The notes under the pieces were generated by a model. It had not been told where the DNA came from. It was given only the letters and a program-made list of their open reading frames with translations, and searched no databases. This document shows, piece after piece, positions 1-64,000 of a stretch of 64,000 nucleotides of DNA. Numbering within the stretch: position 1 is the first letter of the stretch; each line of letters begins with the position of its first letter. This DNA is from Carcharhinus amblyrhynchos (lineage: Eukaryota): positions 98,270,001 through 98,334,000 of the forward strand of contig OZ336872.1 in the NCBI GenBank assembly GCA_965287045.1, written 5' to 3'. A program made the translations under genes and the position numbers.

Positions 1-74
1 AGATTTATTTAATTTTAATTTAAATTCCTGAGCTATTGTAGTGGGATTCAAACCAATGTTTCAGGATCATTTTA

Positions 75-285
75 ATAAAAACAGAATGCTTAGATCTGAC
101 CTCATCTGCAAAGAGAGAAACAGAATTCATACTTCAGATCTGTGACTTTTCATCCTATTTAAAGGTGACAGGACTGAAACATTAATTCTGTGTTTCTCTC
201 CACAGATGCTGCCAGATGTGCTGACTGTTTGCAGCAGTTTTCTATCTTTATTTCAGATTTCCATCTGTATAATACTTTGCTTTTG
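75..285. mobile_element. Degenerate palindromic Penelope-like/non-autonomous repeat
   Basis: Contains 'tctctccacagatgctgccaga...tttcagatttcca', shared with 16650-16760, 24636-24755 and 46660-46770, preceded by an inverted partial copy. Confidence 0.55.
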
Positions 286-998
286 TCTCAGGATCATTAG
301 TTCAGTAGCTTAATCACTTATTGGTACCCCTTATGAAACGTGAACAATTTCAGTGATACAAAGATCTACACTTGTGCTCAATGAGGTGTGAAAAATACAA
401 ATATGTTCTTTTCTCTGAGTACTGATATTTATATTGACAAGAAGAGCATTTTCAATGAAAATGTTACATTTGACTGATTGGAATTTCCCAGTTAAATATT
501 TCAGATTTTTAGTGATAATGTTCAAAGTATAATCATCCTTTTTAATTATCTTGCTAATGTCTTCTCCTGTAAGAGTGGATTGCATCTGAACACACATTTG
601 TTACAACAACTTTAAAAAAATCACCAGTTTTTCAGATAAGCTTTCATGTCTCCTCCAAGGTTGTGTCGTCTTTTAATTAATAATTTTCAGCCTGGGGAAG
701 TGGAGGAGGCTCTCTCTTTCTTTGTGTTGAGGGAGGCCAAGCTTTTGTTTCCTCTGTTCCGTCTCCCTAAAATGTGTAAACGTGAGTGCTAGAAACCCAA
801 GGGTGAAGTAACAACTCCTGATCCTTTGTTTATATACAGTAAGAAGTCAAATAAGCTTTCTAAATACTTGCAGTATTGCAAAGCATTTCAGAAATAGTCC
901 TGTGCACATCTCCTTCATCTTGCAGTGAAATAATGTATTACTCTAGAAAATCAAATCATTGAAGTAGAAAGTTAATGTCTGTGTCCTTTTCATTTAAG

Positions 999-1082
999 GT
1001 TTGAGTCATCCCAAGGACCAGCATTCCAGCCTGGGTGCTCCAAATGATTTTCTCTCATCCTCTGGGTTCATTTTAAAATCAG
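999..1082 (+). CDS. GIGYF2: Candidate alternative in-frame cassette exon of GIGYF2
   Basis: Pyrimidine tract then TAAG|, 84 nt, CAG|GTATGT donor. Phase 1/1 matches the host intron and the frame is open (GLSHPKDQHSSLGAPNDFLSSSGFILKS). Confidence 0.5.
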
Positions 1083-1444
1083 GTATGTGAGGAATCTATT
1101 TGCATATTTAATACAATAGATTTCAAAACTAATGTTTCACCTATGTAATTTAAAGATGTTGCAGTTCAAGAAACTTTCTTGTTAAGGAAGCTGGAAACTG
1201 TCCACGTGTTTGTGTTTATAAGCGATGTCTTATGGTCAAGTTCCAGTAGGTTTTATTCAAAGTTGCAAGTAACTTGTTCTCAGACTATTTATATACATTT
1301 TTAATAGATATATTTAACAGATGTAACATTTGCTCATGCAGAAAGTAGCTAAAGACAGAATAACAGGTTTAAAAGTAATACACAAGCTCAAAAATGTTTC
1401 AGTAGTTTCAAATATGCTTTGTCTTTCTCAAAAATGATGCAGAC

Positions 1445-1690
1445 ATGAAATCAGAGTAGAAGTAGACCATTTGGCTCTTTGTAGCTGCTCTGCCATTCAG
1501 TAAAATCATGGCTGATCGGTTTGTGTTTGAAGTTGCCTCTGAGGGGAAAAAAAATTCTTGTTCCCTGTTCTATAAGGGTGACCTTTTAAACAGTGCTGTC
1601 TTGTCCTGTACTCACCCACAAGAGGAAACATCTTTTCCACATCTACTGTGTCAAGACCTTTCTAGATCTTTTAGAATGTTTGCAATTTTC
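1445..1690 (-). mobile_element. CR1-type LINE 3' end fragment
   Basis: 'gaaatcagagtagaagtagaccatttggc...ccattcagtaaaatcatggctgatc' resembles 10977, 19714 and 49818. Confidence 0.6.
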
Positions 1691-4600
1691 CCTTTTATTT
1701 TGTTCTGGTTTTAAGCAACTTTCACAAAATTTTAATGTTTGGTCTCTAGTTAGCCTGTTGAGTGTGAATTCACATTCTGAGAGATTGTCATTTGCATGTT
1801 TCATGCTTTCTACTTTCTGACGCTAAAGTTGCAACATGCAGAATTTTTTAGTTATTCTGGTTCAGACGTGATAGTTACAGCAAATAACAAGTGCACTCAG
1901 TTTCTGGATTTATTTCTCAGCTTTATTAAATTCAGTCAAATTATATCAACACATGCAACTTGAACTTATATGCGACTGTGCATTGCTTGGCTCTGTAAAT
2001 GGGTAGTTGGTAAGAAAGAAACCAAGTCTTTACTACTTTCAGAGCTTTACTCTAATTCACATAAAACTCCATCCCAAACAACACCTGTTTCCTCTATGCA
2101 CCCTGTGACGTGTTGAACCATGTAATCGCTAACATAATCGCTTGATTATTATCTATTTCCTATCCTAATGAGTGCTAACAGTGAATTGAATAAAAGTTAA
2201 TGCAGGCTAAATACCTATAAACACTTGTAATTATCAACCTCCTGTTGAATATTGTGCCCTAGCCACTGACCAAGTCACTCCACAAGCTTTCTTTAAAACA
2301 ATACCTTATACCTCAGTTCTGGGAAGGACAGACTTTCTTCCGGCAATGACTTAGAGTCCAGTAGTATTTGTTTTAAGCTGATACCCCTATCTCTCTCAGC
2401 CTTTTGAAAAAGCCTATCCTTCAGTGTTAATCTTTTTTAAACTTCCTTCAGTCAGTTTCTATCAGTTGGGGTGTTTGAAAATGTACCTTACCCTTGGAAA
2501 CCCAGCTGGACTTGGCTGTTTGGGATTCTACCAAAAGAGCTTGCCTTTTATTTAAAGTGGTCAAAACTCAATAATCATCAAGGACTGATAACTCATTTAA
2601 AACACATGTTTTTTCTTTGAATGTCATAGCTTTGTTCACTTTGATAGGACTGTCAGGGAAAACACCATTTACAGAATACTGAACTTTAGCAAGTTCTAAC
2701 ATAAGCTGAACTTTCCTTGGCTCCGAGTGTTCTTTGATAATTTAGTCAACATTTAGCATGAAGCTAATTTTTAGTAATGCTACTATTGTTTTAGTTTCAC
2801 AAGTGTTTGCTTTTTTTTAAACCGAGACACTTCTAAACTCTGTCCTCAGTCAGCCCTCTGCCGTTTGTTTTACAATTATTGCTTTTTCTTTTAATTGTAC
2901 CAGGTCAGTCAGTGAGATTATTTTTGATCAATTTCTAAAACAGTATCTACTTATCGGTATTTGCGGTATTCTGGAAGACACTACTTATTTATGTATTTAG
3001 CATAAAGCAACAGCAAGTGAATACACTGGAGTATAACCTCAAATATTCACAATAAGCGACACCAATTCTAAAATATCATGATGCATATGCAAGTTCAAGA
3101 AACAGATAAAGCGCGGACTTAAAAGATTCTCCAGCTCTCCCTTCAACTGTGTCATCTTGTAGATGGGATTTAACTATTATTTCTTCTTGGCCTTCGATTT
3201 GTCCTAAATTGAAGCCCTCTGACTTCAATTTTGATCTTTTATAACCATTACCTGTGAGTGCAGATCTCTCGTGATTTTCCACATGGAATACATGAATGCC
3301 TTGGTGACTTTTTTTAAACAAGAACAAATTTGTCTCACTGCTGACTACACTCTTTCATGTTTTGGTGTTTCTCAAGTAACTGAACATGTCCAAGTTCCAT
3401 TCTTAAGTAAAGGTTCGCATACATTTTAGTTACTTCAGTACATAACAAATCACATCTGCATACTCGCACTGGTTTCCCAGAATCATGCCCATACAAAGCA
3501 CCCTTAGACTTTAGATAGACACTCAACCCCGTGATCTTTTGATAAAGATTTTGCACATGACTTCTGTATGGTTCTGATGTCTTGAGGTGTGGCCAGGGTA
3601 CCATCAAATGTAGTTATCTTAATTTCATAGCTTTCTCTCAGAGATGTTTGTATCTTTGCCTTTTAGTTTTGTTGTGTCATCTACACCTTTTTTGACCAGA
3701 ATATACATACCAGCTTGGTATATTCTAATGAGCAATGCCCCTGATGATTTTTTTGAATTTCCATTTGGTCGTTTTTTTTTCGGTCTCTGCCTCTCATCCT
3801 CACTCCATTTTAAATTATGCACATCCTTTTTGTTGCTGTTCTAGCACATTTGTGAGCCCTGGAGCTACCTTTATTGTCCAATACAAAATTTTTATACAAT
3901 TAAATTACAAATCAAACATTCCCACTTGATTTTAGGAATTAGCACATTGGTCTGTTCTTTATTTTAGGGTGACCACTCTTAGAAATACGCTGTTAGGTTG
4001 TGTTTGACATTTTTATAATTTCATAATTATTTGAAATTCAAATAAAGCAGAGTTGTTGGGCTGATAAAATTTATGAATCCCTGAAAATGAACTTTATTTT
4101 GATGATGACCATCTTTTCAGTGTCTTTCCTTTCTTATAAACAAAATTTAATTGGCCCCCTGTGGCAAGTAAATTTCAGTTTTGAACGTTTGAAATGGCAA
4201 CTCTTTTCAGTTTAGTTTATCAATTCTAATCTTGGAAGCTGTGCTTCCCCAGCTTGGTGATTTTGTATGATGTTTTACATTCGGGACAAAGGTGTTTGTA
4301 ATTTGCTTATTTGTAACTTCTATATCTTCCCTTCTCAAATACTTTGGCTCAGAAGGTTAGAAATGGTCTGAATGGGTTAAGGCCAAGTCTTTAATTGGCC
4401 AAGTCATCATCTAGTGACATTTGATATCTGCACATCTTAAATGCTGAAAGCTGCAACTTAGCTTGCTTTGTCCTCAGAAACCATCGTCATTTTTTTTCCA
4501 GAAATAACAAAGAATCCATTGTGTCTGTTCAGGAGCTCAATAGTTAATTTGTCTAAACATATGTTAATTTAGACCCTTGACATTTAATAATGCCAAAAAT

Positions 4601-7600
4601 ATACATTTTGTGCTTAGCAATGCTAAAGTTATGTGGTAAATTTAAGTGGGGGGAAAAGCACTCATTAGCAGAAAGGGTTAATTCCCCTGCTTGTTTTCAA
4701 GAGGGCAGGGCAAAATATTTTAAAATGCACACAATTGCGTCCTGCGGTAAGATTAGTCCAATATCATTCTAAACTGTTTCGGTATTTTAAGTTTGCACAA
4801 GTTTTTTAATCCTTCATAATTAAAATGACAAAAATCATTGACATTATTAATTTTCAAAAGAAAGCATTCTCATCATTCAGAATAGCATTCACTTGTTTCT
4901 AAACTACTTTTATTTTTTTGTAGGCAGTTTACAACTTTGGTATGATCAAAATAATAAAACAGAATCATTTCAAATTACCCAATGCCAAGTCATATAATTT
5001 AAACATTTAAAATTCAAAATTGCCAGCTTTATATATGAATGTCTTAAGTGTGGCTCTAAATACCTCCCCCACACTTCAACATAACTAGAATTTCAACTTG
5101 AAAGGTTAGTTGACCAAACTAACTCCAATTCAATTCAGACCAGTACTTAAACACAGAGTAGCGTGAGCTTTAAAAAGAAAAGATAAATTGGCATTTTTCT
5201 TCTTCGGATGCCTTCCAAATGACGAATAAAACTAAAGAAAACTAAAACTAAAAAAAGTTTGCGTTCATTGTTAAATAAAACCGTCACCATTCTTATACTA
5301 AAGGATTAAAGAAGGCAGAGCTTTCCACACCTTGTAAAACATTCACACCAACTTCATAAAGCACTAATATTCTAGTGTTGGTTTGTTAACAGTACAGTCA
5401 GAATCTTTCCCATATGCTCTTTGCTTATCCTTTTCTCCCTTGAACCAATTTTCAATTTCTAATGTTTACTACTTAACCTTATTTGGATAAACATTCAGTA
5501 AAGCATGTCTTTAATTTGTCTGCAAAAAAAGAAGCAATAGCCATTTTTAAAAAGTCGAGTACAGTTTAAAAAAAAGTTTAAGTTAGATTTCTGCCAGGCA
5601 TCATCATTTAGATTGAAGCTCATGGTTTATAAATTGAATTTGGTGCCTTTCAAGGCACAGAACAAAATTTTAAACAGGTAATGGAACTTCTATGCTTCCA
5701 ATATCAAAGGCAAGACTGCAAATGGTCACCAGTTTCTAGATCTGCAGAGAAAGATGCATAGCGCTGGCAAAAAGATTGACTTTCATTCACAGGCCAGAAA
5801 ATTTGCATTCTGGAAAAAAAAGTACTGTTACTCTTCTCTCACCTATTTCAAATTTTGGGAGCTTTTTAACCACTTTTTCATGCGAGTTTAGTTATTGCTG
5901 GGTGGACTCCTTTCTGATCCTTTACTTCATTCTCCTCCTTCAGTTGCCTAAGTGACTTTATAAGTCAAGGTGGCCAACTGTTGTCTACTGGATTTCCATA
6001 GCAGTGAAAAATAATATTGCTAATTCGTCCTCCCTCTGTGGATCACAAATTCTGCGGCCTGCTTTTCTTTTTCCTCCTCCCTCCTTCCACAAAACTAAAG
6101 AGGTCTACATAAACACCACTTTCCTCCACGAATTCTAATCCTGAATGTACCCCGTTTCCTTAATATGCTGTATGTTGCAAGTGTGGTGTTTTCCTGTGGA
6201 TCTGGAAAATTGATAGAGTGTAACTATTGACATTCAGAACACTCCGATGTTTGCTGAGTAACTATGTTTCTTTTTCTCCACTATAATATTTGTACATAGT
6301 CTATTGTACTCATCTGAATTGACACAGGTTCTAGGTATGGCCCCTTTCAGCTTAATTTCAGAGGGCACCGTCTCCCTTGGAGGCATAGACCTGACGCCGG
6401 CAAATGTTTTCATGCTGGCACAATTTCATAAATTGTTAATGTTTCTGGAAACTAGGGAGGCTTGAGTCAGCTGTCTCCCATTAGTTACCATTCTTTTAGT
6501 CACATATAACCATCTTTAACTGCATTCAGAGTAATTGTATTTTCAAGAGTGTATAATGCTTGAGGCATCCAAATTGCTTTCATAAACCATAAACAAGCCT
6601 TAGAAATTGATGAAAAATGAAAACCTGCAAGTTCCAAGATATATTTACGCTCTTTCTAACAGACTACAGCAATTTAGGTTTTCCACTGTAGGAAATATAA
6701 AAATAAATCACTCCTCAATTTTATTGTTTGGGATCATGGTATTGTAGTTTATTTCTACCTGCATATTGAGTTAATTAGCCTAGTGTTTCACTGTAAGGCA
6801 ATTAATATTTTGAGATCTGTTAATGTGTGAAATATTAGTATGCTTTGAGGAATGTAGATGCACAAATTGGAGGAACACCTTTCTAAATGTGGCAACATCT
6901 TATCCCAATTCCTACTTTCTGATTGGCAGAAATGTTTGTATATTTTATCTTCATCGAGAGGGATAACGATGTAGAAGAACTAAATTATTTTTCTATTTCC
7001 TATACATTGTGTGTTGACATCAGATATTCTCTAACTAGATTCATCACTGGCTATATGCTGAGTAAAAGTAGATGCTATGTGGAAGGGCAGGAAAATTGAG
7101 TTAGAATACATACTTCTAGTTGAAGGGCAAGCATAGGCATAAATATCCTGTGTACTGCTATTTCTGTAAAACTCGCAGCCCTCTCACAACCTCAGCAAAG
7201 CAATCCCGATTGCACTTACATGCTTTTTAATTTCTACACATGTGAAGGACTTGAAATTTATATTTTTAGATATTGAATTGGAAATGACTAAACATTTATC
7301 TTAATGACATTACAGAAAATAATCTTTCATTTGTCCTCTTCTCTCTACTCAGCCAAATTCTGGACTTCATTTGAGTTACAGACCTCCATTAAAGGGGCGA
7401 GAAATTAAAGCAGTTGTATCTTTTTTTTACTTTTTATTTTAACTTTTAACAGACTAAGTTTCCATTGGTAAATATCAACTGTTTAGTCAGTGTTGAAGAC
7501 CAAGGAGCTGTAGCCAGAGTATTGAAGGCAAAAAGAATTGTAACGCATTTAAAATTTCTGAATCAGCTATACAGTACAATTCAGCCATATTTTCTTGTAC

Positions 7601-8259
7601 TTGCAAGGTGGTCTATTGATATTTAATTTCAGTGTCAGAAATGAAAAATCAAATCATTGTGTGGTTTTTGACAATTTAGCTGTGATTTTCACATGGCTGG
7701 TGCAATAAATTGGTTGTACCAAAGTTTAGAACTTGAAATATAGCAAGTAATAGTTTTTATGCCTATTAGAAATAATTCTAATTATTTGGACATTGTGTAC
7801 CATTATTCCTAATTTTTTTTCTTTCACATTGTTAAACTAACTTTGTTAACTGCCACTCATCCCAGACCTCTGCAGTTCCACAAACATACATGCATAATAA
7901 AGCTCCACTGTACTGGCAAACCAGATCTTGAAAATAGATTGCAGAAATAGTACTGGCTGAAATAAACTGTGTAAAGATTGACCATTGCATTTCAAGATTG
8001 CTTAGTTGCAAACTTCATCCAACATACTATTTTCTATTTAGGTGGTGATCAAATGATCATCTTATCCTACTGTTAATGACTGACCTCAAAGACCCAGATC
8101 CTTGGTTACATTTTAGGACTATAACTTACGGCAGTTGATTTTTAAAAATAAAATATTCAAACCATTTTCAGCTTACAGATCTTAAACTGCTTTTCCTAAC
8201 AATGGCAGCAGTTTTGTCATTGGGTATTTCCTGGTGGCCCTTTAAAAGTTAGTAATTAT

Positions 8260-8876
8260 TCAGACAGCACTGTCTCTGAATAATATAGTGTCAGTATGAT
8301 CACCGTTGATGCTGACAACAAAATCATTCTGCTTAGCATCCTTTGGATGAAGAAGCACAGGGAATCCAGGAACTGTCTTGTCAAAGTTTTCCATGGTAAT
8401 TTTGTAGTAACCTTTGGAAGTGCAGCTTATTACAGAGGCAAACTGTTGACTGAGTTGAATTTCCTCAGCAATATAGGAGGTTCTCTTTTGGCAAGTCTCT
8501 CCTGTATCTTCCTGTTCTGCTGTCAAGAAAATTACTATCTCATAGTAGGCTGGCATCTTTCCTTGAATCAGTGGATAAAGAGGGCTGTTTTGATTGATGG
8601 TGTGGCAGAACATAAGTGGAAAGACAAGGTATGGACTCTCGTTTGAGTTCATGTTGTCGACGTGAAAGTCGAGGTTTGTCTGATGAAGGTGTTGGTTTTT
8701 GTACTCTTGGTATAGAATGGCAGTTACTTTAACGCGTGTTAATGGACTTTGTCTGATGTTGGCTACTCTAAACATCAAACAAGGCTCCCCTTCACGGTTT
8801 CCAACAGTAGCAAAGTAACTGAATTTAATTGCAGTTGCTCTAAGCTTTGGTCTGGCAATCTTTGCCACAAAGGCAC
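8260..8876 (-). CDS. KCNJ13: Kir7.1, last coding exon (cytoplasmic domain to stop)
   Basis: Acceptor T11-ACAG|GT. Joins in frame as ITG-AFVAKIARPK; contains CLMFRVAN.R.SPL, QKRTSY and MENFDKTVP. 478+617=1095 nt, giving 364 aa plus stop. Confidence 0.97.
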
Positions 8877-9315
8877 CTGTAAAAAAAAAAATTAACTTTA
8901 ATAAGTAAACTTTCTGGAAAAATTATTTCTACTATGAGACACTAGCATATTATTAGTGCTAACGTATATCGTACATTATGACCCCAGAATCAAATCCTCA
9001 TCCCTTTGTAAGCAATTTAATGAATGTCCCAAGCCATTGTCTTAATATAAAGTGACTGTGCAATCAATAACTTTCATGCTATTTAAAAAGATCAGATATA
9101 TATACATGAAGGCATTGTAAAGATATTTTTTCATTGTTTGAAGCTACAGTATTTAATAAGCCGTTACATGCCCTGACTGCATATCCACAATTCTTTAAAA
9201 TGGTTTAGTAGTTGCAGATAATTCAGTCATTCAGACCTTCAAAATCTGCTGAGATTATATAATAAAATTCAGAGAAGCATTTCTCTTGAATTATATTCTT
9301 TTAAAGAATAATTAC

Positions 9316-9793
9316 CTGTAATTAAAGCTTCCACCATGAGTCCTAGCAGCATCTGGATTGCAAGAAGTGCAATGGCAGCTGGACAGTCACCATCAGGGTA
9401 CATGGTTCCATAACCAATTGTAAGCTGAGTTTCCAGGGAGAATGAGAAGGCTGCTGTGAAGCTGTCGATATATTTCACACAGATGGTGTGGTTTTCTGGA
9501 GGGTTGTTATGATCGAGCAGATCTAAATCACCATTTGTATATGCCAATAAGTACCAAAAGCAGGCAAAGAAGAGCCAATGAGCAACAAAAGCTCCTGAAA
9601 ACGTCAGTAACATCCAGCGCCATCTCATTTCCACTAAGATTGACCAGATATCTTTTAGGTGTACAATGCTTTTTCCGCTGAGGGACTCCATCTTGAGATT
9701 GCTGTGCCCATTCTTAGTGATGATTCTTTTGTACCGAAATGCTACAAGTGGCGCAGTGACTTTTTCGTCACTATCATTGAAAACCATGTCCAT
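9316..9793 (-). CDS. KCNJ13: Kir7.1 inward-rectifier K+ channel, first coding exon (N-terminus, M1, pore, M2)
   Basis: ORF reads RIITKNGH...MRWRWMLL...NHTICV...[24 protein letters not shown]. It has the Kir7.1-type Met after GYGT. Donor ACAG|GTAAT at 9316/9315, 478 nt, phase 1. Acceptor candidates lie just upstream of the ATG (exon start 9814 or 9805). Confidence 0.97.
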
Positions 9794-10384
9794 TATTTTG
9801 CTCTCCTGGATTAGCTGTAGAACATATTGTCAGAATGTTAGTATTTGCAACTACTGGGAGTTCAATTATCATCTCATTATCTATATTTGTCTTTTTAGCA
9901 ATTACTTGTGTTGTGGATTTGCAGGATTACTTATTTACCTATTTACTTATTAACTTATTTACTTATTAACCTTTTTTCTATACTACATAAGCAGTTCCAT
10001 CCTAATGAATAGATTTCATGCACTCTTTCAGTTCAATTCATCTGGTTATTTGATGGGGCATGGGCTTGTGTTTCCCTGAAATTCTTATTGCAGTATTTTG
10101 AGAGTGCGCATTTGGAAGTGAATTTATAAAAAAAAATTAATTTTCTTCTTTGAAATTTTGAAGTGGTTAGGAAGGATCCTCGTTGTCAAGTTTTCAGATC
10201 GTGTATTTTTTTCAAATTTTTATTGATCCTTTTTGTATACATTAGCTTGATGTTAAATTCTATATCTCAAAGGACAGAGTGGTGTGATAGTAGTTCAATG
10301 TCAGATATGGATGGTATATCAAAATTTAAATAAACAGTGATAAATGAAAATTTATTATATAGCCCCTCAGTTTGCCAAATTGCC

Positions 10385-10496
10385 CCTTGATGTCAGAGGA
10401 CTAGCTAGAGTAAATGTTTGGGGTTATGGGTATTGGGATTGTTCAGTGCAGACTCGATGGGCCGAATGGCCTCCTTCAGCACTGAAGGGCTTCTAA
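10385..10496 (+). mobile_element. 5'-truncated tRNA-derived SINE (HE1/V-SINE-like)
   Basis: 3' part 'gtgcagactcgatgggccgaatggcctccttc' is shared with the other SINE copies. Confidence 0.75.
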
Positions 10497-10976
10497 ATGT
10501 CATGTGGTAAGGATCTGATTTGAAAAGCATTTTAATTCTGTGTAAATGTAACAAACATGTTCACTGAGCATTTTTTGCTTTATTAACATCAGTTTCATTG
10601 AGTAGTAGTCTAAGACTTGACTAGTGGAAGTTTCCTTAACCTGCTAGCCTTGGTTTTTATTCACTAAAGTAGTTGCAGTGGGCAAACTTGATTGGTTTGT
10701 GCCTTGCTGAAGTTATATTAATGGTCAATTTCAGAATTATGTTCTCTTTGTTGATTTATTTGGAATAAAGTTTTCTCCAATATTCAGGTTTAAACATCCA
10801 CAGTGTTTCTTGGATCTTTAATAATTCTGTTCTTTTTAATATCAAATGTATTGATGCAGCTATAGTGCAAATAGTAGTTTAGAAGGCTCCATGTGCTTCA
10901 AATTAGAGAAATGCTGCAGATACAATGAACTTTTTAATTCTAGTTACGGAACTCTACATAGAGCTGTTTGATCTAA

Positions 10977-11052
10977 ACATAAGAACATAAGAAATAGGAG
11001 CAGGAGTAGGCCATCTAGCCCTTCGAGCCTGCCCCGCCATTCAATAAGATCA
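10977..11052 (-). mobile_element. CR1-type LINE extreme 3' end with tandem tail
   Basis: aacataagaacataagaaataggagcaggagtaggccat...ccattcaataagatc. Confidence 0.75.
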
Positions 11053-12024
11053 ATGTCCTGAGTTTGTGTGGATTGCCTGTAGTTATATAGCCTGTGCTGA
11101 GATTGGCAAGACTGAGTATGAATCTTTTAGATAATATTGAATTTTTTTCCCCTTCAATTTGGAGGCGTTCATGGAAAGTTCTTTTCAATTTAGGTTCCTG
11201 ATTTATATTGCAAAGTTTTTAGGTTAGCTTAATAAAATTGACATTGATTTTCTTTGATTCTTTAAAATAGATCCTACTGAAGAAAAAGATATATTTTGCA
11301 ATTATAAGTTTGTTGGCAACAGTATATTGTAGAATTGTGGCTTGAATGTTGATTTGTACTTAAATCATGTTCAATTCATTGTAGTATATTGAATATAAAC
11401 TGAAAGATCAATTGTTATCCAAAATGAAAATTTCCATGTTTACTTTGTGAAACATAAGACCTTGACTTTGAGTAATGAGGCACATACAGTTTGCGACTAC
11501 TTGATACACCAAATGCAGTTTTAAATTTCAGCTGAATAGTTTTTTTGAGTTTTATGATAAGATGTGTTTTATGTAAAACTGTATCACCTAGTGTCATGAT
11601 ACAGATATGAATTAAATTGACTTTAAAAGTTGAATTTAACTTGTTAACATTTATATGTAATAAATTGATCTTCCAGGGACTTTGAATAGGGGTGCAAGCG
11701 AATTTACTGTTTCAAAATTAAAGTTTTTTTCCCCTGAATTAAAGCCAGAAGTTTGTTTCGAAAGATACTAAGATTGTGCTTGTTTCTTGCTTAACATTAA
11801 ATGTTAATATAGCTTTAAAGTTGAATTATTGATGCTTAAGTTTGCATTTAAGTCTTGTGCATTGAATGTAACCTTAACCTTAAGTATCAGAAAATGATTG
11901 TGTAAACATGATCTCTTAAAGTTAGTGATTTACACAAGCAAATTATTGTTTGATGTGTGTCATCTAGTTTTATAAGATGAAGTATACTTCAATAAGCTAA
12001 CATTTCATAAAATCAGGTACTTAC

Positions 12025-12360
12025 CGAAATATGGAAGTTTTACAGATTTCTTCTTGCTTGCAAATTTCATTTGCAGTTTTACAAATGAACGCAAATCTGT
12101 TTATTGCGGTGGACACAAGATAAGACTTGTGTTTGCACTGTTATGTTGATCTTCATTATACAGTTACATGGGTTAGGAATGTGAGTATATAGAATATGAG
12201 CTATTGTTTCGTTTTAGCCCTAATAAGGTTAGGCATTTTGCCTACAGGTGGCCAATTAAATGGATTGAAATGGTGAGACTTCTTATGTTCTATTTATGAT
12301 GTTAGGTAGCTCAGGTAAATGTTTAGTACGGAAGTGAATTAAGCTTCTACCCCACCCCCT
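12025..12360 (-). promoter_or_regulatory. KCNJ13: Candidate KCNJ13 promoter plus non-coding first exon, proximal copy
   Basis: Minus-strand donor CG|GTAAGTA at 12025/12024; TATAATG at 12154-12160; homologous to 12701-13030. Confidence 0.55.
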
Positions 12361-12700
12361 CCCCAACAAAGCAGCTTTAGTGAAATGGGTTCCTATCAGA
12401 ACTGAATTTTATTTGCATCAAATATACATCAGAGGTTTGTTTTAAAGGTTACTTAAAATTGTAATTTTTACTTTATAAATAAATGTTTATCTGGATTTAA
12501 ATATCAATTCTTGATTCTTCATATTTGTAAATCTGAAGAAAATGTCTCAAAAATTGGTCATTTTATAAAGATTTATATTAAAGTTAGGTATTTATGTGTG
12601 CACGTTATTAAGTCTGGTCATTCATGACATGCAGTCTTCTAAAATGAAATATAGTTTAACAAATTTAACAAATTAACATTTCACAATATTAGGTACTTAC

Positions 12701-13030
12701 CAAAATATGGAAGTTTTACAAGTATGTTACTGCTTGTAAATCTGGCTTGCCGCTTGATTGATGAATGCAAAAATATTAAGGCAGTGAACACTGAAGATGA
12801 GGCTTGTGTGTGCAGTCTTACATGGTACTCTTTTATAGAGTTACATGGGTTATGTACTATATAATCAGCTGCTTCTTTTTAGAACTAATAAAGCCAGCCA
12901 TTTTGCCAACATGTGGCCAATTAAAAGGGCTGAAATTGAGAGACTTGTCAGGTTGTATTTATGTCGTTAGGTGACTCAGGTTAATATTTATTGGAGAATT
13001 ACTGTATGTCAAATTTCCTCCTCCACTACC
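12701..13030 (-). promoter_or_regulatory. KCNJ13: Candidate KCNJ13 promoter plus non-coding first exon, distal copy
   Basis: Minus-strand donor TG|GTAAGTA at 12701/12700; TATAAAAG at 12830-12837; CATGTG E-box 12910-12915; TGACTCA 12972-12978; HNF1-like GTTAATATTTATT 12980-12992. Confidence 0.6.
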
Positions 13031-13368
13031 CCTCTGAAAGCAATGTAGGATCCTCATTACTTTTGGTAAAACAGTTCTCATCAGAGGCAGGTCACCTTTT
13101 CCAGTTTCTGCTAGCATTTGTTGTAATCACTTAGCTTGTTAAATAACATTAAGATGAATGGCATATCTGAAGTTCAAGCAAAATGTTGTTAAACTTTGAT
13201 CATTGTGGCATTCAGCTTCTCACACAAGTTAATTCAAAGGAACGCTGTCAAACTTAAATCTCTCCTGACCTTATTATTGAACTGTACCTCCCTCTCTGCA
13301 ATTGCAGAGCAATATCGATAGCTTTTGAGAAATTAGAAACTTGGATGCTTTGTTCCACTAACAGGAAT

Positions 13369-14000
13369 AGGTGTCGTGTGTGAATGATCAGTGAAGGGAG
13401 GGAAAAATGTACATGCAATAAATAAGCTATGCAGGTATCTATATAACCATTGTTAAGTTAAACAGTGAAAATTAATTAAATTCTCGAATGTAGAATATTG
13501 TATAGCCTACGGTAGTGAATTGTATTACACTTAACTATTAAATTGAATCTAATCTCAAATTCATAATCTGAAATTGGGCCAGAGTTGCAGCAATTAACTG
13601 TTGCCATACTGTCTGATCTTGGCTCCCTCTGGGCTATGTCACTAGAGATGGGCTGGCCATCTTCATACCTGTATGTACTACAAAGGCAGGAGGGCTTTGC
13701 ACTTGATCTGTGAATGCCCTGAAGATTACCAGCCCATCTCCAATGACACAGCCCAGAGGGAGCTATGACCAGACAGCATGGTGACAGTTAATTGCTGCAA
13801 CTTTGGCCCTATTAGTGCTGAGATTAGATCCATTTTAATAGTTGAGAATAGTAATTCTTTCAGTTAGCTATACAGTACTTTAGAGGCAATAATTTTAATT
13901 AGTTAACTGTTCAGTTAACAATGGTTATGTAGATCTGTATAACTTACTTATTGCATGTGCATTTTTGCCCTGCATTGCTGACCACTTACGTGTCACACCT
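13369..14000. repeat. Long imperfect inverted repeat (fold-back/MITE-like), arms ~290 bp, spacer 54 bp
   Basis: 13369-13665 aligns with the reverse complement of 13720-14000; e.g. gggccagagttgcagcaattaactgt pairs with acagttaattgctgcaactttggccc. Confidence 0.92.
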
Positions 14001-16649
14001 TGATTAAGAAAGCACATCTGCTTTTTGTTGCTTTTATTGTCCCTTTGGGACAGTTTTCCTGCTTGTATGGTCACAACGAAGGGAAAGGTGAAGTAGTGTA
14101 GGAGTTACACTCATAGCGTAGTGGTCGTACAAAACTCTTAAGGACTTGACCCTGCTACTTTCTTTATCCTGTCCTGGTGAAGCTGTTCAGCTCAAAACTT
14201 TGATCAAAGCTTCAGAGTGCTGATTATGATGGCTTAGACCCTACAATCACAATGCATAGTGAGTGCTTAAATGTTCACTGCTGTTGAGTGTTGCAGTGGC
14301 ATCGGAGGTTCCAGAGTGCCAATTTATACCTGACCCCAGAAAATCTAAACTTCAGAAATGGTTCCATAGGGTTGATTGTCCTCCAGGAAGCAGTAAAGGC
14401 AAATTTGGGAAGTTTGTCCTATAACACTGGTATACTTTTGGCTGTTCCCTCGTGTACAATTTAAAATGGGAGTGGGGTCAGTAGCATATGCTCCCTCTGG
14501 CGAGAACGTCTGGGTGAATTCACTGCCGTTCTCCCACTTGGAGAGGATACAGTTAACTAAAATATTATTTTCCTAGTTGCAAGATTTAGGGACTTAGCTG
14601 GCCAGTGGGCTAACTGACAGATGAAAATTAAAAATTCAGGAATTTTACTTGCCCCTTTTTAAATGTGGCTGACATATTGAGATTCAATTTCTAATGAATA
14701 ACTTTCAAATTTGGTACCTACATGTTTGGAATGTTGGGTGCAGCACATGAGGTAACTTGCATTAGATGTTTGAACAGTGTCTGCTTGGTGCATTAGCTGT
14801 GAGGAGCTGGAATTCACACTTGGAATGTGTAGAGTATTTATATAATTTAGATAGAGAGGACCTGCACTTTATAGTGCTTTTCATAACCTCTGAACATTGC
14901 AAAGCGCTTTCTAACCAGCACTTTTCAAATCTATTCCATTTTTGGACTGCAAGGACCATGGCATTCAGTTTGTGCCTAACGAGCTACCACAAATAACAAC
15001 GACATAAATAACTAATTCAGATTACTTTTTAATACACATGACACAAAATAGGAATGATAGTTTTATGTGTGTCAAGCTTTTATTTCATGATAGCCTCTTG
15101 ACTTTTACCTGCTGCAGGTGTTTAAGTTTAAACTACTAAGTTTATCCCTTTGCCAAACAAGGATGCTACATTGCCAGTTTGCCAGTTCTTTGCAATTTAC
15201 ACATCCAGGTATATTTGTGCTCCTAGGCTCTGCAATGGCACCTCTGACATTCCAAGATCAACGCCATCAGAGTTGGGTGCCATTTTTGCTCTTGTGCTTG
15301 ACCAACTTTTTAAGTGCAACTTTACCTATTTTCATGCTATATGCTTGCCCACCTTCCCCTTGCATTAGTTCATTCCCATTGTTGCATTCTTCTGTGAGAG
15401 TGGAGGCCTACAACTTAGTCTCGTTATTGGTTGAAATATGGTATCAGTGAAGTACGTGGGTCCTTTTCATAGCTCAAAGTTGAGAAGATGTTAGATTAGC
15501 AGGGACATGGATCAGCCTTGAAAGTAACCTTTCATTGGGGCAGTAACCTTGATCGGCTGCACAAGACATATGGAGTAGTTATTAAATTTCACAATCAGGT
15601 GGAAAGATGGAATTAATAGATAAGCTGCATTTGGAATCAAACTGCTGTTTATTTTTCTCTGTGGCCAGAGGAAATCTAGTGGCGTTTATAATGTGTAGGC
15701 TGATCTACAATGCCAACTTTGCCATACATTCAAAATTAAAATCTATCACTTACATTTAGTGGCATTGCCTAGGACAGCACATTTGCTTTTTGTTGATTTT
15801 ATTGTTCCTACGGGAATAGTTCCAGTATTTCACTGAAGTCCACTATTTCCTTGCTCTGCACAGCCAAAGCAAAAGTGAGAGGACAAAATAAGGAATAGCC
15901 GTTCAAAATTTTGACCCTGCTTTTGTTTCTGTCTTGCTCTAAGGAACCTGTTCAGCCAGAAACTTTGATCAGAATTGCACGTGCAAATTGGTGCTGCATA
16001 AACACGATGCATGCAATCCTCCTACTTTGAAACTACAACAAAAAAAATGAAATACTCGCCCAAGCAGTAAGGCTGAAAGACTTGGCTAGGCATTGGATTA
16101 CATAATTTGATGAGTGTTCAGAATTCTGGTGACTTCTTGTGTAGCTGACAGGTTGTGATTCAATCTTTAGCCAATTAACTTTCAAATTTGGCACTTGCAT
16201 GTTTGGGATTTTAGGGAACTAACTTGCATTGCAGCTTTGAACAATACCTGCCATTCAACTTGGGGAGATTTAAAACTGTTTAATTAGCCAATGATTCTTC
16301 TGATCCTAATTTGTTTAGATAAGATATTAAAAAGTCAGTAAAGTGTGTCTTCATTCAAAAAATGTTCGCTACTTCACCTAAAGTTGAGTGATGCATGTCA
16401 CGGCTGCGATAACAAATATTTCAGTTTAGGATTAATTGGTCAAAAGATGCTGTAAAATCTATGCTGAATTTGTGTGCAAGTTTGTGTTCAACCAAAAACA
16501 CATGCTTACTTGACTAAAACATAGTGCAGAAGCCTATAGTAAGACTACAATGTTTATTTTCTGTCACTGTCTAAGCATTCACTGATAATTTGGGTTCTTG
16601 ACCCTTGCACTTAAATTCTCATTGCCAGCATTTGGTCAGAAATCAGTGT

Positions 16650-16760
16650 TTGAGTTAACGTATCTGGTCCAAAGGAATTTGGACTCAAAGTTAACTCTGT
16701 TTTTCTCCACAGATGCTGCCAGATCTGCTTAGTATTTCCAGCATCTGCAGTATTTTGCTT
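16650..16760 (+). mobile_element. Penelope-like repeat fragment
   Basis: gttaactctgtttttctccacagatgctgccagatctgc...ccagcatctgcagtattttgcttt. Confidence 0.6.
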
Positions 16761-17544
16761 TAATTTTAGCTAATCTTGGTTGCCACAAAAATTGTAAGAG
16801 CATGCTTTAAAGACTAACAAAAGCAGCATTCTCTTCATGTCAGCTTTTCTTTAAATGTAGTGGTTTTGATAAATGCAATAAATTAGTTTACAGTAGCAGG
16901 ACAAAAATGTTCATTAATTAGATATATTTCTACTGTTTTCAAAATATTTTTCTGACACAAAGTTGTTGATGCCACCACAAGTGAAATTTGGCACTTGAGT
17001 GAACAGGGCAACCAACAAAGTATTTCCACAATCAATTAGATTTAAGGATTTGGAAACGGGTACAGAAAGGACTGAGGAGAAAGATGAATTCAACATCAGA
17101 TCAAACATACCGGCAAAATAAAGTAGGAAAAAATTGGATTAAGGAAAAAAATTAAATGTTAAATACGACTTATCTCCATGAAAAATTCAAAGCTTGAAGG
17201 GGTGAGACCCCACACAATAGTTAAGAAAACAGAAATAATTAACATGGCATTAAAATGTCTAACTTGATTTTCTGGGGCAAGATTAATGGGCAAATACAGC
17301 GGGCTCATTAAAAAGGAGGCAGGCTGAGGATGCTGTTTTCGGAACAGCATGACACAAGCGGCAAATGTTGGATATTGATATTTAACTGTGCATCTGCTTG
17401 CTTTAAGTTGGACTATTTATTCCAACTAACGGTGCCCATTAACTTTGTTTTGGCAGCAAATTCTGATTGTGTGTGGTGTTTCCTTTTAAAATTTTTGTTA
17501 AATATAGGAATCTCAAAAAAAACTCTTTATTTCACCGGCATCCT

Positions 17545-18047
17545 GCAGTAGCACGCTCTCACCAACTTTTACAAATGCACCATAGAAAGCATTCTTACTG
17601 GTTGTATCGCAGCTTGTATGGTTTCTGCTCAGCCCAAGACTGCAGGGAATGACAATGTCGTGAATGTAGCCCAAACCATCACACAAACCAGCCTCCTATC
17701 CATTGACTCTGTCTACACTTATTGCTGCCTTGGCAAAGCAGCCAGTATAATTAAGGACCCCACACACCCAGGACATTGTCTCTTCCATCTTCTTCCATTG
17801 GGAAAAAGATAACAAAAGTCTGAGGTCATGTACCAATCAATTCAAGAACAGCTTCTTCCCTGCTGCTGTCAGACTTTCAGATGGCCTTACCTTGCATTAT
17901 GTTGATCTTTCTTTACACCCTAGCTATGACTATAACACTACATTCTGCACTCTTTCTTTCCTTCTCTATGAATAGTATGCTTTGTCTATATAACGCAAGA
18001 AACACTACTTTTCACTATGTTAATACATGTGACAATAATAAATCAAT
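17545..18047 (+). mobile_element. Rex1/Babar-clade LINE, 5'-truncated
   Basis: Translates LTNFYKCTIESILTGCIA; the 3' UTR and tail match 38727-39215 and 50808-51980. Confidence 0.8.
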
Positions 18048-18498
18048 AATGGAGTTGTTGGCCAATCATGGTAATTAATTTGTATCATTTCGACTACAAC
18101 AGATTCAAAATCATTAGATCTTCCAAGCAGGCTATGCTTCATCACTGTTTCCCATAATATTATTTGAAATTAATCTAATTTTCATTTTAATCAATCAGTG
18201 CTAACGGCTTCCACCTTAGAAAACCGTTTCATTGACTGGCCCCACACTATTATTTTATGTGGATTTATTTTGAATTGAGTTGCAATTCAGGCTGTGTCGA
18301 GTCTGAACACTCTACTGCTCTAGACCAGATAAAATAGCGCATCATGATCCATGTTATGTAGTTGCTGTAAAAACGCTAAAAAGAACAATAAATCATATCC
18401 CAATCCTTTTCCAATCAGAACATACTAATTGCACAGTCTCCTACAATCCAATTCCTTAATTCTCTTGGTCTTTCAATGGCTGTATTATCCTTTTTGTA

Positions 18499-18783
18499 CC
18501 ATAGAATCCTACAGTGCAGGAGAAGGCCATTCGGCCCATTGAATCTGCACTCACCATAATCCCATCCAGATCTTAAATTGACCCAGAAGGGTCAATTTAG
18601 CATGGCTAATCCACCTAACCCACACATCTTTGGACCATGGGAGAAAACCAGAGCACCCAGAGGAAACCCATGCAGACATGGGGAGAATGTGCAAATCCCA
18701 CACAGACAGTGACCTAACCTGGGAATTGAACCTGGGTCCCTGGCACTGTGAGGCAGCAGTGCCAACAACTGTGCCAACCTGTT
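18499..18783 (-). mobile_element. tRNA-derived SINE (HE1/V-SINE-like)
   Basis: A/B-box head (ggcacagttgttggc...ggttcaattccc), central ggtttcctctgggtgctctgg domain, CR1-like tail. Confidence 0.88.
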
Positions 18784-19007
18784 GTCAGTATACACTGACA
18801 ACAAGAAATTTTTGATAAAACGTTGAGGCATATGGGAAAAAGTGGTTCACTGAAAATAAAGCATTTGTGGATACTAAACCAGAAGATCTTTTGATCTGGT
18901 CTCCATTCCTGACCTTGGGGTGCATGCACATCAATAACTTTAAAATATTGTTATGACAATCAAACTCCATTTAATAATAAATCTGGGAGTGAGTTGAAGT
19001 AAAAAAG

Positions 19008-19125
19008 TAAAGTTTATTTATTAGTCAAAAGTAAGGCTTATATTAACACTGCAATGAAGTTATTGTGAAATTCCCCTAGTCCGGCACCTGTTTGGGTCAT
19101 TGCACCTAAGCAGCACGTCTTTCAG
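19008..19125 (-). mobile_element. SINE fragment with alternative 3' tail
   Basis: aaagtttatttattagtc...cactgcaatgaagttattgtgaaattccccta, as at 24818, 33283 and 34870. Confidence 0.75.
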
Positions 19126-19924
19126 ATGTTCAACAGAAAGCTGACTGTCATTTCTTCAGCTACCTGCTGAGCCAGACTGAGAGGCTGTGGGCACTTAATC
19201 TTGTCTAGTGGACATTACAGGTAACAAAGTATTGTAATTGGTGAACAGTATTTGTTATCAAGTCACCTATTAATCATTGATTTGCATTAACCACTTAAAT
19301 CCCAATTTGGTTTGGGTGTTCTAAATTAATTATGTGGAGAGCTATAGTCTTGCACATTGTTGGCCGGTTTCTATCAATTTTCTATCAGTTTGAATAGCAT
19401 ATCTTAGAACTTTGCTTGCCTGTGATATTTCCCTCATGGTTGGTTCACCAATTCCCACTCCTTGTTCAGGATCACGTAAGATATGTCTGGTTGAGGGAAT
19501 TCCCTTCTGGAACTTTCCCACAGTGAGTTAATGAATGTCCTTTGCAGGGGAGAAAGTAAAAACAGTATTTTTTTTGGTAAAGCATCCAGGAATGTTTGGA
19601 TTTGGATAATGGATAAGTTTTATTGTTGTGGTTTAGGATCTTTTTGTATGCTTTAATTGGAATATCTTAATTAACCCATGAAATAAAACTCAACACCACT
19701 TAAAATTCAAAAGAACATAAGAAATTCAAGGAAATGGTGATTACTGTATAGCCATTTGAGCCTACTCTGTCATTCTGTACAATCACAGCTGCTTTTGCCT
19801 CCCCTCTCTCACTTGCTCACAAATCTGAGAGATCAGATATCTACATTCAATGATGGAACATTCTTAATCCACTGGTAGAGAATTCCAAAGATTCACTACT
19901 TTCTGCGTGAAGAGATTTAAGGAC

Positions 19925-20217
19925 GGCTCACTAGTTAGCCCTGCAGTCTACCAGTGCCAGGGACCCAGGTTCCATTCTGGCCTTGAGTGTCAATGTGAGT
20001 TTGCATGTTCACTCTGTGTCTGCGTGGGTTTCCTCTGGGTGGTCGGGTTTCCTCCTGCAGTCCCAAGATATCCAAGTTAGTGGGATTAGTGGGGTAAATG
20101 CATGGTGTTAAGGAAATAAGGTGGGGGTGGGCCTGGGTAAGATGGTCTGTCAGAGAGTTTGTGTAGACTTGATGGGCTGTATGTCTTCCTTCTGCCCTGT
20201 AGGGGTTCTGTGATTTC
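19925..20217 (+). mobile_element. tRNA-derived SINE inserted into a CR1 3' fragment (about 19714-20315, minus strand)
   Basis: gccagggacccaggttccattc head, central domain and tail; both flanks resemble CR1 3' sequence. Confidence 0.8.
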
Positions 20218-20469
20218 TCAATCTCAGCCCTAAGCAGGCTACCCCTTCTCTTGGTCTTCATATTCTAGATTCCTTACCCAGGGAAAATAACAGCTCTGTC
20301 ACTGCCCTGTCAGAGTATGGTACACTATCTTTTTCGTCCCATTGGAAAGTTCATGGCAGACACTGATGGCTACAGTGAAGAAAACTGGTCAAAAATAAGA
20401 TTCATTTCTTGAAATTAATAATCTGTTAGATTGTATGCAGCATAAGCAGTCGGTAGAAATAGCAAACTT

Positions 20470-20686
20470 TGGGTTTCCTCCGGGAGCTCTTGTTTCCTCC
20501 CACAGTCCAAGGATGTGCAGGATAGTTGGATTGGTCATGCTAAATTGCCTCTTAGTGTCAGGGGAACTAGCTAGGATAAATGCATCAGGTTAAAGGGATA
20601 GAGTCTGGGTGGGATTGTGGTTGGTGCGGACGCGATGGGCCGAACGGCCTCTTTCTGCACTGTCGGATTCTATGATTCTATGATTC
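20470..20686 (+). mobile_element. 5'-truncated SINE with (ATTCTATG)n tail
   Basis: gggtttcctccgggagctc...gatgggccgaacggcctc...ggattctatgattctatgattc. Confidence 0.88.
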
Positions 20687-20703
20687 ATGCTTTTTGTATT
20701 TAG

Positions 20704-20877
20704 GGAGACCGACTTTTGAAGAATTGGGATCATCAACAAGAAAGCATGAATTCACCCGTTCAGAGAGTGAAAACTGGCGAGTCTGCAGAGATGAGCAGAA
20801 TGGTGAGGACGATGATGGAGGTTGGCGTTTAGCAGGTCCTCGTCGAGAAGGGGACAGATGGCAACCTCATAGTCCAG
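20704..20877 (+). CDS. GIGYF2: GIGYF2 internal exon (GRPTFEE...RSESENWR...WQPHSP)
   Basis: TTTAG| acceptor, CAG|GTATGG donor, 174 nt, phase 1/1. Translation matches the GIGYF RSESENWR/DGGWRLAG block. Confidence 0.95.
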
Positions 20878-22799
20878 GTATGGGAGCTGAATACATTTTT
20901 GGCCAACTAATGCTAAAATGCTTGGCATCTGTCATGCTGTACTTCATGTATTAACATACAGCATGCACAGTAGGACTCTGACTTTATTCCAATCAGGGGT
21001 TGTTGGTGAAATAGCTGCATTGTAGAAACCTCTCAACATAAGGATGAAATAATAAATTTAAAGGTAATATTTTAAAATGTTCAGTACAATGTTGTAGCTT
21101 GAGATATGTCAGGTGTTGAGGCTACTTTATAATTTGAAATGCTAGATAATGAATGTGATAAATTCACTTGAAAATAGATGGAAATAGCCAATTTATCCAA
21201 ATGATATATATTATACTAAAGTTAAATTTACCAATCCTTGCCAATCAGATTATTCTGTTAGATATCATCTTCCTGTGGAATATAAGGTCATTTTAATTAT
21301 TTTATTTCCACTAGATTTCTGTGCATGATGATTTAATGTTTAGTCTTACTTCCAATGTAGTGGTTCCAGGTTAGCAATGCAATGTACCATTCAGAGTCAC
21401 AATACTTAATTGGAGTTACTCTCTAGATGCTGTGATGTCACATTGCATGTTAGCTAGTAGAACTGAGTGATGTACAGTGTTGTCCTGCAGTATTCAGTTA
21501 TGGCTAATTCTGCATGCAGTTGCTCTCTTTTACCACTTGATGGCTCTGCACCTATTCCTTTGTTATTGTGTTATTTGGAATTCAGGTTTACCAGCCCTTC
21601 TGGTTGCATGTCTTTTTGTGAATCATAGCCTATTTTTACCTGTTCTACTTGTGAACTCCTGCAACTCAGAGACCTTGGTTACTTGGCTGTGAAGCTATGG
21701 AAGCATTGGCCCATTTGCCAAGCATGGATGGTGGAACCTACAGTAAACCAAAGGAAGTGGGTGACTTGTTCCTGTGTGAATTGGCAACCAGGTGCCCTAT
21801 TTAGATGATCTGTGGATCATGGAGCATCAGCCTAACTGTGGGGAGTGGTATGTTGTTTTAGTTTTCCCAACTAAGAAATCTCATTGCTTTGGATTGAATA
21901 TTGTTTCTGCTGTAATTGGCAGCAGCAATAGATTACTGATCACAGGTTATTTTAATGCCTCCTCGCACATCCATACAATGTTTGCTGGCTCCCTTCTCTT
22001 TCCTTGGTGCTGAAAATCTTTTCACTGAGCTCCTCACCCTCTCACCCCCATCCCCTCAAATCTAAGATGCTTCTGCCACCTTTTAGTCACCTTGTCTCAT
22101 CCAGTAGCCCCTTCTGTGCTTCTGGAGTCCTCTGCAATCTTGATTCCTTTATTTCTCTACACTCAAATCTGGTTAACTTGAATACTATGCTTGGTTTTGA
22201 CTCCCTGGCCCAATGTTTCACTTAGCCTAGGAAAATATGAGTTATGTCTGTTTCTGGCTTCTGAAACCTGAACCTTCCTCTATGCATTCCCGCCATATTT
22301 CAGTCTTGGAGAGATATGGCTGGTGAGGGTTTGGGTTTTGTGAAGAGTAATGCCATGCAAAAAGAGTGTACAAAAGGGGCTGGCTTGGTTGTATTCCTGG
22401 CTTAGTTTTGAAAACTCATCAAATTCGCACGCACAATTGGTAACCTATAAGTAGGTTTGATTTATTTGAAGGATACAACGAATATGTAAAATTACAGGAT
22501 AGCTCATTGGACAGGTCTGTGGTATGGATTCAGCAAGCAACAGCTTCACCCTCTCCATTTGACTACCGGTCACTTGCTGCTTCAAATCCTGTTCCCGCGA
22601 TGTGTGCATCATTTGCATATTCTCTTACTGATACCGCAACATTCCCCCCTTCTCCCCGCACCCCCCCACCCCCAAGCTAGCATTGCATACATTAAGACAT
22701 GTGGAAAACTATTTACATGGAAGATAGATCCAAGAGTTTGCATAAAGTATAGGTGGTTTACTAATCCTCTCAGATCTCAGGATGGTATAACTTGTCTGA

Positions 22800-24400
22800 T
22801 ATGTGAATCATCACTGGTATTCTGGACTCATGGGTGCATTGGCAAGCTGTGTATTATCAGAATGGTGAACGAGAATGACTGCATGAAAACAATTTCACTT
22901 TCCGAGTTCATCTTTGACTCTGCTGTAGACACGGTTGGAGTGCTGGGTGTTATACAACTAGCAGTTCCCTTCCTTGGTTTTTGTTTCTCCTTAAGGTTTC
23001 CCTATTTGGTACTGCGCCTCATCAGATCTAGTCTCACTGCAAGCCTTGCTTACGCAGTAGCCAGCTTCCGTGCTCTTATGTATGACCCAAACCTTCAGTT
23101 TTACATGCAGAGTGGACAGTTCCACACCCATGTGTTGGTTGTGTGCTGTCTTCACTCTTCCTTGTTTTTTTAAGAAGTTCCTTTTGCACTCTGAGAATTT
23201 GGACAACTGTTGGCTTGGCAAGGTTGCCCTAATCTACTTAGCAAATGTGAATTCCGCTAGTGATGGTAAACCCATGTCCAAAGCTGTCATCCTCATGTGT
23301 AACATAGAGATCTTGTTTTGTTTCTCTGCACTTCACGATTAATGCCTCAATAGTGCAAAGCATGCTCTCAACGTGACTGTTGGATGTGAGATAGTGTGGC
23401 AAGACTGACATATGATTTGTGCCCCATTTAGCACCCAACCCTTAAAGGTCTACCAGTATATTGAAGCCCATTGTTTGATATGATCTCTCCAGGCATACCA
23501 AACTCAATATTGCGTCAGCCATGGCCAAACTCGAGGTATCCTTCAGCTATATGATGATTGGAATCTTGGAAAAATAATTGGTCGTTCGGAGAAAGTTGTT
23601 GCCATGGGCAGTGAGTAAATTTGTTGCGAGTTTGAGCCAAGGCTGTGATGGAACTTGGTGTGGGTGTGGTGATTCATTTTATTGGTGTGGTGGTGCCTCT
23701 AATATGCTTCACATATTGTCACTCCCTTCTCAATATCATTGATGCCTGGCCAATACAGAATTTCCTTTGCTTGGTGTCTCATTTACTTTATTCCCCTGGT
23801 GAAACTGATGATATGTTCTAGTGAAAACTCCTGCTTTTCTTTGGAAATCATGCCACTTTGAAATATCTCATTCATCTCTGTACAGCCAAAAACATCTTGG
23901 GGCAACTGGCACTTTTTACACTGTATAAGGCCAGCCAGCTCCAAAAACCTTCCACAATGACTTCAATGATGGATCACTTGCTATTTTATATTTGTGTTGA
24001 CCAAAACTCATCAGATTTACATTGAATGCATCCTCTACTTTGATTGCTACATTATCTGCTTACAGGTCTAGCAAAACATTCACAGTTTTTCTTTTGGATT
24101 TGGTAACCAGCACATTTTGCTATATATCTTGTAACAGAGTTAGGGTTTATATTCCTGTACTTTAATCAGACATCTCTGTAGTCTGGGTGGGGCACTCATC
24201 AGTGGCTTGTGACAAGTCATCACCAATGGTTTGTGGTCAGTTTCCATAATAAGTAGTTTACCAAATAGATACATGTCTGGTGAATAGGCAGATGTTACAC
24301 ATCCCCTAAGTTTGCGTGGCCAGAATGGATCCCAGAACTGGAATATATAGAATCGAAGCAATTAATCTATCCACAGACGAGTCCTTCACAATGAGCGGCT
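22800..24400 (-). mobile_element. Decayed Ty3/Gypsy LTR retrotransposon pol (RNase H and integrase remnants)
   Basis: YLFGKLLIMETDHKPL...KPLMSAPPRLQR (RNase H motif, 24140-24275) and YWPGINDIEK...ICEA (integrase zinc-finger region, ~23705-23755); many stops and frameshifts. Confidence 0.8.
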
Positions 24401-24635
24401 GCTATTATTGAGTGTAAACTTTGGCCATACTCTTGGTTTTGCCTATTACCACAACATCATTGGAAATGTATATATATCCAGAAACATTCTATAGTTCTAT
24501 CCATATGCTGCTGAAACAGACCCTGACTTGGAAAAACAGGAAAGTAATCTCTGGTGGAAGGATGTTCCAGATGGTGGCCTGAAAGCATAGATTTCTTAAG
24601 ATTATTCTGGCAAATGAACCACCAGTATCCATAGA

Positions 24636-24755
24636 TAAAAGCAAAATGCTGCAGATGCTGGAATCTGAAACAAAAACAGAAATGCTAGAAAACCTCAGCA
24701 TCTATGGAGAGAGAATAGTGTCAATGTTTTGAGTCAGAATTACTCTTCAGAGCTC
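24636..24755 (-). mobile_element. Penelope-like repeat fragment
   Basis: aaaagcaaaatgctgcagatgctggaatctgaaacaaaaacagaaatgct; reverse complement of the 16650 family. Confidence 0.65.
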
Positions 24756-24817
24756 TGCAGGTGTTGTCCCAGCCACAGTGGCTTCATCTTTGCTGTTATA
24801 TTTTAGTAGTGTATCAG

Positions 24818-25120
24818 TAAAGTTTATTTATTAGTCACAAGTAGGCTTACATTAACATTGCAATGAAGTTACTGTGAAAATCCCCTAGTCGCCACACTTC
24901 AGCACCTGTTCAGTTACACTGAGGGAGAATTTAGCATGGCCAATGCCCTAACCACCACGTCTTTCAAACTTTGGGAGGAAACCAAAGCATCTGGAGGAAA
25001 CCTATGTTAACATGGGGAGAATGTGCTGACTCTGCAGAGTGACCCAAGCCCAGAATTGAACCCGGGCTGCTGGTGCTGTAAGGCAGCAGTGCTAACTACT
25101 ACTATGCCACTGTGCTGCCC
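24818..25120 (-). mobile_element. Full-length tRNA-derived SINE with alternative tail
   Basis: Head ggcagcacagtggc...gttagcactgctgcc...gggttcaattc; tail ...gtgactaataaataaacttt. Confidence 0.88.
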
Positions 25121-27294
25121 TTCTGTGACTGTGACTTTTTTTTCTTTTAAAAGGTCTTTTTGGAAGACTTTGATTGTTATTAAAATAATGACTGGCTCCA
25201 TTATCCATCCAGACAGCTTAGTCCTTGCTCTTATCATGGAACCTGTTGACAAACTGATCAATTGATTCTTGTGGTGGTTTTCTGTAAACCATCAGCTCCA
25301 GTCAATGTATTCTGAAGTTCACCTTTATATGAAGTTACTCTTCCAGCATGTTTTCCCACAGCTTAACAGCATTGTCATTCTCCATAGAGAGGCCCCAAGT
25401 ATTCACTGTATTTGTAATGGCTTTCTTTACTTTCACCGCTTTTTTATCCGGTTCTGTAACAGATAAATCTACAAAGCATAATCCCATCCCTTGTTTAAAA
25501 AGTTTGAATAGGATTTCTGTTGCCTTCCACCTCATGTTGGGGAATTTAGTGGTCATCCTTTTAAAGTTCCCCATCTTTTACAGAACCCCACAACTTATGG
25601 CTTTACTCTGTCGAGATTCAGCAGCGCAGCTGCTTTTTAAATAATTTTTTGGCTGCTGTTCAGGTTTTTACTTTACTAAATCCAATGGTGCTATTCTCCC
25701 ATTTTGTGTTTTTTTGGCTTATGCATTGCAGTATAACTCAACAGATAGATCTGCTGAAGGAATTGAGCACCCTCCATTACTCAACAAAAGCTGCAACACC
25801 TTCACTATCTGTTGGTCACATTCCATTTGACATCGGTTCCTTGATGTGCATTATTTGTATATTCTCCTAAAGTGATATCTAAATAGGTAGAAGGCCTGCC
25901 TGGTTCTCGGGGACAGCAGCTCAACTTCCAGCATCATTCTTGTGTCCCATAGACCTCACCCACCACCCACTCTGTATACATCCATGCCCCTTTCCATAAC
26001 TACTCAGAGTATCTACTACGGGCAAACCTTTGGATATCTTTGAAACAGACACTTAAAAAAATTAACAATATAGTGGAGTTGTCATTCAAATACCCTTCAT
26101 ATTGAAAAAACTCATTCATAAAAGTCATTCAAAAAATTAAAGCCATATGGTCATTCTGTTGTTTTAAAAAAAGTCACCCATCACATCAAAGATATTCCTT
26201 TTATAATATCTTAAGAACTGTCAACAAAAATGTGAATGTTTTTAGCAAATGAACCTAGAGTGTTGAAACTCAGCCAACCATTCATAATGAACTCGAGTAT
26301 GATAAAAATCCTTGAAAATGTGAAATGTAGAGTCTATTAGAAAAACATTTTATTGAAAAGTAATCATGGTAGCCAGCGCCGAATTTTAATAATATTTAAG
26401 TCTGAAACTGAAGAAATGAATGACCTTTTTTCCTGCAACTAGAGCAGATATCTTATCAATTCGAAGTGATCTAGCAGCTGTTAGTTTTTTCCCCCCTTAA
26501 ATGCAAGCTGCTGAAGGTTTTTCAATTCGAGTCAGCTCTGGTATTTCAGTCACTTCAGATCATCACACCAGAGACTCCAAGCAATATTTTCTTCAGTTTT
26601 GAACGTACAGAAGCACTTACCGAATGAGAAAATTACTCCGATACATCTCAACACTTAATTACATTGACCAGCACTGTTTTTGTCTTTGCAGGACAAGCCC
26701 TTTAATCATTGTAGTTAAAACATTTAATGCAGTTGAAATATTGCAACACAAACTACAATATATGGTCTTTTTAGCACTTATCTATCAGAATGTTCCTGAC
26801 TCCTCAGCAGTACAAACTCTGTAACAAAGTTTTGTTTTTAGACCTTCCAAAACTCACACCATGTAAAATAGGTTGAATGTGTGGGGAGGGAGGATATTCA
26901 GATTTCCTCTCAGGTTTATAATGATGACCCTGACCTAAGGAGAGGTGTTGGTGAGCTCAAGAAAGCACATCAAATTAAATTAGAGCAAAAAACTCCAAGT
27001 TTTGTGTCATCACGCCCCCAGCCCTATCCCATTCCCACATCACCAGACAAAAATTCAGCCCCATTAGCAATGCCACAGGCAGTTGGCTAATAGAAAAATC
27101 ATGCTGTGTGGATTTATGTAGCATAATTTACTCCTATATATCCAGTGTAGATTTGTCATTTATATACAGAGAATACTGGTGATCCCTCAGACAGAATTTT
27201 ATAAACACCAGCCCAAAGGTTAAAAAAGTAACTACCATATTGGAGCATGATTTGTTGCTTTGGTTACATTTATAATGAGGTATGAAGGGAGGAA

Positions 27295-27469
27295 CAGTTA
27301 GAAGCCTCAGAACACCAGGCTAAAGTCCAATAGGTTTATGTGGAATCCTAAGCTTCAGGTGAGCAGCACTCCAAAAGTTTGTGATTCTAAATAAACCTGT
27401 TGAACTTTAACCTGTATGGTGAGACTTCTTACTGTGCCCACCCCAGTCCAATGGCTTCGTTTCCACATC
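27295..27469. mobile_element. Palindromic Penelope-type short element, internally deleted, with TSD
   Basis: Inverted arms caggctaaagtccaataggtttat / ataaacctgttgaactttaacctg; flanked by atgaagggaggaa (27282-27294) and ataaagggaggaa (27470-27482); homologous to 54768-54990. Confidence 0.75.
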
Positions 27470-27989
27470 ATAAAGGGAGGAAAAAAGAGGGAAAATAGTT
27501 GCACTTTGGGCAGCTTTTACTTAAAGATACCTGAATAGACATTGTGAGTATTGAAAGTTCTGACCTGTTCCTTGCTTGAGTTATGCCATGCATTTGAACA
27601 GTTGTCATATCCAGAGCAGGCACTTCTAAAGGAACGTTGGAAAGAAAAACATTTGTAAAGGTATAAAATGCTAAGGCAGAGAAATGGGTAAAGCATTGTC
27701 AATTACAATTGCCATAATGCTTATAATCAACTAGGCGTTTCAGGATAATGATCACAAATAGGAGCTAAGGTCAAGTTCTCATTCCTAATTGGTACGCTCA
27801 GGCTGATGGTGTATCTACCCTGTTGAACAAGTTCACTACACAAAGGGCAGTGAACCGAGGCCTTTTTTGGTCATGTTTAACGTTCCTTACTATTAATAGC
27901 ATTGTTGCTGTTGAGCATTTACATGATTTTTAGTGTTACTTAGTGTACAAACTTTTTCCAAACGTTTTAACGTGGGTCACGTTCTACAG

Positions 27990-28189
27990 GTTGGAGAGAA
28001 GCCACAGAACGCAGAAGACGGTTTGATTTTGATTACCGAGATCGAGATGATGAACGAGCTTACAGACGTGTGCGCTCTGGTAGTGGCAGTATGGATGATG
28101 AAAAGGACAGCTTGCCAGAATGGTGTCTGGAGGATGCAGAGGAGGAGATGGGAACGTTTGATTCTTCTGGAGCATTTATGTCCTTGAAG
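27990..28189 (+). CDS. GIGYF2: GIGYF2 internal exon with DDX6/Me31B-binding motif (LPEWCLED...GTFDSSGAF)
   Basis: CTACAG|GTTGG acceptor, AAG|GTTGGG donor, 200 nt, phase 1/0. Reads GWREATERRRRFDFDYRDRDDER...AFMSLK. Confidence 0.93.
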
Positions 28190-28744
28190 GTTGGGTAATT
28201 GTAATTTCTTAGATCTCTCTTAATTTGTGTAAGTCACTTTGTGAGGGAATTTGTCTAATGGTAGGTAACTTAATTTAACCATGTGTTTTCAAATCTACAT
28301 TTAATATTAACAGTGGCATCAGTTTCTATCTGAAACAATAGTGATTGACACCTCTCACCTTGATAATGAGTCCAAATCCTGCCCACACAAATGAAGTTGG
28401 AAATAGTCTTGGGTAAGCTTGCAGTGTGTACGGTAAAATGCTTTGATTTGATGGAAGTTCAGAAGGATCAATAAAACGACCAGTTGCAAAACAAAAGGTG
28501 TATATATAGTGTAATAATGTTAAGATTTTTGAGTCTGGAGCTGAGGGATGTTACCTGGTCAATGTTTGTTTAAAAAAGGATATGAATGATGTTAAGATGC
28601 CATCGCTGATTGGGAATATTTGTGACTGAGGCTGGAACATCTTTATTGTAATGGAGTTGGTTTGTTGAAATACTGCATAATTACTAATGGCTTTAAATAT
28701 GTGCTTATGGTATAGAAAGAAACAACTAATATGTTTTCTGACCT

Positions 28745-29110
28745 CCAGGTTTGTCAAAGTGCCTCACAGTCAAATGAGTGCTTGTGATCTGTAGTTACTG
28801 TATATTACAGGAAAATATGATGGCCAGTTTATGCACAGCAAAGTCAATGAAAAAGCCACAAAATTAAACCACTGGATATTCGGGTTTTAGCTATGTTGGT
28901 TGAGAATAAATGTTTGCCAGAACACCAGAACAATCCAGTTCTTGAAACAAGTACTATAGGATTTTTTTTACATCTGCTTGAATGAGAAGACAGGCCTTTG
29001 GGTGCACAACACTTTCTTAGTAATAGATTGAGGTGTCATTCGCGATTGACTTCTCAAGTGAAATGGGCTTGAAACCACAATCTTCTGATTATTGTGAGAG
29101 CACTGTTACT
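28745..29110 (-). mobile_element. Old DeuSINE-like (SacSINE1-type) element
   Basis: tRNA-like head 'gggcttgaaaccacaatcttctga'; resembles the reverse complement of 61750-62110. Confidence 0.55.
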
Positions 29111-29389
29111 GAACCAGTGTTGTTGAAGGTAGAGTTTATGAATCCTCATGACCTTTTACTCATTCATTGCATGCCCTCTTGTCGCATCTCCCACTGACCT
29201 CCACCAGCCTCCAAAACCAAACCCACCCCCTCTGAATTTTTATTCATTCTGGGGATGTTTGCACCATTACAAAGCTGACATTTACTACCTATCCCTGGTT
29301 GTTGGGGAGGTGGCAGTGGACTATCTTCTTGAACCATTGAAAACAATGGATAAAAGCATGTTTCAGAAGACAACTAAGTTATAAAAACA

Positions 29390-30112
29390 TAGAACAAGAA
29401 GCTGATTGTGGTCCAATTGGGTGAAATTAAAGAAAAAGAGGGAAATTGCTCTCAATTAAAGAGACAGCTGCAAGAACCAGATTTCAAATTGGTGAGGTGA
29501 GAAGCCAGAATTAAAAGGTAAATCAAAAGTTTGGTGACATCTTAATACTGCTCGTGAAGCAGTCATGTTCTGTTGACATGGCTGGGTATCTCAAAGATTG
29601 TGTGGAAGCTTGAATGCACAAGACAATCAAGACAGAGGAATAATGAAATAAATGATTGAAACCCTGGATGTGGATCCTTGGTGAAGGCACCTGAGAGGAA
29701 ATGTTGTTTGGGAGAAAATTCTAAAGTCTATTTTTTCGAGATTAGAGTTTGAATCCACAGAAGTTGAATTGGATGGCATATGTCACTTGGTTTCAGAATG
29801 TGGTGTATCTGACAACAGTTGGCCTTTTGGTTTACAGGAACTGTTTACATAGTCAGAACATTATTATATAAGATATGTTATGTAACTGGTGTTTTCCTTA
29901 AAAGTCTTTCTGTATATAGATGAAGGAGTAATGTATTACAGTCACTTTTTTTAGATTTAATAAATGGTTTATTCTTTTGTTAAAAGTTAATTGGCAGTCC
30001 TATGACTGTTCATCTACATCTCTTTAAAAAAAAACAAAACTATGGTCTATCGAGCCAGGTTACATTCTTAGACTTAATTGTCCAGCAGTAACATCAATTG
30101 GAATCGTGATAG
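29390..30112 (+). mobile_element. Possible degraded solo LTR
   Basis: Non-coding block with AATAAA at ~29959 and an end (atcaattggaatcgtgata) resembling LTR 3' termini; recognised by pattern only. Confidence 0.3.
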
Positions 30113-30599
30113 CGGTTTGAATGTAAGGCAGTTTCAGATGGAAGGTAAAAGTCAGCTACCAAGGTGTGGAACTGAAATTGCATAAAGGCCATGTTGGGTA
30201 AGGATGACAAGTTTTATTTCCTCAAGGCCATTGGTGAACCAGTTAGATCTTTACAACAATCTACTCATTTCTTAAAGTTGGGTTGGCAGGGTTTAGAATT
30301 GGATGGGAGACTTCTATTTTCCCTTGAGTCGTGAAATGGGATCTTTTATTCACCTGTGGAGATGGATGAGACCTCTATTTAACATCTCATTCAAAAATGG
30401 CACTTGAACTTGCTCAAATGTCATCCTAAATTATGTGCCATAGTCTAGACAAAGAATTGAACCCCTAAATCCCTTACTTTGAAAAATTGTGCTACAGCTG
30501 AAGTAAGGCTGACCCCTAAAGCGAGAATATGCATGTCAGAGGAATTGTATAATACTCCGCATTTTTTTGAATCTTTGCCCATCACCTAGAGGTTCCTGT

Positions 30600-30810
30600 C
30601 CAAGTCATTCATCATCTTGATTTGCAAATAGATAGCAGTTCGTTCACTGGAATCCTGGAATCGCTTTCCCAACAGCTGTGTGTGTACCTACCGCACCTTA
30701 GGAACTGCAGAGGTTCAAGAAGGCAGCTCGCCATCATCTTAAGGGCAGCTAAGGATGGGCAATAAATGCTGGTCTAGTCAGTGATGCCACATCCCATAAA
30801 TGAATTTCTT
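30600..30810 (+). mobile_element. LINE 3' end fragment
   Basis: tcctggaatcgctttcccaacagc...ggttcaagaaggcagctcgccatcatctt...gatgggcaataaatgctgg; reverse complement of 45310 and 55750. Confidence 0.7.
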
Positions 30811-30880
30811 AAATATACAATTCTGTCAAAGTTTAAATCTCTTACCTAACTATGCATCTTGTTTTTGATGCTGTTTATAG

Positions 30881-31025
30881 AAAGCTCCCAAGGAGCCTAT
30901 TCCAGAGGAACAGGAATTGGATTTTAAACAGATGGAGGATGGAGAGGAGAGATCAAATTCAGAGGACAGTGAGAAAGAAGAAGCCAAGGAGCCTGATAAG
31001 AAAACCAAGAACGAGGCTGTTGAAG
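30881..31025 (+). CDS. GIGYF2: GIGYF2 internal exon (KAPKEPIPEEQELDF...EAVE)
   Basis: TTATAG| acceptor, phase 0. The donor AAG|GTTTTT is weak but gives the phase 1 needed by the next exon. 145 nt. Confidence 0.85.
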
Positions 31026-31129
31026 GTTTTTAATCAGTCATTCTTCATCGAAAAATATTCTGAAGTTATAAATGCAAATTTCTCACCTCTGAGCTCCAGG
31101 TTTTATCAGACATGGTTACAAAGTACATA

Positions 31130-31900
31130 CAGTACACAAGCAGGCTATTTGGCCAACCAGTCCATCCTGGCATTTATTCTCCACTTTAATCCCCTGTCTT
31201 TCCTTATCTTTATACGTGAAATTCTAATATTCCTTGTCTATCTAGCCTTCCCTTATGTGTGCCTGGACAGTGATATTTGTCTCAACTATTTCCTGCAGTA
31301 ACCAGTTCCACATTCTTGATACTCTATGGATAGAATTCCCTATGTGATTTATTGGTGACCATCTTGTATAGTGGACTCTCATTTTGCTTTTCTGCAAAAG
31401 TGGAACCATTGTACTTAATTGTTTGAACTTCTTAATACTTCTAAAGACTTCTATTAGGTTACCCCTCAGTCCCCTTGTTTCAACAGAAGAGAGAGCCACC
31501 CTATTCAGTGTCTTCTGGTATAGATTTGCATAACAGGTACCATCTCTACAAACCTTTTTTGTACCCTCTCCAGTGTTTCCATATCCTTTCTACAATATAG
31601 TAACCAGAACTGACACTGTATATTAGGTAGTCTAGTCAAGGTTCAAAACAAGTTTAGTGTAGCCTTTCTACTTCGATTTCTATCTTTGAAAATAAATCAT
31701 CATAGTTGTTCAGCATTTTTCAGTGGCCTTACTAACTTGCCTTACTGCTTTGTGAACTATCTGTTTTGGCTGAAATTCCTTTGTTCCTGTGAATCACTTG
31801 GATTCCTATTTTCCAAATAAATCATGACCTCCTTCTTTTTCCTATCAAAATTCCTAAGTGTATTGAAATTAATTTGCTATTTATATTCACATTCAGAAAG
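31130..31900 (-). mobile_element. Degraded CR1 LINE (RT C-terminal region)
   Basis: RGLRGNLIEVF motif in minus-strand translation. Confidence 0.75.
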
Positions 31901-31949
31901 TTTATTGTCAGTTTTTTCTTGGACAGGCATAACAGACACATCTAAAGGA

Positions 31950-32237
31950 ATCATAGAAATATAGAACCCTATCAGTGCAGAAGGAGACCATTTGGCCCAT
32001 TGAGTCTGCACCACATCCCAACTAGGTCCTATCCCTTTAACCCCATGCATTTACCCTAGCTAGTCTCCCTGACACTAAGGGGCAATCTAGTATGCCCAAT
32101 CCACCTAGTGTGGGTGGAAACCACAGCAACCAGAGGAAACCCACGCAGACATAGGGAGAATGTGCAAGCTGGGAATTGAACTGGGTCCTTGCTGCTGTGA
32201 GGCAGCAGTGCTAACCATTGTGCCACCATGCTGTCCT
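31950..32237 (-). mobile_element. tRNA-derived SINE
   Basis: ggacagcatggtggcacaatggttagcactgctgcctcacagc head; CR1-like tail. Confidence 0.88.
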
Positions 32238-32951
32238 ACTGTAATGCCTTCAACTGTGGCATGGTAGGAAGGACATGGTTTATTCTTGTCAGTTACCCAC
32301 AAGTTTGTTTTCCAGTTTAACTTGTTTATTTGACACGTTTTCCTGTTATGTTTTCTGCTTTCTTTGAATCCCTCTCGCGAAGGCATTGAATTCTTGCTGA
32401 GATAGTTGTAGAAGTGCCTTCGCGCAGAAGTGACCTTTGCATGACCAGCAAGGCCAATTTGACCCTTAAGCAGGATCTACACATGCATGCTTCCAGTGTG
32501 GGTCTCTTGGGTACTGAGGCCAATTTGTCTGCACTTCTGCCTAATGTAAGTGAACTTGGCCCAGATTACATGGGCCCTCTCATATCTATGTGCCCATGCA
32601 AGCCATTGAATATTTTTTTCTGATTTATTAGAGAAATCTGTGATGAATTGATCTCACATTGAGCTGCAGTGTGAAAGCTTTTGACTATGCACTTTGTTCT
32701 AATTCCCCAGTGAAAGATGAAAATATTAAGGTCCATTCATCTTGCTTTGTCTAATGCACTTTCTAGAAGTTGGCTAAGGCTACATTAGATAAACCTTAAA
32801 TCAATCAGCTTAAAAATACATGGGGCAGAAAGGGGGGAAGAAGAACCATGCATATTTGTTCTACTTGAATTTAATTACTTGCTAAATTTAGTCACAGTGT
32901 AAGATTATCTATTACTTGTTATGCATTGATCAATATTTTATCATATTACAG

Positions 32952-33116
32952 AAACAAATAAAACAGAAGAATCCAAAGATGTTTCCTGTACAAATTCATC
33001 ACTGCCTCCTTCAGAGCCTCAGATATCAATGATTTCCAGCCCATCTAACAAGGAAGAAAGCATATCAGAAAAAACTGACAAAACTGAGGATGCACAACAG
33101 AGACCTGCCAGGGAAG
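32952..33116 (+). CDS. GIGYF2: GIGYF2 internal exon, low-complexity linker (ETNKTEESK...RPARE)
   Basis: TTACAG| acceptor, AAG|GTATGA donor, 165 nt, phase 1/1, open frame rich in S/E/K/T. Confidence 0.8.
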
Positions 33117-33282
33117 GTATGAATTTATTTACAATATCCAACTGACTAAAGCTGTTGAAGCATTAGAGCCTATGTAAAGTATGGCATTCATCCCACTATT
33201 CTATCTTTGAAAGAGAGTACCATAAGAAAACATATTTGAAATAATCCTTTTTCCCCACCATCTCATTTAATAATGTTTATTA

Positions 33283-33570
33283 TCGTTTATTTATTAGTCA
33301 CTAGTAGGCTTACAGTGACACTGCAATGAAGTTACTGTGAAAATCCCCTAGTCACCATATTCCGGTGCCTGTTCGGGTACACTGAGGGAGAATTTAGCAC
33401 GGCCAATGCACCTAACTAGCACATCTTTTGGATTGTGGGAGGAAACCAAAGCACCCAGAGGAAAAAAAACCATGCAGACAGAAGAGAACATGCAGACTCT
33501 GCACGGATAGTGATCCAAGTGGGAATCAAACTTGTGTCCCCGTGAGGCAGCATTGCTAATCACTGTGCCT
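33283..33570 (-). mobile_element. tRNA-derived SINE with alternative tail
   Basis: Homologous to 24818-25120. Confidence 0.85.
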
Positions 33571-34869
33571 CCCCAAAATGTGTGAGGGCCCATTCCTCAT
33601 TGGTATTAATCATTGGCATTAATTGAAGTACTACATTGGAGACCTGTCCTAATAGGAAGAAACATCCTCAATCTTTTTTGAGTCAGTTATTATCAATCTG
33701 GATAGGAATTGATTTAAAAATCTGGGATATAAATAGAAAAACAGTAATGCCATAGATAATACATATACACTCACACAGATCAGAAATGAGAATAGTCCAA
33801 AATTAAATATCCAAATATATACAAATCAGTCGTTGATTTGTCAGTGAAGAATAGATAGTGGAATGTTGCGGATGTTGCTATCTGTGATTCCATTGACGCT
33901 GGCTTCAAGTGAATGAATTGGTTTTGAGATTTGTGTTCTGCAATTTGGCTGAGAAGCAGTCCTGTTTCCTTTTTAGACAGTTTGTCGTTACCTGTAAAAC
34001 CTTTGCAGAGGTTTGCTGTGTCTTTCCTCCTGTGTCAACCCAAGGAACTGGTCATCTGGCATTAATCAACCATGATTATTCAGCTGGCTTTTATCCTAAA
34101 TCCCTGGAAGATGAAAATCCATAAACCGGCCTGGGATGTAGCCCTCACAATATTCTTCCTGCTGAGATGATAAACATCCATTATCTCCGCAGGAGATGAC
34201 AGTTTCTGTATGTTTTTTGTGCTGTTGATACCTTATCTGGAAAATGGGCATGATTCCATCGTCTTTCTCTTAGCATCACCCACTAGCAATTCAACCAGTG
34301 ACTGAATTTACATCCATTTTCCTTCCATCACCACGGTAATCTATCATTCTATATATTTATCTGTATCATCCTATCTGTGTAATGGAAAAGGCTTTACATT
34401 CGCTGAAGCTATTACTGGCTATGACTCACACAAGAAATTTCTAGCTTTCAGAAAACCACAGCAACCTCGTGACCTCTAAAGAGGTGCTAATGCTCCCTGT
34501 GGCTGCAAAAATCAAATTCCAAGGAAATGCAAAATGGCCCCATTACATTTCTGAGAAGCCCTGGCCAATGGGGCTGATATCTCTGTGAGGACAAAGGAAT
34601 CTCTGGTGAATTTATTCACCGGAGATTCTCTGGTGAATTTATTAATGGATGAAATGTTAACCATCTCGATAGTCCAGATCAAGGACATATATCCTTTTTT
34701 GAAACTAAGGGAAAGAAGTGGGCATTATATTACGTGCATCCCTGAAGCTCCTAGAACCTGTAATGTTGCCTTATGAAGTTAAAGGAGGCAGTCTGCTATC
34801 TTCATTCAACAAAAGAGCAGCAGAATCAGGCTGTGTCCAGATTTAAATCGCTTGGCACTTAAAAAAAAG

Positions 34870-35235
34870 CTTATTTTTTAGTCATTAACACTTTACATCA
34901 ACACTGCAATGAAGTTACTGTGAAATTCCCCTAGTTGCCACATTCCAACTAACCAGCACATCTTTCAGACAGTGGGAGGAAACCAGAGCACCCAGAGGAA
35001 ACCCAGGCAGACACAGTGAGAACGTTCAAAAATGTGCAGGTTAGGTGGATTGGCCATGATAAATTACCTCTTAGTGTCCAAAGATGTCTAAGTTAGGTGA
35101 TTTAGCCATGGTTAGTGTGCAGGATTACAGGGATAGGATGAGGGCTAGACCTGGATAAGCTGCTGTTTTGCAGAGTCGATGCAGATTCTCTCCTGATGGG
35201 CTGAATGGCCTCCTTCTGAACTGCAGGCATTCTGT
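34870..35235. mobile_element. Two headless SINEs joined head-to-head
   Basis: 34870-35029 minus strand with the alternative tail; 35030-35235 plus strand with the CR1-like tail. Confidence 0.75.
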
Positions 35236-35944
35236 GACACTGTATCAGTGTCTACTACAAGAATAATACATCTCCATATGCTTCTGCCATCATGGAAGTC
35301 AGTGCTATTTGAAAAGTGGACTCCCCTGTATCAACTTCAGTCTGCTCATCTCTCTGAATGGATATACTGTTAGAGTTTGATTCTGGACTCAGGAACTACG
35401 TGAAACTGTTCTTTTTTTGTCTGTGGTCTTTGCCCTGTACCTCTTTCTTTCTCTTATCCCTTTTATTGTGTAATTGCAATGAATGGGGGAAGTTACGAGT
35501 TTCTATTTTCAAAATAGAGTAAAATTGGAGGCTTAGTTTATTTTAATTGTCTTGAGGCTTTCTTCACTATAAAACTGAGGGATGGGGAAATCAAAAGCAA
35601 AAAAAACTTTCTATTTACAGATAGATGAAAGGGGAAATCTGAACTGTTTTAAACTCCCTCCTGTCTGTAACAGTGAATTCCTACTTTGCATTTCATACCT
35701 TGGTGCAAGACTATCTACTTGAAGAATGAATTATTTCCAGTTAAACCTTTTATTTATCTCCAACAGCTTTCATAGATACATAGAAAGTTATACACATATT
35801 GTAGTTGTAATCAGCCACTGGGATATTTTGTAATTTCAAATTTAGAACATTTTATATTTACCAAGGGATGAAATGCCCTTGTTTGAATTTAGTAACTTTG
35901 GCACGGACAGTCTATATTTAAATAAACTTACTTTTGTGTTCCAG

Positions 35945-36117
35945 TGGCAGATACCTCACCCTCTTCTCATCAAAGATCTTCAGTTCCCTCTATTAACAGC
36001 ACTACTACTAATGCTGCTACAGCTTCAGCATCTCCCTTGTCTACAGTTTCAGCAGTTGCAAAGCGGAGCATACCTCAGGATAATGATGATGATGAAGGGC
36101 TGAAGCACCTTGAACAG
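35945..36117 (+). CDS. GIGYF2: GIGYF2 internal exon (VADTSPSS...DDDEGLKHLEQ), GC donor
   Basis: TTCCAG| acceptor; ends at conserved EGLKHLEQ followed by CAG|GCATGT; 173 nt, phase 1/0. Confidence 0.88.
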
Positions 36118-36319
36118 GCATGTAATGGGAACAGTTAATTGTGAAATCACTCACACCACTCCTGCAATCATGAATCAAAATCATTGTCCAAAATTGAATT
36201 ATTTTCTCCTGTAGATCTCATATTGAAAATGAGCAGAATTCATCTAGTTCTCAGAATGGTAGAAATGTATATATTTAAATAAATAAAATGTATATATTTT
36301 TATATAATGTATTTATGTA

Positions 36320-37075
36320 GGTAAATACAAAGTGATGCATTTTGCTGATCTAATGCAGGGGGGAGCTATACAATAAATGGCGGAACTATCAGGAGTTTAG
36401 AGACACAGACGGATCTGGGTGTGCAAAGTCCCCAGATCCTCAAAGGTGGCAGTGGTGGTGGAGAAGGCATATGACATGCTTGCCTTTATTGGATGGGGCA
36501 TTGAGTATAAAAGTTGGCATGTGATGTTGCAGTTATATAGAACATTGTTAGGCCACATCTGGAATACTGCATCCAGTTCTGGTCGTCACACTACCAGAAG
36601 GACGTGGAGGCTTTGGAGAGAGTGCAGAAAAGCTTTACCAGGATGTTGCCTGGTATGGAGGGTATTAGCTATGAGGTGAGATTGAGTAAACTAGGGCTGA
36701 TCTCCCTGGAAAGACGGAGGTTGAGGGGTGACCTAATAGAAGTTTATAAAATTATGAAGGGCATAGATAGGGCGAACATTTGGTAGCTTTTTCCCAGGTC
36801 AGAAATGACAAACACAAGGGGTCACAGGTTCAAGGCGGGGCAAGGTTCAATACAGATATGCGGGGGACATATTTTACACACAGGATGGTGGGGCCTGGAA
36901 TGCAGTACCAAGTAAGGTGGTTGAGGCAGACATGCTAGGATCATTTAAGACTTATCTAGATAGCCACATGAAAGACTGGAATAAAGGGATACAAACGGAT
37001 GGTCTAGTTAGGAACGCATGATTGGTGCAGGCTTTGAGGGCCGAAGAGCTTGTTCCTGTGCTGTTTTGTTCTTTG
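36320..37075 (+). mobile_element. CR1 (HER1-like) LINE, 5'-truncated
   Basis: IEYKSWHVMLQLYRTL; ALERVQKSFTRMLPG...LERRRLRGDLIEVYKIMKG. Confidence 0.92.
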
Positions 37076-37409
37076 TATCATCTTTACATATTGCAGCAGC
37101 ATCTATAATATACCTTGTGTAGCAGCTTTGAACTACACAAAAAGTTCTACCATGAAATAAGTAATTAGTGATTGGTTTAACAGTTAAAAGTGGAAAACCA
37201 AATGCTGCATGCGAGGAAAAAAATTGGAAATGTTCAGCAGGTCAAGTAGCATTTCATCAGAACTATATGGGTATATGAGGGCTTTTGGGACAATGTAGTA
37301 CAAATGGTCCAGATCTGAACAAGCAAAGGTATGCATGCTTATTTAGGAGATTGAAACTGAATCTTCTCAGTAAAGGTCAATTAATGAGGATAAAATCTTT
37401 CCCAATCAG

Positions 37410-37569
37410 GAAGCTGAGAAGATGGTAGCATCTTTGCAGGATAATGCCTTGGATGATGAAAGACTGACAGCGCAAATTCAGGATAAACGAACTAAAGCTT
37501 CTACCTTGCCACTGTCGCATGATGCTGCGATGAAATGGTTTTATAAAGATCCACAAGGAGAAATACAAG
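37410..37569 (+). CDS. GIGYF2: GIGYF2 exon, start of GYF domain (EAEKMVASLQD...KWFYKDPQGEIQ)
   Basis: ATCAG| acceptor, AAG|GTATAC donor, 160 nt, phase 0/1; WxYxDxxGxxQG GYF signature. Confidence 0.96.
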
Positions 37570-37675
37570 GTATACACATTGGGATCACAGAAGTTTGCAA
37601 TGTGCCAGATTGAAGTCTGGCATAACTTGAATTTCCCTACTTCATTTACAATTTTAGTGCTTTTACTGCTACTTT

Positions 37676-37888
37676 TACTACTGTTTAAAATCAGCGAGGA
37701 GGGAATCAGGAGATTCACTGCTTCAAATCGCAAAAAGGGAATTGGGAACTTCACTGTTTAAAATCAGCGAGGAGGGTGCAGGGAAATTCACTGTTTAAAA
37801 TCAGTGAGGAGGGAGCCACGAGCTTCATTGTGTAAAATCAGCGAGGAGGGAGCCGGGAGCTTCATTGTGTAAAATCAGCAAGAAGGGC
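37676..37888 (+). repeat. About 6 copies of a ~37-bp tandem repeat (ttcactgtttaaaatcagcgaggagggagccgggagc-like), probably a CR1 5' UTR
   Basis: Read directly; lies upstream of a CR1 ORF1-like start. Confidence 0.85.
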
Positions 37889-38726
37889 ATTTCTGATGCT
37901 GAAGAAATTGAGTGAAAAGGCAACTGACAGCACAGGATACTAGTAAGTTGATTGGCTGGTAAGTGTTTGGTATAAAGGACCATATATTTATTAATAGCTA
38001 GCATAAGACTTCAGTGTTAAGGTAGATCAATAAATAAAACAGATTTTAAAATATAATATAAAACTTCAAATAACTATCTAAAACACATACCTGCTTATTA
38101 AGAATTGTATAACTTTTAGTAATAAGTGTTATTAGCATTAAATAAGCACATTAATATAATATAAATAGAAATTATGTTAAGTTAATGAAGAAAGTAATTA
38201 CATTGAATTAAGTAACGTAACAATGGCAGGACAAGTGTTTTGCTGCAGCTGTGGAATGTGGGAGTTTTTGGATGAAAAGGCAATCCAGGACAAACTGATC
38301 TGCAGAAGGTATAAGCAACTAGAGGAATTGTTCAGGATTATCGATCTGGAAGTCGAACAGGAGAGAAATATCTGGGTTCTTGTTTCAGGAGACAGTCACA
38401 CCCCTTAGGATAGGGTTGTCTGTTTTGGTCAGCGGTGAAGAACAGGAGGATGTGACTGTGAGTGAGGCAGCTAAAGGGACGGAACAGATCAAAGTGGAGG
38501 GGCTCTAACTTTGCAGTTGTCAAATAGGTTTGAGGTGCTTGCAACCTCTGGATGAAAAAAATCCATCACCACAGTGCACTCAGATAAATTCAAGGTAATC
38601 AGCCAGAGTCAAGATTGTTTTGTGAAAGGGAAATCATATTTCCAACTGATTGGAGTTCTTTGAAGAATTTACATATGGTTTGGATAAAGGGGGCAGTAAT
38701 GGATGTACTGTACTTAGATTTCCAGG

Positions 38727-39215
38727 AGTCATTTGATTTGTTATTGTCACATGTATTAATATACAGTGAAAAGTATTGTTTCTTGCGCTAGACAGACAAA
38801 GCACACCATATATAGAGAAGAAAAGGAGTGCAGAATGTGGTGTTACAGTCATAGTTAGGGTGTAAAGAAGGATCAGCTTATTGCGAGGTAGGTCCATTTA
38901 AAAGAATGATGCTAATAGGGAAGAAGTTCTTGGTCAGTTGGTATGCATCCTCAGACTTTAGCATCTTTTTCCCAACAGAAGAAGGTGGAAGAGGGTATAT
39001 CTGGGGTGCATGCGGTCATTGATTATGCTGGTTGCTTTTCCAAGGCAACGGGAACTGCAAATAGAGGCAAAGAAAGGGAGCTGGTTTGCACGATGGACTG
39101 GGCTTCTTCCATGACCATTTGTAGTCTTTTGTGGTGTTGGACAAAGCAGGAGCAATACCAAGTTGTGATACAACCAGAAAGATGCTTTCTATGGTGCCTC
39201 TGTAAAAGTTGGAAA
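38727..39215 (-). mobile_element. Rex1/Babar LINE 3' fragment nested in CR1
   Basis: Reverse complement of 17545-18047; LSGCITTWY. Confidence 0.8.
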
Positions 39216-42200
39216 GGTACTACATCTAAGGGTGTTGCGAAAAATGGAAGGAGGTAATAGATTGCCACAAATAGAAGGTAAGCTAGCTAATAGGAACAGT
39301 AGGCATGAGTGTGTCTCTTAAGAAATTATACGTGTTTTTTTAATCCAATATGAATTAAGTAGGGACAATTAGTTGTTTTCCTTAAAATATTTAATAATGG
39401 AATGATTTTCTGAAATTAATACCTTTTTGGAAAACAATGCAAAAAATTATAAAGGCGTAGTTCACACTATTTCAGATGTCTGTACTTCGACTTTTTTAAA
39501 AACCCCACACAAGTTTAACATGAAGGAAAATTTTTGTGTTTGCCTTTACTTCAAGTGATTTTGAGATATTTGATTTGGTTGATCTGGCAGTTAAAGAAAA
39601 GATATCCCTTGGTACTGCTACCTGGTACTGATGTATCCTGGAGAATGTACATGTTCAGAGTGCATTATCCAGATTCAGCTCACAGCGTCACGACTCTGGC
39701 CAAGGAAACAAGGTTAAGACCGTGGATTTTTGCAGAAGGCTGAGCCCTTCACTCAAACAGTGGCTTAACAGACAAAAGGCATTGCCATGGATTAATCTGT
39801 TATTGTGATATGGGGTTTTTATTATTTAAACCATGACTTTGTACATTAGAGATGGGCTTATTGAGGGAATGTAGGGGCAAGCCACTGTGAAAAAAATTAG
39901 TAAAGCATTTTGAGAGAGCTGTGCAACCCAGTGACTGAATTATGCAGAGTAAAGAGTTTTTAAAAGGACTGAAGCCTTCCAAAAAAATCCAGTGCTTTGA
40001 GATGATGGGGAAAGGTGAGTTGAAGCACACAATTAATATTGCAAGGATTTCACCATTGAAGGTGCATGGAGAGGAAGAATGTGTAAAGCAACATTTTTAC
40101 CTTGGGAAAGAAAAAACCTGAAAGAAATTATGGTTAATAGTAGAGCAAAGCCTGGTTAAGGAAATGAAGTATTAGTATAACAGTCCCATAATTATAATTC
40201 CTAATAATTTTGTTAAGTCATTTTAAGTGAATTGGCTTTCCACTGCTTCCCAAGGGGGTCTCCTAAGATACTGCTCTCTTTTGTATGGTAAATTAAACTG
40301 GTAAACTATCATGGCTGAATTAAGTTAGAGCAAGCCATGTCATGCAGTAGAATTTTTTTACAGCAGGAGAAAGTTGCAAGAGGGGTGGAACATTCCTCTT
40401 TGCCCAATTGTTTATAGTAAAATCATTTGATTGAAGTATCTAGGCTAATTGGACAATCTTGTTGGCAAATGATTGTTAATTTGAATTAGCTCTCGTAAAA
40501 TATCAAAAAACTGTTTGTAACAACAAAGGGAGGATTGAGTTAAGAGAAAAATTATTTGTTGGATAACCAACCTTTTCTTGTATCCATTCCAGGAGAGCAA
40601 GGAGATATCAGAGCTCCCCAGGTATTGAATTTGAATTCCAAAAATTCTGTGCCTCCAAATTATCAAATGGTGTATATGACTTATTCTTAGCATCCATTCT
40701 GAGGTTTTGGCATGTGATGGTTTTCAACTGCAGTGCAGTGTTAATGCGGCATATCTTGGGTATTGGCTCAACTCAGAAGTGCAGTATGAAAAAGACAGTT
40801 ATTTTCTTTATAGGAAGATCACCTAGAAGAGGTTCATGTGCACCAGTAACAACAAAAGTTAACTACACGATAAAATAATAGATCGCAAAGACCCAACAAA
40901 AGTAAACCTTGAGGCCTACAGATGATTTACATTGAGAATTAGGAATTGCAGAGAAGAATTTCTGACTCTAAAGTCAACAGCCCACTAAAATGTAACTGAT
41001 CACACCTGAGTGCCATATTCAGCAATGCACTTGAGTATATGCACTTGGTTCTTACAACATGTATGTAGAGCTTTTCCTTTCCCAACTTCATAATGATCTG
41101 ACTTTTCTAACTTAATATTGATAAAAATAAAGTTATTGTTTTGCATCTACAGTTCTCTAAACTGTGCACAAGTGCTGTTATGCTGCATTCTGTTTATAAG
41201 CAGTGCTCTTTAAGACACTGTCAGAAATTAAAAGGTGCTGCTCACAACAAAGAAGACTTAGAGCAATCATTGTGCTCGCCCTTGAATAGACTGTTAATTT
41301 TGCTTGTATCAGTGAGTTTGATTTTTAAGTAAAGAAAGGAGCACTTGGAAGAACATGTCTCGCTTTATCACAAATAATAAGCTGTTATAAAAATCAAAAT
41401 AATTTTACCTTTTGCTGCTGAATTTGAACAGCGCCATGTCCTCATCTGTTCTGGAACTGGAAACTAAATTGTTCTTTTAAAAAGCTTTAGCTGGTTAGGT
41501 TATTTTGACCTGTATAATACCACCGTGACATGTCTCACACAAACTTGTCACTGCTGGGAGCAGTTAAGAGATCAGCATGTCAATAAAATATACTGAGTGT
41601 AGATGTTTTGGTAAATAGTGGAACACCTCTATTCTACAAATTAGTAGTAATTTGTTCAAGTCACACAACTTTGATAACCAAAGTGTTGTAAATTGATCTT
41701 TCACACCTTAGAGATGGTGTGAATGTCATTGAAGTGAAGCTAATGAAATTTCTATCGCAAATTCTAAATGGCATTCAGCTTTCCTAATAAAAATATATTG
41801 AATCATTCTTTCAATTCAGCAGACTGTCCACTCTCACTGGAAATTTTTTTTCTACATTTCCAATGGATTGCTAAAATGAGGAAGTGATAAGTCAGGCTGA
41901 TGATTCATTTTAATTCAATTCATTAATGTTGCAGTAACAAAAATCTAGGCTTTTCAGAGTTTATATTCAACATATGTAGTTGTATATCATATACAGCAAT
42001 GAACAATGTGTTGAATTTTATTCCTCTTTTAACTTTATCTAAGTTTAATTTTTGTTGTCAAATGAAGACTGATAGGTGATCAAAGTGGCCAGAAACTGAT
42101 ATGTGGTTAACTATTTAAAATCCAATCATACTAGCATTCACCGGTTAAACAATCACAGGTGGGAAATTTTACAGTCTATTGTGCTGCTGGCAATCTTGGT

Positions 42201-43117
42201 GCTTAATCGTCTTTGTCGTGCAACCTGTCTCTCCCATTTGTATTCATAATCATCACCTGCCTCCCTGAGAAAATGTCCTTGATTGGTTGATCCACCCCAA
42301 ACAGTCCCATTTCCAACTTCTGAAAAGTCCTTGAATATATCATTGATTTCCAAATTTGTATTTCTTTGGACATTCCCTGTTTAAATTTGTCTGTCCTCAT
42401 TTTTGCCCGTTCTGAGCATCAAAACTGTAGTATGTAACCTTTGTGACTGTATACTTCATTCTTATTTGCAGATTTTGATGGATTGCCACATTTCTCTCCA
42501 TTGATCTGACTAAATATCTAGTTCCTTAGAACTCTCTTCATAGTACCATTTTCATCCAGATGAAATTAACCTACATATCAGAAACAGTAGTTTCTCTTTC
42601 CCTGAGTTGATCTCGCATAACCCTTTCCTCATCTACAAGAATATATATGATACTATTGAGCTTTACATCCCTAACATTACTTTTTAAGTCTTAATTTATT
42701 TCCATGCTTTCAGATGTTCTGGCTGACATCAAGTTTTGGATGATTCATAAACTCTGTCAGCACAGTATTGTTCAAATCAAAGCAATCACATCAGCCACTG
42801 GCTCACACACCAGTTCCTAACCACCAATTCTATGCTCTCCCTTGATCATTCAGGCATAATCCGACCTATTGTCTTGAGATATGTTTGATCTGAACTTGGT
42901 TTTCGATATCATATTCAGTCCAATCCCTCGTTCCATTCCTGCTATTCTCCCCATGCAAAAAATTATCCTGTAAACTTGGTGCATCAACTGCTGACATTGT
43001 CATTCATGTGACAATCACCTCCAGACTTGATTATTCCCATTGCTCTCCTTGCTGGCCTTCCATCCTCTACACTAATCTTTTAAATTATACTTCGTATGTA
43101 CTAAATTGCTGTTACTT

Positions 43118-43389
43118 ATCCTAGAATCCCTACAGTGCAGAAGGAGGCCAATTGATCCATCGAGTCTGCACCAACCACAATCCCACCCAGCACACTCCCC
43201 CGGACACTAAGTGGCAATTTAGCATGGTCAGTCAACCTAACCTGCACAACTTTGGAGTGTGGGAGGAAACCCCTGCAGACACGGGGAGGATGTGCAAACT
43301 CCACAGAGTCAGTTACCCAAGCTTGGAATTGAACCCTGGTCCCTGGCGCTGTGATGCAGCAGTGCTAACAACTGTGCCGTCATGCTGCC
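43118..43389 (-). mobile_element. tRNA-derived SINE
   Basis: gggcagcatgacggcacagttgttagcactgctgc...gggttcaattcc. Confidence 0.88.
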
Positions 43390-43589
43390 CACTTATTATC
43401 TCCATCCTTTCAAAACATTTAAATTTATTCTCCATGGCTTGGTCAACCCTACCTTGTGTGTCTTTTTTCCAGTCCTGGTTTCCTCCCAAAAGTGATGTTT
43501 CTCCTGAATCTATGTGCTGTGCTTCTTGTCCTACCATTGATGACTGTGGATTTACCTGTCCTGTTCTTTGAAACTCCCACTGGAACCTA

Positions 43590-44854
43590 CATCTCTCCAC
43601 TTTCCCTCCATCTTTCCACTTTCCCTCCATCTTTCCACTTTCCCTCCATCTCTCCACTTTCCCTCCATCTCTCCACTTTCCCTCCATCTCTCCACTTTCC
43701 CTCCATCTCTCCACTTTCCCTCCATCTCGCCACTTTCCCTCCATCTCGCCACTTTCCCTCCATCTCGCCACTTTCCCTCCATCTCGCCACTTTCCCTCCA
43801 TCTCGCCACTTTCCCTCCATCTCGCCACTTTCCCTCCATCTCGCCACTTTCCCTCCATCTCGCCACTTTCCCTCCATCTCGCCACTTTCCCTCCATCTCG
43901 CCACTTTCCCTCCATCTCGCCACTTTCCCTCCATCTCGCCACTTTCCCTCCATCTCGCCACTTTCCCTCCATCTCGCCACTTTCCCTCCATCTCGCCACT
44001 TTCCCTCCATCTCGCCACTTTCCCTCCATCTCGCCACTTTCCCTCCATCTCGCCACTTTCCCTCCATCTCGCCACTTTCCCTCCATCTCGCCACTTTCCC
44101 TCCATCTCGCCACTTTCCCTCCATCTCGCCACTTTCCCTCCATCTCGCCACTTTCCCTCCATCTCGCCACTTTCCCTCCATCTCGCCACTTTCCCTCCAT
44201 CTCGCCACTTTCCCTCCATCTCGCCACTTTCCCTCCATCTCGCCACTTTCCCTCCATCTCGCCACTTTCCCTCCATCTCGCCACTTTCCCTCCATCTCGC
44301 CACTTTCCCTCCATCTCGCCACTTTCCCTCCATCTCGCCACTTTCCCTCCATCTCGCCACTTTCCCTCCATCTCGCCACTTTCCCTCCATCTCGCCACTT
44401 TCCCTCCATCTCGCCACTTTCCCTCCATCTCGCCACTTTCCCTCCATCTCGCCACTTTCCCTCCATCTCGCCACTTTCCCTCCATCTCGCCACTTTCCCT
44501 CCATCTCGCCACTTTCCCTCCATCTCGCCACTTTCCCTCCATCTCGCCACTTTCCCTCCATCTCGCCACTTTCCCTCCATCTCGCCACTTTCCCTCCATC
44601 TCGCCACTTTCCCTCCATCTCGCCACTTTCCCTCCATCTCGCCACTTTCCCTCCATCTCGCCACTTTCCCTCCATCTCGCCACTTTCCCTCCATCTCGCC
44701 ACTTTCCCTCCATCTCGCCACTTTCCCTCCATCTCGCCACTTTCCCTCCATCTCGCCACTTTCCCTCCATCTCGCCACTTTCCCTCCATCTCGCCACTTT
44801 CCCTCCATCTCGCCACTTTCCCTCCATCTCGCCACTTTCCCTCCATCTCGCCAC
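43590..44854. repeat. 19-bp minisatellite (CCACTTTCCCTCCATCTCG)n, about 66 copies
   Basis: Read directly; near-perfect array; the 19-aa periodicity of the ORFs equals 3 units. Confidence 0.98.
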
Positions 44855-45307
44855 TGACAAAACCTTTGGTTATTTCGCCAATCTTAAGTTTCTGGCACAG
44901 TGTTTGTTTTCATTGCGCTCACTTGTGAAGTGCTATGGGATATTTCTCATCTTAAAGATACTATATAAACGTCGTCTTTAGTTTATGGTGCAAGAGGTTT
45001 AGCAGGCTCCGCAAAATTGATGTATTCTTTTGTTGTCTTTGTTACACACTTTTTATGTAGTGAGGGAAGCTGATTACTTCGAACTAATTCAATTGTATTA
45101 TCCTTTCACTTTAAACATGCTTACTCTTCAGTGTTTCCAACATTGTGTTAATCTGCTTTTCTCTGGAAGGATATTCCCCAGTACATCGCTGCCTGTAAAG
45201 CGTTTGTGCAAAATACTGTATTATCTTTATTACTCAGATTATTTTTCTATTCATAAATATTTATAAATTCATTTGAGGGATAAGCATTGATGATAAGACC
45301 AGCTATT

Positions 45308-46110
45308 TTACCCATCACTAATTACCTTTTGAGGTTGTGACATTCTGCAGTCCATTTGGTGTAGGTAAGTCCAAAGTGCTGTTAGGGAGTAAGTTTTAGA
45401 ATTTTGACCCAGTGACATTGAAGGAGGAGTGATGTAGTTCAAATAAGGATAGTATCTGCCTAGGTGGAGAATGTGCAGGTGGTAGTATTCCCATGGATTT
45501 GTGGCCCTTGTCTTATTAGATTTAGAAGATGCTGTCAAGAAGAGCATTGGTGAGTTTCTGCAGTGTATCGTCTCTGTGGTACACACACATGTTACTGTTC
45601 ACTGGTGGTAGGGAGAATAAATGTCTAATGTTGTGGATGGATATTGATCAATTTGGCTGCTTTGTCCTGAATGGTATCACACTCGGGTGGTTTTGAAACT
45701 GCACTCATCCCAACAAGTGGCAAGTATTCTATCACACTACCTTTGTAGAGGGCAGACCTTGCTGAATTAGAAGTTGAGTTGCTCACCACACAATTCCCAA
45801 TCTTTGACCTGCACTTGTAGCTGCAGTATTTATATGGCTGGTCTCATCAGGTTTCTGGTCAATTATAATTCCCAGATGTTAATGTTGGGGGATCCAGTGA
45901 CGATCATCGTCATAAAGTGATAGTTAGATTCTTTCTTGGAGATGTTCATTGCTTGGCCCAAGTTGCTGTCCAGGCCTTGCTGCATGCAGACATGGGCTAC
46001 TTCAGATTCTGAGGAGTTGCAAATCGTATTGAAAACTGCAATTGGTGAACATTTCACTTCTGACCTTATGATGGAGGGAAGATCATTAAAGCAGTTGAAA
46101 ATGCTTAGGC
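45308..46110 (-). mobile_element. Degraded LINE 3' portion
   Basis: IFNCFNDLPSIIRSEV RT-like peptide; homologous to 55750-56800 and 30600-30810. Confidence 0.7.
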
Positions 46111-46659
46111 TACGTACTCTGACAAATTCTTGTCTCAGCCTATCTATGGCTGGAAACCTCATCACCACCATGCCTTTGTCTCTTTTGGACTCAGCTAAGC
46201 CATTGCACTTCTGGCCAATTCACCTTCCTGTGCCATTTGTAATAGAATTTCGCTCTTGTCCTAATCCATTCATTGCTTTTGACATCAGGTTCCCCAAGGA
46301 CTCCAATTTAAAATTCTCATCCTCCTATTCAAACTCTTTCACTGGTTGCGCTTTTTTGACCAATAAATTATCTAAAGTTGATTACCAATAAGCAAAAAGA
46401 AATAATTTGTATTTAGCATCTGTCATAACCTAAACATTCCTGGGTGCATCACTGTTGTAATGTGGGGGAGGAGCCCTTGTTCTCTGTGGGTTGCTTTCTC
46501 CCCACATTTACCCATATTATTCCTGGATTTCTTGTTTTGCTGAACAGGAAGAAGGTTTAGTCTTCCCTCTTTGAGTTGACCAATTGCACTTCCCATCTAA
46601 CTTTTCACTGCCCTTCTTGGAGTGAGTTCTGCCAGTCAGCTTTCTCTTGAGCTTGTACG

Positions 46660-46770
46660 GAAACAAAATACTGCAGACGCTAGAAATCTAAACACAAAAT
46701 AAATGCTGGAAATACTCAAGCCAGGCAACATTTGGGGAGTGAAAACCAGCATTGAGGTTAATGACTTTCC
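46660..46770 (-). mobile_element. Penelope-like repeat fragment
   Basis: aaacaaaatactgcagacgctagaaatct...aaatgctggaaatactc. Confidence 0.6.
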
Positions 46771-47960
46771 CATTAAACTTGCTTGAACGTAGCATTGCCA
46801 GTTCTGAATGTTATCCTGCAAGCGTTCAGATATATTGGTGAGCTGGTTACTGTCTCAAACCAATATGAATAGCGTATTTAATTACTAATTTGTTTCCTTT
46901 TGGGAAAATTCACTAGCCCACCTGGTCTCCCTTTGTGTGAGCTGTTTCCGTTTTTTTATTGAAAATGATAAATCTTTGGTAATTAATCCTGAAAAATCTA
47001 GATTTAGTTTTATATCAGAACTATATTATAACTTCAGCCAAAGATCTTTCAAGGCCAAAAAGCCAGACTATGTGAGAAACCACCTATCAAAATTCTAGCC
47101 CAGTGCGTTGTAAATTAGATGCCAAACAATGTAGTCATGTAACAAAGATAAGAGTTTTATCAAAGTGCAACTGAGAATTAAGCCACATAGTTGTGAACTA
47201 TTATAGATATGCGGTTAATGTCTGCCTCAGTCTTTTTATTCTGTATTTATTTTTCCATTAGAATTGTATATTTTAAAATTTATAGATATGCAGGTTAATC
47301 TAACTGGAAAATACCAATTTATAAGTTTTAGCTGTGGGTGCTAATACTTAAGTCATTTAACTGAAAAGCAATAGCTTTTTGAAAAAGTATATGGACTTGC
47401 ATTTATGTTGCACCTTTTCATAATTTTGTAGTGCTTTGAAACATCTTGAAGGCAATAAGTCTGTCATTTTTGGATTCCAGCTCTTGCCACAATGGCTAAT
47501 ATCTAATGTAACTCCTATAAATTCTTAATCTCTGAATTTTTGTGGCACTGAAGTCTTGGGCCACTTTTTGTGATTGCATTAATGCTTGTGTGGTAATCAT
47601 AACTGTATAAACAGCATCTCCAAATCTTCCAGGAATAATTCTGAATAATCAGGTAAGTACGTTAGAAGTCTGAAGTCTCACCTAATTTAAAGCAGAATTT
47701 TTGGGAAAATTATGCTCTTTTCATAAATGCTGTTGAAAACACAGACTGCATAATATAGCTACTGTGTGACTTTCCTAAATATCTTATTTTCATATTGCAG
47801 TACTACTTTTATTTCAAAAGGCAGCATTGTCATCTGTTGGTACAAGATCTCTTGTGGATGACTTGGACCTTTTTATTGGTAGAACGTGAGGCAATGTACT
47901 GGTCAAACCTTTTAGTAGTAGATTATTTTAAATATGTATTCATTTATTCACACACTCCAG

Positions 47961-48127
47961 GGCCTTTCACTAACCAAGAAATGGCAGAATGGTTCCAGGC
48001 AGGCTACTTCACCATGTCTTTATTCGTAAAGAGAGGCTGTGATGAGGGCTTCCAGCCTTTGGGAGAGGTCATTAAGATGTGGGGCAGGGTACCTTTTGCT
48101 CCAGGACCCTCTCCTCCTCCATTGCTG
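47961..48127 (+). CDS. GIGYF2: GIGYF2 exon, GYF domain core (GPFTNQEMAEWFQAGYF...PFAPGPSPPPLL)
   Basis: TCCAG| acceptor, CTG|GTAAGA donor, 167 nt, phase 1/0; GPFxxxxMxxWxxxGYF motif. Confidence 0.97.
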
Positions 48128-48299
48128 GTAAGAACATTTACATAAGCTCCAATGAGAAATGCATAAGTAATCATTTACGATAATACATGTGCATGATAAG
48201 AGTGTTTTATGAGGCAAACTAAAATTGAATTGGAATAGAAGTATTGTTTGGCTCTAACTTTGAATTTGCAAAGCACATGTTGGCAAATGTGTTCTCCAT

Positions 48300-51200
48300 A
48301 GGATAACATTTTGTAAGGATGTTAATATTTGATTTTTGCTCAATTATTTTCATTTTTACCCAGCATGTAAGAAGCCCAACAAAAGAGGATCTAGTATTGA
48401 GGAATGAAGCAAAGCAGATAAGTAAACCCAGGGAGACATGGGCAGTGGCAATCACAGTACTGTAAGATATAAGATGAAAATAGGAAAGGACAAAAATGAG
48501 ATGAACAAAGTAAAAAATCGGGGATAGAAACTGCTTTTGTGAAGATGAGATGGAACTTGAAAGATGAACTGGAAAATAGTATTTGTAGACTAGAGGAGCA
48601 GGAGTGGGAAATATTTTAAATGGTGATCCTAGAATACAAGAAAAAATCCCGCTATAAATCAAGGGTAAACTAGTCAATGCCAAAACATCATGGATGAATA
48701 AAGAGGTACGGTCTGAAGGAAAATGGCACACATTAAGCTCATAAATGAAAGAGATGATGACGAAAGAGAACATGAAAGTGTTAGGAAAGAGGTAAAGAAA
48801 AAGTTAACACAATAAGGAACTGTAAATTAAATTATCAAGGAATGTAAAAAGAAGTAAGCAGTCTGCAGCCACTAAAATAAACAGGTTAGGGTGACCAAAC
48901 ATGATAACTTAGTTAATGACAGGAATGACAGAAATGTTCTACTTTACTTCATTATTTCCCAGGGAAATTAACAAATGACATTTGATGAAGAAAAAAATGA
49001 CATTTAAGATAGAGGGGGTGCTAATGAATAAACTAATCAAATTTAGGATGCACACTCTGGTCAGAATGGATTGCATGCTCTTATCAAAAGAAATTTTGGA
49101 AAGAGGTATATGCTGTTGTATATAAAAATTCAGTAGAAAAGGAAATAGTTTCAGCGATTGATAAACAGATAATCTTATACATATATTTGAAAAGAAAGAT
49201 AGAATAAGTCTAGGGACTTGTAGACTAGCTGATTTAACGCTGTTGGTGGGAAAAATGGTAATTTTACTAAAATATGCAATAAAAACATTGAAAAACCAAA
49301 AATACAAGCCCATGCAGTCAGTATAAAGGCCATGATTCAAAAACTTATTGAATTCTTTGAAGAAGCAACAGAGTATACTAGGGTAATGGTGATGGCATAG
49401 ATGTAAGATATTTGGATTTTCAACAGTGCTTTGCTAAAGTAAAACATAGTAAACATGCAATTACAGCTCGAGAGGTAGCACAATGGATAGTAAGCGTGCG
49501 ACAGAAAGGAAAATTGAAGTTGACTGGCAAAAGGAGGAAAATGCTGTTCCACAAAGCTAGGTGCTGGAATTGATTTCGGATTCCAATTTCAAAATGTTCA
49601 GATCGTGGGGTAATGTTAATACTACAAAACCAAAGCACAATACCAGAAAACAGTGGTAAACGTAAAACATGGTCATGTAATTAGCAAATTAATCTCTGAT
49701 ATTTTGGTAGGAAGAGCACAGATTACATAATGCTTGGACAACAATCTAAATGGGGTAGCAAAAAAAAGGATCTGGGGTACAGGTGCACAAATCAATAAAA
49801 ATATCAACACATATCAGAAACATAGCAACGAGGAGCAGGGTGGGCCTTTGAACTTGCTCCACCATTCAGTATGATCATGGTGATTGTCTGTCTCAATGTC
49901 ATATTCCTGCTTTCTCTCCATAGCCCTTGATGCCATTAAAATCTAAACAAAAAGCTATCTCTTTCATAAATACATTAAATGACTTGGTCATCACAGCCTC
50001 CTGTAGTAGGAATTCTACAGGTTCATTGCCCTTTGAGTGAATAAATATTTCATTATTTCAGTCCTAAATGGTCTATCCCATATCCCGAGACTCTGTCCCT
50101 GGTTCAAGATTCTCCTACTGTTTAGTCTGTCTAGCCCTGTTAGAATTTTTTATATTTCAGTCAGATCTTCTTTTGTCCTAAATTCCAGTCAAACTAATCT
50201 CCTCATAGGACAGTCCTGCCAACCCCTAAGACAAGTTATGAAGACATCAGCCGTATAATTTCTTTTGTCACTTAACTTGCTAAATGACCTACTCAAAACC
50301 ATTTAATTTTTACACTTTGAAACGCTTTGCATCTCTCTGCATCCTCTCAACCAGCACAAAAAAAAACTGAAATTGGAGAAATTTTAAAAAGAAACAAAAA
50401 AAATTGCATAAATGAACCCCATTTAAAGGGATCAGTGATTTAAGAGGGGGAAAAAGGTGTAGTGAACCTCCTTTGCCATTAAGATCATTTTGTTAAAAAT
50501 GTAAACCAAGCTCCAGGGTTCACTTCTGTACGAATAAGAATATAAACAGTGAATATGTTAAGCTCATATTGAATCTTGCTGTATTATTCTGGTCTCTTTC
50601 TTGCAAAAGGATTTAGAGGAACTAGAGAAGGGGCAAAAAGATTGATAAGGATACTGCGAAAATTGAGAGGATTTACTTGAGGAAGGCTGGATAGACTGGG
50701 GATTCTTTTCTGTAGAAAAGAAAATGCTGAGGGATGACCTCGTAGAAGTCTTTAAAGTTTTATGAGATCGTTGACAGGGGTAGATACAGAGAAAGTGCTT
50801 CCAGTTGTTTGATCTGATTTACTTTGTCACATGTATTAGTATACTGTGAAAAATATTGTTTCTTGTGCACTATACAGACGGAGCGTACCATTCATAGAAA
50901 AGGAAACAAGAGAGTGTGGAATGTAGAGTTACAGTCATAGCTAGGGTGTAGAGAAGGATCAACTTAATGCAAGGTAGGTCCATTCAAAAGTCTGATGGCA
51001 GCAGGGAAGAAACTGTTCTTGAGACAGTTGGTACATAACCTCAGACTTTTGTACCTTTATCCCGACGGTAGAAGGTGAAAGAGAGAATGTCCAGGGTGTG
51101 CAGGGTTCTCAATTACGCTGGCTGCTTTGCCGAGGCAGTGGCAAGTGCAGACCGAGTCAATGGATGGGAGGCTGGTTTGCATGATGGATTGGGTTACATT

Positions 51201-52230
51201 CATGACCTTTTGTAGTTTCTTGTGGTCTCGGGCAGAGGAGGACCATACCAAGCTATGATACAAACACAAAGAATGCTTTCTATGATCCATCTGTAAAGGT
51301 AGCTGACATGCCAAATTTCCTTAGTCTTCTGAAAAAGTAGAGGCTTTGGTGGGCTTTCTTAACTATAGTGTTGGTATGGGGGGACCAGGACAGGTTGGTG
51401 ATCTGGACACTTAAAAACTTAAAGCTCGCGACTGTTTCTACATCGTCCCCGGTGATGTAGACAGGGGCGTGTCCTCCACTACACTTACTGAAGCCTATGA
51501 CAATCGCCTTCATTTTGTTGACTTTGAGGGAGAGATTATTGTCACCACGCTAGTTCACCAGATTCTCTATCTCATTCCTGTCTCTGTCTTGTCATTTTTT
51601 GAGATCCGACCCACTATGGTAGTGTCATCAGCAAACTTGAAAATCAAGTTGGAGGAGAATGTGGCCACACAGTCATAGGTGTATAAGGAATATAGTAGGG
51701 GGTTGAGAACACAGCCTTGTGAGGCACTGGTGTTGAGGGTGGTGTTGCCTATCCTTACTGATTGTGGTCTGTTGGTTAGGAAGCTCAGGATCCAGTCACA
51801 GAGAGAAAAACCTAGGTCTAGACCATGGAGTTTAGAGGTGAGGTTAGTAGGAATAATGGTGTTGAAGGTTGAGCTGTAGTAATAAATAGGAGCCTGACAT
51901 AGGTGTCTTTGTTGTCTAGATGTTCCAGGGTTGAGTGCAGGGTCAGGGAGATGGTGTCTGCTATGGACCTGTTGCAGTAAGACAGAAGAACGGGGAATAT
52001 GCTGAACAGGTAATCACCAATAAATCCAATAGATAATACAGAAAACTTCATTCAAAGAATGATAAAAATGTGGAATTGTTACCACAGCCAGTTGAGGTGA
52101 GTAGCAGAGATACATTTAAAAGCAAGCTGGATAAGTATAAAAGAGGAGTGACCGGAGGAGGGAAAAATAAATGCTGGCATAAACCAATTCAGCACCTGGC
52201 TTATTTCTTTGCTGTAGACTCTGTAACTGA
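48300..52230 (+). mobile_element. Long degraded CR1 LINE with nested insertions
   Basis: Remnants of LLNSLK/DVRYLDFQ-like RT motifs at ~49340-49425 and LRDDLVEVFK at ~50725; a minus-strand CR1 3' end is nested at ~49818-50220. Confidence 0.7.
50808..51980 (-). mobile_element. Rex1/Babar LINE (RT to 3' tail) nested in CR1
   Basis: [23 protein letters not shown]; VETVASFKFL; IVKKAHQSLYFFRRLRKFG. Confidence 0.88.
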
Positions 52231-54767
52231 GCATTTTTCATTTAAAAATAGACACTTTTGAAGAGAAATGAATTGAAGAGCATGCATACCAGGGTCTGGT
52301 GATTAATAGAAAATTACTATGTCTTTGAACAACCTGATTAAGATTGGGTTTTTTCTTCATCAACCACTGATTCCCATCCCATTTTGGGATTTATTTATGC
52401 AACTTCTTTGTTTCTTTTTAAAATTAAAATTTCTCCAATTTCAGTTGTTCTTTTCTGTGCTAGTAGAGAGGATGCAGAGTGAGATGCTTGACGTGCAAAG
52501 AATAGAAAAATGTAAAAATAAATGGTATTGAGCAGATCATCATTTAGCAAGTTAATTGACAAAATACATTAAACGGCTGTTCTCCTCACAACATGTTAAA
52601 ATTGTTTTCTGCTGGTTCAGTGAAGAAAATGACATGATGTTTAAATATTTTTAAATGGCTTCAGGATAAAAATACACTATAAATCATTAATTTTATAGTA
52701 GTTAATAGGTTTGCTGCTCTTCTAGATTTTGAAGAACTTGGAGTTCTGGTTTAAATACCTTGCTCAAGCTGCAAGCCTTGATTATTCCTTCCTCTGCTTT
52801 GGCTAATTCAGTTCAGCATTTCACATCATTAAACTTGGAAAGCTGTTTTCAGTTAAATTACTTGAGCAAAATTACTTGAGTCTTCTGGAAAATTCATGTA
52901 AACAGCAAGACTGTATGCTTAGTTTTGTTAAGAAAATTCCAGAGCAACAACTTACTTTTATATCACATCTTAATGACAGGTGACCTAATAATCAAGGTCT
53001 TTAAAATTATGAAGGGGCTTTGATCTGGCGGATGCTGAGAAGATGCTCTCCATTGTGGGGAGACCAGGACTAAGGGCCATACATGAAAGATGGTCTATAA
53101 ATTCAGTAGGGATTTTAGGAGAAACTTCATTGTCCAAAGAAGGTACTTTGCAGGTGTGTTATTGAACAGACTCTAACACTAAATCATATGAAGCAATATT
53201 AATGCAAGTGGCCAAATACTTGATCAAAGAGGTAAGTTTTAAGGAGTGCCTTAAAGGTGGAGAATTATGAGTGGGACTTCCTGAATTTAGGTCATATAAC
53301 TTTAGTATACATTATAAGTGTATGTAAAATGTAATATTTTGGTGTAATTTGAAAGAACTTGAGTAATGTTGTGATTAAAGGTCCACTCTAGTCATCGAAA
53401 ACCCTCAGCAATTCACCCTAATTCACTTCATTCAGCCATAATGACATTAGTGAAATCCTGTTTTGAGGAAGCAAAAGATGACATTTAAAAGCAAAAGTTA
53501 AAAAAAGCACATGGTGTTGCTTTATGATTGGCATTATAAATTTGAATGTGTCATACTAGACAACTTCTCAAATTCAGTAACGTTATCCATGTCCTGTGAA
53601 CATCCCAGATGTCTTTTTTTTAAATGATTTAATTCTATTGTCTATCGGTGTGCGTTTAATATAACTTTGGGTTGTAACAGTAACACCTTCTTTGATTTGA
53701 TCCAGACGTTTGTATCTGTTGTATATTGATTTTCTCAAATCTTTGAGTTATTTTATTTCACAACTGAATATAAACCACAGCTATGAACTATTCCACTTGA
53801 TTCAATCATAGAAAATGGAAGCTGTGGGTTCTCTTAGTTGACTTGAGTGGGAGGCCTACCATGTTAATAAGAGCAAATGTTGACTGCCTTCCACTAAAGG
53901 ACACAAACCATCACTTGTAACTGAATTTGGGTGAAAAGGGTTGACAGTAGCAATGAGTGTAAATGATTCCGAAAATATTAGAACTCTTTCATTGGTTCCA
54001 GTAATAAGGTGAGGGCACCCTATACACAGCTTAGTCATGCACTGATCTGCAACTCCCAGATATGTAAAGGTAAATTCTTGGAAGTCAAGTTTAACTTGTA
54101 TGTATTTTGTATGTATTGTACAGCTTTAATTTTGTATGTATTGGCCTGGATTTTACAGTCAGCGGCGAAGTGACAGTGCTCACTGTTGATTTCAGGGAAA
54201 GCTGTTTAACCAAATCAACTGAGCTCTGTCACATAGATTTCACATTTCTTGATCATTTCATTCTTGCACAAACTTTAGGGACTCTGCTGTCCAGCAACAG
54301 GAATGACATTAAACTAGCTAAGATATCAGTTAGTTTGAAGAATTCTCTCAGACAACAAATGAGGAAATAAAAAATGATTATTCTTTGCATTTTAATCATT
54401 TACAGGAAATGAAATATAGATTGGGGCATGCACATGGAATTAAGGTAGAAGCTAAAATATAAACTTTAAAATCAAGTTATTTAAAAATCTTTTGAATTTA
54501 ATTGTCGCAATGTAGAAATTTGACATTCTGCAAATATGAAATAAGATATTCAGGGCAGAGAGGTTATTCAGAAGTAATTCTGAGATAGCACTTTGCTTAA
54601 AAATCCAATTACACATCTTTCAACACGGTGTAATTTTTTTCCAAGTCTTTAGCAGTGAGACTTGCAATGTTTAAAGGTGGAAGTTCATGCCAGTTCACTG
54701 ACTTCTGGATGGCTTCTAACTGCATGGGAAGCAACAGCGTATCCTGTGGAATCACAACAATTTCAGG

Positions 54768-54990
54768 ATAGTCAGAAGTCTCAGAACACCAGGTTAAAGT
54801 CCAACAGGTTTATTTGATAGTAAACACCACAAGTTTTTGGAATGCTGTTCTTTGTCACTCTCCACTTACCTGATGAAGGAACAATGTTCCGAAAGCTTGT
54901 GGCGTTTACTATCAAATAAACCTGTTGGACTTTAACCTGGTGTTGTGAGACTTCTTACTGTATTTACCCCAGTCCAACGTCGGCATCTCC
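54768..54990. mobile_element. Palindromic Penelope-type short element with TSD
   Basis: Arms 54774-54857 and 54871-54956 are reverse complements; direct repeat acaatttcagg at 54757-54767 and 54991-55001. Confidence 0.85.
54866..54902 (+). ncRNA. Putative minimal type I hammerhead ribozyme motif
   Basis: UUAC-CUGAUGA-A-GGAAC(AAU)GUUCC-GAAA-GC-UU-GUGG: both core boxes, stem II, palindromic AGCU stem III and a short stem I. Confidence 0.6.
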
Positions 54991-55575
54991 ACAATTTCAG
55001 GCAGCCGTTTAATTTTCATGGCCTACGTTGCATGTCTAATTTTGAAAAAACAGGTCAAACATTGCTGCAGCCATGCACCCATGGAATAGAACATATTTTA
55101 AATACAGCTGCATAGTATGGTGCCCATATATGAAGACTTCCAGAGTCAATGAAGCTAAGGGTAAGTTGTATGTGGTTAAATTTTACATTCAAGATCAGGT
55201 TGTTGAATTAATGAAAAATGAACCAAAGGGAAAATATGTGGATAAAATACTTGACTTTCTTAAAAGGATAGTTGCACATCAGTCAAAGTTGCTGTAATTC
55301 AGCTTAAATGATTCGTGAAAAGATATAATGTTAGGATTGGTACAGTAAGTCAATGTGGTATTTCAAAAATATAGACTTTACATTTTTAGTACAGCTCGGA
55401 TGGTTTATCATATCAATAATGTTTTGTACTGTTATTGGGATGAGAAAGTAAATTTACTTCCAGTTATGATTACAAAATTCTCCAAATCAAATTTTTTGTA
55501 CTTGATGAAAAATATTTTGTTGCTTTCTTTGCTTCGCCTCTGCACATATTTTATTCTCATCTGTTTTGTTTTCAG

Positions 55576-55688
55576 GGTGACCTGGATCAGGAAAGATTGA
55601 AAAGGCAGCAGGAACTGGCTACTTTGAATTTATATCAAATGCAGCAGATACAGTGTCAGCAGCTTCTGCAGGCGCAGCTTATGACCAG
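55576..55688 (+). CDS. GIGYF2: GIGYF2 exon (GDLDQERLKRQQEL...QLMT)
   Basis: Long pyrimidine tract, TTCAG|, donor CAG|GTAGTT, 113 nt, phase 0/2. Confidence 0.93.
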
Positions 55689-55744
55689 GTAGTTCTTAGA
55701 ACAATAAATCATAAAGGCTTTTTTTATTGTTTTGTGGGATTCTG

Positions 55745-57172
55745 GGAAGACCAGAAATTTGTTGCCCATCCCTTTATTGTCCTTGAGAAAGTCATGATCA
55801 GCTGCTGCCTTGAACCACTGAGGTCTATCTGATGCCGACAAATTCATTGTGTTGTTAGGAAGAGAGTTCCAAGATTTCAACCCTGCAACGGTGAATGATT
55901 GGCAATATACAGGTTGAGACCTTTCTGGAATTTGGCAGAATTCTGATTTTTGGATTATGGAATCCAGCTCTCTAAATTTTGATCCAACTTCCACCTCCTT
56001 TCAGCTACCTCTCCAACCCTGGCAAAGCATGGAGAAGGCTCTACCACGAGGGTACACACTACTTCTGACTGCTTGGCAGAGCTTCTGCGTTTGATGGTGA
56101 AACCAGAGTTTAGCGGGGGATATGCCTGGTGCTGCTTTCAACATGCCTCCTGCACAATTGAATCCGGATTGATCCCTTAACTTGTTGGTATATGTTAGGT
56201 GAGGGATATGTTAGGCCATAAAGTTGAAGATTATGTTCGAATACGATTCTGCTCCTGCGGATGGCCCACAGCACCTCATTGTGTCCAGTTTTGGCAGTGC
56301 TGAAATTTTCCTGTTTAGCATGTGGCGTTGCCATTCAACATGATGGAGAGCGTGCTCAGTGCGAGGATAAGATTTGAAGGAGAATGGTGGTCAGTCCTAC
56401 CTATATTATAGATGATGCATCAGTGACAGCTAAACCGTTAAGGGTATTGTCGTGTCAGTTTTTCCTCTTGTTTGTTTCCTCACGCACGCTGCTGCAAACT
56501 CTTTCTGGCAGATATGCCCTTCAGGGCTCAGTCAATACTGGTATTACCAAGCCACTTTTAGTGAAATCCCCCACCCAGAGGGCACCTGTGCCCTTGCCAC
56601 CATCAGTGCTTCTCCAAAGTGGTGTTCAATACACAAGAGTGCTGATTCAGCAACAAAGGAAGGGTGGTAAGTGATAATCAATAGCATTGGTCATGTATGG
56701 CTTGATGCCATGAGATCTCATGGGGTCTGGATTCAATGTTGAGGACTCCCAAGACCAACTCCATGTGATGAATACCACTGCACTAATGCCTGTGCTGGGT
56801 CCATCAATTTTCCTTTTTGACTTTACTGTAGTGACTTGGCACAACTAAATGGCTTGATAGTCCATTTCAGAGGGAAGGTAAAAATCAGCTACATTGCTGT
56901 GGGCCCAAAGTCACATGTAGGTCAGATCAGATAAGAATGGCAGAGTTCCTTTCCTAAAGGACACTAGTGAATCAGATGGGCTTTAATGACAATTACAAAA
57001 GCTCCATGGCAGCATTACTGAGACTAGCTTTCAATTCCAGATATTGTTTTAGTAATCAGTTGAATTTATTAATTGAATTTAGGATTATTTGGTGAGATTT
57101 GAATACACCAGGCATTAGCCAGGACACTGAATTACTCGTCCAGTGATATTACAAGTACATCACCATTTCCCC
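55745..57172 (-). mobile_element. Degraded LINE fragment plus adjoining SINE-like repeat
   Basis: Homologous to 45308-46110 and 30600-30810; 56830-57172 resembles the repeat at 30170-30260 and 1-70. Confidence 0.65.
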
Positions 57173-58064
57173 ATTTTTGAATTTATTGAGGTTAGTATGG
57201 AAATACTAAAATAATGAGGCATTTTATACAGGAGTGATTTGACAAGATTTGTATATCCACGTGCCTTATCTGTTCAGATTGTCTCTAATGTGGATGTAGC
57301 CTCTTATTTTTAATTTTATCCAATTGTAGTTAAAATTTAGGAGGAACAATACTGAAGATTAAGAATTTGTGAGAAGCATTGTAAGTTCTGCTGCATAGGT
57401 TTTTATATTTTAACAAAAAGTTAAAGTACATTGGCTGTGGTTGAATAACATAGTTTTTAATTGCTATGTAGAGTTTTGCTCAATTGCCTCCAAAGATCAA
57501 GAAGAAATGTCAGAAATATAGCTCCCATGAAGCTTTCCACAATTTAATTTTGGAGCAAATTAAATAAATAACGCACAGTTTCTGACAGATTTGTATGTGG
57601 CCAGTTGAAAACAGCTGTCCCGATATTCTAACTGGTCTTCATTTATTCATTCCAATTTTTAAAAAACTAATAAGGTTTGTAAGTCAAATATATCCTAAAG
57701 TACAGAAAGAATAGGTAATAGGGGTGGGATGGGGTATGATGAAGAAAGAATATATAACTGGCTCCTGCTTTTATGACGAATGGTATACACAAATTTATGA
57801 AAATGAACTGGGCTTGTTAAACTTCACAATCAATGCTAATACGAATAAGGGAAATAAGTGCTATATAATTGTTTTTTGGCCCTTAAAATGAGTTACTATT
57901 TCTGAGATTGTGCTATTAAGAAACATGATAAGTAAATGGGCTATGAAATCTACTTTTTCAATTTCAGGACTAAAATTTAACCTTATGAAAAATATGTGAC
58001 AACCCAGTAGTTTGTTGCACTACAAGTTAACATTCAGTGCTTAAGATTTGTACTTCTTTCTAAG

Positions 58065-58193
58065 GCAACAGTACGCACAAGCAATAGCACACCAACAAAA
58101 GGCAGCTATGGGAGCCATAACATCACAGCAGCAGCAGCAACAGCAGCAGCAACTGGCTGTCATACTTGAACAATTCCAAGCCTTAAAGTTAAG
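58065..58193 (+). CDS. GIGYF2: GIGYF2 Q-rich exon (QQYAQAIAHQQKAA...Q9...FQALKL)
   Basis: CTAAG| acceptor, AAG|GTAACA donor, 129 nt, phase 2/2. Confidence 0.93.
58126..58152 (+). repeat. Coding polyglutamine tract (CAG)4 CAA (CAG)3 CAA, Q9
   Basis: Read directly, in frame in the 58065-58193 exon. Confidence 0.95.
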
Positions 58194-59154
58194 GTAACAA
58201 TTTGTGGGATTTAGTACATTTGAGGGGAGAGAGTAGTTTTTTCATACACATTTTTAGGAATGGCAACAGTACTACAAAACATATTGCTTATGCAATATGA
58301 TTGAAATGAGTGATCTGAGCATGCTGTAGAATCCAAAAAGCTGGGCTTCTAGATATCACGCAAATGATTGTGACTTATAGTCCATGTTTACATCCTATTA
58401 TCTTGTGTTCTCCAATTATTTTCTGTATCTGTACCAGTTTTATTTTGATTTTTAATTGGTTATTCTCCATATACCACTGGTAAAAGAAGAAAATTACAAA
58501 ATTGGAGGGATATCTCTTTGGGAGTTGAGGAAAATATAATTGGCTTCAGCAGTTCCTAGCTATGGAAAATACATTAGGGCAGGGTTCTTACTCCTGATTT
58601 CTGCTAAAAGGTTTTTACTCAATGTGCAGTGATGGTCAGGATTGGACTCTGATTTGATGTCAGAAGTTGAATAGCTTTCTTTATGATGAATATTCATGTA
58701 ATTGCCATACCTGAAGATAAGTGGTAAATGTAGCAATGTACCTGGCAAGAAACCAATGTCTTCAAGGGAGAATATTGGGATGAAAGGAAAGGGTTGGTGC
58801 CTTCTACCAGTAAGTGGCAATTTGGAGAGAAAGAAAATTTATTTTGTTTTGTATCAAGGTGATGTAGGTGAATCTTTCAGATGCAAAATAAATTATTTTG
58901 TCAATGCCATTGGGAGCACTGAATGCCAATCAATTAATTTTGATGCAACTCCAAGATACTGTCTCAATTTTGCCACAAGATGGACACTTGTTTATTATCC
59001 CAGTGATGCTGGCTCTGATTTCTTTGTCATTAAGCTTTGCCTGTTCAAATTATGAATTGTTTTCTTGATTGCTCAATTGTCTAGTTTTATTGTTTCATTT
59101 CTTTGAGAAATAATTGTTCAGGATAGAATTAATAGTCACATGGAAAAATTTGGG

Positions 59155-59342
59155 ATCATAGAATCCTTATATTGCAGAAGAGGCCATTCGGGCATCAATT
59201 TTGCACTAACTCTCTGGCAGAGTACCTTACCCAGGCCCTCCTTCCCCACACATTTCCCATGGTTAATCTATCTAACCTACACATCTTGGGACACTGAAGG
59301 GAAATTTAATTTGGCCAATCCACCAAATCTGCACATCTTTGG
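59155..59342 (-). mobile_element. 5'-truncated SINE
   Basis: atcatagaatcc...gcagaagaggccattcgg...ttggccaatccacc. Confidence 0.8.
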
Positions 59343-59349
59343 GCTGATT

Positions 59350-60180
59350 AGTAAGAGCCAGCTGAGGGAAGATTGTGTTTAACTTGCATGATGGAGTTTT
59401 TTTGAAGAGGTGACAGAGGATTGATGAGAGCAATGTGTTGATATGTACATGGACTTCCAAAAGGCATTCAATACAGTGGAGAAAAAAAAGGGACTGTAGC
59501 AATGTGGATAAAATAATTGGCAGAGTAAGAGAGAGTAATGGTTAATGGATGTTCCTTCGACAAGAAGAATGTTTGTAGTAGGTTCCCTGTGGGTCAGTAT
59601 TGGGAACCTTGATCTTCCTGATATAAATGATTTAAACCTTTGTGTTAAGGGATAATTTTGAAGTTTGCTGATGATTTAAAGCTCGGAAACACTGTAAAGA
59701 TTGATAAGAGCAATGTAGAACTTCATAGGAGCAAAACATGTTGGTGGAGTGGACAGTTAGGTGGCAGATGTTCATTATAGAGAAGTGTGAGGTGACTCTT
59801 GATAGGAGGAACATGGAGACGTAATATAAAATAGTGGGGTAAAACAATAAAGGCTGTGCGTATCTGTATAAATTGTTAAAGATGACCAGACAGGCTTTAT
59901 TAGTGGTGGCATTGAGTACCAGGCGGGTATGCTGAATATAAGATGTTGGTAATTTTTCAGCTGGAGTATTGAGTGCAGTTCTGGATGCCATACTTTAGGA
60001 AGGATGGTTAACACACACAAAAGGTCTACAAGTGTGGTTCCAGAAATGAGAAACTTCAATTATGAAGAAAAATTGGAGAGATTGGGACTTCTCCTTGGAG
60101 AGGAGATGGCTAAGAGGAGATGTGATCAAGGGGTTCAAAATCATGAGGGGATTGGACAGAGTGATGGGGAAAAACTGTTC
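59350..60180 (+). mobile_element. Degraded CR1 LINE RT fragment
   Basis: FFEEVTE...VDMYMDFQKAF; GSVLGTLIFL; KFADD; YEEKLERLGL. Confidence 0.8.
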
Positions 60181-60620
60181 TCAAAGAAAATTTTTGTGAC
60201 ATTTAAACACTCTTATCAGAATGCAGGTGCTATAGCCGTAAAAAGGGTGTATGGTTGTCCTTCCTTGATGTTCCATTTCAGGCTTGTTCTGCATTTCTGG
60301 AGATATTGGATCATCATCAGCCAGAAATATGGGAGTGCCAGTGTGGCAGAGGAAAGTAGGATTAGAGTAGCAATCCAACAAACTCCTTGGAAGATTCAGG
60401 CTTATATGTTGTGTTGTTTAAATTACTGAACATTGATGAATTGTTGGCCAACACGTATCATCATTCATCTGTTTGTACTTTGTTATGAAAAAGATTTCAC
60501 TGTTTTTAATGGTAACATTCAAAATTATCTTCATGGAATGATTTTTAATCCTGTATCAAAAATTGTCAATTCAATATTTACTCCATAGCTAGTAAAAATA
60601 AACACCTTATCTACACTCAG

Positions 60621-60721
60621 ATCCTCGGAGCAAAGCCTGATGCCTCCAGTAACAAGGCCCATGACTGTGTCTGACAGTAACTCAATTTGGGAATTGCAAG
60701 CTGCAGCGTCTCAGCCCTCGG
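60621..60721 (+). CDS. GIGYF2: GIGYF2 exon (SSEQSLMPPVTRPMTVSDSNSIWELQ...)
   Basis: CTCAG| acceptor, CGG|GTAAAT donor, 101 nt, phase 2/1; SIWELQ motif. Confidence 0.9.
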
Positions 60722-61749
60722 GTAAATATGAACAAGCATGTTACCTTAGTGCCTTCAAAGAATAATTTGGCAATGGTTAAAATTAAACCATTCAGTCACA
60801 GTGTACATCTTGATTCTGACCTCTGGGGTTATTGTGTAAAATAATTTAACTATAGGAGACAGTTATAACCTATGACGCATGAATGAAGGGAAAGAGCAAT
60901 ACACAGTTGATTGATATGCGTGTAACATACTTTTGACTCCGTTGGAAGTTTAACTAATTAATGAGATTTTATTTCTAATTTGAGTTCCCATTAGTCACAA
61001 TCTAAGATGTGCCTAAACCAATGATATTGCATCTCTTTGATTTTCAATTTGCCAATCTCTTCTATTTAATGTCTTAGATTAACTGCTATGGCATTGAAAC
61101 TGAACAAATCCTTCCTCCTGAAGGATACATATACTTTAAATCTGTATTTGTCCCTCCTAATTACTTAGGCCAGCCTCTATCATAAACTCTGTACCCCTGC
61201 TACTCCAATCATGACTGTTCCAATACCCGCTGTTACCCCCCCACTCGCACACTACCACTCTCCATTTTCTGTAAGCCTGAGTGATCAAAAAAGCTGTTGC
61301 TTGTTTTCTTTTCCAAACCAAACTCTGGGCTTTAGACTACTTGTGCATTAAATGCCTCTAAGGTTAACATATTAAACTAGTAGCTGGTCACAACTTCAGT
61401 TGGTCACAAACCTGTCTCATCCTTCAATTCCCTCATTTGTTCCTAATTATGTACAGATGGAAACATTCTGGCACAAATCCTTGACATTGCATTAAATGTG
61501 AGTTTATACTTTGATTGTGGAATAAGAGCCATGATCCCATTAGTAGCAATGATGGTTGCATAGCATTGAGTTCAGGTAAGGATACTTTGGTTTCCTTGAA
61601 CCATCTTCATTGGTGGATGACTGACGGAAGAACCCCATCCAGTGAAAATAGTGTGTGCAGAAAGTAGTGTATGTGAATACTTGGTTACCCAACTAAAATG
61701 TTATGAGGCTAGTGATATAAAATCAAGTTTATTTCAACCTTGAATTGTC

Positions 61750-62110
61750 CCAAGACAGAAGTTTGTAGGTTCGAGCCCCAGTTGTGATACTTGAGCACAT
61801 AATCCTAACGGACACTTTATTAAGGAAACTTTGCAATATGAGATGTTATCTGTTACATGAGATGCCATGCTGACATCCTGTGTGCACCCACAGGTGTACC
61901 TAACAAATCCCATAACATCTTTCCAAACAGAGCAAGGACTTTTTTTCTCCAGATTATCCCTCAGCCAACATCTCTTGAAACAGATTTTGTTGTCATCTAG
62001 TTTCTGGTATTTTCCTCTACATAAATTGGTTGCTGTGTTTCCTGTATTGGAACAGCAACCCAAATATTTCACATAATTGGTTCTAAAGGGATTTAGAAAT
62101 ATAAATGAAA
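61750..62110 (+). mobile_element. Old DeuSINE-like (SacSINE1-type) element
   Basis: tRNA B-box 'ggttcgagccc', Deu-like 'aatcccataacatc...gagcaagg', L2-like end. Confidence 0.55.
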
Positions 62111-63237
62111 GTACTTTAGCTTTTGTTTCAAAGGAGTTTCTTGGGTTATGATTTGGAAGGCCTCCAAATGCACCTCTGGGACATCTATTTTGTTTCGATT
62201 GCCTCCCAAGACAAAAAGATGTCTAGTATAGAAATAAACATGTACTATATTCCTGAACCAAGAAACCCATGTTATAAGACTGACAGAAAATGCTGGAGAA
62301 ATTCAGCAGTTTCAGCATTTTTTATGGGTGTGTTTCGAAAGTGAGTCAGATTTGGAAATCATGCTTTGGTCCATAGATATGGTATGCAGTGATTGTGAAT
62401 TTTGTAAACGTTGCAATTTATGAAGGACTTGGTAAACGTTGGTGCAAATTTGTTAACCCAACCATGGAGCTATTTTAACAATCAATGGCAGAGTCGGGAG
62501 TGATGAATATACCATATGACCATATCAGCTTGGGTGCATCTTCTATACCTAATTGTTCCTTATTCCCTTTATCCCCTTTTACACTGAGGTTTTTTGGTTT
62601 TACGTACTTTATTTTCTCTGTGTGGCTGACTAAGGAGTTTAGAATTAGTGCCCACATAATTGTCCTGAAAAGGGCATCATAATATCTGGTTTTCCGAAGG
62701 CTTCTCATGAGTAACAACATTAGCACTTGTGTATCTCAGAAATTTAGAAAAAGACAAAAACCAGGAGGATACACTTGTTTTTTGTTACCTGGTGGAAAAG
62801 CCTCCAGCCTGTTTAAAGGAATAGCTTTAGAGTTCCAGAAGTTAAATGGTGTCGTTTCTGAAGCTTAGTATGACACAGCCATATTTATAGCATTGTTGAC
62901 ACTCAGTGGTAATGCACGTTACCCCAGAATCTGTGAAACCTAGGCTGTACTCTATGTTGAGTGGAAGATGCAAATCAGTCTGAATGAAAAAGACATTTGA
63001 GTGGAGATCTTTCAGCCTTTTTGAATCTCTTTGCCCAAGTGTTATTTGTTCCCAAAATTCCATATTTGCAATGTTAATTGTGGAAACTGCTTATGGCACC
63101 TACTTCTGCTTAATTTAATCTGCAGTTTTCTGTGGGATTAATTATTTTGACTTTTCTTTCCAATCTACACATGGCTGTTGAAAGAAATGGTTAGCGTTTA
63201 TAATGTAATTATTTTTCTTTTCATCATTTTCCCTCAG

Positions 63238-63338
63238 GTTGGGATGGTGGTAGTGTGTGGGACTTGCCAGTTGATTCTCCAGTTCCAGGTGCTTCTGTTG
63301 ATCAAATCCAGCAGATGGAGAGAGGAAAAGCTGCCAAG
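63238..63338 (+). CDS. GIGYF2: GIGYF2 exon (GWDGGSVWDLP...ERGKAAK); gene continues beyond the window
   Basis: Strong pyrimidine tract CCCTCAG|, donor AAG|GTAATA, 101 nt, phase 1/0. Confidence 0.93.
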
Positions 63339-64000
63339 GTAATAAAAAGCCAAATTTGCACAGAATCTTTTTGGATATCACTTGATAACAAGTTAGTAAT
63401 CTGGAATTAACTTCTTTAACTGTAAAGTCCGCACTTAGTTGTCGCTGGGACTGAGCATAAAGCTGGTGGAGCAGCCAGAACAACCCCTTTGATTTCAATT
63501 TTGTACCACTGGGAAAAGAGTTTGACTTCTGTATATTTGCATTTTATGCTACAGAGTATTATGGTAGTATGGCACAAAGGTATTTTAATTCTTAAACATA
63601 AGCAGCAGGTCTCAACCAAAGCTGTCCACTTATCCTTCCATGATGTTCAGTGGAAATTTCATATAACTGAATTACATACAACATTTCTGGATAATATTTA
63701 AATCGATGTGGGCACAGAGGCCCAATTTGAGCAATGATATTCGCTACCTATCTCAAAAGAAAGCTGACTACAGACCTTTCCCAATGTTAATTTGAACCTG
63801 GTTAAAAAGTCAAGGGATCGCAAATCACCAATCTCCAGTGATATCATTAAGCAGAGTAAGCAACCAGTCACTAGTTTCAGTAAGTAAAATGAATTGATTA
63901 TACTTAATTTATAAACTTTACAGAGGATGAAGTAAAGATTGGGATAAATGCATTAGTTGAAATATCATAAACTTTTTTTAAAAAATGAATAAACTATGGA

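Follow-up and report, generated by a model that had tools for sequence, protein, structure and literature searches.

The 5′ end of KCNJ13 in Carcharhinus amblyrhynchos contains a leader-exon unit duplicated in tandem, the proximal copy of which (A) corresponds to an exon that a related shark splices to the first coding exon. The explanation that we favour, tentatively and with a confidence just short of even, is that A serves as a first exon, driven by a promoter of its own, and that the distal copy (B) is a 52-nt internal exon fed by a promoter located farther upstream. The ancestral leader exon would have been a first/internal hybrid, used also as an internal exon of ~55 nt after an upstream exon (U). 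The ~676-bp unit would have been duplicated head-to-tail; A would then have lost the acceptor, retaining promoter and donor, and B would have retained acceptor and donor, with a relaxation of its promoter. Two routes would result, A to exon 2 and U (copy C) to B to exon 2, both encoding the same protein and differing in promoter and 5′UTR. The complete scheme, in which two separate local duplications split the two-route 5′ end of KCNJ13, leaving A as a first-only exon and B as an internal-only exon fed by C, the copy of U that keeps its donor, is possible but calls for clear reserve.

The KCNJ13 locus and its duplicated leader unit

The gene is located on the minus strand of the window, i.e., the whole stretch of 64,000 nucleotides that was analysed. 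Its identification as KCNJ13, nested antisense within a GIGYF2 intron, is upheld: the frame 9793-9317 matches KCNJ13/Kir7.1 among solved structures (E 1e-68, next family 4e-38), among named proteins it is closest to those of shark KCNJ13 (94% for Scyliorhinus canicula), and GIGYF2 exons, recognized by tblastn with GYF-protein homologues, flank it on either side on the plus strand. The host intron (G000:C3:98266398-98290703) is 24.3 kb long; it begins 3.6 kb before the window and ends at 20703. KCNJ13 exon 2 is preceded by tandem acceptors at 9814 and 9805, 9 nt apart, the former being used in both informative contigs (X9 and X10, see below). A GIGYF2 intron also contains, at 43586-44855, a 57-bp minisatellite of ~22 copies, nearly identical to one another, in which both strands have open frames.

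Comparison of the window with itself by blastn aligned 11998-12325 with 12674-12990 (332 columns, 74.7%, E 9e-52). The two diverged copies of the preliminary description are thus homologous and adjacent, but their extent, given there as ~350 bp, is too small: the duplication comprises the entire period of ~676 bp, arranged head-to-tail (approximate limits in Table 1), and the intronic halves of A and B align too, with a score of 94 versus -6 for the best shuffle and -42 for the best unrelated stretch. At the sensitivity of the search, the unit is not dispersed, since at least two matches were found in the 2.92-Gb genome of the same species, counts being lower bounds, and both of these are in the window; a dispersed repeat or transposon fragment was discarded on this ground. 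An assembly artefact was also rejected, because about one quarter of the letters differ between the copies, as was a known structured RNA gene, because Rfam gave no match at gathering score; three weak matches in 9800-17000 were far below it, and none fell in the A/B unit. Between units B and C, the region 13523-13853 contains nested inverted repeats, with 94-nt arms that are 86% complementary and 35-nt outer arms, and it resembles a miniature inverted-repeat transposon remnant.

Table 1. Position, strand and supporting evidence of the features discussed in the text; a slash within a motif or a pair of positions marks a splice boundary.
Feature	Position	Strand	Evidence and remarks
KCNJ13 last coding exon (to stop)	8260..8876	-	IRK_C Pfam; spliced joint 8874/9314 in run X2
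KCNJ13 first coding exon (exon 2)	9316..9814	-	Acceptor 9815/9814, ATG 9793; Kir7.1 match and X9 contig
Unit A, proximal copy of ~676-bp tandem duplication	11705..12375	-	Self-comparison
Exon A, non-coding leader	12025..12175	-	Donor TCG/GTAAGT 12025/12024, used in relative; putative 5′ end
14-nt identical block	12162..12175 (B: 12839-12852)	-	At putative start of exon A
12-nt identical block, inverted CCAAT / TAATTG core	12249..12260 (B: 12914-12925)	-	Putative factor identity
Unit B, distal copy	12376..13050	-	Self-comparison
Candidate 52-nt internal exon in B	12701..12752	-	AG ending 12753 (12/17 pyrimidines), donor TTG/GTAAGT 12701/12700; P0200 residues 73-90
TATAAAAG, 8/8 TATA consensus, B only	12830..12837	-	Consensus scoring; putative element
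Upstream exon U, copy C	14653..14780	-	GC-type donor GGG/GCAAGT (14653/14652); P0200 match; putative exon
Upstream exon U, copy D	16140..16260	-	GT/GC of the homologous donor missing
GIGYF2 exon closing host intron	20704..20877	+	tblastn with GYF-protein homologues; boundaries read

A position check found every motif named in the preliminary description where it had been placed. Both copies carry a minus-strand donor G/GTAAGTA (12025/12024 in A, 12701/12700 in B); the string GGTAAGT occurs on this strand just at these two sites between 9815 and 21000, and four times in the whole window. Read on the plus strand as GIGYF2 acceptors (CAG/G and TAG/G), the same sites were discarded, since they have no tract of pyrimidines and are used, according to RNA, on the minus strand. 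Farther upstream, the 14-nt block AGTTACATGGGTTA is identical in A (12162) and B (12839), and TGGCCAATTAAA is present in both (12249 and 12914). The E-boxes are CAGGTG in A (12245) versus CATGTG in B (12910), the HNF1-like motifs are GTAAATGTTTAGT (12315) and GTTAATATTTATT (12980), respectively, and B has an AP-1 motif, TGACTCA, at 12972. As for the TATA-like boxes that had been proposed, the distal one, TATAAAAG, fits TATAWAWR at 8/8 positions, and B also carries a TA-rich site scoring 7/8, which precedes the conserved block by 30 nt; the proximal TATAATG (12160-12154) scores under 7/8 and would fall inside the putative exon A. Local frequencies per 350 bp are 3.8 for CANNTG, 0.95 for ATTGG/CCAAT, 0.25 for CATGTG, 0.3 for TATAWAWR and 0.05 for TGACTCA; the motifs being mostly at chance frequency, the assignment of factors or tissues from their differences was abandoned.

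The 14-nt block holds an ATG-TAA start-stop pair on the minus strand (12169 in A, 12846 in B), and B has a second one at 12823; lying near the putative cap, these pairs probably go untranslated, and ATGTAA is locally common (0.28 per 350 bp). Exon A contains an out-of-frame upstream ATG at 12070, in weak context and overlapping the main start, and the last 107 nt of the B exon contain no upstream ATG, so that translation efficiency could differ between the two leaders.

Spliced contigs and the putative upstream exon

Thirteen runs were guessed to be RNA-like, all of them assembled contigs, and eight of them were aligned to the window; X9, X10 and X2 were taken as RNA because exons are joined at splice sites. 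Contigs from X1, X2, X4, X8, X13 and X3 stop short of the 9814 acceptor, which is reached in two of the eight runs, X9 and X10. In both, the loose ends at 9314 run into the last coding exon of KCNJ13. The X9 contig, from organism D, is 2982 nt long with a depth of 195; it covers 9314-9815, shows splicing on either side of exon 2, and differs from the window at 43 of 502 coding-exon letters. The first 30 letters of its 5′ loose end, of ~147-148 nt, match A at 29 positions and B at 24, the best placement elsewhere in the window giving 20; the junction from 12025 to 9814 that had been predicted is therefore present in the spliced contig of organism D. The X10 contig, from organism E (depth 8), comprises, as we parse it, 18 letters of exon 2 and then ~144 letters that enter an A/B-type motif from the same 9814 acceptor; its 12 visible letters match A at nine and B at ten positions, which does not distinguish the copies. 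Splicing of B or U was seen in none of the eight runs, two of which reach the acceptor and none of these from the species of the window; the lack of a B-type contig is no sign of silence, as assembled contigs lose minor forms.

The proposed length of ~105 nt for the first exons and the proximal TATA found no support, since the sequence beyond the junction, on its upstream side, measures 148 and ~144 nt in the two contigs. If these 5′ parts are colinear with the genome, as judged on the 30 visible letters of loose ends of 147 and 162 letters, the start would be at ~12168-12172, the edge of the 14-nt block, with TATAATG (12160) inside the exon. We infer that exon A starts at ~12170-12185 and not at 12130, the CCAAT block being ~70-85 nt upstream; assembled contigs as such cannot reveal a transcription start, and the loose ends could instead be a short exon plus U. 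The 5′ lengths are alike in two distant species (D at depth 195, E at depth 8), suggesting a common start. A scan for acceptors over 12025-12375 found no AG with at least 11/17 pyrimidines, the weak CAG at 12097 having 8/17; a spliced A would thus presumably start transcripts, because it has no pyrimidine-backed AG.

Internal use of an A/B-type exon through a 3′ splice site is seen in one predicted protein, the KCNJ13 of Heterodontus francisci (RefSeq XP_067897834.1, hereafter P0200), which has a 98-residue extension. Residues ~30-68 match C (14777-14665, E 5e-7) as well as copy D (16247-16178); the terminal part of exon A is matched by residues 80-89. Placed without gaps on 14736-14653, residues 45-72 give 12/84 minimal mismatches, versus 28 for the next best placement and a median of 47, and the fit ends exactly at GGG/GCAAGT, G[CT]AAGT having a frequency of 0.0007 per base. 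Residues 73-78 fit B from 12752 with 4/18 mismatches and A from 12076 with 5/18; the fit begins directly after the AG of B, of a class found at 0.004 per base and equalled by 43 of 699 intronic AGs, and homology collapses past both break points (15/24 and 13/24). From these break points, in a protein predicted for another species, it can be deduced that, in the Heterodontus gene model, U would be joined to the final ~55 nt of the A/B exon, which would in turn be spliced to the acceptor at 9814. At the ancestral acceptor position A has AA, versus AG in B; the acceptor of B (AAG) and the donor of C (GC, preceded by GG) are weak and may be relics.

C and D (14572-14784 and 16060-16251) form a separate local duplication, with a p of 0.26-0.27, similar to that of A/B; two genome matches are listed for this unit, and a single four-copy module comprising A/B and C/D was rejected, local alignment scores being at shuffle level. 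In copy D, an ATTGG/TAATT block is present near 16290. A second part of the C/D duplication occurs on the minus strand at 13983-14225 and 15747-15989, each copy with a GTAAGT donor (13990, 15754) and an upstream pyrimidine-backed AG (14062, 11/17; 15856, 12/17), which would yield non-coding exons of 72 and 102 nt; the pair possibly corresponds to additional leader exons, or else to an enhancer that was duplicated. Among the other sequences, three sharks have two RefSeq accessions each for one identical KCNJ13 protein, which indicates UTR variants. The N-terminal extension of Heptranchias (P0153) was rejected as an exon, as it is intron read-through at 9875-9798, and the RefSeq isoforms P0194, P0198 and P0205 of Cetorhinus and Rhinoraja start downstream, which implies that the first coding exon contains acceptors in its interior.

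Divergence between the copies and alternative explanations

The ungapped divergence between A and B is 0.30 in the deep intron, 0.32 in the exon body, 0.05 in the last 20 exon letters and 0.19-0.20 in the promoter part; divergence is lowest around the donor, 2/31 letters differing in the donor window. If A alone were constrained, ~0.17 would be expected at fully constrained sites; the promoter part matches this one-neutral-copy level and is thus no proof of a live promoter in B. A low donor divergence together with such a promoter level is the pattern expected if both donors and one promoter have been kept. The two copies may also be complementary in their signals, with the acceptor in B and AA in A; the promoter divergence of B is no more than consistent with a loss. 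The donor window has a P of 0.002 under neutrality of both copies; as an unguided scan its peak is not significant (P 0.41), nor are the conserved-block scan statistics. With organism D as outgroup, 6/7 A/B differences in 30 letters are confined to B, and these six changes leave an 18-nt run beside the donor untouched (P 0.011, post hoc). Between A and organism D, 1/30 letters differ, against 10/57 for the fourfold-site distance, computed from 37 of the 43 differences between the window and D (P 0.023). Overall, A and B have diverged by ~0.38-0.42 substitutions per site, about twice the fourfold distance between window and D (0.20). Moreover, A and organism D share a C at exon position -2, where B, organism E and the Heterodontus codon indicate T; this one site suggests a duplication older than the split from organism D.

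Three other explanations were weighed against the favoured one. If A and B were both first exons with their own promoters, joined to the acceptor at 9814 in different tissues, as previously proposed, one would account for donors that are both intact and 29/31 identical in their surroundings, for the two blocks of 12-14 nt shared by the copies, for a TATA element in B (TATAAAAG, 8/8) better than that of A and accompanied by a 7/8 TA-rich site, and for the RefSeq UTR variants of three sharks. We nevertheless regard it as rather unlikely, considering that no B-type contig occurs among the eight runs, that the promoter divergence equals the one-neutral-copy expectation, that 105-nt exons misfit contig parts of 148 and ~144 nt, that the motif differences are at chance frequency and that the acceptor found only in B is left unexplained; it would be compatible with the favoured explanation if B performs both jobs. 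We also hold it unlikely that B is a decaying leftover, with only A in use and the donor, acceptor and motifs of B persisting by chance in a slowly evolving genome. The statistics for the best window and run do come out of simulations of a dead B as well (P 0.6-0.7), the donor window has a P of 0.09 under such a model, the polarised changes fall mostly on B, and the deep contig of organism D crosses the junction unbroken and is A-type; however, B shows a perfect GTAAGT, an acceptor at the ancestral position and the spared 18-nt run after so many substitutions per site, and the gapped alignment probably underestimates the neutral rate, thus favouring a decaying B in the test.

Finally, A and B might both be internal 5′UTR exons downstream of U, devoid of promoters, the blocks upstream of them being an intronic enhancer. 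In the one Heterodontus protein listed, the exon is internal, the 5′ parts of the contigs could contain a short exon plus U, and A does have the weak CAG at 12097; yet A lacks both the ancestral acceptor and a pyrimidine-backed AG while its donor end is conserved with organism D, the similar 5′ lengths in D and E suggest a common start, and the coding exons of mouse Kcnj13 are preceded by a single non-coding one (PMC5925607). This makes an internal role for both copies highly improbable.

Comparison with known systems and significance

Hybrid first-internal exons have reportedly been described by Fiszbein et al. They resemble the proposed ancestral KCNJ13 leader in that one donor is shared by an own start or by an internal acceptor reached from an upstream exon; unlike them, the shark exon is duplicated and the two inputs are apparently sorted between the copies. 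Such exons are common in human and, according to Mick et al. 2024 (PMC11797052), typically have their starts centred on the 3′ splice site, whereas the putative shark start is ~95-105 nt upstream of it. The comparison extends to arrays of variable first exons originating from tandem duplication, as in UGT1A, clustered protocadherins and plectin, where, as would be the case for A/B, homologous duplicated 5′ modules are joined to a common downstream exon; A/B differs in having two copies, both non-coding and leading to the same protein, with splicing seen for one copy. Subfunctionalisation with complementary loss of signals is known as duplication-degeneration-complementation. The signals of A and B may have undergone a similar complementary loss, but here it would act on a single exon within one gene, not on two genes.

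In other vertebrates, rat Kir7.1 is reportedly transcribed from two promoters, and has several non-coding exons as well as a CCAAT element (Nakamura et al. 2000). As in the shark, non-coding leader exons precede two coding exons also in zebrafish and mouse, with regulation at the 5′ end. Published accounts give five non-coding exons for zebrafish kcnj13 (PMC7404225), three exons in all for mouse Kcnj13, one of them non-coding and ahead of the coding exons (PMC5925607), and a role for cis-regulatory divergence of kcnj13 in shaping Danio patterns (PMC10482006, PMC12632866). Among these genes, an origin of kcnj13 leader exons by local tandem duplication is seen in the shark only. Full-text searches, whose coverage leaves out most subscription journals, listed no study of the 5′ region of kcnj13 in sharks or of a hybrid exon partitioned between duplicates. 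Multiple 5′ exons are thus expected at kcnj13; the new part would be the proposed partition between duplicates.

The proposed partition leaves the protein unchanged and answers no major open question. If true, it would be a case of subfunctionalisation on the level of one non-coding exon, inside the intron of an antisense host, maintained over about twice the divergence between the shark of the window and organism D. It would also represent a compact natural experiment, showing how duplication can uncouple the two functions of one exon, as a start of transcription and as a splice acceptor, and it would map the promoters of Kir7.1, a channel of epithelial and pigment cells, in cartilaginous fishes.

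Follow-up and report, generated by a model that had tools for sequence, protein, structure and literature searches.

How does a hammerhead ribozyme come to lie in an intron of a shark gene, and what is the short palindrome that carries it? The palindrome spans 224 bases within a 64,000-nucleotide stretch of the Carcharhinus amblyrhynchos genome (contig OZ336872.1, positions 98,270,001 to 98,334,000), which we call the window and whose first letter is position 1 below. An earlier note, made from the sequence alone, had proposed a tiny non-autonomous retroelement bearing a ribozyme. Our analyses indicate that the element is very probably an old, 5′-truncated, head-to-head inverted insertion of a shark Penelope-like element (PLE), and that its hammerhead is the ribozyme of the parent's pLTR, likely inactive because of a predicted hairpin that would sequester it.

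The palindrome and its host intron

Re-reading the window, we found every motif of the earlier note, base for base, in its place. The minimal type I hammerhead occupies 54866..54902 of the forward strand and comprises stem I (TTAC, 54866-54869, and GTGG, 54899-54902), CTGATGA (54870-54876), a bulged extra A (54877), a 5-bp stem II with its loop (GGAAC-AAT-GTTCC, 54878-54890), GAAA (54891-54894) and GCTT (54895-54898), with a palindromic (A)GCT stem III; the predicted cut falls after 54898. Its assignment draws on these motifs, on conservation and covariation in the family, and on the published description of such ribozymes (PMC4209133). The hammerhead sits in a sense arm (54857..54993, forward strand) which, by identity to two longer copies (L071 and L122), represents the last 137 nt of a PLE, that is, the end of the pLTR plus the tail. 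This arm begins 42 nt upstream of the predicted cut; the 5′ edge preferred in the family lies 2 nt further out. The tail of ~34 nt (54960..54993, forward strand) was delimited by comparison with ORF-bearing copies and by contig ends of related species, which show heterogeneous loose ends at 54959/54960 and 54993. On the reverse strand, an inverted pLTR arm of 90 nt without tail (54768..54857), placed by arm alignment and by the outer-end offsets of the family, starts ~34-36 nt before the element's 3′ end and finishes in the decayed antisense hammerhead core that the earlier note had seen. The inverted segments 54770-54853 and 54876-54959 are complementary over 89% of their 84 nt and disagree at 9 positions. 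Both copies of the flanking 11-bp direct repeat ACAATTTCAGG were located on the forward strand, at 54757..54767 and at 54991..55001, the latter overlapping the end of the tail by 3 nt. Because no empty allele of the insertion was seen among the 15 joints listed, from a set with 392 more, in contigs of related species, their reading as a target-site duplication rests on the family statistics given below.

The element lies in a putative intron of a GIGYF gene (48128..55575, forward strand), recognized by exon homology and synteny. The GYF exon (47958-48127) ends at 48127 and is followed by GTAAG, and the reading frame resumes at 55576; this next coding exon begins 677 nt past 54898, in agreement with the ~670 nt proposed before. 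The host had been named GIGYF2. Taken alone, the GYF exon speaks against that name, with a higher score to human GIGYF1 (109.8 bits) than to human GIGYF2 (101.7 bits). However, coding exons of KCNJ13/Kir7.1 lie antisense to the GIGYF gene (8260-9829, reverse strand), and human KCNJ13 is nested in GIGYF2 on the opposite strand (PMC5314135); because of this shared arrangement, GIGYF2 is favoured.

Several other repeats lie in the window. One of them (27296-27470) is a further palindromic remnant of this PLE family; it is older and more decayed, and has kept the tail and an imperfect flanking repeat but lost the hammerhead core. Between ~43570 and 44870, a 57-nt unit (19 codons) recurs in a long tandem array that is almost perfect and open in all six frames. 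Other short interspersed repeats (18587-18784, 24818-25129, 33285-33573 and 43117-43395, among others) are common to the flanks of unrelated loci.

Conservation of the hammerhead across the family

A search of 53500-56500 against Rfam gave no hammerhead match at E≤10, only four weak unrelated ones. In the family, we parsed 183 of 193 stretches between anchors lying outside the ribozyme and found CTGAYGA in 140, GAAA in 151 and the bulged A in 179 of the 183, figures that are too high because some loci were fetched with patterns containing core letters. Departures from the core are mostly G-to-A changes at CpG sites, and an intact core together with a paired stem II occurs in 100/183. The inner letters of stem II were part of no fetch pattern. 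All 16 stem II variants seen at least three times form at least three pairs, compared with a mean of 2.1 and a maximum of 9 variants in 2000 shuffles. Pairs 2 and 3 of stem II switch between G-C and A-U, and G10.1-C11.1, in the hammerhead position numbering that also gives A9, is invariant. Stem III has the palindrome AGCT in at least 155 of the 183, and stem I pairs UCAC with GUGA or GUGG. The family consensus thus keeps the core and covaries in stem II, and the minimal type I hammerhead proposed from the single copy is a real motif.

Two defects had been held against the window copy. The CUU triplet is none, since GCTT outnumbers every other form in the family (105/183). As for the two G-U pairs of stem I, the second does mark damage, as 171 of the 183 copies have C at that position.

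A Penelope-like parent

A first look at the 2.9-Gb genome returned 7,163 candidate copies. We compared upstream sequence in 30 of the 662 loci that have sequence just 5′ of the core, and several of the 30 share 0.3-1.5 kb there, which belongs to the window copy's own subfamily and encodes, in broken frames, an RT (RVT_1, E 3.9e-7) and a GIY-YIG region; Pfam recognized no family in two broken fragments of this subfamily. A protein search of the genome then gave 16,196 candidates, many with long open frames. Twelve loci were inspected, 11 with frames of 917-979 codons and one with 704; in the young copies the frames measure 917-928 codons. From its ATG, the ORF of a young sister subfamily encodes 892-893 amino acids and contains YIDD, the linker CHSNLCKTC and a GIY-YIG domain (24.5 bits, against a Pfam cut-off of 22.6); the 893-aa form matches RVT_1 at E 1.5e-9 and had no match at E≤1 in a PDB sequence search. 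Its closest named relatives are proteins of the sharks Mustelus (91%), Scyliorhinus (86%) and Heptranchias (84%). The earlier note had linked the palindrome to PLEs and had asked for an autonomous GIY-YIG partner; longer copies of the same subfamily supply the former, and the intact 893-aa ORFs the latter. These intact ORFs are all from the younger sister, and no ORF-intact member of the window copy's own subfamily was found.

The window sense arm is identical at 131/137 positions to the 3′ end of an RT/EN-bearing copy (L071) and at 114/137 to an ORF-intact copy of the younger sister subfamily (L122). In full-length copies, the hammerhead of the pLTR precedes the ATG by ~95 nt, and the tail end adjoins the ORF, reading CACATC/ATG ACT ACT ATC in eight of nine ORF copies and CACATT/ATG in the other. 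Copies of the young subfamily (e.g., L117-L126) are near-identical, with uninterrupted 917-codon frames, and occur in tandem and inverted pairs; the self-matches in L117-L128 are pLTRs in partial tandem or inverted arrangement. The parent family thus has a single ORF with RT and C-terminal GIY-YIG, as in EN+ PLEs, of which the window copy retains no ORF. The linker in two of its proteins (P0001 and P0002) is of the form CX4CX2C, and CX2-5CxxC in the RT-EN linker is described as a Neptune trait that is also present in Nematis (PMC8557442). Placed by this motif rather than by a tree, the parent likely belongs to the Neptune clade; the closest protein matches included no clade-labelled references. 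A search of the literature, as distinct from Repbase and Dfam, returned no published description of this shark family.

Copies of graded length

The family is abundant, with 3,907 exact genomic matches to a 42-nt tail motif of the old subfamily and 14,506 to a 34-nt tail motif of the young one. We sampled 90 old and 30 young tail-anchored loci among the first listed on contig 1 and removed nine segmental duplicates and one wrongly oriented locus, which left 85 old and 25 young copies; arms below the 59-nt anchor cannot appear in this sample. The sense arm is shorter than 150 nt in 52/85 old and 13/25 young copies and at least 300 nt long in 23/85 and 8/25, respectively, and an adjacent inverted arm is present in 75 of the 110 (60/85 old, 15/25 young). 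In 50 of the 60 old-subfamily inverted arms, the outer end is offset by 18-45 nt (mode 36), which corresponds to a 30-40-nt tail at one end only. Among the 63 copies whose inverted arm starts within 60 nt of the 3′ end, 44 are flanked by duplications of at least 10 nt (at most one mismatch; median 11), whereas shuffled pairings gave a mean of 0.88 and a maximum of 5. Truncation at the 5′ end, an adjacent inverted copy, a 30-40-bp tail and a short target-site duplication are the layout described as typical of PLEs (PMC8557442; PMC3846280), and the window arms are this known inverted pLTR, not TIRs in the MITE sense.

Might the ~220-bp palindrome nevertheless be the replicating unit, the tiny non-autonomous retroelement of the earlier note, in the form of a SINE- or retrozyme-like mini-element transcribed and re-copied by PLE protein? 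The 30 closest copies have both outer ends in common at 205-249 nt, both arms measure at most 150 nt in 41 of the 63 inverted copies, and PLE-derived non-autonomous retrozymes have been described (10.64898/2026.07.22.740005). However, those 30 copies were themselves picked for likeness to the window copy, and their centres still differ; arm lengths form a graded series, with arms as short as 59 nt and others of at least 1.9 kb; and the window copy is single and head-to-head, without a tandem of hammerhead units. The window junction motif occurs at only two loci genome-wide, the second having a different stem II and belonging to another subfamily, instead of one fixed interior at many loci as in a SINE or MITE. 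The short copies therefore arise separately, as truncated insertions of a long parent with RT and GIY-YIG, and are not copied from a mini-element. We regard self-replication of the palindrome as very unlikely and, for the window junction, as largely refuted.

Three further arrangements were observed in the family. Perfectly palindromic head-to-head junctions centred on the ribozyme AGCT (L311/L312 and L314/L315, among others) account for 22 pairs among 100 matches listed, which suggests joining by annealing at a self-complementary site. Two mini-palindromes with intact-looking cores lie in direct tandem 303 nt apart (L138/L139; G000:C1:6616012 and 6616315), from which a retrozyme-like array might start. 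Four pLTR-derived matches spaced by 49 nt (G000:C11:58609773-58609949) form a small tandem array that begins near the cleavage site.

Folding and age of the window copy

The earlier note had warned that a long arm-to-arm hairpin would sequester the ribozyme core, and folding predictions bear this out. The hairpin reaches -131.4 kcal/mol (z = -16.6), a value matched by none of 200 shuffles; in the whole element, the pair probability of stems I and II is 0.000, and imposing the hammerhead fold carries a penalty of 30.4 kcal/mol. In the intron transcript, the left arm would be made first, and the right arm would therefore pair with it on emergence. Because it is locked in this predicted hairpin, the window ribozyme is likely inactive in the host pre-mRNA. 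As the core letters are intact and the sense arm folded alone still forms stem II (P ~0.93; stem I, P <0.02), this inactivity is a folding prediction and not an assay result.

The insertion is old. Two contigs from related species (X8 and X10) cross into the left arm by 34 nt and show 11 differences in ~500 nt; two others (X7 and X11) reach 29-30 nt into the element, under the 31-nt threshold set for a bridge. If the arms were identical at insertion, their mismatches would correspond to ~5% divergence per arm, and the insertion is probably common to several species.

Such persistence, together with an intact core in sense orientation, could point to a ribozyme at work, or co-opted, in the GIGYF2 intron, where it would cut the pre-mRNA with the help of a protein or a trans partner. 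An anole PLE hammerhead is indeed reported to cleave when PLE protein is added, and only then, although it was dispensable for insertion (PMC11167929). In the window copy, however, the predicted hairpin sequesters the core and stem I has lost the Watson-Crick pair kept in 171/183 family copies, and a single minimal hammerhead is reported not to cleave in vitro (PMC4209133). Moreover, the sense arm differs from L071 at 6 of 137 positions, and because three of these fall inside the ribozyme there is no sign of its protection. A function in the host intron is thus highly improbable. Scarcely credible is a MITE of a DNA transposon with TIRs and a hammerhead-like motif arisen by chance, which would suit a short, palindromic, high-copy sequence with a direct repeat at its flanks and no Rfam match but is refuted by the parent, an RT/GIY-YIG element whose 3′ end the palindrome represents, as well as contradicted by the covariation of stem II and by a repeat made asymmetric by its tail.

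End points and proposed mechanism

We examined where arms of the family end. In a 107-locus sample, the ends gather 30-48 nt before the predicted cut. Of the 21,459 young arms that reach position -40, 100 were listed; the next 9 nt take in 15 of their ends, with five exactly at GAAC and one a duplicate, and the following 10 nt contain one end, or three if two with first-letter mismatches are included (counted by eye; 15/100 versus 1/85, Fisher p = 0.0009). A TTTATAT motif lies ~20 nt upstream of this preferred 5′ edge. The edge, ~140 nt upstream of the ATG, is likely a transcription start. Pol II starts follow the Y-R rule. We also considered a spliced-leader site, with AG/AAC as the 3′ splice site. 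At the level of DNA this is disfavoured, as the five arms ending at GAAC have no common leader: the letters before GAAC differ and mostly belong to the other arm.

The two arms of a copy are coupled in length: besides the 41 copies with both arms at most 150 nt, both are longer in 17 and only 5 are mixed (n = 63). For the 17 long pairs, the Spearman coefficient is 0.70 (p = 0.002), a correlation that may owe something to the limited flanks and to the rule of adjacency.

In the 107-locus sample, eight arms of the old subfamily stop at 0 or -1 (by eye), which had raised the idea that cleavage in vivo leaves 5′ ends at the cut. The young arms gave no such excess, and the idea was dropped. Of 13,006 that reach the cut, 204 lack the base 3 nt upstream, compared with 258 in the next interval upstream, a control inflated by palindromic joins (the 22 pairs among 100 listed); inspection identified true truncations at 22/30 loci of the cut-site set and 27/30 of the control. 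The subfamily of the window copy itself gave 538 arms, and none of the 100 listed stops at the cut site, in a search that misses arms with G 12 nt upstream. There is thus no excess of ends at the predicted cut, a result with which ribozyme cleavage itself is still compatible.

For the insertion itself we propose a scheme by analogy with Poseidon of the anole, in which PLE protein would nick both target strands ~11 bp apart. Reverse transcription would start internally at the pLTR-ORF junction, at two sites one tail apart, the ATG and ~35 nt upstream of it; each cDNA would end just 5′ of the ribozyme, and the two would be linked in head-to-head orientation with 1 nt (A54857) in common. The same layout would result if a single cDNA folded back and primed itself. 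Twin initiation follows from the report that two internal RT starts define the tail (PMC11167929), self-priming has been proposed for inverted junctions (PMC3846280), and our data fit the two alike.

A broader reading is that the thousands of palindromes with ~140-nt arms are run-off products and record the PLE life cycle. RT, begun at the pLTR-ATG junction close to the 5′ end of a monomeric transcript, would reach no further than a transcription start at C(AG)AAC and would thus copy the 5′ leader alone; full-length copies would therefore need tandem read-through RNA. The two arms would be made in a coupled way, and hammerhead-cut RNA would not be the template. We hold this run-off reading tentatively, at slightly less than an even chance. 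Published accounts (PMC8557442; PMC3846280) treat as open questions what the hammerhead does in PLEs and how their inverted ends arise, and on these the family is more useful than the locus: one genome offers more than 14,000 near-identical young ends together with ORF-intact copies. Its end points impose three constraints, namely a preferred 5′ edge, coupled arm lengths and the lack of an excess at the cleavage site, and the young, ORF-intact shark family would allow a direct test of the run-off reading.

Comparison with known systems

Both the architecture and the ribozyme type are already published, and the locus is mostly ordinary, one old insertion among thousands. Like the EN+ PLEs of the Neptune clade, the shark family has a single ORF with RT and C-terminal GIY-YIG joined by a CX4CX2C linker, and it shares with EN+ PLEs partial tandems, 5′ truncation, an adjacent inverted copy, a 30-40-nt tail at one end and a target-site duplication of ~11 bp (PMC8557442; PMC3846280). 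Its TATA-like motif ~20 nt before an Inr-like site resembles that described for Adineta Pen2a (PMC3846280). Unlike full Neptune PLEs, the window copy keeps pLTR sequence only, and unlike the EN+ PLEs described, the family has no strong microsatellite target bias apparent on inspection of the listed flanks.

The hammerhead fits the description of the minimal ribozymes of metazoan PLEs (Cervera and de la Pena, 2014, PMC4209133), with a helix II of 3-5 bp compared with 7-8 bp in Schistosoma (PMC4209133). Like the non-LTR retrozymes (10.64898/2026.07.22.740005), the window copy is non-coding, carries a type I hammerhead and originates from a PLE pLTR. Retrozymes, however, are described as head-to-tail tandems with a hammerhead in each unit, whereas the window copy is one head-to-head insertion with a tail and a target-site duplication.

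A mechanistic parallel is Poseidon of Anolis carolinensis (Frangieh et al., 2024, PMC11167929), in which two 3′ end points likewise lie one tail apart near the pLTR-ORF junction and uncleaved RNA seems to be the template. In Poseidon, the ribozyme contains the start of the ORF, and reverse transcription initiates 111-118 nt into the ORF (PMC11167929). In the shark family, by contrast, the whole ribozyme precedes the ORF and the tail runs up to the ATG, and the linker motif points to a clade other than that of Poseidon.
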